Positions 1-64,000 are shown, counted from the first letter of the stretch. The stretch is 64,000 bases of DNA from Fimbriosthenelais zetlandica (GCA_977030845.1 OZ365110.1:23188001-23252000), one strand, 5' to 3'. Notes: a model not told the origin generated them from the sequence alone. Program-made: numbers and translations.

Positions 1-2227
1 AGCGTTAGTGATGAATGGAGAAGATATGAATCGACAAATAAGCTCACCTGGAAAGAAAGAAGTTATTTTGGATCATGGAAGTAGAAAGTAATGGGGAAGA
101 TTTCATCATGAACATGGCAATCTAGATCAATTACAGGTATATCAAAAGGTAAAAGCATACCTGGCCTAGATTATTTGGGTTCAGCTTTTTGTCCAAAAAA
201 CGTTGGAGGTGCCCAACAGTTGCAATACAGGAAACTCTAATATATTTCTTGGTTAACGCCTGAAAGGACAAAATGTAATTTAAGGCTCAAGTAAAATTGT
301 TGATCAGACATAGAATGTCTATGTCCATGATCATATATCAAAGTCTACCCGAACAAGGTGGGACGAAAGAAATTCACTGCTGACCATGACAGAAATCCAC
401 CTATTCACTTACCCGCAAAGCACCGGTGCCAATTGCAGACCTGGAGAATATTGAAGAAAATGTTTAATATGTTTGTTGAAAGTAGTAATATCATGCCCCA
501 GTTCCTTTTACATTTTCCCAAACCATACATATGCTTATAAAAGTAAAATCGAGAGTACGGTACCCAGGTTATATTTGAAATGTGCACGTATGTACCCTGC
601 ATGCTCCAGGAATATAGAGATGCCTTCCTCGGCAGTTGGAGATCCTGGTCGACTTGTAGGTTGGCGCCCTTTCCTCTTTCTGACGGGAGGTGTATCTGTT
701 TTTGCTGCAAAAATAAAGACTAAAATTGTGAGTACGGTAACGATAAAAGGAAATACCAAACATAGTATTTGCCAACTGCCGTTTTAGTACTTGGCTTCTT
801 AGATTTTGTTATCAAACCAATCTACTGCATACGGTACTTACGCTTAACAGGTGGATACTGCATACCACGACTCAAATAAAATTCCTTTTCCCGACTCTTT
901 TCATCTGGAAAATGGAAAAATATAGTGGTGATTTTAGTGTAGGCTATGAATTATTGGGAAACTCACACGAGAAAGTGAACGGGATGAATGTCCTGTTAAA
1001 AGCTAGGATTTGTTCCATATACCCTATATATATTAAAAACTAACCTCCTTCAATATGTGGTAACAATTTGTATACAATGTCTTGTATTGTCCCATCGAGC
1101 CTGAAAACGAACAGAAAGTTTGTAGGCCAACCGGTATGCAAAAAAAGAAACAAAGTAAACCAAATGTTAAATTTGAACACCTCCATTTTGCACACACAAA
1201 ATAACGCACCAAATAATACTCCAGATAAAGGTTAGTTTCTCACCTCATATTTGAATACGGATTTGATGGGTGTATAATATTGTTGCATGTTGGACAATTG
1301 ACACTGACCGTTTCTACGTGCACGACAATGCAGCTCTTGCAAACTGAAAATGTACCGGAATTAGAAACACATTTTTGGAGCACTTGTTTGCAATGGTTCA
1401 AAATCAAGCATTTTTATTCAACTTAATCAGACAATAATTGGGCTATCAGGGGATGAAGTTCATGAACATTTTATCTAATATTTTAGCGGCATAATTGTTG
1501 ACTTAGAAATTCGTTTGTTGATTCTATTTAAAAGTATATTTGGATTTCTGAATGAAGTCATACCGTATGAATTATGATATGGTGCCTGGTACTCACATGA
1601 ATGCAGACATTCTGTAATTGTTGTAGCATTGACTAAATAACCATTACATAAACCGCAAATTAGAAGTGGATTCACATCTTTTAGTGATATGCGCACGTCT
1701 GGAGGTTCAGGTGGTCCTTTTCCGGGACTTTGGAGTATACCAGTAATAGGCTTCCACTATAAAAAAAAAAATATAACAGCCCATTATTTAATTTTCGAAA
1801 AACTTCGAGAACTTCGAGATAGAAAATAAGGCAAGACTCATGAATACATATATGACAAATTAACTTAGTCAGTTGTACATACATCAATATACAATATGTC
1901 ATAGATACGACCATGAACTTTTAGTCCCAGAGGACGGGAGTCTAAATTACTAAAAAGGCCGTGTCCGTCCTGGAGCCATCCGCATCCAGACTCGTGGCCC
2001 CCGGGCCTCGAGGCCACTGCCCGGCACTGGAGTGCGACTGCGAGCATGTCTGCTCGCTCCGTGCAGGCAAACCACCATACAAAACCATGGATCATTGATA
2101 TATAACTCATCATAAAAGTGAGAATGTAAAGTTCACCTATTGGCATATATGACATTTCTATTAAACTGATCTAAATATAAGTAAAATGGCTCCAGATTTG
2201 GGGCGCGTATCTCACCTGACTAGCCAT
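1..2227 (-). CDS. PCGF6: Polycomb group RING finger protein, PCGF6-like (multi-exon, 3' end beyond window start)
   Basis: Spliced reading gives [25 protein letters not shown]|FCKSCIVVHVETVSVNCPTC, then R|LDGTIQDIVYKLLP, then RAWUL-region ISIFLEHAG|SAIGTGALR|ALTKKYIRVSCIATVGHLQRFLDKKL and a last visible exon VSLFVDSYLLHSSLTL (1-47). The GTG..R.L.KK..RVS..AT.GH...FL..K segment best matches PCGF6 as I recall it. ATG at 2227 (MASQ|gtgaga); the exon 2 acceptor is uncertain. Confidence 0.8.
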
Positions 2228-2506
2228 GTTTTGCTGGTATGACATAAAAGGGTGAATTGCAAAATAAAGAAAACGAAAAAGAAAATTTCAAGTTTAAAAG
2301 TGGAATAATGGACAAGAAAAGTTGATACATCTTAATTTATAATGGTAATACCTCTGTTGTATAAATATTTCTTTGGCCAAAGTTTTTAATTGACAAAAAT
2401 GAAACAAGTGGTCTCCGTTTACTACTTAGTAAAAGTTTTTGTTTTGGTGACTCCTTACAGGAAGTTCCCACATTCCCACATTGGCGACTGCGCAGGCGCA
2501 GCGATC

Positions 2507-5500
2507 ATGGCCGTAAGTACCACACATGTTCTAAAATACTGTTTGTTTATTAGGTTTTATTCCGTGTTTAAATGAATTTCCACGAAGAATTCCTTGTGGT
2601 TCTATTTGCTGAAATGTTAAGGAAGACGCTTAATTCGTGTTTGTTGAGAATCAAAGCGTTTATTGAGGAAAATGAAGACATAAATTGGTGGTTCTTGTGA
2701 TGTCTGGACGGGATGTGCGTGACGCACGTGGCCGTGGCCGATGCCCATGCACGATGCAGGTGCCCGTCCTATGTGTAACCACGAGGGCCAAAATCTTTTA
2801 GGGGTTACCGGAGACCATGTTTATAATAAATCTTCGTTAGAAAATATGTAGGAGCTTGCTGGGTGACCCCTCTACATATATGCGTTGCAGACTTGGCACA
2901 TTGGCGCATTGGCTGGGACAAGTCACAAGTAACTAGTGTTACTGTTAGGTGTTACTATGAACTTAGCAAAAGTCCAAGATAGAATCAAACGTAGGCCTAT
3001 AATAATTGGTAATGTGTATTCACTAGGTAGGCAGTAGGCTACTATAATCTAGACCCAAACTTGACCTGTGTAGAAAGTCTCTTGCAATCTTAAATCTATC
3101 CATAATAAATTTCTTTAGTTTTGAATTGATGTCCAATTCACAATTGCTGTGAATTATTAAATAATCTTCACCTAGTCGTAGAGTCGAAGTTTATAGATCA
3201 TAAAAACAAGAGCCATCCAAAATTTGACTTCTAAAAACTAAGACCACCAAATATATGACCCAAAAGATCCTCCATGTAGCCTAGACTACACCTTATATTT
3301 CTGGTTCGAATTTATATATTGCGCCTGCCTATCAATAGTATCATTATTCTTAGACAATATGATCGGCTCCTTACTCACAGGGATGGATATTTTATCTACA
3401 TTATTCTACGCCCTCGCATTTCCTCAACCGTATGTAGACTAATAAATTACTGTACCTTCTTATTTTTTACAGCCACAAGTTATGCACGTGCTCTTTGAGC
3501 ATGCCACAGGCTATGCATTATTTAAGGTCAAGGAGTTTGAAGAAATTGGTTTACTTCGACCCGAGGTAGAACAAAGTGTCACCGACATCAGCCGATTCAA
3601 TTCAGTAGTAAAACTGGTCGCATTTTCACCCTTCAAGAGTGGCACAAATGCATTGGACAATATGAACAGTATATCTGAAGGTGTGTAGTTTCAGATATTC
3701 CTGTCTTTTTTCCTGTTTAAACGTTCATATTGCATCATAGTAATAGACCTTTGTCTAATATTTTAAATTTAGTCTGGTTCCAATATTTCTCTGTCGATAT
3801 ACGGTATTCATAAAATTAAAGACAAATTTGTCCCGTACTAACTGAGAATGATATTTATGCTCTCTCCCCATATTCCAGGTGTTCTACATGAAGATCTTCG
3901 CTTATTTCTTGAAACCAACTGTCCCAAGACATCAAAGAAGATGACTTCAATTCTTGGCGTGGCTGACGCTAAAATCACTGCCACTATTTCTGAGGAATTA
4001 AACGTTAATTGTCAACACTCAGGTGTTGTACCCGAGATAATCCGAGGTTCGTCAATGTGGCTTTTAGCTAAAGTAAAAAGTTGGAAATTTTAAGCCAATT
4101 TAATTAGTTAATACATAAGTTAATCACGTCTAATGTAGTATTCCGGAGTATTTTTTTTCATTTGATTTATATATTTTTCATTGCAGGCCTGAGATTTCAT
4201 TTCCATAAGATGGTAAAAGGACTGACTGAGAAGTCGGCATCGAAAGCTCAGCTTGGTTTGGGTCACAGTTATTCTCGGTGTAAAGTGAAGTTCAATGTTA
4301 ACCGCTCAGACAACATGATCATTCAGAGTATTAGTTTACTTGATCAACTGGACAAAGACATCAATCTCTTCTCCATGAGAATTAGGTATGTGTATTTCCT
4401 TCTTAGCCTTGCTAGCTATTACAATACACATCTGCCAGGAATCGTTTGTATTATATTTCTGTGTACATTATTTTCAGAGAATGGTACTCCTACCACTTCC
4501 CAGAGCTCGTCAAGATAGTCCCAGAAAACTACATGTACGCCAAGGTCGCAAAGTTTATAAAGAACAGGAAAGAACTCACAGATGAATCGGTTGAACAAAT
4601 AGAAGAAATTATCATGGACTCGGCTAAAGCACAGGCTGTCTATGATGCCTCTAAATCCTCAATGGGTACGACGTTAGATTCCTTTTATAATTCTGTGGTC
4701 TAATTAAGTACCGGACACGAACAACAAATCTAACAAGACATAATCCGGAAAGAGATATATATATTTAGCCTCCTATTTTTATGTGTGTTTTATGTCCATT
4801 TTGCAGGTATGGATATTTCGCCCATTGATTTGATCAACATTGAACAGTTTGCCAAGAGGGTAATTGGACTCACGGAGTATAGAAAATGTCTCCAAGAATA
4901 TCTCCGGGAAAGAATGCATTCCGTCGCTCCAAACTTGGCCACCTTGATAGGAGAGCAGGTATGAAGATTATCTATCTCTTCTGGTTCTTAAATTAAATTA
5001 AGAACAGGTACTTCTTACTTTCATTCTAAAGTGATGTGATGAAAACAGATAGGTTAATCTGTTGATTTATGTAGTATTTAAACTAATGGTCGACTCTCAT
5101 AATTATACAGGTCGGAGCCCGGTTGATTTCACAAGCTGGTAGTCTCACAAATCTCGCCAAATATCCTGCTTCAACAGTTCAGATTCTTGGCGCAGAAAAA
5201 GCTCTCTTCAGGTACATCACTTTACTAGTCTCAACCAGTTCCAGTGAATATTATGATTAAATGAGGAATTCAATTTTTGAGCATAGATGTTATTTTATGG
5301 AAATTATATTCCTCCGTACCATAAAACCTGAATTTTTGGTACATGAATTGATCATCGTCCTCAATATTGAAAAGAATTCTTATCTATTTGCAGAGCCTTG
5401 AAGACTAGGGGTAACACGCCCAAATATGGTCTGATTTTCCACTCAACCTTTATTGGTCGTGCCGCTGCTAAAAACAAAGGAAGAATCTCTCGGTACTTGG

Positions 5501-6309
5501 CCAACAAGTGTTCAATTGCCTCCAGGATCGATTGTTTCTCAGGTAACTTTAGTCATTAACAGCTATGCTTAAATTAACTGAAAGATAAACCTTAGGGATG
5601 AACTGTGGTCATGTATTACTATTTGCCAAGATGCCTCTCAATTTTGACGTTCTATGAATAACTTTAAAATTAAAAATTTCATTTTAGAAATTCCCACAAG
5701 TGTGTTTGGTGACCATCTACGCACCCAGGTTGAGGATCGACTCAAGTTCTACGAGACTGGAGAAGCACCCAAAAAGAACGTGGACGTGATGAAGGAAGCC
5801 CTGGTGGAGGTGAGGATCAATTCATGGACCTTTAAATTTCGGTTCTAAAATTTTAATAAAATATTATATGATGTGCGTAGGAGGCAAACAAATTAATTTT
5901 ATATTTTTAACCCACACAATTGTGATGATCATATTTTGTAAAGAATATTCACATTTTTGAAATTCAGGCCACCGAGGCTAGGGACGTCATGATCAAGAAA
6001 GAGAAGAAAAGGAAGAAGAAAGAGAAGAAAAGGAAGGCCCAGGAGAACGGAGAGAGTGGGGTGGATGCTGATACCACCATGGAAGCAGACACCACACTGG
6101 ATCAGAGCGCCATGGATGTTGATGGTGAAACTCCCAAGAAGAAAACAAAGAAAAAGAAGAAGTCCAAATCCCATGAGAATGGAGAGAATGGTGTCGATGC
6201 CGATACGACCATGGAGGCAGATACCACGCTAGATGAGAGCGTCATTGATGGTGAACCTCCAAAGAAAAAGGCCAAGAAAAAGAAGAAGTCCAAGGCCCAG
6301 GACGAGTAA
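2507..6309 (+). CDS. NOP56: Nucleolar protein 56 (box C/D snoRNP core), 10 coding exons
   Basis: ATGGCC|gtaagt at 2507, then [58 protein letters not shown]|[29 protein letters not shown]|[17 protein letters not shown] and [24 protein letters not shown], with a Lys-rich tail ending TAA at 6309. All splice phases are consistent. Confidence 0.97.
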
Positions 6310-6901
6310 AGGATATGATTTTAAGACTTCGGAGAGATCCCTCGAGTAGTAATGGAAAGATGGACTAGGTATAGGAATAAACTCAAAAACGAATACCGTA
6401 CCGGTATATTATCAATTATATGAGGGGATTGAGGATATTTTAATGATTTACGGTATACTTAGTATAAATAACCATGTAACATATATACCAACCGACTAAC
6501 ACCTGCTGTTGTAGTGCACTGACTAGTAGCTAAGAAACGAATCAAGGAAGTTTTCTGTAAAATAATTTTAACATTGTGATGAAGTCATTCCTGACAATGT
6601 AAAAAGGTGGATACATATTAAAATACTGCCAGAATATTCTTCTCGGGGTTAGTTATATTATGTAATCAACAATTCAACCTTTTAAAGGAAATAGTTTTAT
6701 TTTTCTGGTCTGTGTTGTGTAATACCTATAAGTTTTCCAAAAGAATATCTTTCACGTAGTATCAGTCTCCACGTGTAAGACAATACTGTTCAGTAAAATT
6801 TAAAAATACAAAAATTCCATGGGAGATGAAGTATTTACAAATGAAAATGCCCCATATATACAGATGAAGGTCTCCGAAGTAGTATCACTGATTCTGGAAT
6901 G

Positions 6902-8953
<2,052 letters not shown>

Positions 8954-9093
8954 TATTTGATAGATTCGTACTTGAAATCCTTCTCGATAAGATCCGCAAA
9001 GAGGATTCTTGCTGGTTGGTTGCTATATTACCAAAAACGTGCCTTTAGAAATCGTCGAGTTCGAGTTTCCCCACGGATCACGGATGCCATAAA

Positions 9094-9101
9094 CCGGAAG
9101 T
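9094..9101 (+). promoter_or_regulatory. ETS/GABP-type site CCGGAAGT in the PCGF1/HPS1 divergent promoter
   Basis: Exact CCGGAAGT consensus within the 440-bp gap between the divergent start codons. An inverted ACTTCCGG also occurs near 28566, upstream of AUP1. Motif match only. Confidence 0.4.
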
Positions 9102-9393
9102 AACCACCAGATATAAGAAACATTCAAACTTTAGTTTCCCATTCAGTGCACACGACAGATTTAATTAATAATTTAATTAGACAAGCTTTTTAAAAGTATA
9201 CTGCTTATTCTTTGAAAACGCTTCTTATATAACAATGCTCTTTATGTAGTGTTCGGTTCTCCGACACTATTTATGTATTTTCGTATTCACTGCCAACTTT
9301 ACCTCAATCGAAAAAGAAGCACATGACAGACGGAGTCCTGAGAAAAGACGGATGAACATAGGTATTTTTCATCCGTAAGCAGCCCTATGAAGA

Positions 9394-12300
9394 ATGAAAG
9401 GAGTTATTGTGTTCAACCAGTTGAATGATATCGTCTTTGTGCATCATGATGTGGGGTTTGGCAGATATGTCAACTCGAAATGGTGTGATGGGCAGTGTTC
9501 GCCTGTGAGTATCTCTTCCTCAGACTGAGGATCAGCCCCCGCCCACCCCCGACCCCGAAACTTTGTAGGCTACTGCTTGCAGCTTATAAGCAGTTTCGGA
9601 CAGTACATCCACCCAACCTAATTATTTGATTTAGCATATATATTATCATATTTTAGTGATATAGAAATCTAATTTTAATCACATTAAATTATTTTATATT
9701 AAATTTAATAGGGCTAATTGCTACAGGTACCGGTAACTAAAATTGCCGCCCAACTTGTTAATTGGATGGAAGTCCTATTTTTTAACCATAGGCCTATTCC
9801 ATATTATATATATTTTCTCTTCAGACTTTGGATCCCGATGGACCACTGGACACGAATATTTTGATGCAAATGTTTTTTCCATTAATATCATCCCAGCGGT
9901 TCATGACTGAAGAGGCGAGAAATCCTTGCCAGTCCATACAATGTGCCAATAATTTCTTGTTCGTTTTGGAACAGGTGTGTTTATTAGTCTTGTATTTGAA
10001 TAGTACAGAACACGCAATTGTAAAATTATAGAGTTTCTATCCACCAACTGACACAAGAATTGAGGCAACTTAGTACTACGTACATACATGTATTATTGTT
10101 ATTTTACTGTTTTTTAGTACCATGATCATATGCTGATGGCCATCTGTGGAGATGGTCTTGAGACAGAAGCGTTCATGCGTCGAAAGTTACTGGTTTTACA
10201 GCGAATATTACGCTTCTTGTTCGGCCCTTGTGATGAGGAGTAAGATTGCCATTTTTGATATCTTCTAAATATTTAATAGAGTATATAATGATTAAATCAA
10301 TGAAGTATAGTTCTTTAAGGCTGCGACCCAAGACAGAACTTTAAACATATTGGCCATAAATATTTTGTTCTTAGTTCTGGTAGTAATTTCGGTGAATAAC
10401 GATATTTTAATTTATACAATTTATGCCTCTCAATCTTTCAGGATCAAACTTGAAACGGCCAGAGGGAGAGACCTGCGATGGCATTTCATATCAAAATTAC
10501 TCGACACATGGATCGAACTTTATAATTCTGAACAGTGCTTCCTAATAGAGGTGATTTGTTTTAACTTCCAAGACATTTAAGTACTAGAAAATGTAATGGA
10601 TTTCTGAACTGGATTGCCAAATTATTTTTTGACAAAGCTTCGTTGTCTCATAAAATGTTTCATAATCTGGTACGTCTATTTTTCTGCCATTACAGGCTAT
10701 AGAGCGACTGCACGTGAACCAGCTGCTCAATGTGAAGTGCATAGAACTAATGGAGATGGTCCTCAGTGTTCTAAAGTCCTCGGGTGAAACAAATGTACTT
10801 CATGCATTTACTATCGTTAACTGTAAACTCCTCTCACTATTTTCTGTGTAAGTACACACAAATTCAATTTGTTCAAGCGTCAGGGTGAGTTACGATCGCA
10901 TTAAAGGGGGTCTTTTTTCCTTGGTATTAATACAAATTTAAAATATATTTTGTAATAGTGGCCCACTAAAATATAGACTTAACATCATTATCTTTCCTTT
11001 CAGCCGGAATGCTTTCGAGCTTCTACCCTCTGATATGTTACTCATAGTTCTGCTGGTGAAGTCACGGTTTACCATGAACCAAAGATTAGAGGACTTTTTC
11101 TCTGAATCGGCAGCTGTTGGTGATAACGAAGCCTTGCAGTCTCCTGTCCCGGACAATGAACATTATCAGAGTGCCCCAGAGGATCATGACCAAAACGAAT
11201 CAGAGGATGTGGATGAGGTGTGATTTGTTTTCTACTAAACTCATACATCACTTGTTATCACAAATTATTAATCCCATTTCCCCTTTATGGGGAAAATGGG
11301 GTTTTAGATTTTGTGCTCGTTGTTCTACACTATTATTTTTTTTTTTTTTTATTTTTTTTTTTTTTTTTAATGTTGTAGTTAGACTTTTGATGAAAAACAG
11401 GTTTATATTAGAGGTAGGAATCTGGTTTTCACACATATTGTAGACCATAGTAAGGAGTGGTCAAATGTGATGAATGGATGTCATACGTCATCACATGACG
11501 TCATATGACGTCACCAAACCAGCCAAATTGGTAAAATTTGATTGTAATTTTTTTGGACCCATGCGGATCTAGAATAAGATGAATGGTATGTAGTGTAAAG
11601 ATACATGATGGACTATAAGTTGACCTACATATTTGACCTTTGACCTAATTAGTTATGTGTAATTAGGTCAGGGGTATGAAATCTCTCAAATGCCATTTCT
11701 TCCCAATTAAAAAATGTTAGAAATTGATTACACTTGGTTAATAAGAATCCTTTGGGTGGGGCGTATCTGAAAAATAGTTTTTGGTGAAGACCCATGTGAC
11801 GTAAATGACGTCACATTGATGTAAAATCTAATTAACCCAATATTTTCAGTTTATTTAATCCAGCAAGTTTATTTTTAAAGACAAAGCTTAAAATGAATTA
11901 GATGAATTAAAGTACATAAAAAGACCTGTTGATACCTATATTGCATAATGTATTCCACTTGTAAGTTGATTTGTTATAAATTTTTTAATATTTTCCATTT
12001 TGGTCAATATTTTCATGCTTTTTTCACTCTGGCAAGTTTATTTTTAAAGATAGAGCTTAGTATGAATTACAAAAAATGATGCACATAACTAGACCTTTGC
12101 ATACATGTATTGCATTATGCAGTCCAGTAATTCTTTCTAATTATGCTTTTGAATACACAAAAATTTAAGACAAGGTCAAGGTAGCACCTGCAGCACCCCC
12201 CCCCCCCCCAACCCTCCACTCTCGTGGTCACTTGGATTAGTGAAGAGAGACTTGCCTAAGTCTTTCTTTCTTTAAGCCTATTTTTATTAGAACTGTTCAG

Positions 12301-15300
12301 AGAATAACTCTGCTGGTCAATCATAACAATGGCATCTATTTTATGAGAAGATAGATTGCACAATGAAATGTTCAGCTTCTTTTTAATGAAAGCAATGACA
12401 CATCTCTGGTAATTGAAGCATTTGAGTCCACATGTAACAGTGAAACTTATATGCCTCATGGCACTGAGAGAATTAAATTAAGTATAAGATAGAGAATATC
12501 TAAATCTACAATTTGTAATACCTATCAAGAGTTTAGTTTTGTTCTCTCATATTTAAAAACATTAGCCTGAAATTGATTACTTTGACACAATAAGTGATTA
12601 TCCAAAAGAATTATATATAGCCAAGGGGTTTGTGGTCAAGTCTAGGGGGAGACCCTGACTGGTGTGTATGCTTAGAGGTGTTGTGGTCAAGTCTAGGAGG
12701 AAACTCTCTTGTTGCCATGGCAGCAGGTCAGAATGGTGGGTGGGTGCAAGACTGGAGGATTAGAATAGAGGGCTAGGAGGCTGTGTTGTTATAGCAGTTA
12801 AGTACCAGTACTTTGCTTAGAGACAAGAGTCTAGACAGAAGTTTGAAAATGTTCACTTTACAATTAGTGGAATAGGAATTACAAAAAGATGGATTTAGGT
12901 GTGTCTATGGGCCTAGAACTAAAGATTTTACTTTGTCTATGTTTGGAAAGCACTTAGTCCTTGCATGAGGAATTATGTCAAAATGTTTGCTTAGAGACAA
13001 GAGTCTAGACAGAAGTTTGAAAATGTTCACTTTACACTTAGTGGAATAGGAATTACAAAAAGATGGATTTAGGTGTGTCTATGGGCCTAGAACTAAAGAT
13101 TTTACTTTGTCTATGTTTGGAAAGCACTTAGTCCTTGCATGAGGAATTATGTCAAAATGTGAATTTTTGAAATATTTAAATTTCAAAGTGTATTTTACTA
13201 TAGAGTAACAGGCATTAAGAAACGATGACTTATATATTAAGTTTTTATGTAAATATTAAGGTTTTAAGTATGTTTTTTTGGTACTCATCTATAACTTTCA
13301 GTCTGCCTCTCAATACACATTTTTCTCTCAAAGAGGGTCTTTGTTGTGTACACAAGTTTTAGGCTGGTTGTAATTGGCGACCTGGACAGGAGATAGATAA
13401 TTGCCTTCAGTCTATTCCTATAAATTAATTCTATAATTATATTCTATATGAATCATCAGAATTCTTGGTAATGCAACTAAATACTTGATCTCTAAAGTTA
13501 AACGCTGCCTGATTTAACGAGGTTAATCATTGAGGTGTGAGGCTGCCTTGTAAAACTCTCCTGGATATGTCATGATGATATTATAATGGCTTAGTGTATT
13601 TTTAAAGCTTATTCTGGCAGGGGAAATGGGATTATTAATGATTACTGGTAATCGTGGTGGCTAGTTTTGATTCTTTTCTCATTTCCAGTAACAGGGAAAA
13701 CAGGGAACATAAAAGACATTCCATGCAGGGAAAATTTATGCAAAGTCAGAGGATATTTTAGTGAAGTTATAGTATCACATTTACAGATAGTGGAAAGTGG
13801 CTGGTTTAGTCAGGGAAAAACAATAAATGGAGAGGGAATAGTTACCATATTTTCTTACACCCATATTTTCTTCTAGAAAGTTATAATACTATTTTAAAAT
13901 AGTTATTTCTATAAATAACAAGTAACAATGTCACGTATTAAATTATAATAGGGAACGGCTGGTTTTTATTTGCAGTTGTTTAGTAGTGTGCCTTCCTCCC
14001 CTGCTCAAGTATCAGACTGTGAAAAGGCAGGAGATGATCAAAAGGACATTGCAAGCGGTCAGGTGAATGTTGTTTGAATTTTATAAAATGACAGATATAT
14101 GGATATAGAATTCTGTATATATAATCATGATTATTTTTAATGTTAATTTTAACAATATTTCTTGTTGTTCTTTGTAGGAAACTGATTGGAAGGAAGTAGA
14201 TGCTGAAAAAGAAGAAAATTATCTCTTACAAACAGTGTTAGCGTCAGTAAATGACCCCACAGAAGAGAATGATTATCAGACATTTACAGCCATGCTTGGC
14301 ACTCCACAATGTAAATATACACCACATACTCTCCACTGTATACAAGTCATGCCCGGTATTGTAGTTATTGTCATCTCAGAGGTAAGGTTTTTTCTTTTTA
14401 TTAAATCTTATTTTGTCTACCATAAAATAGATAAATGTATCCAATTGAGGCTTGTCTTACATGGCAATTTATTTTAGGATAGGTGTTCACATGTGTTTCT
14501 TTTGCAGACAAAGAATGCTAAACATTCCGGAGCCATATGCCAAACCATCTCTATAATGCGAGCATTACTACATCAAGCTAAAGGCAGTACGTTACAGGGA
14601 AAACAAACCATCGAATTTCTAGACCACAATATTAAAAAGATATTCGATATTACAAAAAGGCAGAAGGTGAGAACAGATTGGAATTTCAGTTCTTGATCTC
14701 ATGGAAAACACTTTATTCTTTTCCGGCAATATGGATAAATTATACAAATATTTACTCTGTTTTAGTCGGAATATAATTTTTCTAATTTTGTAGATAAACA
14801 CATTTGTAGGGAAAATCCTCTCAGATGTTCACAGTAAGTGGGAACTATGTAAGCACCACGGACTCGCCAGACACCTAGATAATATAGAGGGCAATGAACT
14901 GGGTGGAAGGTAATTTAATTATCCAATTTATTATTCGAAATACCTACCAAAATCTGAAAACATTTCAGACCAATCCTCACATTGTGCTTTTTTTAATATT
15001 AATATTTCCCAGGTTGATTGGTGCATTGTCAACGATCGTGGATAAGCTGAAGATATTGTTTCGAATTTTATTTGTCTCAAAGTCGGGCACATGTCTTGGC
15101 CAGCCTGCACGTTCTGAGACTATCAGTCGTTGTCAGCAAACCATGCAGCGCCAATTGTATGACTACAAGGACTATCTAGCGGTTAAAGCTCAGAGGAACA
15201 TTACTATGACAAAGTACGTATTCTTATTTACAGGACTGTATAGGCTCTCTGGACACAAGAGTTTAGAGTTTTAACACTACATGTACCATGTACTTTGTCC

Positions 15301-16216
15301 TTGCCATGAAGTGAAATTGGAAATATACAGCATTCTCATTATTTCCAGCTTTGTTGAAGACTATCCAGGCCTCGTCCATTTTATATATGTTGACCGATCC
15401 ATGTCACAGATGACCTGTCCATCAATAAACATTGGTACTGGACCAGACTTAAATAGAGTAGATATAATGGCCGTTATCAAGAAAAAAGTGAGTACTTGTC
15501 TCTCTTATCATTTCCAATTAATGATTTCTTCCCAGGGTATGATTTTGCCAAATAACAACCTATGCGACAAGCACACCCTCACAATAGAATTTATAATGTA
15601 TATATATATATGCAGGTGCTAAAATGAAGGGATTTGGACAACTTAAAATATGTCAGGAAAATATGATGCATCTGGTCTAGCATATAATTCTAGATATTTG
15701 ATTACTTTCCTTTTAGCTCTGGACGAAGATTGAAGAAATTCAAACTAGGCTGAAGAAAGGACATTTGACTCAAATAGTTCGCCAAGGGGATTTCCTCTAC
15801 TCATATTTTCTATGGTTTGAGGATGGAGCGGTCCAGCCGCTGATTCATCAGAGACAATGTGAACCTGTGACGGAGAGTATTCTACCTGGTCTACTTGCTG
15901 GAGGCTTTTATAGGTAAGTTTATTATTTAATCCATTTACATTAATTCCAGCCATCCACTCCTGCCCTTAACTTAGTAATTTAGGCCTATTGTTTGCCATT
16001 TTCTCATTAATTACTTTGGTCTCCTTGATTATTTCTAGGCATATAATAAGGCAGATCTTCCCCAGTCTACAGCAACACAACATTCGTGCTTATGAACTGT
16101 TTATGATGCATGTCGCAGTGGTGCCTACACAATACGCACTTCATCATGGTAAAAAATTAGCTGTCAAAATGTTAGAAACTACTGGCCAAGCCAACTCGCC
16201 CATCAATCTCTTATAA
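9394..16216 (+). CDS. HPS1: Hermansky-Pudlak syndrome 1 protein (BLOC-3 subunit)
   Basis: MKGVIVFNQLNDIVFVHHD, MAICGDGLETEAFMRRKLLVLQRILRFLFGP, EQCFLIE|AIERLHVN, DYKDYLAVKAQRNITMT, YPGLVHFIYVDR and a C-terminal YELFMMHVAVVPTQY...PINLL*. Exon phases are consistent. Confidence 0.92.
11445..13560. mobile_element. Probable non-autonomous transposon-derived insertion in the long HPS1 intron
   Basis: This intron is about 2.7 kb while most others are about 0.1 kb. It contains TGACGTCA clusters, a TTTGACCTTTGACC motif, a diverged ~170-bp direct repeat (11863/12033) and a near-perfect 174-bp tandem duplication. No TIR or TSD found; ends are approximate. Confidence 0.35.
12812..13160. repeat. Tandem duplication, 2 x 174 bp, near-identical
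   Basis: TTTGCTTAGAGACAAGAGTCTAG... starts at 12812 and again at 12986. One mismatch seen (TACAATTAG vs TACACTTAG). Confidence 0.95.
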
Positions 16217-17375
16217 TACAATTTTATTTTTGTTGTCAAAACCGGGTGCAAATATTGATACATCATGCACGTTATATGTTCGTCAATAAATATTTGCACT
16301 GCTTGCCTGTACATAATCATTCCCCCAAAATATATTAAATATATTTGAAGAAATAATGTTTATACTGTAGTGTCTATGGTCAATACATGATGCTGTACAC
16401 GTATTTGTTTAACGTACCGTTCAGGTATTCAATCGTAGCAATGGAAATAGTTCACTCAAAAGATGACAGGACTTCAAACTGCAAGCGGAACTTCATTTAA
16501 TTCATTTTTTATCTCTGGATGACAAAACAGACTTATTAAAGGTTCTCCACGATATGGACGAATGAGATGGATCATCTTCACAGCTGTAATAATTACTTAT
16601 AGAAATCCCAGGGGTCTGGATTCATAGACACAAGAGGGGAACCATTATGATGTCCTTGCTTTCAAATAATACATAAAATGCAAATAAATCAAAGCAAGGA
16701 AGAAATCAGTAGCAAAGGTGGACATCTCATTAAGTTTTAAATATAACCCGAAATAACTTCGGTATTGGCTAATTGCGATTCAATGGCGGAAATTACATTT
16801 AATTAATTGCGGTAACTATGATACATAGTAATAAAGAATTGAAGGTATTTGAGTGGGCCAATTCATATTCACACTGCCCATTGGATTGACATTACGTTTG
16901 ACCGACCACCAATGATTCTGCAGGAATCTTGGACAAATTGATAGATTGCAAAATAATTCCAAAGGACAGGAAATAAAATATTCAAAATAAACAAAATGAC
17001 TATATTGTCCTACAGCAATATTTAATAGTTAATGCATACAATTCATTGGCCATTAAAAGAATTACTGTACGTAGAATGGCCGTCATAATGGGCCATATTA
17101 TGGCCCAGGCCCCTCGTGATTTTTTGCTCTTTTTAAAACATGAATACACAGAGATTCCTGCCCTTGAACCTATGTACTTAATCGACCAGGGGATGTTCCT
17201 TCCCCCATTATCCTATTTTTAAACAGTAGAAAGGGATCGCCATGATCCCTGTCCAAATTCTGAGTGAGAACTCAAGTTTCTTAGAAACAAGATTTGGCAG
17301 TGACCGAGTGAGGGAGTCAGGAGCCCCCGGACCACTGATCACTAATAACGCCCTTTTCAATTTGCATAATTCAAT

Positions 17376-21316
<3,941 letters not shown>

Positions 21317-22585
21317 CTTTCTTTCTGTGGGATTTTCCTCGATAAGTCTGGTTAGTCCTGAAAATCCGCCCAACAATCGTTGGTAGTCGGAATGAAAGGG
21401 CGCCAAACGTGCCCTTGTTCTCCCCAAAAATCTCTTCTCAGCCCCACTAGATTGGAATTTGTGATGTTAGAAACTTCCACGATAAGGACCGTATCTGTTT
21501 TGGTCCACCTGTTCGCCAAAATCGCTTAAATAAAGTTATTTTTGCGATGAATTGTGCAACCAGATTTTGTCCAGATCACACACGTGAATGTGGGTGACGT
21601 CACGAGATTTCGGCCTAAATGTTGAGGTTTGTAAGGAGCGCTCTGATTGGTTGGGAGCTGTGCTCAGACTTGGGGCTATCTGATTCTACATTCAGACATT
21701 GATCAGAGAAAGAGGTTTGATACAATTTTGTGTATTCGGACTATAAAGCAATAAAATAGAAAACACATCGGAAATATAATATTATCCCATAGGTTTAGGT
21801 TTGCATAGGTTTGAAATACAGGCAGGCCTACCGCGGTATTCGATCTAGTATTTATAGGCTAAGCCTAGGGCCAAGCGTAAGGCCAAGTGCTAGGCCAGGG
21901 TGGCAAAGAATTTTAACCATTAAATTATTTGGGAAAAATATATAGAAGGGATCTAATTTTTGCTCCTGCCCTCCAAAAGCCTGGTAGGTCATTTTTCTTT
22001 ATAGCCATTACATTAGCCTAGACTTTATTTCACCCCTGTTTTCTTTTAAAAAAAAAAAAAAAAAAAGAAGAACAGATTTCGACCCTTCATTTTCAATAAC
22101 AGCCCAGAATTAAAAATTGTGTTAGATAAATGACCCGCCTAAATAGATCTAGATATAATATAAATGTCCTGGCACATTTTTCCTATGGTGATCTTTGCCT
22201 TTGGTCTGCTCTAACAGGGTTTTGGAGGAATCAGATATGCCCTCGGATCATCACTTTTTTGTCTACCGCTAACTAATAAAATAACAACGAATTATAATTG
22301 AATAGTTTCACAACGTATCTTTTCTACTGCCACAGATTTCTCGTCTACATATCTCAGCAGATTTTTCGGAATTAAATTTGACAAACCAGGATGTGGTTTA
22401 ACCAATGAAACGGGAGCACACACGCGGTCTTTCGTCTGCCACGTCCCATGATGCAGTGTGAAAATGGCCGCGCCCATAAAAATAGGTCAGATGGACGGCG
22501 GCTTTGGGTGGTTGTGATTTTTGCCTTACTAAGGACACCAAAAGTGATTGATGATCTTTTATTTATTGCCATTATACCAAGCACA

Positions 22586-24402
22586 ATGAAACGCGTCTGT
22601 ATTTTAGTCTTGATCGGATTGCCAGCTTCGGGAAAATCATCTTTTGCGGCAGAATTGTGTGAAATACCGACTCAGTTTGACTCGCGCTCACAGACACAGC
22701 CACAGGCCCCGCCTGTCAAATGCAAAGCACCTCGGCCGACCTCCCCGGATAACATGTTATCTGGGGGGAGTAAACTAATGACAACTAAATCTGACATATT
22801 AGAAGAAACGTTTTCTAGACACTTATTTCATCAGATATCCTTTGATGACCTTATGCCGAATGAGAGTTCCATCTTTGAACCCAATGATGATAATTTAACC
22901 AGCAATGCCCCCTTGGTAAGACAATTAATTAAAAATTAAAGTTAATTTTAGGTAAGTAATTCAATCTTGCATTATTAGCCTTAGGGTTACGGTAGCCTTC
23001 AAGATATAGGACCTAGGCTACCGTACTGTGTCTCCGTGACTGTCTGATAATTCTGATACTATTACTACTAGGACCTAGACCTACCTGCGTTGATGAAATA
23101 ACCCATTTATCAATGTACTTTTTTATATTTCAGGTAGAATCAAAGTGGAAATTACATCGGAAAAAGATTATGAAATGTATAGAGAAGCACATGATAACTA
23201 ATTATTCTGAACTCCTAGATGCCTCAAATGTATGTGAAGGGGATGAGCCTCAAGGAGAAGATCCAACCATTGATCCAGCATTATGGGAACTATTTCAATC
23301 ATGTGTACCGCCCTCCACATGTAGCAGATCCAGTGCTTATATAACTTATATCATAGATGACAACATGTACTACCAAAGTATGCGCTACGAATACTTCCAG
23401 TTAGCGCGAAAATGTGAGTTTTAAGAAATTGACCATAATTTACCCATTAGGTATTATCTGGGCATTATTATGCACATTTTCAAAGATTTACGCAATTCCG
23501 TTACACACACTAATTTTATATTTCCATAATTTACAGCCTGTAATGAAAATATTCTCTTTTTTCTCTATGCAATAATTTCAGATCAAGTTGGCTTTGCACA
23601 GTTATTCTTCAAAACATCACTTGAAAATGTTCTCCGTAAAAATAGGAAACGAGAAGCCAGAGTACCCGATGATATAATCACTAAAATGGCTACAAATATA
23701 GAGCCACCTGCAAAAGAATCCCAATGGGAAAGTAACAGCCTGTCTGCTTCTGTCGAGGAATTCTTCACTAAAAAGTATATTTGTGCTTTTAGCTTGATTC
23801 TCAAGCCCCAATTTTAATGAGAAAATCTAAAGCTTTTGCTTGCTTATACATATTTTTAACCCCAGTATTGTAATTTGTTTTAGAAAAGAAGTTCTAGATC
23901 TCATTGTCCAAGCGATTCTAAATCCAGTGAAGCCAAATCAAGGACCCGATGAAGAAGAAAGAAATGCTAGCAGAAGAGTCTGTTCCAAAAACATCATCCA
24001 TAAATCTGATAAATTTCTCAGAAAATTGGTGTCTACCTCCATTTCTGAAGCAAAGGGTGAGGATTTTGATTATTCAAAGTACATGTATGAAGAATGATAT
24101 TACAACCCAGCAATAACCATGTTACTATACATTGTGCTGATCCTTCAAATAAGGTTTTCAAATTTCTGAAAAAAGCCTGATATAAATTGTGGTCAATTAT
24201 CATGTCCTAAGGTCTCATTCCAGAAAGTGGCTCAAGTAAAGATGAAATGAAGCAGTTAGCAGCGAAACTGAATGGGAAAAGAAACAAAATACTGGCAGAT
24301 ATGAGAGTCGGATCTCTTCTAATAGATGAAAACTTTGATAATCCTGATGTAAACGATGTAAAATTGTTCGCATTTTTAAATTCAATATTTAATGACACGT
24401 GA
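22586..24402 (+). CDS. PSTK: L-seryl-tRNA(Sec) kinase
   Basis: P-loop LVLIGLPASGKS, ISFDDL, YIIDDNMYYQSMRYEYFQLARK, VLRKNRKR...VPDDIITKMATNIEPP...WE and IIHKSDKFLRKLVS. Five exons with consistent phases; TGA at 24400-24402. Confidence 0.9.
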
Positions 24403-25218
24403 ACGCTTTTGGGGAATTTAGGAAAGGCACTAAATATCAATCTACTTGAACAATTCATATATACTTTATTCCATTCCCCTAGTCCGTTTGTCTAGAATAA
24501 AATATGGAGTAACATTACAAAATATTTTAAAAGATGGACATTTTATTTATTGAAAAACCTTCCCACGATTATTCAACTTACATTCATGCTTGGATTCTCA
24601 TTTAACTCAAAGATTTCTTATAAAATAAATTGGGAAATAACGTATTCATATATAGGACGCGTCTATGTATTACTGAGAGTAACTGCCATTTATATTACAA
24701 GGTTGATTTTAAACTAATTTCTTGCTCCTTGTTAGATATGTCAAATATTGTAAATCGACTTCCCTAGCATTTGTGGAAACAGATTTTAGAGACAAATTGA
24801 TAGAGATATGTATTATAATATAATATAAATCATTTAAACGGCACTTGATACATCTTCATAATCCTTACAGATCAATCACAGACACCCACTGACTTTTTCT
24901 TATAAATGTAAGTGAACAAGCATACAAGTAAGTGAAATCATAAAAGTCGAAAGTGTCCCCATCCTCTCGGAATAAACAAGCAATAACATTCAATTTATCC
25001 TTCGCACAAGCAGAAGAACAAAAAATAAGGATGGCCTACCTTTCACTTTAGCCAGCCTTTATCTCTAGTTGATGTTGAGCATAATTGATTCTCCAGTTTT
25101 AAATAATGACAAAAAGAGGTGAGAAGTTTGTACAGTAGGATAAGTCTCATCGACGGTTAGAAAATGGCCCAAAATTCACAGCATTCTAGTAAAACTATGA
25201 CAGAGTCTTTGTAGGAGA

Positions 25219-28200
25219 TCATAGCTCGACCTTCATGTTATGTTTTTCTATGTATCTCCGCCTCGCATTCTCAATCAGTAACTGTTTCCTCTCGGCAAGG
25301 GATAAGTGTCTGTCACTGGCATTCCTAGCAAACGATTTAGCAGCAGTGTCAGCCACCCGGGGACCCTGTACAAAAATAAAATTCTCTCTTTTTAACAAAT
25401 CGTTAAACGAGAGCAGTACACATAACGTCACATTTTTAAAAAATATTTATTTTATCTTAGCGATAGGGAAATATTCCTAAAAAAAATACAGTATCAGCCA
25501 TGTTAATTTACCTGTTGTTTTTCTAGCAGTGTTGGTGTAGAATTGGATCCTGACCTTTCGCTATTTTCATCTGAGTCGTCCGGATTGTACTCGACTCGCC
25601 CTTCTAAAATATTGGTTATGGTGAGGTCCACGTCTTTTGTCAGAACTGGATAAGAGATTCAATGACATGAACAAATAAGTTTAATAATATATCTGTTGCC
25701 TTTTATTTTTGGAAGAAATCCATTATCGTATATCACTGTCGGCAATCCTAAAAATTATGTTACATTTAACTTCGTAGGCAAGCAAATTCAGTTGATTCTG
25801 AGAGTCGTAATACACAAAAGGACAATGAGATGATCTCCAGATACATACCAAGATCCTGCTTAATGGCCGACATAGGAACATGTGGTAAAACTTCTTTCAC
25901 TTGTCGACCCATTCTGTTTAGGACACTGTCTTCTTCGTCCTGCCTTGGAGGAGCTTAAATCGGAAAGTTTCGTTACATATTATCACAATTTTTAACTAAA
26001 GTAAGTATGGAGTTTGGAAAACCCCAAACGTTAAAAAGTACTAGTTAACTTTCCCTTACCTGGAGGTGGCTGTACAAAAAGTGTGCGTTTAGCATAATCG
26101 ACTTTATCAGCGCTAGTATGAGGAGTTGTTTGTACACCAAGGTCTCTGGCCATGGCGTCTTCAACGCGCCTTGTATATTCATCCACCCTCTCCCCCTCCT
26201 CTTCATCACTCAATGGCAAGATTCTGAAAGACATTAGTTGATGAAAGTCAACTGGAATATTTGCTATGTACCCAAATTGCTAGATCTATTTGTATAATCA
26301 CATGTTAGTGGCCAAATTGTTCCATGATTTCTTTTTTAGAAATCTGGTAATGGATAATATATCCTCTATACATACCTTATTTTAAACACTGTGTACGGTA
26401 CGAACAAAAACCAAAAAATATCAATCCACCAGCGTCCACCCAATACCGACTGAAAATGTAAGGAATGAAAAATATTCTTTATCTTGAGTTTTATTTTGAA
26501 AGACAAGCAGAGATGAAGTAGCCTAATATTCAAAAATGGAAATAAAATATATTAAAAACACTCACCGGGGCTATCCTAGCTATAACAGGCCTATGTAATT
26601 TTATCAAAATCTGAAAATGTAATCACAATATATCTATAAATCATATCAGGGAAAGTAATCACTTTCTAAATCTTTGTGAAAGGTTACCGGCCACCGAGTC
26701 ACCATTGTCACGACCGCATTGTCCGCCAGCGATAGTAAGCTATAGTCATATATACTTTAGTCATCATCTTCATATAATTTACTCAACTCACATAATATGG
26801 ACTCTTTACACATAGTCTTTATATATTGATTTTACTCAAATATGTATAGAATATGGATCATTCAAGGCTTACTCACGGGTTGCACTGCCTTTCCAAGAGA
26901 GAATGGCCAAATGCTGGAAAATTGTTTATCGGTAATTAAATCTTCATAATAAAGAAAATGAAACAATAAGAACCCACGTAGGCCTACTGTGTACATCTCA
27001 AGTTCAAAATACATGTACAGTTTTGAGATCTCACCTAAATTTGAGAAGTCCACATCGTCCATTGGTGGAGGCACCCTCAGGAAAAACCAACATGGGTAAA
27101 CCAGAACCTGTTAAAATATCAAAAAATGTTTTGTTGGACTGGATCTTATTCGATTGAACCTTTGAGTTGATTTTCACCAAATTATATATTATTGGCTATT
27201 GATATTGGAGAGTGTCAGCTAGATAACAAGATCCTGGATGTAGTTGTTGGTTTATGTGATACAAACTTGATGTAAATTAAATCCTACCATTGGCATGTTT
27301 CTTTGCTCTTTCTATAAGAACATCTCGCCCCTCCTTAGCCCCCATGTCAGTATATCCAAGCAAACATACTAACGCGGGCGGAAGGTCCCAGACACAGGGC
27401 TGATTTAAATAAGAAAATTGGTTTAGAAAATAATCTTCTGATCTTTGTATCAATTATATAAGTATGGAATATTTTAGTAGCCTATATTATTTATACCTCC
27501 ATAGTAAATTGCACCCTACATTGTTTATACTAGTAATAGCATAGTTAACGTGGGAGACTTATACATACCAAGAGGTTGGGAATGATAAGCCCAATGGCTA
27601 AATGATCCAGAGTCGAAGTGTAGTTTGCAACAAGCACACGAGCTTTCTGATTTTTAGTCCCTTCAGTCGAAATGATGACTCCAAGAACGCCACACATTAT
27701 TCGTAATATAATACTGGAGTATAATATTTTTAAAAATACAAAAATACAATAAAGATAAATAAATTTGAGAAATCAATTTTAAACGAAATTAGGGCCTTAT
27801 CTTCCATAATATTTAATTTTTAATTCACACAGAATTCACAGGCCTATTGCAACTATACCTGGTTACTGGTAGGAAAATATTAGTAATTAGACAATGTCAA
27901 TGGGTATTTAAAGTAAATATGAAAAATACATTATCAAACATTTTGCTTCTAAACATTAGATTTAAATTTATACATTTTTTATGAGGAAAACCTACCTTCG
28001 TATATACAAGGTTTTAGGAATCAAACAAGCAATTATATAGGTGTGGAATCCGATGAAAATGCGTAGCACTGCCAAAAGCATACCAAACGGAAAGTACAAA
28101 CATAGTGCCAGCAACTCAAATATTCCATCTGGAAGTCTGAAAAGAAATTACATGGATATGTTATAACTTATATGCAAAACGGTTTTCTACTTGTAAGACT

Positions 28201-28406
28201 GGTGCATTAAATGAACATGCTAACGCTAGGACATGATATTCTACTAGTCAGGCATTATTTGCTTGCATTAACGGGGGGAACCTATAAACAAAATCAAACA
28301 GGTTTTCACTGACGAACCAAAGTTCATGAGCGATAATAGGGGACCAACAATTTAGCACAACTCACCGATTGTTATCAAAGAGTTCCTCGATGCTTCGCCC
28401 TCCCAT
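25219..28406 (-). CDS. AUP1: Ancient ubiquitous protein 1 (lipid-droplet/ERAD; acyltransferase-like + CUE + G2BR)
   Basis: MGGRSIEELFDNNR|LPDGIFELLALCLYFPFGMLLAVLRIFI, LVFPEGASTNGRCGLLKF|SIWPFSL, WWIDIFWFLFVPYTVFKIR, CUE domain RQVKEVLPHVPMSAIKQDL, G2BR KSFARNASDRHLSLAERKQLLIENARRRY. Confidence 0.93.
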
Positions 28407-29339
28407 GTTTGAAACCAATATTGGACTGTGTGTATTTGATGCTTTGAGTGAATTAGAGGTGTTTCTGGCAAAAATAAATGGTGCAGAAGTTATCTTTTTG
28501 CAGTAGTCATGTTGTCCACTTTCTCCCACAATCCACTGGCCAACTACCGGATGTTGCTCTTTTTCACTTCCGGCTGGCGGGAACCACGCCTGAGGATAGG
28601 TATGATTTGTGGCTCCGTTAGATACATGTATTGTGAAATATTTCCTTAACAAAGCTATTATAAGTGATTGCCTGAGTCGAAGATAAGTCATTATTTAATG
28701 TGTAAAGTAATGTGACGGGCCTCCTTTTGTGTCGAGGGCCCATTTTGAGAGATTCAGCAGGTTTTATTGGCGGGCCAGGCCAAGGCTGAGGCCTGTAGCT
28801 TGGTTCTTGCCTACTGTCGAGGTGGCGCTAGGTGCGCACAGTTGTAACGAGTGAAGCCCTAACTAAGCCTGAGGGCAGTGACTAAGTGAGGGTGAGGTGC
28901 CGAGGACAAGTTCAAGGTTGGGAAGCGAGGCATAGACATAGTCATAGTCGGCCTATATTATACCGGTACGGCTTTTTTGAGACTCAGAACATTTAGCCAT
29001 TTTAGGCAAAAATATAGGCCTACCCCTATTCAGGTTTCTGGTGAAATAACCAAGTCCAATTTCACGTAGGCCTAAAACAAATTTTGCAGTAATGGTTATA
29101 ACAAAGAGGCACAGAATTTCACTTTGCTACAATTTTCCAGGGGGCATTGCTCTGTGTAGGGATTTGTCCCTCTGGCACCAGGTTTTTAGGCCCACAAAAT
29201 TTCTCCTGCTTTTTGGCCCTCTGGAAATTGGCAGCCCTGTGGACACATCGCTCTCGTCGCTGTCTTACGACAAGGTCTCTTCTTTAGGCCAACTTTTTCT
29301 ATTTGAAAATTTTATTTTTGTCTAGATTAAAATTCCATC

Positions 29340-32300
29340 ATGCCGCTTTGCCCTGTTTGTGACGGCATTGATTACGAGGAAGTGGATGGCCTTTTTTATT
29401 GCATTACCTGCAATACACAAAGCCAAGTGAGTCGTCCCCTTCTAATTTCTAAATCTAATCAATATAATAGTTCTAAACACTCTTTCATAGGCCCACCGAT
29501 ATAATTTCATATGACATTAAAACCAATTTTGCCTCGTGTAATATTTTATACAAATACCGTACAGACATTCATCAAGTATAGTAAGCAAACATGTCACATG
29601 ATATGCTTAATTTGATAACTATTAATCACAGGCACTCAGGAATGAAGAGACAGACGCCAATTTGGGATATGCGGATATGGGACAAAAATTGATTCAACAG
29701 GCTTCACATTTTCAATATAGAGATAAAGGTAAATCATATTCAATTTACCGGTACTGTAGCTCCGAGTGCATCTATATTGACCACGGAAATCTTGTCTACC
29801 AGTATTGGCAATAAAACTGACTGAAGAATACGTGCACATTATGGATCAGGCTTGTATTTCCAATGTTAATTTTACATTTTAGACGAAGAAGGCATTCCAT
29901 GGTTCACCGAAGATGCCCTCCATATCATTCTACGATGTCAGGCGGGAGCTTTGATCAAAAAAGGAATATCCAAGAAAATTAAGGTAAATATTAATAGGCA
30001 AGAAAACATGTCGCAAATGAATAACCATCGGTGGATTGATTGATTTCATGCCATCTAACGGCATAATACTTTCCTCCAGGTACATTTCTAAATGTGATTT
30101 TTTTTAAAAGGGCGTGATCCACCAGTTATGGTTGTTATATCTTGCTCGGTCAGGGATAGTCAAGTCGCACTACTGTCAAAACCCCCAAGAACTGCAGTTA
30201 TTCCTCAATCAGGTACCTCGCAATAGGTGAGTTCGTTACCAATATGTTTATTTCAGGTTAATCTCTTCCAACATGTTAAAGGAATACCGTACTCAAATTT
30301 AACATGGGGTTCATTAATTTTTTAGGTTCATTTATATCCAAAATCTTACATGGCAATCCCAATCTGTATTTTTCTCTGTATAGAAGATATTGTGTATGAA
30401 AACTTGTATATGCCCCATCTGCGATCAGAGTTGGTGGGTTCCATCTTGAATATCAGGTTCCCACCAGGTCCACTGGGTGGAGCCACTGTCTATATATATA
30501 GAACGGCAGCAGAGACCATCATCACTGGTGTCAGTATAACTCAGTACCGCCGCCTGGCAGGAACTTCATATACAAACTACAGGAAGTGATGGCGGAAGGG
30601 AACATCTAATTCCTCTATTATCACTAAGAGATGTTCATAAAATTAATAAAATGGCGCCCCTGTTGGTTTGAGTGTAGTTGAGTATTCAGAACAGGATTTC
30701 TTCTATACAGTGAGAAATATCAAAGTGTCACTGTCTCTAAAGTTTTGTCTACAGAGGAATCTTTTAATGGGGCCCGATGTTATATTTCATCATTGTTTTC
30801 CTTTAATTAAATGTTACATTTTATATGATTCCTTAATCTAGAGACCAAGTGGCTGAGCTGTATCACTTAATTCTTGATGATTGCCTAGAAATGGACGCCA
30901 ATCCTAATTTTAACGAGGTATGAATCCAAAATACATTAGTATAGAGAATTTCTGTGCTGGGTTTCGCTGTAAAACGTGTACTACAAGGAATTCAATAGTT
31001 GCTTTCCAAGTACCATATGATGCACTGTTTAGGTATGGACACATACATGTACAGGGGCTGCAATGTTCCGACTGACCTAATAATCATTATTGGCATTCTA
31101 TTCCCCTTATGAAGGGTAATAAAATATGCAGACATGTCAGACTGGGATAGGAGAGGGAAGAATAAGTTTGATTTGATGTTATTAATTTTTTCTATCAGCC
31201 TGGACCTTCAACTGACACCAACGTGGACGCAGACGGAGATCCTGGAAACAAGAAAGAAAAAGTAAATCCATATAATTGTCATTAATTGAATAAAATCCTA
31301 TACTATCCTCACTGACAAAAGTATATTCTTATAGTATAATCATTTTAAGGTAATTTATATATTAAAATACTGTTGCACGTAACTAAGTTTCCTTGGCATG
31401 TTGATCAATAATGTACCAATAAATTTATATTTCAAATGAAATTCAAATATTAATACCATATAATAATTAACTTTCTTCAGGGTTTCATAAAAATGAGTAG
31501 AGCGTCAAGAGAGGTAGCCAGGAGATCTATTGGACGATTACGATTGACTGTCACTATCAGTATTTGTCATTTAGCACTTCTCTACATCAACAACCTTGTT
31601 ACTACCAGTGATTTGTACACGTAAGGCACTACGTGTATCTTGTCTTGTTTTCAATTTTCAAAATACATGTATAATAAATATGTAAAAGAAAAATTCATAC
31701 ATTTTATAAAACACGGGCGATTACATATTGTAAGGGGAATGCAAGATAACTCTCTCAGCTTAAAAAAATATTTCCTTATCTATATAGATCTATATTTTGT
31801 TCCGGTACGTGAACTTTATAAAATGAGGTAAAATCGATCATTTTTAAACTATTTGTTTTCTTTTGCTAGGTGGCTCCAGGATAATTCCCTTCCCTACAGA
31901 CATTCGGAACAGCTTTTACCCAAAAGTATGGTGTTGACAGGAAATGACAGGAATATTTTCACGTCATCGGTAATAATAAGTATTTATATATATACGAAAT
32001 CATAGTGAGAACTGTTGAAAGTTAATATTAATATTCAACCATATCCAATTTCCTTGAGCTGCCTGGTTTCAGGTTATTATGTTCTTAATGAAAGGTGGGT
32101 AATTAATTTCTGAAATATATGAAAATATACCAATGCTATATCTACCTCTTTTCTCTGCTATTTTACCTGAGATCAAACACAGGATTCCTTTTTATTTTCA
32201 GACAATTCCACCGACTACTAAGATCAATAAAGTGACAACGCAGTTGATAAAGTTTCTTGAATTGAGAGATTTCCCGGTGGTTGATCTCAGACCATTAGCC

Positions 32301-34017
32301 GTGAAATATGTATGGTTACTTCATTTACCAGGTAATGTCACCTCTTATACATATTATGTGATATTTTTTTTTTTTTTTTACAAATATTATTCTACTGCGT
32401 AGGAAAGGACGTATTACATAAATACTAGGGATAGTAAGTCTTCACAATATTTTTATGTAATAGAACTTGGGAAAAAGATTTTGAACGAAAAAAAGATTTT
32501 TATCAGTGATTTGAATAGTCTGTTTCTGTTTCATAGGTGAGCTCCATGGTATTGTGCAGCGTCTGCTCTATTATAAACAACAGGATTATACTCCTGTGTC
32601 TTGGCTGGCCACAGCACATACTATAGTTCCCGTTGAGCTTCTTGTAATGGCTCATATCATAGTGGCGATCAAAATGATGATGTGCCTGGATGATAATACT
32701 GAATGGTCAGTGCTCAATTCCCTATCTACTTGATCCCATACTTATTTTTATTTTACATTTGTCTTATCTAATTCTCACCAAAAATGAATGCAAGTTAATG
32801 AAGGGCTTATTTTTATATTTAAAACAGGACGATTTCTAACTATGCAAAAGAGTTGAACACAAGAGTGCCAGGGTTGAACCTGTTTGTGTGGAGGGATTGG
32901 TTAGCGGTGATGGAGAGTAAAATAGACCCACCCAAACTACCTAATAATACTGGGTGAGTATGAAGAATAATGCTGAAGATCAGTTGTAGGTTAAAATTTT
33001 ATGGCTAGCACTATATCTGGAACGCTTTAACACTAACAGGCTTTGATTATGGAAATAATATTTTATATGTTTAAACATACAATATGCTCCATTTTACAGG
33101 GACGTTCTGCGAGTTTTGGATACTAAAATTCTTGATGAAGTGCCCTGCCTCTCAGATGATCACTTTAACAGACAGTTACACCGAAGTGGTAAGTGGTTTG
33201 TGCAAGTGACAGTGTTAAGGGTTAGAACATTGTGGTTCATTGCTTAGTTCTTAGTGTTTGAGTTAAGTCTATTTCTTGGGGCATAAATAGTGTGGTTCGA
33301 TATAACTCTGGATGAAGAGCTGACTGTCTGAAGTAGATAATAGAATTGGACGTAAATTTATTTGCTTGTTCACATTATCAATACATGTAACAAAAATTCC
33401 TTTCCTCAGATACCTATCTCACTAAGGAAACTCGTAATCTATTGGAGCATACCTTTACGGAACTTGGTGAGAAGCATCCACGAAAGAGACCGTACAGTGA
33501 ACTCTGCAGTCCAAAGAGCAGTGAAGGAGAAGGCCATGCTAAAAGGGACAGGAGGATAGAAGGGAGTCAGTCTGAGAGGACAACAGAGGGAACCTCTGAG
33601 TTCCCATTACCGTTTACAGACACATTAGTAGCTGATAGCTCCCCCATAAACAGTGATGATGAATGTTCTGAAGGAGAAATATCCTTCAGGGACAGGTCAC
33701 TGTCCTATCTCACCTCCTCAGATAGTGTACGTGAGTATGTTTCCAACCATAGCTCAAACACTGGAGAAGAGGAGCCTGAGCTCAGAGAATTCCATGCTTA
33801 TCTACATTACTGGATTGGGGATTCTTCATATAAAGACACCAGTAAATCATACCAGAAGTTAGTCGATATTGCTGCCAAGTTGTTACACTATCCTTCTGAT
33901 GAAGTTCATGGTTGGGTTTTCAAACTGGAACGGGTACTATTGAAGGAGGAAATCTTGGAGCAAGGATTCTCTACGAATAGGTTCTGGATACCCATAAATT
34001 TCCCTGGACATCTGTGA
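29340..34017 (+). CDS. TAF1B: TATA-binding protein-associated factor RNA polymerase I subunit B (Rrn7)
   Basis: N-terminal zinc ribbon MPLCPVCDGIDYEEVDGLFYCITCNTQSQ, then WFTEDALHIILRCQAGALIKKG, IHQLWLLYL, TISICHLALLYINNLVTTSDLYT|WLQDNSLPY and VMAHIIVAIKMMMCLDD. The last exon ends with the 33442-34017 ORF. Confidence 0.85.
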
Positions 34018-34419
34018 TCTTACCTGCTATTTTAATTTGTTAGTTGATTAATTTACGGTCTCTCCTTCAATGAGACATAGGATTAAATGTTAACTTAACA
34101 TTGTTTTGATGAAATATTTTAGATCTAATAAATCGTCTACCCACCCTGCAGTTTTGATTTAACTGAATTTAATTGTTACGGGTAGGCCAAGGCCCTGTGG
34201 TTTTGACTGTTGCCAATTTGCTATATGTTGTAAGCCAGGAATACACTAATCCGATTATCCAAACCGTCTAATGACATCTAAAGATTGAAATTTTGTAAGT
34301 GGTTAGCCCTACCTAGGTATAAAGGATGTTTCAAATTACAAGCATTTGGTGTGGATAGAAATATAGTTTCGGACAGCTATCGGTGATGAGAAATGCACAT
34401 AGACGAATATTTGACTTAA

Positions 34420-34791
34420 GCAGGCACAGTGCCTTACTAAGGCACCAGACAGGCACATTTAATTCCACATAGCTGTAGGCCATGTAGGCACATATTTTTC
34501 ATCTTGGTAGACGCCTCTATTTCCATTTACAACTGAGGCAGCTTCGTGTTCAGAGTCACGGCTCTGCAAACAATTGACTTTTAAAGCAGGCACAGTGCCT
34601 TAGTAAGGCACTAGACAGGCACATCTAATTCCGCACAGCTGTAGGCCATGTAGGCACATATTTTTCACATTGGTAGACGCATCTGTTTCCATTTACAACT
34701 GAGGCAGCTTCCTTTTCAGAGTCACGGCTATACAAATAATTGATTTATGCAGGCACAGTGCCTTACTAAGGCACCAGACAGGCACATCTAG
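34420..34791 (+). mobile_element. ~165-bp tandem array (2.3 units) ending in hairpin + CTAG, Helitron/Helentron-like non-autonomous element
   Basis: Units start at 34420, 34586 and 34749. Each carries the palindrome GTGCCTTA(C/G)TAAGGCAC. The last copy (34758-34774) is followed 13 nt later by CTAG (34788-34791). The repeat is certain; the Helitron assignment is inference. Confidence 0.55.
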
Positions 34792-35325
34792 GCCGATTAC
34801 CGGTATTGCTTCAGCGGCAAAGCAGCAGGTGGCAGCTCTGATCCGTCTCACCACCAAAATGATCAGCTGAACCAAAGATACTAATATAATATATTAACAA
34901 ACCCACTTTCCGTGGAAATAGGCTACCGTAACTCTAATTATCCTAGCCACATAAGACAATAAGTTACCGTATAAGACAGTCAACTGAGTCATACGAGATG
35001 AAAGCAATTTATGTTCCTTGAAGAAATCATCAGAATTCTCATTTTAAATCGATGTAGGCCTATTAAGCATGTTGCGGGCCCTCTCGTAGCTGCCGTTTTG
35101 CCACTCATGGACATGGTACGGTAGTTGCCCATATAGGCCTATGCTTAAAGTTATATAGATCTAGATCTATGCTACATTCAGCGCGCCATAAGCGCGGGAG
35201 CAGGTTTCCCAGCACTATGTGTACTGGCCTACATTCAATGCACATTAGGTGATGACGTAGTATGCAAGAAGTGTGAGGAAACCCCACACTTGAGTAGAGG
35301 GAAGAAACCACAAGGAGTGAAACTT

Positions 35326-35555
35326 ATGGAAATTGTTGAAAATTTATCGATTTTGTTGGATACTGTGCCGTTTGAAAACAAGTAAGTGGTTCTTTTACAA
35401 GGACTGGTGTTGTCTACTGGTCTGAATGCCTCCATGTTATCACAAATCTTATATCATCTTTGTAATCATTCGCGTTTCTTGATGACAGTTGTGCCTGTGT
35501 CTGTGGCACTGCCACTGCCAGTGCAGTGGTCGTGATTCAGCCAGTGAAGGACTGA
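35326..35555 (+). other. Spliced 40-codon upstream ORF in the R3HCC1 leader
   Basis: ATG 35326, donor AA|gtaagt at 35382, acceptor gacag|T at 35489, TGA at 35553-35555: MEIVENLSILLDTVPFENNCACVCGTATASAVVVIQPVKD. Confidence 0.45.
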
Positions 35556-36260
35556 CTTCGAGCACCAAGAGCCTAAGCAGAAATATTGTCGGATAAATGT
35601 AAGAAATGTGATTGCTTAATTATTGTGGAAATTTATACGCAATACGTGATTATCATAGACAATATACTATAGGTAGATATTAGGTCTAATCATAGTAATA
35701 ATGGTCCTGTTAAATGATCTTATTCTTAAATGCTGTTTTGAAATACCGGTAGTTTTGAATTTAGCCTTTTTTCTTTATTTTTATTTATAATATAACGTTA
35801 GTCTAGATCTAGGAATAATGGCAAAGACGGGGGGAAACACAATCTTGCAGAGTATTTGATATGAATATGTTTAAAACAGAAATATAAGAGGAGTATAATT
35901 ATTGCTTATATTGTCATCTAAAGTCACAGGTCAATAAAGAGAGTGTATTTTTGTTATTGTTACAGCACAGTGTATACTATATTGTATAAGAAAATACGTT
36001 GTAAAACAGAATTAGTTGAAATATAGTGTCCTTTAAAACTTCACCAAAAAAAACCAAAGAGACAGATGGTAGTATAGATGGTGTAGCAGTGCTAGGCTAG
36101 GCCTGGGCATAGGTAGACTCGTACCTGCCTGTTGTAATTTAAAAGTTATATGCCTACCGCAGAAATCTGAATATCGCAATTTAAACCACTCTAAATAATG
36201 TGTTTTCCATTCCTTTTAGGATATTTTTATGTATGTCAGGAAGAAGTGGGGACAGCTAAA

Positions 36261-38527
36261 CTGGCGGTACCTATTCTGGATGGACGATACCTTAATTCCG
36301 AGGACAGTGAGTTCTTCACTAAAATCGAGGAAGATATACAACATTACCTTGAGGGTGGATGTAAAAAGTAATTTTACATTTTTAAAAATGAGTGTAGGCT
36401 TGTAACGTGTTCTGTTCATAAAATAGCATATATGCCCAACAAATTTGTGTCTGCCCCATAGAGAAGCCTAGTATAATGTCTCTTTATCTTTTTCAGCATA
36501 CTCCTATTTCCCCACGTAGACAACTATCACCGACGTCTCATTCATCTCACGGTTGAGGAGAATTATCCCGATCTCCGCAGTTTCTCTGTTGGCGAGGGTG
36601 AGGACAGGCGCACTGCTGTCTGCCCTGAAATCCTCACTCCACAAGAGTAAGACGATCATTATAGAATTTTCCAATGTTCTGTTGTCTTTCTTGCATCAGA
36701 GGGCCGTTTATTCATCCATTGCATTGACTATTGATAGATTATGAAACCCTAACTACATGTATTTCATAACATAAGCGACATCTTGCGTTCAAATTTAAAT
36801 CGCATGGTTGAATTTCCAACATACAGTCTTATAACATATAATGTGTTTTCTATTGACAGAACCAATTCAATGGATCGCAATGTTGGCATGGCTAGGAAAA
36901 ATTTTGGACGAGGAAATTCAAAGTCCCGACCATCTCCAGACAGACGAGGTGATCGTGAGGGGAGCTGGGGAGGCGACAAATGGGAGGATAAAAGAAACAG
37001 GTAAAATAATATTAAGTTATGTTGGTGTTTAACAGTTAATGTAGATGTGTATTAAGGTGGATATTAAATTAAGTTAATCAGCTGTGAATACACAACCACC
37101 AGTGACCTCTTTACATATACCATTTACATGTACATGTAATTGTACTCCCTTTGTGCAGCTTTTATCCTGCATTCTATTCCATGAAAAAATTCAGAACCAT
37201 GTACTACAACAGGGATGCCTGTATTATTTCTGAAGAAATCCCTGGATTCTTTCCTAATGTTTTCTGTGAAACAAGGAGTTTTATGCACATATTCTAATTT
37301 AATACCTCATAATTTCCCCCTTTTCCAGTCTAGGTCGACTGGCATTTCTGTTACGAAATATCAAAGCAAAGGCCATATATATAATTAAACATGAATGTTT
37401 CTCGCTTTAGATCGAGAAACCGCTGGGAACATGATGATAGGGGAGGTTCTGACTACGGCCCTCAGAATGTAGAATCGCCAGTAGTGGGTAGACGTGGAAG
37501 GGGACGGGGGCGTGGTGGAGTAGCCGCCTCACCCCAACCACAGAAAAAAGGCTCACGTCAGAATTCCCCACAATACCGCAGAAACTCCACCGAATGGAGC
37601 CAATACAACAAGGGACAACGACCGAGAAGGGATTCAGATGGAAGCAACTGGGGAAAGGGTTCATACCACCATAGAGGCCAGGAATCTCCACAGGTCTACC
37701 GCCGAGGATCCGATCCCTGGGGGGACGGACCTACAAGTCCTCCAGACCATCATAGATCAGCCGGCAACCTGGGCAGGAATAGAGGCCCCGGGAGGAATGG
37801 ACCAGAAGGAGCTGAAGTGGACAGGTCACAAAGACAAAAACCTGCGTGTGTACTAGTGCTTGCATATGGGCTGAATTCATCACTATGCTTTACCCTCGCT
37901 ATGCTGTAGACGATGTCCTGTGATATACTTTAACTTACTAAATAAGTTGTCCTGTCCTTTTAATAATAATTATTCCTATTGTGGTGACTAATTATCCTAC
38001 CCCTTAAAGATCCTAAGTAACATTTCCATCATTTAAATGATCCTGAATATCCTAAACACCTTAGGTTTAATTCTGTAAGAGAATTAAATTCTATTACAAG
38101 CATGACATACACTTCTTGCCTTCTGAATGATACAATTAAATCTGAATGAATTTAGATTTCATAGTTTGACGAGAAAGCCATAACCCTAATGTGTTTAATG
38201 GATTATTAATTGTCTCATTTTTTGATTGCAGCAAGGTGAGAAGACCTGATGCTCAGGTTTATATACCGCGAGCACGCCGGCAGCAGATGGTGGAGCGGGA
38301 AGACACTGATTCACCACCACCATGTAACATGGACAATAACCATGGACCGGGCTACAGGTCCGGTCCTGGCCGACGAAACAACCCACGTCCAAATACAGAT
38401 GTGTATGTGCCGAGAGTTAAAAGAGCCGAACAAGACACTAACCTGGGGCCTGGTAGGAACCATTATGGTTCCATGCCAGGTCTGAGATACCCGCAACACC
38501 AGCAACAATATCCACAACAGCAACATC

Positions 38528-38576
<49 letters not shown>

Positions 38577-41500
38577 GGACTATGGTGATCCATGGAAATC
38601 AGAAGACGGTGGGAAATATAACCAAAAACGAAGGAAAAGTCTGGAAGGCAACAAGTCTCGGGGTGGGTCTCGGAGTGGCTCGGTGGATAACAGGAATAGA
38701 TACAATGAGGGATATACGGATTATCAGGATGAACCATATCAGGGAGGTAGAGGGGGTGATCATATCCCAGAACAAACATTTTATAACAGAGCAATGCGAG
38801 CCATGACTCCAGATGATCAGTATGATTCTAGATCAGATTATCATGGTGGTGGTGGTGGGCGACATAATAATGATCGGCCTGATAGAACACCATCCAGAAA
38901 CCGTCGGAGGAGGAGATCCCACTCCAACTCTAGTCGCCGGAGCCAACCCTCGCCTAACAGAACCGCTGGAGGTCCTGGTCCGCCCGGCAGGAGGGAAGGT
39001 CGGAGACCCAGTGATACATGGTCTCAGGACGGAGCGTCAATGAACAGAAGAGCAAGTGAGACATGGAGTCAGGATGAGGGTTATTATATGGGTGGTGGGA
39101 GTAACTCTCTCCCCCGTAGACACCGGAGAACCAGCGGTGGCTACAGTAACCCCGATGAGTCATGGCCTCAGGACCGCTACCCTAACGAGACCTGGAGTCC
39201 ATCCCACCAGATGAATGAACCGTGGGGTCCTAATGAGAGCAGGACACTTGGTAGAATCAGGAGATCTAGTGGAGGGAGGAACCAGGAGGCCAACATTCCC
39301 TCCTCTGAAAGCTGGAGTCCCACACAACAAAGCTGGAGCCCCACCCAACAACCTGGAGATATATGGAACCAAAATAAACCAGGACAGGGGCGGGGGAGAA
39401 CAAGGAGAAAAAGTGGCGGTCATAAGGGAGAATATAATGACAATAATCCGGGACGTAGAATGCAGCAGCCAGGGGGTAACTGGAACCAAAACCCACAAGG
39501 TGACAACCAAGTGCAGCCCAATAGAAGATGGCAACAAAGCCCTGGGCCTAACAAGCGGCGGAGTCGGAACCAAGCGCGGTCTGTGACACCATCAGAGTCA
39601 TGGTCGTCAGACGCTGAGAACTGGGAGAGTGATAGCCATAGCCTGGGACCTAGTAGTGGTAGCCACTATACACTGCCACCTACTGGTAATATGATCATTG
39701 AAGTGACACCTGGGGGTAGGAATGTGAGTGATACCAAGGCTGCTTTCAGTGCTATGGTCGGCTCTCCGACCCATGATCCCGCCCTCCTCGAGGAGACTGT
39801 GCGAGCTCAGGCGAGCGATGTATCCGACAAAGTCCGCAGTATGTGTGCCGACCTCTCAGAATTAAAACACTCAAAGGAAAAGCTCAATGCTGAATTACAA
39901 GGTGCAAACTCCAAAAATCGCAAACGTCGAGACTCGCAAAAAAGCCAGGACTTGGGTTCTGAAAAGGAATCTGTTAAATCCGATGCCTCCCCCCACCATC
40001 CAACTTATGAACATAATAACATGAACTATGCAACGGAAGTAGAAAATAGCCATGTGTGTGACAGTACTAGTAGCAGCACAAGCCCTTCACACGGGCCTAA
40101 CGTCCAAAGACTAGAGCCACCATTTGTACCCCATCCTATAGACGCTGATGACGTCAGTTCAGATGGACAGAGTTCAGTACAGCCAGAGTCAAGCACCAGT
40201 GTGGAGAGCCCTGATATGGGGGAGTTCCATGCATTGAGTAGTGCTGGAGAACATGAAGCTAGTCCACAGAGCTGTAGTCCTGCTCCACCTGAATGTCTTC
40301 AACCAGAAGCACCTCCACAGACGAGTCCCCTGGCCATAGCTGACGGCGCTAAGCTCGGCTATGTCAATGTTGCTTTTGAGGACGATCCTGGCCTGGCCGA
40401 GGAGGAACAGGACAGGAAGGTGGAAGATGATAATTCAAAATTAAATTATCATCCATCTGAAAATGGTCTTAAAGATCAAGAAGAGCCTGAGGAAAAATTA
40501 CCCCCTGAAGCCCAAATTGCCACTCCAAGTGAAGAGTCCCACAAAATGGAGGAAGAACAACAGAGTGAAAAAACAGACAGTGATACTCTGACTATAAATG
40601 TGTCAGCAAATGAGCCCTATGAGGCCACGGATCCTTCCGACAAAACAAAATTAGACGATACTGAACCATTGGCTGAGGAAGATCAACCGACCATCAGTGA
40701 AGATCTATATGATCAAGTTATGTACTCAGAGTCTGTGCCAGACAAACTAGAAACAAGTGATGACGTTCCCAGCCCTGAGGTGAAGGGAGGAGACGAGGAG
40801 GTGTCTGGGGCAACAGATAGCGGGGAGCCGCATCTAAACTGGGCCGACATGGTGGATGATGACGATGATGAAAACGATGATACGACATGGGATCGTCTAT
40901 TTGATGAAACAGGAGAAGCCCTAGATCCTAAACTCCTAGACGAGGCGAGTTATCAACCATACACTTATAGATACTTTATTTTTATTACCAGTACAACTCT
41001 TCTTTCTTTTCCGTCTCTCTATTGCATATACATATATAGTATAGTAATATCTTGTGCTTAGAGAACTTTCCTAAATTTATCATTGTTATGGGAATTATAT
41101 TTATGAAATTTAAGAAAATAATTTGCTTGGAGACAAGATAATAATTGTGGCATACTCTGCATTGAATTCACTTGACTGAATTAATAGTCGTAAATTAACG
41201 CCATCCAATTTTCCAAGTCTTAAATCTTTCTTGTTCTTTCTTTACAGTTGACGATTGCTGTAGGTAAAGAAGTAAAAGTTCAAAAGCCTCAAGCAGATTA
41301 TTACAACTACCAACCTAAAGACCCAGATATGGATGACCGAGGTAAGCGAGGGGAAATATTCTCATATAGTCCACATCCTAGTAAAAACTAGACTTGTAGA
41401 TCATCATAGATCAGATATTAAAATGATTATTTTCCAGAACATAACTGGGATATGTGATTTGTGATTGTTTGACTTTTTTTTCATTTACAGAATACGGTCA

Positions 41501-42706
41501 TCTCATTGAAATATTTGATTTCCCGAAAGAATTGCTTACCCGAGATCTGATGGTCGCCTTCAAAGATTTCCAGTATGTACCAATTAGTCATGAATATCAT
41601 TGTGATGTTAACTTTCATGCTGTATCATATACTTATAATTATGTAATCTCTTCTGTACATTACACCATTAATCATTCCTTATTTATACCTTGGGAAAAGT
41701 AGACTTTAATGCTGTTTAATTAAAATAAATATTCTAATATCTTTGTTTTCAGTGAAAGGGGCTTTGATTTGAAATGGGTCGACGACACTCATTGTATTGG
41801 AGTATTTTCAAGCTCTATTGCAGGTAAGGTGATTCAAATGTGAAGAGATTTTACATTCAGGTTATCTCAAAATTTGTTATTACCATTCGATATAATGAGA
41901 TCTTTCAGATATTGATGCAAGTGTTTCATATACATTTTCAGCACAAGCAGCCCTTGGAATGCGTCACCCGCTGCTCAAAGTCCGGCCCATAGCACACGCT
42001 TCCCGACAGACAAAAGTAAAAGCCAAACGCTGTGCAGGTAGGATTTCTGTTAATATTTTTTAACTCCCACCTGGGTAGACTACTGTACTACCCTTCATGG
42101 AACATTTTTTGTCCTGCTGATTGCTGAATTTTGCCTTAGTTGGTTACAGATTAACCTGTTCATTCATATTTCTATAATGATGTAATTTTTTCCCACAGAA
42201 TTCCTGGAGCCCTATAGACCACGACAGGAGACGACTGCAGCCGTGGCACGCAGTTTGGTGACCAGAGCGCTTGGTATCAAATCTCAAGTTCCCAGAGAGA
42301 AAAGAGAGCGGGAGAGAAATAAATTAAAAGAAGCCAGAGGTATGAGATTAAGAACGTCCAAATTCAATATTTTGTTTGAACCTTCGGGTTGCAAAAGAAT
42401 ACTTTGTAAACTGCCATTCATACTCCTTTGGGGTCGGGGTATTAAGCTAAGGATTAAAAATAAATCAATGAATTTAAATTGAAAACCATTCTTTTTATAT
42501 TTGCTTGCAGAGAAGAAAAACGCGACACAGAGACAGAGAAAAGATGCCTGGGAAGGTAACTTTCCCTCAAGTCACATGGACCAATGAGTTGTGCTCCCAG
42601 GCCTATCTTCCTTCCTTCCAACCCCTTCTCCCTTACCGCAGGAGATCTGTTCAGCACTGCAGAAACTACTGCTCTACAATCGAGTTTCCAGTCAAAAACC
42701 TGTTGA
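36261..42706 (+). CDS. R3HCC1: R3H and coiled-coil domain-containing protein 1 / R3HCC1L family, probable CUG start
   Basis: R3H domain ILLFPHVDNYHRRLIHLTVEENYPDLRSFSVGEGEDRRTAVC, EBM RRPDAQVYIPRARR, C-terminal WDRLFDETGEALDP, HLIEIFDFPKELLTRDL, GFDLKWVDDTHCIGVFSS and PYRPRQETTAAVARSLVTRALG. The last intron (42556-42641) gives a stop at 42706; if it is retained, the stop is at 42587. Confidence 0.88.
38527..38577 (+). repeat. (CAA)n polyglutamine tract in the large R3HCC1 exon
   Basis: Pure CAA run ending in CAG, about 17 Gln codons, in frame. Confidence 0.95.
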
Positions 42707-42849
42707 AATAGTTAGTATTACGAGCCCGGGCGCCACTCCCGAACCATACCCTGCCGAGAAAAGCCCCCGCCCGCCTCTGTACATAGACTAAACACTCTTC
42801 TAGGTGTCCATCCCCCAAGTTGTGATAGGAATCCATATACTGTTGTTTA

Positions 42850-45700
42850 AAAACGCTGATATTGGTAATGTCTGTAAATATTATAAATTCCCAGTAATAT
42901 TTAACCTCCCTTCATAAAAGGGAATCTCAAATGAAAATCTATTGTGGATATTTGTATCATAGTGAGAGTATCTCGATATTCATACTGATACTTGGATAGT
43001 AAAGTGTTCATCTTGTTCTTAGTCAATAGTTTTATATCTCCGAGTACAATATATATTCTGATAACGATCAGGATCCTCAGGACTCCAACCGTCCCCTCGT
43101 TGTCACTATTTTTACTTATTATGAACCTCTTAGCAATTTTATGTATTTCAATAAAAAGAGGTTTATGTCATCGATCCATGAGTAGACTATGTATCTCGTA
43201 GTTAGAGTAGGTCCTTTAATTCAACCAGGTCAGGTTCAAACTAGGTCTAAGCATTTGATGTGCGGGCATTCAGTGTTCTGAGTAGTTTATGTGAATTCTG
43301 TATCATGCATATTTTTCACCAACTTATCCTCTGATCCATGCGGGAAAAAACCGAATTTGTGTGACCAATTCCTTTTCTGTATCATTCTCCTATTTAAAAT
43401 TTAAATTCAGATTGTAATTTTCCTTAACCTGACCTTAAAGTGAATTTTTGCTCAATGCTCAAACCTAAAGTCCTGAGATATCTTCACTGAACTAGTCATA
43501 ATGTATAAACTATCTTCAAAAGAGACAAGGGTTATAAGACCTGGTGTTTAATATTATGGACCAAATTTTGCTCGGTAACGTTTACATGAATGAAATTATT
43601 TCATGTCAGTGGTGATTAAACTTGTTATACATTTTACTGTGAAGCCAAATCCAGTCAAATCATTTTACCAAAAGTGGTGTAGAGCCAGAAACAATATGAT
43701 GATAAATAATTGCCTTGATAGCAGTATTATATTTGTAAATACTGGAAACCATGTCAAATGTTTCACTTTGGAAGCTTAAATAGCAGGCAGCCAATATGTT
43801 ATAGTCACACTACCTCCTGTGGTTTATCACTCCCACATACCATCACAGAAATAGAGCTAATATCCCTAATTATGCAAACATCTAAGACTAGTTTATGCAA
43901 TATTCCCAGCCAGCTAAACCTAATACATTATACATGTTGATGTTAACAAACCTCATTTGAGGATTCGTGCAATTTGTAATTTTATACCAAATTGTGAATA
44001 TTTGTAAGCGTTCCTCCTATTGCCTGACTTCGTTGGAAAATATTGTCTTTCGACTGGTGTCCTTTTTAATAGAGCAGATAATTATAACTGGTGTTGATGT
44101 TGCCTGTAGTACCCCAGGTTGCCGTTTCTGGAAAAAAAAATCCCTTCTTTTCTGTACAGAACTTAGTTATTTATGCTGCTGATGGTTTTAACGCAGTAGA
44201 TGTTACCAATGGATATGGATTAATTCTGTGGACATTTTTACTTGGTCTCCCCCTATAAATCTTTTAGTTATGGCCATAATCTTAGATTTTTGTTCTTACT
44301 GTAAAATGGCGATCTTCCCCGTACCCCCGAGATTTTCTTGGGTTTATGTGTATCTTTTTATTGTCATTCCCTGTTTAAATGTGAAAAGAAAGAAAATCAG
44401 TTTTATTTGATGCCGATCTCAGTGGTATTATCCCTGTTTATTTGAAGATGGTTTTAAAACTAAATGGTGCTTGTTTCAAGTGTGGAAATATGTACGTTAT
44501 ATTTTAATCCAAATATATTAATATAAAGTCTGAATTTTGAAGATTTTTGTATGTTAAAAGGTAAATTTTATATTCTTAAAGGCTGATTGTCTTGCGATGT
44601 CTGCTGTTTGGATTTTGGATCTGGTTCTGATTTCTTTAAGGCTTTGGTTTGCTGTGCAGAATAAAAAAGCCTGATATGATTCCATGAATATTAGATGGGC
44701 TTGTTTAGGTCGGACATGTTGAATGTTCTGTGATAGTAAGTGTGCCAGTAGAATTTACTGCTTATATACAATGATCTTCTCAAATTACTCTTCATTTCTT
44801 ATGTAAATCTGATTTATGGATTCAGCTTATTTCACCTTTCTGTTTAATAATGTTTTACTGTACTGCTGTTAACGCCTTGATTATATTATTCTTATAATAA
44901 TGTCTGTTCAACGTAGTGGCTTATGGAATATATAACACATTGAATGGTGGAGTTTTACTATTTATGTGTTATTAGTTAAGCATAGATCCGATCTCGGTAA
45001 GATATTTAAGCATTGCTTTACATCCTTTTCCTTTCATTACATTGGCACAATCTCTCAAAATATTAGAAATGTTATAATATATTCTTTGAATTGCTCATGT
45101 TCCGTTGTCAGGATTTGTATGTTTATAATGAATTGTTTTATTTGTTCCGAAACTATTACCCCGAGCCGAGGATGCAAGTTGTCTGGCAATTCCTTTTTTC
45201 TGCAATTACCTGATTTTGATTTATGTAATTCTGTATTTTAATTTCTCGTAGTTGGTCTGGATCTTTAGTTTTATGCCAGAAATAATTCTGTTAATTGTAA
45301 GTGACTCATTGATAGTTTGGGGATTTTCTTTTGAGTTGCCCGAATAGCATCTCTGGATGCTCTTAGTATTAAGTCACATATAGTATGAAGATATTTGTTT
45401 GCAAATTCCTGCAAGTCAGGCCTTGATTTGAGTTACATCATTGATATAAAGCCTAAAGTTGTTCTGCTGTTCCCTACTGTACCATTCAAGAACATTGCTC
45501 ATGTAAAACGGGAGGGAAGTCATATTGCCTACACGTACTGACACCGATACTTTTTGTTTTCATTAAATATTTTTAAAGGCCACTCAAAGTTGAGCCTTGC
45601 TTCTCATTCAGGGTATCTTCCCGGGTGATGCTTTTGTCAGATCGTCGCTGAGAAATAGATTATTTTCTACATTGTGTGAATAAAGACATGCATGTATTCT
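42850..45700 (-). mobile_element. Possible decayed retroelement or other foreign coding remnant
   Basis: Intergenic region with no splice structure, A-rich on the minus strand, with broken protein-like frames (e.g. DLQEFANKYLHTICDLILRASRDAIRATQKKIPKL; KKELPDNLHPRLGVIVSEQIKQFII; LRDCANVMKGKGCKAMLKYLTEIG; LVLDVCIIRD). No intact RT motif. Confidence 0.25.
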
Positions 45701-46038
45701 TAAAGATATTTAAGGGTTGTGTATTTAATTCAGAATTTTAGAATTAGAGTACTCTACTATAAATTTATTGCAATGCATTCAGTAAACAAATTCATGCATG
45801 TGTAAAATGCCCACGGCAGGCATTCAGCAGTTGAATTTTATCAAATATTTATACATTAATCATTAGCTAAACACCTTTGAATTCAATGCTAATATTTTAT
45901 AGCGGCGCAAAATGATTAGAGGGCAACACCCTTGGCTTGTTTTACCATATAGATAAGATGTAATATGTTAAAGTTAGTAGGTGTTTCAGTATCAGTTTAT
46001 AGCATCATGGATATGGATATTTTCCGTTCACATTTTAA

Positions 46039-47991
46039 TTACATTAACAGGGAGGCCAGAAGTGCCATGACAACCGAGAGTAAGAGATATCCTGCAAACA
46101 AAACAGATGCTATTACAATATAATTCTTAATGTTTCTTAGATAAATGGATTATTTAGTATGTAAAAAGTAATTATCAGAAGTAGTCTGATAATTAATGGT
46201 AATAATTAATTATATCAATGATAGTAATTAGGCAATTCCTTCCTTCAGTAGCCTATTCGTTATGATCAATTTACCTGAAGAATGAGTCGCCTTATCAGCC
46301 ACATAGTCTGACAAACTTATCCTATTCTCCGTGACACTTTCCCTTACTTTAGCCCCTTTTTCATCGCCTGTGATAATTATAAATAAGCATAACATATATA
46401 AGTATATTTCGTCTTACTATTCGAATATGCAAAGAAGTCCATTGGGAATCTCAATTACATTTCATTAATGGTTTGATCAATTTTAATATTTACCTGAGAT
46501 CGGGCCCTTAGAGAGCATGATATACACGGGAGGATACCTATCAAAGTCATCCCTCAGACGTATGACGCCCCCTGATCCTTGGGTGAGCTTCAGTCGGTAC
46601 TTACAATACATGTAGCTACCGTCGGTGTTCGTATCAGTCACAGTAATTAAAGCGTTTGTCTAAATGACATTAAGCAAACAGAAATAGAAATTATTACTCT
46701 ATTAGGAAATTACCATAATGAATTTATATTACTCTTTAAATTACCATACACCCAGATGCTATCCAAAAGAACACCTTTCGGATAGTAGTATTTGGGGATA
46801 TATTTCATTATAACAATGGTAATAAGGTACATGTAGAATGAAACTTACAAAATCATCTGTTAAATATCTAGGTATGCCATTGGTATCGTATACCGAGACT
46901 CTCACTTGAGGCCTGCTATATCGACTGTATCTTACGCATTCATACTGAGTCGATCCTGGCTGAAATCGGGAAAAAATTAATGTTATGCAACGACCAGACA
47001 GTCTTCTTTAGAATTAAAAGACCGTTTGAATTCAAATATAATTTCTTCTTTATGTTCAAGATTCTGTATGTCTTATGAATGTCAGGTCACTAATGCATAT
47101 TGTGCATTGTTCCAAATTATGTTATCAGAATGTTATCAGAATTAAGTTAAACCATTCAGTTTAAATCTTGTATTTGTATCTTCTATTTACAAGTGATTTA
47201 GGCCTTATTATATCCCGTACACATTTTCTTGTTCTTTCATTTCTCAGTGAGGAATATTCATGAAGGCTATTTCTCTATCATAACTATTGTACCTACCAAA
47301 TCTTTCCTGTCTTTATTAAATCCCATAGCAATATAATATCCCTCTCCAGTTGTACTTCCTCCTAATTCAAAATCTATCTCGTTATCAACTCTCCTCCATG
47401 TACCGATAGATTCACAAAATTTGGCAGGTGAGCAGCCAGTCCTGTCTCTATAGCATCCTTTCAAAGAACCACAACCTGCTGTTCTTATTTCCCCGTCCTG
47501 GAAATTTAATATAAAAGTGAAAATATAAAAAAGGGGTATTATATCACCTAAGCGAAAGTTCTGCTAATAATTGTAGTAAAAAGGTGTTTAATCTGGGGCG
47601 CATCCCGGGGGGTCAGCAAGTCATGACCCCTACCCGAGTGGCGGATCCAGTGCGTGGGGGCATTGGAAGACAGGCCTTTATACATTCCCTTTGATGTTTT
47701 ACTCCGATTAAGGTCATACTGGAATGCAGGAAAAGATCGTTTGATTTTTTTTAATCTGAGCCACTGAATCCGCCCCTGCACCTGAATTTGTTTCCCCTTT
47801 TTGAAGATAATTATATATCTTCAAAAATAGAATATATTATTTAAATAAATGCATGTACGTTAATTCCATACCACTTGTCCATTACCACGGAAAGTAGAAA
47901 CTCTGTACGTCGTCCTAAAGAAGTTCGTCTGAGCCTTGGCACCCAATACAAGTAATGGTAGGAGATACAGGAGATTTACTAGGGAAGCCAT
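46039..47991 (-). CDS. Secreted/GPI-anchored DOMON-domain protein (FRRS1/FRRS1L-like DOMON only)
   Basis: Signal peptide MASLVNLLYLLPLLVLGAKAQ; GCGSLKGCY..GCSP..C..IGTWRRVDNEIDFELGGSTTGEGYYIAMGFNKD; MYCKYRLK; YIMLSKGP; C-terminal small-residue site plus hydrophobic tail THSS|GYLLLSVVMALLASLLM*. Six coding exons with consistent phases. Confidence 0.8.
47636..47778. mobile_element. Small MITE-like element with imperfect GGCGGATCCAG-type TIRs in the DOMON gene intron
   Basis: GAGTGGCGGATCCAG (47636-47650) versus the reverse complement of CTGAATCCGCCCCTG (47764-47778): 12/15 match. No clear TSD. Confidence 0.45.
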
Positions 47992-50499
47992 ATCACAGCG
48001 TCTCTATACCCTTCCTAAAATATTTAAAAAATAGTAAATAAAATGTACAGGGGGAGGCATCAGAAATATAAGACTCTTATATTTCAACGCTAATGATTCT
48101 TGAAAAAGTATGCCTAATGTAGAAAATATCATAATATTATACCCGTTTTTTCACAAAACAAAAATTCCAGTGATTATAATAAGCTATATTATCATAAGTG
48201 ATCCTATATCATGCCTATGTGTATGCGTATACGATCTATATAGGCACTGCACTTAAAATTGTGTGTCCAAATAATTTATGGCAAAATGTAGTCTATACTT
48301 TTCAGATAGTTTTTAAAGCCTTTAGAATCCTTTTATACTTCCCATCCATTTTTCGGCTGCATCAATTTCGACAACCATTCTCTTGGAATAGATCTACCTC
48401 GTATGAGGAATATACTCAAATTAGTTATCCGATCTTTTTCATGAATCCTAAAGCTGTTTTCTATAGCCAAAATGATACAAAGTGTTCTACTTACTGTGAT
48501 TTCTTTATCCTTGGGACGAGCCACAACGAAGTCTATCAACCTGTAAAGTCTTCCTCGGGGTAATGCTCGAGACACACCCTATAATCGTCTTGTACATAGT
48601 CTTTGACTTTATTCATTTTCGTGCACACCTCATAATTCATGGAAATTCCATCCTTTTTCGATCTGAAACAATAATTTTTCCTCTAAATTCCCAAATACCA
48701 GTTCTAAACGTTAAGCGGGACATTAGCATTTATGATAAGAAGCTCTAAACATACAGGAGAAAATTAATTTTTTCCTTATGGGTTTCAAGCAACTCTGTCG
48801 TCAGGTGGGGTAGCTTGTTGGATTTCTGTTTGAAGAAGGAAGAACTGGGTGTATTTGCTTTGAGGCGTCATAGATTGTATGAGCAATGTTGAAGTTTAGG
48901 CGTGCCCAATCACAAACACATCTCAGAATATTTTTCATTAAGTACAATAATTGTTATTAATTAATATTATAATACGTCGTTTACCAGAATTTGGGTCCAC
49001 GCCATGGTGATATAAACGTTTTTTGAGGTCACCTATGGTTTGCCAAGCAAATACGTCTCACTGTTAGAACTTTCAGATAGTAGGCCTAGATGTCTATCGG
49101 ATGGTGGGGATTCCACGTACCTAGTACCATTCTCTATTTCAATATTGACCCTATATATATCCCACTAGCAAATGCTTCTAATGGAAATATATGCAACATA
49201 TTTTCAGGAAATTCTTATCAAAATTGTTTATCTTGAATGATAGGGTTATGATGGTTTTTACAAGTGTTTATTAAATATTTGAAGATCAGGTATGATTAAT
49301 CTGCAGGGTTTATAAGTCAGCTTACAAGGAAAATATATAAACTGGATGTCTCAGCCATTCTCTATCCCAGATAGGCCCAACACAAATTAACGAGGTTAGC
49401 CTAACCTTTTGAGAAATTCTGAATAGGAAATTTCGTCACGAATGTGTAGGCCTAGGCCTACCTACATTTAGGCCTACCGGGGTAGCCTAATCGAATATAT
49501 CACTAGGCTATGATCCTATGTTGGCCTATTAACCAGGGACTGGGCAAGGACCAATAAATGTCTGTTGTGGTTTTATAGCCTAATATTGGCTATCACTGAG
49601 ACCATAATTATGAGATAATAATTTTGACTGTCTTGATGGGTGGAGTGGGAGTCGGGTGAGGTGGAGAATGTTTTTTGTTTTGTGTTCCAGCCTCTGGCGC
49701 CCAAGCAGGTGTCCCTGTCCCGCTGGGTGGAGCCTGTGGAGCCCAAGCAGGGCTACGGGTAGGTTACTAAGATTTCTATGGGGTAGGCTATGCCAGAGAC
49801 CCTAATATAAGGTTTCTTACTATGCCTACCGGGGAAGCCTAGCCTGATTTGCCCTAAACTAAAGCATAGTAGGCCTACCGGTAGGCCTACGTGTAGGCTA
49901 GTGAATCCTATGCCTATACCTATTTGACATATACGTCATGTACTCCATACATTGATAAGATCAATATTTTCCTGGGATGGGTAGATCGATTTTGGGCGGG
50001 AAACCTCTGAGCTTGTATCCGGAGTCGACACAGGTGCGCCCCCTGTGATTGTTCCCCCGTACTAATAGGCTACCCTGGCGTGGCGTGCAACGGAGGATGA
50101 TACAAGATTGTGGACGGAAACTCTCAATTTTCACACCAATCCTTTGAAGGGACGTGAAAGACATCGTTTGAAAGGTGAAAACAAACTTTAGGAATCCGGG
50201 GAATCAGAGGTAAGGGGTTGCCAGTGTCAATTTAAACGGCAGATGAACTTTAATAACGAGAGAGTCCGGTGGCAACTCCGGGCTCGAAAACATCCCCCAT
50301 TTTGGATGGAGTGGCCAGTGGGGCCCATCATCTCCATCTGATTCTCCAGATACATGTATATGTTGAATTGAATTGTGCATTTTATTGAAGATTTGTTATC
50401 CCTATTTTAAGTTTTTGCCTCTTGGCTAACATAGACCTGTTTTTATAAATTATAGCCGACTTGGTGTTTTTGCCTCGGCTCATGCGGTCTTGTGGTACC

Positions 50500-50710
50500 G
50501 GTGTAATGATTTCAAGTTCCCCCCTATTCAAGTTCCCCCCAGAAACTTGAATAGGGGGCAGGAAGATGAAAAAGTTTTGAAATTCCTGGTGGGGTGGTGG
50601 AGGTGGAATTTGAAAATGTTTTCAAATTCCTGGGGTTGAATGGGAATTTGAAAACGTTTTCAAATTCCTAGGGGGAACATGAATGGTGGGGAACTTGAAA
50701 TCGTTACACC
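50500..50710. mobile_element. MITE with 23-bp TIRs and internal palindromes
   Basis: GGTGTAATGATTTCAAGTTCCCC at the left end and GGGGAACTTGAAATCGTTACACC at the right end (22/23 match). The palindrome GGAATTTGAAAA(T/C)GTTTTCAAATTCC occurs twice internally. Confidence 0.8.
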
Positions 50711-50767
50711 TGTTAATATTACGTATGGCACAGACGAAAAAGAGTCTACAGGCCTACCAGTAAAAGG

Positions 50768-51578
50768 GGTAGGGGAACCCGGGGCAAAGACCAAAATGGA
50801 ACAGTCCCATAGAAAACTGTTCAAGTGCTCCCATCTACTCCTGTAGCATAACCATGAGTTACTCCTTTCTTGGTGGGAATCACCATTTCAGAGGATCACC
50901 TTTTGTATATTTTCTGGGAATTTTATAAACTTTTCAGCTGTAAATTTGTAAAATTTGGACTACATAAATTATTTTAAAAGGTCAACTAATTATTGAAGCA
51001 CATACTTGCTATCCAACACCATGGCAGTAGATAAGTATGAATAAGCATTTAGTGGGCATGGTATTGATTTGATAAATTATAATTTCCTTGGGGGTCATAT
51101 GATAGAAAAAAATATGTCTGGGGCAAAGTGGAACGCTGTTCTTGGGGCAAAGTGGAATATACATAAAGACATTTGACCAGCTGTAATTATACTAATATCT
51201 ACTGCAGAGAATTACTAATATATTAAAGGCAATCTGTCATGGTAGGATGCCCCTTCCATACCGTATGTCGTTTTTGACCCTTACACTTACATTTAGTATA
51301 ATCACATTCCACTTTGCCCCAAAGGACATTCCACTTTGCCCCACGTTAATTTCCTATGTTCCACTTTCCCCATTGTATCCGAACTAAGTGGAATATTTTT
51401 CAAAAACATAAATTTATTTTTTTATACTAAAATAATATCTAGCTAGGGCCAAGTTGTCAACGACAAGTCCCTAACCTAACCTCCAAATGCAGTGAGAAAA
51501 TATAACTTTATTGTTCTTTAAAAAAATACTATTTAACATTAAAAATTTCTGTTCCACTTTGCCCCGGGTTCCCCTACC
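50768..51578. mobile_element. 811-bp non-autonomous DNA transposon with perfect 21-bp TIRs
   Basis: GGTAGGGGAACCCGGGGCAAA (50768-50788) and its exact reverse complement (51558-51578). GGGGCAAAGTGGAA / TTCCACTTTGCCCC repeats occur internally. No ORF. Confidence 0.85.
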
Positions 51579-51867
51579 GGTAGGCCCTAACGTTACTTTT
51601 TCAGAATTTCCTGCTTGTAAATGTAAAAACAAAAAGGCATGTTTTCAATAAAGAGAACGGACATTAGATGGGTATAGATTCTAGTCTTTGTAGATCTTTG
51701 TAAAGATAGTATACGGTATATCTTGCCCATGGATATGAAATTAACTTCTAGTAGGCCTATTATCTTTTTTACCGGGTAGGGCCTACCGGTTTTATAGAGC
51801 TTCTATGTACCATTACAGTAGCCTACCGTAGGCCTATACAGATTTCTGAATGATTTCTTTGTAGAAA

Positions 51868-54800
51868 ATGGTTGAGCGATGGAGCTCGAGAGATATCAAG
51901 GAGCTCCTGAGGAACAAATACGTGGTTGTAATAGGAGATTCCAGTGAGTTTACACATATTTTTATTCATGGTTTTATTAATTTATTTAATTGTAATTTAT
52001 TGTACTTATTAATAGTTATTGAAGTAAATTAGCAATAGGCCACAATAACAGTAGGCCAGGTCTGCTCAGTACTGGTAGTAGACCAATTTTGGAAAAATGC
52101 TTGAGAATTTTCTAGTGACTTTGGTCTTTGTAACTTTCAGGGGTTTTTTTTGCTACACAATTCCTGGTTCTTTAAAATGTGTAGGCTATAATTAAATTTA
52201 AAAGGACTGTCAAATTTTTACAATAAAGTAGGTTTTAAATTTGTCAGTTTATTTCTACCCTACATTTACTTTTTCCGATACCGGTATATCCCTATTTTAT
52301 ATAGGCCTACCGGTATCGGGTCTTTATATTAGTGGCATGATATGAAGCAGCATGAAATTTAATGAATTTAATGAGTAGCCTACAAAATATTCTAATCCGT
52401 TTTACATTTTATCTTCATCAGTTCAGCGCGGGGTATACAAGGATATAATATATATGTTACATAATGAAGGCTATGTAGATGATCAGATCCTCAGAACCAA
52501 GGTAAATATATTATCCTATATATTCTTACCCTCAGTGTACCTGTAGTTCCAATCAGACAAGTAGCCTATGCCTTTGCAAGATCATCTTTAGACTAATGAA
52601 TAACTGATTTCTTTTTAGGGTGAGAGATCTTGTCTTGGTGATGAGCTTATAGAAGGTGGAAAATATGGTGAGATGCACAATGGAAAAAACTACCGAGAAG
52701 TCCGCCATTACAAATGTCCATCGAACTACTACATGGTGACTTTCTATATGGTCACTGCCTGCTACTCTGAATACATGGAAACCATACTCTGTGATCTGTG
52801 GAACGATCCTCGACCTGATATCATCATCATGAACAGCTGTGTGTGGGATATTACCAGGTAAATCACTTACTCGCTCACTCACCCGTCCACTCACCCCATC
52901 CGTCATCCATTCACTCGCTTACTCGCTCCCACACTCACCCCCTCGTACATTCTGTGATTCACTCGGTTACTCGCTCTTTTATACATTCGTCCGTTCACTA
53001 AATCCCTCATTCACTCGCTTACTCCAGCTCGTACTCAATGTAACTGTTAATCGCAATCTCACAAGGACTCTTCCTTAAGTTACTTGCTCGATCAATCAAT
53101 CAATCGCACTTTCAATCTATCAATCCATTCACTCTATTACTCATTCATATACTCGATTACCCACACTTCTTCTTTAATTGTCTTGCTGTTAATGTAATGC
53201 ATGTAATGTAAAAGAAAATGATATAATATCATTATCAGACAGAAATTCGGAGAAACAGTCCTGACTAACCTCAGAAGTAAGGTGTTAATATTTGAATACA
53301 TGTATGTAGGCCTATATAATATATAATAATCTTTTTCCAGGTATGGACCTTCATCCAATAAAAGATACGAGCGTAATATCCAGTGCCTTGCTAAGAGGAT
53401 GAAGACAGTGCTGCCTGAAAGCTGCCTCTTTCTGTGGCTCACTACCACCCCGCTAGACAGGAAGGTCCGCGGTGGATTCCTACTGCAGGAGATCTCCTTC
53501 CTTAACCAGATCCTCCGACTAGATGTCCTAGAGGCCAACTTCTACGCTCGCCAGGTAAATGAATTCCTGGAGTCCAACATAGTCAGAATTTAATTAATCA
53601 AGTGACAGAGTAACTCTAGACTCAGATTGCCGTAAATCAAATAGTTGATTTATAATTAAATTAATTGGAATTAATTAAAATAAATCATAAATTAGTTATT
53701 GATTGCGTTGATATAATTAATCATAACTCTATGATGTAGAAGGTAGCTGAAATCAAAATGTATTTTTTTCTAGGTGATGGTTGACTATGGTTTTGATGTA
53801 CTTGACATGCACTACCACTTTGTGAAATGGACTGACCTTCGCAAGAACGATGGTATCCACTGGAATCCCAAAGGTCATCGTAAAATGTCCAACCTTATCC
53901 TTGACCACATTGCCGATGCTTTCGGTTTCCCAATCCCGCGCCGGCCAGTCTGGAACCCCGACCCATCCAGACATGCTCCAACAAGCAGGTTAGTGTCTTT
54001 TAATCTGGCTCATTCTTCTTTTTCAGGAATGAATAATATATTCTCTGATGCATGGTGTTGTTCTGGAAAGCTTTGTCAGGAGTTTCATGTGCGTGGGATA
54101 CGTGCTAGGTTCTCAGTCAGACGTATAAACTAAGACAGGGTCTACTGGAGGTGCCTATCCACATCAACATGCTTCACATCTCATCTCAACACTGGTGATT
54201 TTCTCATTTATCTAATAGTTAATATTCATTGTTCAAACCTTTCGCATATAATGCGCATGCTGCTGAAGACAAATCTTAAGTTAGGTTAACTTAAAAAATA
54301 CCTTTACAACATTTCTTGAGTTAACCATCAGATTATTTCCATGTTGCAGGTCAGTGCCCCAACGGCTGTCCCAGAATCATCAGTCCAGATCATCCATGAA
54401 GCAAAAGCCTTTTTCACAAGGATCGCCTCGTAGCGTGTCCTGGGCCTCTAATGTCCAAGACAACTCTAAACATCCCACTACTCAGTCCTCAAAGCCTGCC
54501 TGGGAATATCGCTCACCATTAGGTCCTCGGCCTCAGGTCACAACGCCAGGATTAAACCAGCAAAACGTAACACAAACAGCTGATAAGATCAACAAAAAGA
54601 GACGAAGGAATCGAGTGAGGAAACGAAATGCAATTGATGCTTCATACTCTGCCCAGAATGTATCCAACCCAAAGCGTGCACGGAAACCCTCATCACACAG
54701 TGGAGGGAAACCATTACCACACAACAGTGCAAGGAAACCGTCGCCACACTGTGCAAGGAAACCGTTGCCACACAGTGCAAGGAAACCGTTGCCAAACAGT

Positions 54801-54938
54801 GCAAGGAAACCATCAACAAATAAAGCGAGGAAACCGTTACCAAAAAGTGAAAGGAAACCGTTACCTTCTCCCTTGGACAAGAAGGAAAAAGTGGAAAAGA
54901 TAAGAAGAAGGAACCACCATAGGGCCAATACGACTTGA
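51868..54938 (+). CDS. PCED1: PC-esterase domain-containing protein 1, isoform with basic ARKPLP-repeat tail
   Basis: MVERWSSRDIKELLRNKYVVVIGDS|IQRGVYKD, HNGKNYREVR, PDIIIMNSCVWDITR|YG, GGFLLQE, DVLEANFY and FDVLDMHYHF..NDGIHW. The GDS and DxxH catalytic motifs are intact. Donor 53988 splices in phase to 54350; stop at 54938. Confidence 0.9.
52860..53160. repeat. Degenerate (CACT/CATT/CAAT)n low-complexity tract in a PCED1 intron
   Basis: Direct reading of repeated cactc/cattc/actcg/caat units. Confidence 0.7.
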
Positions 54939-55852
54939 TTGGAAATTCGGTTTTGAAAAATACAAAAAAAATGAGATCCTAGCTGCTGACTCGCCCCTGA
55001 TTCTACACTGGTCATTTTGCCAATTTTTTAAAATAATTTCTATTACATCTGGGATAGGCCATTGGATACGGTTATATTTCCTGACTTTGGCGTACATGAT
55101 AATCGTGACTTTTATTTTATGAACGGGCACATTTTTTGATTTTTTGATTGGATTGACGTGGAAAAATATAAGGTTGTCTTCACGGTATCTAGCAAAGAGG
55201 AAGTGAGAGGGACATGAACAACCCTAATCAAGACATCCAATACGAGAACACGGATTACTTGGATAGAAACTACAAAGATGACAACCTATAGACATAAGAT
55301 AGATAATTCCTCTGATTGATTTTTTCCTTGGTTTAAATATTTCTCTAATGTGTTCTCGGGAAATATTTTTTACTTATTTTATTTTTAAAAAAAAGACACT
55401 TTTTTTATTATTTATAAGATTTCTTCGATAGTGTATCTTTTGTACATTTTTTCGTCAGTTTCTTTATACATAAGATTTAATTAAGGGTCTCTTTTGGGGA
55501 CATTTAGGTTGTTAGTTTTATAAAAAAAAATTTCTGTGAAAAACTGAAAATTAACAAAAAAAATAAAAATAAGCTTAAGAGTATTGTCTAGTGTCCTTTT
55601 CAATTATTGAAAGCGATGAAGGCAGTAGAAGTATTTATGTAAAAAACAAAATGTAAAATTATACCAATTTACGATAGGCTACAGAGTTACTAATTTTTCT
55701 AAATTAATTTTTGATATTTGATATGTCAATGTAATGTTATTAATGGAACTATTCTCTCCCTTTTTTATAATTATATAATGAATTTCTTAACGCCAAATAT
55801 TGTTCAAATTCTTATCAAGTTATATATATATATCTCTCTCTCTCTTTCCTAG

Positions 55853-57087
55853 GGAGGAGCCCCCCAGAAGTAGGCTGCGTCCTCGCTCACACACAGTCAC
55901 TGGTGATCAACGCGAAAGTTTCCCTCAAGAAAATGTCAATTTTAGAGTTATGAATGTGGACCACTGCATGCGTGGTGAGGGAGATGAGAGGAGAAGGGAC
56001 TTGGACTTGGAACCGTCCAAACAAGGCCAGATAGGAAGTAGAATGGGACAGTATCAGCCAAAAGGAAATGGAGAATATCGAAGGGGAATGGAAGGAGTGT
56101 GGCTCCATGATAAGTATGATGGGAGACAAGAAAGGAGAGGAAGCGGAAGGGGAATGGAAGGGGTGTGGCTCCATGACAAGTATGATGGGAGACAAGAAAG
56201 GAGAGGAAGGGGAAGGGGAATGGAAGGGGTGTGGCTCCATGACAAGTATGATGGGAGACAAGAAAGGAGAGGAATGGAAGGGGTGTGGCTCCATGATAAG
56301 TATGATGGGAGACAAGGAAGGGGAATGGAAGGCGGGTGGCGCCATATGTATGGTGGTAGACAAGAAAGGAGAGGAAGCGAGAGGGACATGAACAACCATA
56401 ATCAAGACGTCCAATTCGAGAACCCAGATTACTTGGATAGAATGGATAGAAACTACCAAGTGAGTATGCCCGACAATCAAGTGTGCTGCCCTCATCCGGT
56501 AATGATTTGGGAGTAAATGTTTCTATTCACTATACACACCAGGTGCCAGCTCTTGCGATTGAATATGGCAGAGCATTAAATATTACTTTTCTAATTAGAA
56601 CTTGTCGAATTACTTTAAAGCACCTCTTAACTTAAAACATTTAAAGCCTATAGACCATTATAAGCTGTTATAATACAGTCGAAGGAAAGATAAAATACAT
56701 GGCGCCATTAATTAAAATTGAGTTTTGGTTCACCATATCATTTACTATCTGCATGTATCTATCCTGTATATCGTGGGGCCTACCGCCAAAATTTTGAAAA
56801 GCTCTGAATCTTTACTGACTATTTGTCGTTTCAAAATAACCAAATTTTACAATAATTATTCCCTTCCCCAGGCCTTCGATGACTGGCAACGTAACAGCCC
56901 AGCGGATGAATCCCACACCAACCAACCGCCCAGACATGCTCCAGGAAATGATGGCCGTTCAAGAAATAATCACTTCAAACCACCGAACTTCGGACCTGAT
57001 AGAAGGCATAATGGCCATCAGCCGCGACCTGGGCCTTACTCTCGTCCTCGTGGCGGTCACAGAGGAGCATTCGCCGGCCATTTCTAG
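55853..57087 (+). CDS. Two further coding exons (55853-56459, 56872-57087), probably an alternative 3' end of PCED1 with WLHDKYD repeats
   Basis: Strong acceptor ctctctttcctag|G in phase 2, matching the PCED1 donor at 53988. Donor CAA|gtgagt at 56460 and acceptor ttcccttccccag|GCC at 56872 are both phase 0. The frame is open to TAG at 57087. No independent first exon was found. Confidence 0.65.
56083..56370 (+). repeat. Coding minisatellite, 51-66-nt units encoding RGMEGVWLHDKYDGRQ(ERRGxG) x4 plus a degenerate fifth copy
   Basis: Direct reading; all unit lengths are multiples of 3. Confidence 0.92.
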
Positions 57088-57740
57088 AAGTGCATTGGCA
57101 TATCCCGTACTTCATTATGCAGGTGTGATTTGTAGCTTATTTCACTGCGAGCAGGTCCGGAAATGTTGAAGCCAAAGAATTCTTATTGTATGTAACAGTA
57201 ATTGAAGTTATTCTAAATATGATCTCTTATTGCAACACGATTTCAATTTGGCTAAATAGTACATCAAATTATAGTGCTCCCCACTTAATTAAACTGGCCA
57301 CCTCTAGCATTGACCACAAGTGGTCTCTATTAGGTAATCTGTTTAGGGGAATCTATAAGTAAGAAAATGGGACCAGATAGACACCTTAATTCAGTTTAAG
57401 CGGGTGGTCGGATGTGTTCCTCAGTAGAATTGTATTGCAGGATATTGTTTGAGGTAATTTTCATAATTTATTCATTATTTACATGTCTTGTGTTAGAAAA
57501 CCCTGTGATATATTATCACTTAAAGTCCATTTCAATTTTTCAATTATTTTCAACTATTTCTTGCGTTGTAGTAAAAAGACAGACCTCTAACATTGCATAA
57601 ACCATTTTAAGCATTTATTTAAGAATTGGAAATTGGAATCCTTGAAAATGATTATTGAATATAATGATCCTTTCAAATTATAGTGTTGGTTAAATTCCAG
57701 ACTGCTTATTTAGAGGTATGGTGAAAAAGAATGAAATAAT

Positions 57741-57920
57741 ATATAATGTTCATAAGACATTCTCCAATGACCATTGTGTTTGAGTAAAGTTGTTAGAAAA
57801 TCTTGTAAATATTATCGACTGGCCACCTTTAGTGTGGCTTTACCCATATATAATGTTCATAAGACATTCTCCAATGACCATTGTGTTTGAATAAAGTTGT
57901 TAGAAAATCTTATAAATATT
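57741..57920. repeat. Direct repeat of ~73 bp at 107-bp spacing
   Basis: ATATAATGTTCATAAGACATTCTCCAATGACC... at 57741 and 57848, with two mismatches seen. Confidence 0.9.
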
Positions 57921-59055
57921 TTTAGAATTAGGGTTTCACCACATTCCATATAATGACAGTATGGTAATACTGGAGGTTTGGTTTAAAAGATCGGAGTTAA
58001 TGGTACCATAAAAAGTTGTATTGAAACCCAAACAATCATGTGGTAAATCTGTGACCATGAATATCATATATATACATGTATACAGTTTACGGGTCGCCTG
58101 CTAAATATTTTATAGCAGCCCAAAGGTTAGACTTATGATAAATTATATAATATAAAACACTTAAAAAAGTGCGCCCGATTGCCATTTTCAAAATTACAAA
58201 GATGACAGTTATTGCACAGATTCCCTTCAGTCAGTGACTAGATACTAAATATTCGATGTGAAATTACAACCTATATCAATTATGTTTCTGCTAATCTACA
58301 AGAAAAAGGATTGAAATCTAACATAATCTATTGTTCAGGAACACAATCGTAAAGATCAAAAAACCATTTGGGTCCTTTGGCATCTTGGCTAAAATAATCA
58401 ATTAAAATTACCATGTATACCAATGGCATACATGATATATATTGCCTGTACCCTTCCTGGTCAGTTCATCGATAACTTATGCTGAATTCAAACGAAGCAC
58501 CTCTGTCCTAGTCAAAAACGTTAACATTATTGACCGGGACTTCACATTGTGTAACGTCTGGTCTGATTTTATCAATTACATAAATATGCAAAGGTGACAG
58601 GTGGATTATAGGATGTACAAAAGGCAGGTTGATTTGTAATGGTAAACATAACCAGCTATGATATATAACATGATATGATCATGGTACACATCACCAAGGG
58701 TAACCATGGTATTTTAGATCAATATTAAGATTAACATTGAAATTCTATAGCACCACTCAATGTTCAAATATATCCAGCAGAATTGACAATACTTTCTTCC
58801 TCTTAGCACCGTCATATCGATCTATAAAATTTCACTTTTAGATAAAGACATTCTTAACCTAAAAAACATTCTAGTTGTTCACCACCATCCAATTTCCTGG
58901 AAACAGAGATTAGCAGAAGATTATTTACAAAGGTTAAAGAGGACGGATTCGAAAACATGAGTTATCAAGGAGTTTATGTGAACTCCTGTTAGTTGAAAGA
59001 CGAATGGTACAATTGATTAATATATAGATGAAGAAGATAAAGTGGCATGTTTGGC

Positions 59056-62000
59056 TTAGTTGAAGAGTAGGTCGTTGATATTGGTGAGGAGATTGACGAG
59101 GGATGTGGTGTAGTTGGTAGTTGTTCTCACTATAGTTGTACGGTCAGCTCTCTCAAAGTTAGACTTCACCATCTCGTAATATTCACCATCACTCAGCGAC
59201 AGGGACTTCAGCATTGGGCAACGAATTCTGAAATATAACAAAAAAAATGTATTAAAAATCTACTTTAAGTTTATATTTAAACCGACAGTTGAGACACATG
59301 ATACATGTAACAACTTGTATGCAGGTGCAAATCTAAAATAATCCATTTATTAAATAGGAAGATAAAATTAAGTAGGAAATATTAATAATAAAAACAAAAG
59401 GAATATGCCCCAGGTTGAAGTACATGTATAGGTGATGTTACCTAAGCAGATCTATGAACTTGGAGCTGTTATCTCCTGATCTGAGAGTATCAGGATCCCA
59501 CTGGACCTCCAGACGGGTCAGTTTAGGGCAGCTCTGACCCAGAGAGATGATAATCTGGTCAATGTGTACACGGGTAGAGAGACGCAGGAACCAACCATTA
59601 GCTGTTCCTATCACCAAAATCCTGAGATAAAAAAATGACAGAGTCCGGCATGTATACTAGCTATAAATAATGTACATTTTATCTGCTATTTTACTGGGAA
59701 ATTCAGAAAAAGAATCAATTTCCACTTGTAGCTTCTTACCATATAAACCTGTGTTATATAAATTTATATACAATATAATAACACCTCAATACTATATTTT
59801 TTATAAAATCTGACTTACTGCATTTCCTTCATGAAGGGAATGACATTAAGGAAAAACTGCTCGGCAAGTTTTGGTTTACCAGCGATAGCCAGTCCCTCCA
59901 GTTTGTGGCCCTGTCTCTTGATAAATTCAAAGATCTTGGGTTCATTGAGCCCCACCGTGTAACTTATGTCCAAGGCTCTCAGATGGTCCAGTTTGCCTTT
60001 AGTCATCAGGCTATCTAAAATCTGAAAGAGATACATAATTTATTATAATCAATACATTATGCTATACAACAGATTATCACATAGAAATATTAAATTTGTG
60101 AAAAATAAAGACAAATCAGAGAACACATGAAAAGCATTAAAAAACTGAAGTACCCCCGGTACACATGATCAAGTTAATAAAATAGTAGGCCTACCATAAA
60201 ATAGTACATAAATATAAAGTACTCACTCTGTCAGTGAAGAATTCACAGTAGCCGAGCATGAGGTAAGTAAAACCATTCATACGGACCAACATGTCATGTA
60301 AAGTTTCCTCTTGGAGCTCAGTGGAGGACATGTCCAACTCGTGGATTCTCGAATGTTCCCATTCTACTTCTCGAATGAAGTTATCCTGCAGACCTGTTAA
60401 GCAAATTTAGTATTTGGTAAGAACTTTTCCTGTTCTGAAATATAGCTAATCATAGATAGAAATTAACAAATCCAAAACGTTTACTTTGGATTTCAAAGGT
60501 TTATAATTTTAAATATATGTTAGAACTTACCACAGTGCTGAAGAAGAAGTGTCTTGAGTTTCTTGCACCTCTGGATGAGCGTTTTGAAGGAGGCACCCTT
60601 GACACGAAGACAGAAATTGAGAGACAGCACCTCCAGATGAATACAATTAGAGGAGAAGAGATCTACATGGCTATCATCTATAAAACTGATACCATACAGA
60701 TTAGCGATCTTCAGGTTAGGCGTGTGTGCCCTTATCTTAGAGATGTTAATCACTTCATAAATTTCCTCCTCCGCATCGTCTCCAAGCTCAAACGTTCCTA
60801 AAATTAGCAAACAAATATGAATATATTTTATATGTACGTACCGGTACTGTATTGTATTAAATATATTATTTTACAAAACGCATAGGCTTTAACAGAAAAT
60901 GATACTTTTAAGCAATTTTAATAACTTCTTAGAGATCGAGTATAATCAAATAAATCCACTTCCCTCATTTTCAAATAATTTTGAGGCTCAAATTATAAAC
61001 AACCCCCGCCCCCACCCTACACTTCGCAATGGCTGAACAACCCCGCCCCCAACCCTAAAACATATATACAAACCTATGAGATGGAGAACCTCGAGGGTAC
61101 CCAGACTCTGGTAGACCCTCCTCATGAAGCCCTCGAGGAAAATGACCTCAGACAAGCAGATGGTGAGACTCCGCAGGTTACAGGGGAAAGTGTTGAGGTC
61201 ATTAAAGTCATGGAGCTGCATGGCATTGGAGAAATCCAGCGTCATGTAACGCAGGATAGGACACTTGTTAGAGAGCTCGTGAAGAATGGGCGCTGTGATA
61301 AGCTCTGATGGGAGCTCCACATACCTGTAAAAATGTAAGAAATGTTAATTAAAACTTGGAAGCAAAGAGTCTGATAGGCAGACCTAGGAAAATATTTTCA
61401 ACATTTGAGTCTGGAAGGTTGTCTTGCTTAATAATTTAAGTACATTATTTTACAATTTTGTAACAAAATATAAACACTATTGCAAAAATAATTTAGCTAC
61501 AATTTTTCCTCATATTATTGGTTAATTCTAGTGAGAACCGCATGGGGGCTTTTATATTGATCAAGTATTGTCAATACCTGAGACTCCCTGCAAATCTGCT
61601 AGAGATAAGCTGGAGGAGAGCGTCTGCATTGTTGACACAGAGAGAGGAATACTCGGGCCTGAGGGAGACTCGCGTCCACAACTTGCTATCGTAAGCGACA
61701 CTTCGCCACTTCTTACACACACAGGCGATTAGACAAAGGTCCCGATGACGGAGGTACGAAAAGATAGCTAGGAGAACCTTGTCCGGGAGTTTTTCAATGG
61801 TTTTCTGTTGTAGAAAAAATCATTGAAATAATTGTATAGAAAGCTGTATAGGCCTACAATGTATAAAGAACAAAATTTAATGTAGAAAGAATGTAGAAAA
61901 ACGTTACATAATTATACATTATAAAAGAAACTAAATGATAAGTCCATTTTAGTGGGACCTGGCAATTCTTTTCCCTTTAGGTTTACAAGCATACAAGTCT

Positions 62001-63679
62001 AGCACACAAAAAAGGAATGACTTTAATTAGGAATGTCTAACTTAGTGAGGCATTTTTTGCTCTCGCGAATTATATTATTTTATTTTTAGCCGGTAGGCCT
62101 ACGGCTACTACCTTATAAATTATTTAAATTAAATCTTTGCAAAGTTGGTTTTTGTAAGTTAACTTAGTATGATAATATTCCTGACTTATAGTTACGGCAC
62201 TTAGAGAAATATGTCTTTCCCGAGTGTTGTAGGCCTAATCACTCGTGTTGCTCAAAATAAACAAACTTCAACTGATCCTCGTCCACATAGAACTTATAGC
62301 TTGATACTTGTGCCCAGTTTTATCTGTAGTCCTAGACCTTAGTGCAGGTGGCTACTTTTAGTTTTATAAATGTAGTACGGTAGGCCTCAATACCAACAGG
62401 CGGTCCCATCCACAAGAGAGGCTGATTAAATAGGGGTAGGTCCACTGACAAATACAGCATTAGCCTACATCAAGAGGAAAACAATTTTTAAAAAAGGTTT
62501 TCACCTTTCGCACCCACATAGGCTAAAAGGCTATAATATTACAGTGCTTCATCTTAAAACGACCATCTTTGGGACTGACCAAAACCGAAAAGCGGTCTCT
62601 ATTTATAACCAAGCCTATATAGATACCGGGTAGGCCCTATGTCCCAAATTTCATGGAATTTACCGGTACCGGTACGCTTTAGGCTTAGATTACCGGTAAT
62701 TGAATTTATAAAATAAAATTTATTTTACTCCTCAAAATGAGAGTAAAAAAGAATTTCATAGAATTTATAAAATTCATTTTACTCTAAAGCGCCTTCCACA
62801 CTATACCCGGTAGGCCTACCGATTTATGATCTGATCAGATTAAAATCTGACATGCAAGATCTGCGCCCAAATCGCATCAGATCTGACATGCACAGATCTA
62901 GACTATGAGAGGATCATCCCGATCATGATCTTATCTTCATAGGGCCTACACATTATGCCCCGCCCCTGGTCGCCCCCTAGACAGCTTAGTTAGCATATAC
63001 AGTAGGCCTATAGGCCTACCCTACTGATATTTATAGTCTGAATACTCTGATACCGGTAGATCATACAGGTGTTATCACCTCTATTATATTACGGTACCGT
63101 AATTACCGTACCGTATTTGATAGATGCCTAATTTTTTTCTACAGACTTGCTAGAACTCCGGGCAATCGCCAAATTATAAACTCCAGAATGAGATATCAAG
63201 TTGAAAAAATGTATTCCCCTGCATGAAAAGATTAAAAGATTGCATGCAATATACTAGTCTACGGTATAGATCGTCACAAACTTTGACAAATGAGGAACAA
63301 TTTGACCTTTTCTAGCTTATCGCGAGCAGCTCGCAATATAGGCCAACACAGGCCATAATTAATAGCCTAGTCCTAGGCTATAGTAGGGCCTAGCTATACT
63401 ATGGGGGTCGTTTTAGTTTATTTCAACAGAGTTATTATATAGGAGGGGTTGCATGGGTTAGTTTGGGATGTTTCAGAGTGACCTAGAGGGGGAAATGAAC
63501 ACACATTTAACTGTTAGGATGGCCGAGGTATTAAAAACCACTCCAGGCAGGTGCTCGCCATGCAGATGTTTCACCTCTTGCCCAGGAGCAGTAAAGCTCC
63601 CCCGACGATCACCAATATTGTGTCCCTGTGCACCCAAAGAATGGGCCTCGCGGGTCGCAGAAAATAGAGCGTGACTCAT
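59056..63679 (-). CDS. FipoQ: F-box/LRR-repeat protein, orthologue-like of Drosophila FipoQ (CG2010)
   Basis: F-box KTIEKLPDKVLLAIFSYL..W; ELPSELITAPILHELSNKCP..LDFSNAMQLHDF; CLSEVIFLEGFMRRVY; EEEIYEVINI; NLYGISFIDDSHVD; DGEYYEMVKSNFERADRTTIVR; NDLLFN*. This closely follows FipoQ as I recall it. The first exon (63679-63575, donor GAG|gtgaaa) is less certain. Confidence 0.82.
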
Positions 63680-64000
63680 GGTTTGATCTTAACTTGGTTA
63701 CGATTCCAATCTAAAGAGAATTTCGCCCAAAATCCCGTGGGAAAGTCGGTGTAAGAAAGTTTTAGCCTGACGTCTCTAGCCCGCGCCTCGTTCTCACATG
63801 ACAGCTGCAGACGAAAATAACTCACGCGGAGCTAGCCAATATCACGTTAGTTTCGCAGAATATTCACTCCTGTTCTGGATAACCCACCAAGAAGGACTAG
63901 CAATTTCTGTCTGCCTTTGAAATCATATTTTATCCATCATTTACACGTGGAACCTTACAAAATTTGATTCAAATCGAAGACAGATTCAAAGGTGGTGATA

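Follow-up and report, generated by a model that had tools for sequence, protein, structure and literature searches.

An R3HCC1-type gene of Fimbriosthenelais zetlandica is probably translated from a CUG start codon

Introduction

Few proteins are made solely from a non-AUG codon, and most of the starts concerned are young or limited to vertebrates. The GUG initiation of EIF4G2 (NAT1/DAP5) is widely conserved in animals. Context data are available for NAT1 (PMC5714202). GTF3A starts at CUG in mammals and at an AUG in the equivalent position in birds, frogs, fish and insects (PMC5714202). The CUG initiation of human R3HCC1 was described by comparative analysis, which placed out-of-frame AUGs past the CUG and an in-frame stop ahead of it (Ivanov et al. 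2011, PMC3105428). Ribosome profiling and reporters gave this CUG about 30% of the activity of a Kozak-AUG (Tang et al. 2017, PMC5714202); eIF5 and 5MP had opposite effects on it, and the out-of-frame AUGs were proposed to block downstream in-frame AUGs (PMC5714202). The human start was also detected by TISCA N-terminal proteomics (PMC8287933). Published conservation of the start covers mammals (PMC3105428), and the protein has been termed conserved in vertebrates (PMC5714202). The literature that we found naming R3HCC1 or R3HCC1L together with CUG does not mention a bilaterian-wide depth of this start, and none of it deals with invertebrates.

Here we describe a proposed CUG start in an R3HCC1-type gene in a 64,000-nt stretch of Fimbriosthenelais zetlandica DNA (the window). 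The presence of this codon in invertebrates extends its published conservation. CUG initiation of human R3HCC1 was already known: it had been noted in the first-pass annotation of this DNA, and it is documented in three papers (PMC3105428, PMC5714202, PMC8287933).

The gene in the window and mammalian R3HCC1, including the human gene, are orthologous, and both carry the R3H domain at the extreme N-terminus. The proposed start falls at the position aligned with the vertebrate one (coelacanth M1-A2 opposite the Leu-Ala of the window) and shares with human R3HCC1 a purine at -3, a G at +4, out-of-frame AUGs before the first in-frame AUG and, in the predicted spliced models, an in-frame stop further 5', with the AUG at 36280 in the same arrangement as the blocking AUGs proposed for the human mRNA. 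However, six out-of-frame AUGs intervene in human R3HCC1 and two in the window, the leader in the window may contain upstream AUGs, and the same codon is found here in sequences of protostomes and non-vertebrate deuterostomes. The EIF4G2 start is likewise the sole non-AUG start of a conserved protein, long-lasting and reliant on a strong context, but it belongs to an unrelated gene and uses GUG instead of CUG. As in GTF3A, one position alternates between codons among lineages, the R3HCC1 family showing ATG, CTG or GTG; by contrast, the CUG of GTF3A is derived and restricted to mammals, whereas in the R3HCC1 family CTG is widespread and it is ATG that looks repeatedly derived.

Results and Discussion

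Gene identity and exon layout

The R3HCC1-type gene occupies the + strand from approximately 36220 to 42341 and is identified, by its Pfam and tblastn matches, as the invertebrate pro-orthologue of the two vertebrate genes R3HCC1 and R3HCC1L. An N-terminal R3H domain is followed by a region with a YVPR-type motif and by a C-terminal RRM-like domain. Exon 2, predicted at 36220..36367 with the best-scoring acceptor, contains the CTG together with the beginning of the R3H domain; its donor (aaa|gtaatt) follows 36367, and the AG and GT dinucleotides at its borders were verified. Exon 3 (36497..36646) encodes the core of the R3H domain, is kept in the relative L001 and matched Pfam PF01424 (R3H) with an E value of 3.7e-10 over profile positions 22-60 of 60. 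As this match begins at profile position 22, the first third of the domain must come from exon 2, which aligns with the N-terminal part of the R3H domain in orthologues. Exon 4 (36860..37000) harbours the first in-frame AUG (36870-36872, codon 90 from the CTG) and a second one at 36888. Exon 5 starts at 37411, and a large low-complexity exon starts at 38232, within the remainder of the gene (38232..42341); the exons of the C-terminal RRM-like domain, located by tblastn and alignment, lie at about 41245-42341. All of these exons are on the + strand.

Both ends of the gene were covered by tblastn using coelacanth R3HCC1 and the scallop, acorn-worm and nemertean orthologues. Coelacanth R3HCC1 residues 311-389 matched 41490-42024, the RRM-like domain and the tail being common to both proteins, and the three invertebrate orthologues extended to 42341. 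The peptide of exon 3 was searched against 1.84 billion representative proteins and gave 75 matches. The search with the large exon matched only two relatives, both of them without annotation; this exon and the C-terminal region also align with the proteins P0001 and P0002. The exon-2 ORF had no homologue in the word-indexed protein search, and the closest relative contigs (L001-L003, approximately 75% identity in exons) begin inside intron 2 and thus do not include exon 2.

The CTG at 36261 and its reading frame

The proposed CUG initiation codon is at 36261..36263 (+ strand) in the context gctaaa-CTG-gcg, with A at -3, G at +4 and C at +5, and it opens the peptide LAVPILDGRYLNSEDSEF. The stretch from -4 to +5 (TAAA CTG GC, 36257..36265) has T at -4, and contains the purine at -3 and the G at +4 of the minimum context reported for a non-AUG start, (G/A)xxNUGG (PMC5714202). 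Coelacanth R3HCC1 (P0076, MALLCLDGVYL...) aligned to the opening peptide without gaps, and its M1 fell on 36261. The frame is open from the CTG onward, and the first in-frame ATG 3' of it (36870, MDRNVG) is codon 90 and lies past the R3H domain. The stretch from 36261 to codon 90 contains no in-frame ATG, so that only initiation at 36261 or further 5' would yield an intact R3H domain. Direct reading of the DNA thus agreed with the first-pass annotation on the context and the opening peptide of the CTG and on the position of the first in-frame AUG beyond the R3H domain, and the gapless alignment that it had proposed for the human N-terminus was matched by the coelacanth protein.

Two out-of-frame AUGs lie between the CTG and the in-frame AUG of exon 4: the first, at 36280..36282, opens a 36-codon ORF that ends at 36519 in exon 3, and the second, at 36359, opens an ORF of a single codon. 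A second CTG (36276..36278), with A at -3 and G at +4, served as an internal control. It was ruled out as a start because the codon at this position varies in orthologues (TTA, TTG, TTG, GTG and ATT, among others). No conserved hairpin of a kind that might aid CUG recognition was found 3' of the start, and the predicted folds differed among species.

The codon in orthologues

The aligned position was compared in the DNA of orthologues, which came from five named phyla as well as from contigs of metagenomes and transcripts and did not include Schistocerca and Ischnura; extra loci were obtained by scanning JGI metagenomes with a four-sequence alignment. The start regions were compared start-anchored and ungapped; MAFFT had displaced some rows by one codon. 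At the protein level, the N-termini of many homologues have K-L-A or K-L-D where the window has K-L-A, some have M, and nothing is common upstream.

Opposite 36261, CTG was present in 11 other groups of sequences, while two groups had GTG and several sequences had ATG; no other codon was present. CTG was found in the scorpion Centruroides vittatus, the amphioxus Branchiostoma belcheri, the chiton Liolophura sinensis, the mayfly Cloeon dipterum, the crinoid Anneissia japonica, a locust-like group (L030, L033, L038, L042 and L048), an RNA-derived contig (L004), a metatranscript (L067), the pairs L066/L060 and L068/L069, and L075 (ttcact CTG gct). GTG was found in the nemertean Tubulanus polymorphus (tcc ACC GTG GCG) and in a marine contig (L070). 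ATG was found in L011/L012, which have the AUG version of the start and an in-frame stop upstream, in eight contigs of the MAVYVGDRYL type, in the MNFEGQN transcripts, in L072 and L073, and, at an internal position, in P0035. Counting the window, CTG is present in 12 groups and GTG in two, with ATG in the rest, and the near-cognate codon sits at the 5' edge of protein-level conservation.

Leucine codons elsewhere in the same loci behaved differently. CTG accounted for 11 of the 52 remaining Leu codons of exons 2 and 3, and the conserved Leu of RYL was encoded by CTT, TTG or CTG. At the pooled frequency, the chance of six independent Leu codons all being CTG is approximately 9e-5; with eleven CTG groups the chance is far smaller, although the groups are phylogenetically not fully independent. 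The first-pass annotation had suggested aligning invertebrate genes for an invariant CTG and had named free variation as a Leu codon among the observations that would refute it. CTG predominated in the alignment but was replaced by GTG or ATG in other groups, and free variation among Leu codons was not found.

The initiation context in orthologues

The 20 sequences with a non-AUG codon had A at -3 (20/20), G at +4 (20/20) and C at -4 (18/20). Conservation starts abruptly at -4: there is no constraint from -5 to -15, and codon -2 encodes A, D, I, S, F or V. In the sequences bearing ATG, A at -3 was present in 6 of 17 (Fisher p 2e-4, with no correction for phylogeny), and +4 was often A. Among the sequences compared, the invariance of A at -3 and G at +4 is confined to those with a non-ATG codon. 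This pattern is the one expected of a start codon needing contextual help, and not of an internal Lys-Leu-Ala.

Transcript evidence was provided by L067, a spliced metatranscript with exon 2 joined directly to exon 3 and an ORF of more than 579 codons. Its 204-nt leader contains an in-frame TGA and zero in-frame AUGs, and its start reads tcc AAC CTG GCG. The first in-frame AUG of L067 is 92 codons 3' of the CTG, and three out-of-frame AUGs precede it. In addition, a pyrimidine tract and an AG were present 6-72 nt 5' of the start at every genomic locus, indicating that a leader intron just 5' of the start is a conserved design.

Proposed initiation and its age

We consider the CUG at 36261 to be the start codon of the R3HCC1-type gene of F. 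zetlandica, with a probability of about 0.7. The leader intron would be removed just 5' of the start, and a scanning 40S subunit would arrive at the CUG, where the initiator Met-tRNA would pair with one mismatch, aided by the A residues at -3 and -2, the G at +4 and the C at +5. These four positions resemble the invertebrate consensus CAAA-AUG. The protein would start Met-Ala-Val-Pro-Ile-Leu-Asp-Gly and, beginning at the CUG, would include the whole R3H domain, while ribosomes that miss the CUG would encounter the out-of-frame AUG at 36280 ahead of any in-frame AUG. The first-pass annotation had raised a hypothetical R3H-less isoform as a product of leaky scanning; the AUG at 36280 would capture the ribosomes concerned first, as reported for human R3HCC1 (PMC5714202).

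As CTG is present in a cephalochordate, an echinoderm, an arachnid, insects and a mollusc, and CUG is used in mammals, CTG is the parsimonious ancestral bilaterian state; several independent changes from the ancestral CTG to ATG and to GTG would then be the parsimonious history of the site. The CUG start familiar from mammals is probably very old, and the great age put forward in the first-pass annotation, which traced the non-AUG start to the bilaterian ancestor, gains strong support from the CTG of scorpion, mayfly, chiton, crinoid and amphioxus. We go further with less assurance: the odds slightly favour sole non-AUG initiation having persisted from the bilaterian ancestor, for more than half a billion years, with repeated switches between CUG, GUG and AUG at one fixed position. 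If so, the R3HCC1 family would be among the oldest known non-AUG starts, and R3HCC1 output would depend on the stringency factors eIF1, eIF5 and 5MP throughout animals. A CUG fixed in chordates, echinoderms, arthropods and molluscs, and swapped only for GUG or AUG, suggests selection on weak, tunable initiation of this RNA-binding protein. The natural CUG, GUG and AUG variants of this single start site might also serve as a test set for context and initiation factors outside mammals.

Splice sites and the in-frame ATG at 36198

Two AG acceptors precede the CTG, ending at 36219 and 36239, and a GT donor is located at 35599 (aat|gtaaga). Simple position-weight scoring gave 6.64 for an exon starting at 36220, 1.03 for 36240 and -1.62 for a further candidate at 36163. 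The join of 35598 to 36220 creates an in-frame T|GA at the junction, and that of 35598 to 36240 brings in an in-frame TGA (35545-35547) with no ATG after it. In both spliced models from donor 35599, an in-frame stop therefore lies 5' of the CTG with no in-frame AUG separating the two, and the donor and both junctions were as described in the first-pass annotation. By score, 36220 is by far the better candidate acceptor. If it is used, the leader would contain two out-of-frame upstream AUGs, 36229 and 36233 (36229..36235, + strand), both in a weak context, T occupying -3 as well as +4. The ORF of the first is 53 codons long, ends at 36519 and overlaps the CTG; that of the second has 8 codons, its TAA ending at 36259, one base ahead of the CTG. 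Use of acceptor 36220 would consequently place two weak AUGs ahead of the CTG and lower CUG use. With the weaker alternative acceptor (exon start 36240, + strand), the stretch from the junction to the CTG is without AUG.

The first-pass annotation had also claimed that the R3H frame has no AUG upstream. In the genomic DNA this does not stand, as an in-frame ATG is present at 36198..36200 (+ strand, ORF 36198..36371), 21 codons 5' of the CTG and with no intervening stop. This ATG lies inside the pyrimidine tract of acceptor 36220 and is therefore missing from the mRNA only if the intron ending at that acceptor is removed; the claim would hold for an mRNA so spliced. A conventional start at 36198 would add the 21-residue extension MCFPFLLGYFYVCQEEVGTAK ahead of LAVP..., provided that the mRNA includes the stretch, whether by use of an internal promoter, by splicing to the weak acceptor at 36163 or by retention of the intron. 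The open ORF and the A at -3 of this ATG are in keeping with such a start. We nevertheless consider it unlikely, because the ATG is embedded in the tract of the best acceptor (6.64 vs. -1.62 for 36163) and the extension is hydrophobic and reads as a translated pyrimidine tract. Moreover, an ATG is expected approximately 0.4 times by estimate in 21 random codons of the same composition, L004-L010, followed upstream without a break to the first stop, have no in-frame ATG, and the conservation that begins at -4 does not continue further upstream of the CTG toward 36198.

Upstream coding exons, annotation models and downstream AUGs

It is a little less likely still that an upstream coding exon supplies an in-frame AUG and that the CTG at 36261 is an ordinary internal leucine. 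Four RefSeq models from four phyla (scorpion, chiton, crinoid and nemertean) and one GenBank model have upstream in-frame AUG exons, and candidate joins can be drawn in the window, for instance from ATG 35011, 35107 or 35113 with donor 35116 (score 2.62) to 36240. However, the upstream extensions of the complete models (scorpion, chiton, crinoid, nemertean and amphioxus) are mutually unrelated and show no similarity between species, whereas the Cloeon model and three of the six Schistocerca models in RefSeq have no extension, are marked partial and begin a few residues ahead of the K-L-D. An internal Leu would not be expected to remain CTG in all 11 Leu-encoding groups or to be swapped only for GTG or ATG, nor, next to a variable upstream residue, to retain A at -3 and C at -4. 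The first-pass annotation had expected orthologues to lack an in-frame AUG ahead of the CTG; this was the case in the L067 transcript but not in the RefSeq models of the four phyla.

Gene predictors must find an ATG and hence tend to add upstream exons. Annotation pipelines appear to treat the R3HCC1 gene badly, yielding partial models or unrelated N-terminal extensions; the conserved CAAR-CUG-GC signature would allow the start to be placed correctly.

That only the downstream AUGs at 36870 and 36888 are used, exons 2 and 3 being leader and the R3H-like frame a relic, is very improbable: they are the earliest in-frame AUGs after the CTG, and the one at 36888 has a G at both -3 and +4, but the R3H frame is open from the CTG and kept at the protein level across phyla with synonymously varying codons, and two out-of-frame AUGs precede 36870.

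Candidate leader exons

With translation proposed to begin at the CUG, the region upstream of exon 2 would be leader. A putative 5' untranslated exon is placed at 35455..35598 (+ strand, donor score 1.92) and contains in-frame stops and no usable ATG. A possible upstream AUG is present in it at 35482, and two others (35426 and 35434) lie just upstream of its assigned start. A systematic search for upstream ATG exons that join either acceptor in frame returned only candidates with weak donors, none of which was adopted. An alternative candidate leader exon is found at 35326..35381 (+ strand), beginning with ATG 35326 (MEIVENLSILLDTVPFENK) and followed by the donor caa|gtaagt at 35382; its ATG is out of the R3H frame through either acceptor. 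The donor at 35382 is the strongest in the region, stronger than that at 35599, and had been overlooked in the first-pass annotation, together with the ATG at 36198, the AUGs at 36229 and 36233 and the second CTG at 36276.

Short open reading frames and acceptor-tract ATGs near the proposed non-AUG start

Immediately upstream of the proposed CUG start of the R3HCC1-like gene (CTG at 36261-36263), the window carries an out-of-frame upstream ORF of 8 codons (36233-36259), whose stop lies 1 nt 5' of the CTG; its AUG belongs to the leader only if the acceptor at 36220 is used. The chiton orthologue locus (L007) also has an out-of-frame upstream ORF at approximately 3850-3870, which comprises 5 codons (ATG TGT CCA TTC GTG TGA) and stops 4 nt 5' of the CTG. 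A short upstream ORF closing just 5' of the CTG in both the window and the chiton may be due to chance or may be an element of start-site control.

The acceptor tract of a marine-metagenome orthologue with a GTG start (L070, approximately 1032-1050) contains an in-frame ATG (gtt ATG att tca g|gg ttc aag GTG). The arrangement is the same in the window, where the in-frame ATG at 36198-36200 lies inside the pyrimidine tract of the 36220 acceptor.

5' ends of orthologue models and transcripts

The RefSeq models of scorpion, chiton, crinoid and nemertean (L005, L007, L009 and L010, annotated first exons beginning at 3001) open with ATG exons, the encoded peptides of which are mutually dissimilar. 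Weak donors follow two annotated ATG exons, gttagg in the GenBank amphioxus model and gttgat in the nemertean. The annotated ATG first exons of the orthologue models are probably forced ATG starts.

Six metatranscriptome contigs of the MNFEGQN type, in which an ATG aligns to position 36261 (L014, L020, L025, L026, L027 and L028), have an identical 5' end over the first ~35 nt (…gcttgattcacttctacaagag) and differ in sequence 3' of it. These contigs come from several samples and species, and their common 5' end looks like a trans-spliced leader.

Upstream region and large exon

A repeat of ~100-150 bp in three copies (…gcaggcacagtgccttactaaggcaccagacaggcacat…ccatttacaactgaggcagcttc…) at 34400-34800 separates the R3HCC1-like gene from the last ORF of the upstream gene (33442-34017). 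A promoter and a first exon may lie at 35180-35385, which includes a CpG-rich, palindrome-like stretch (gcgcgccataagcgcggga) and, in this order, a CRE-like tgacgta (~35254), an ATG (35326) and the strongest donor of the region (35382).

The large exon encodes more than 20 consecutive glutamines (~38500-38580). This run, a recent expansion, is missing both in P0001, a relative with 68% identity, and in P0002.
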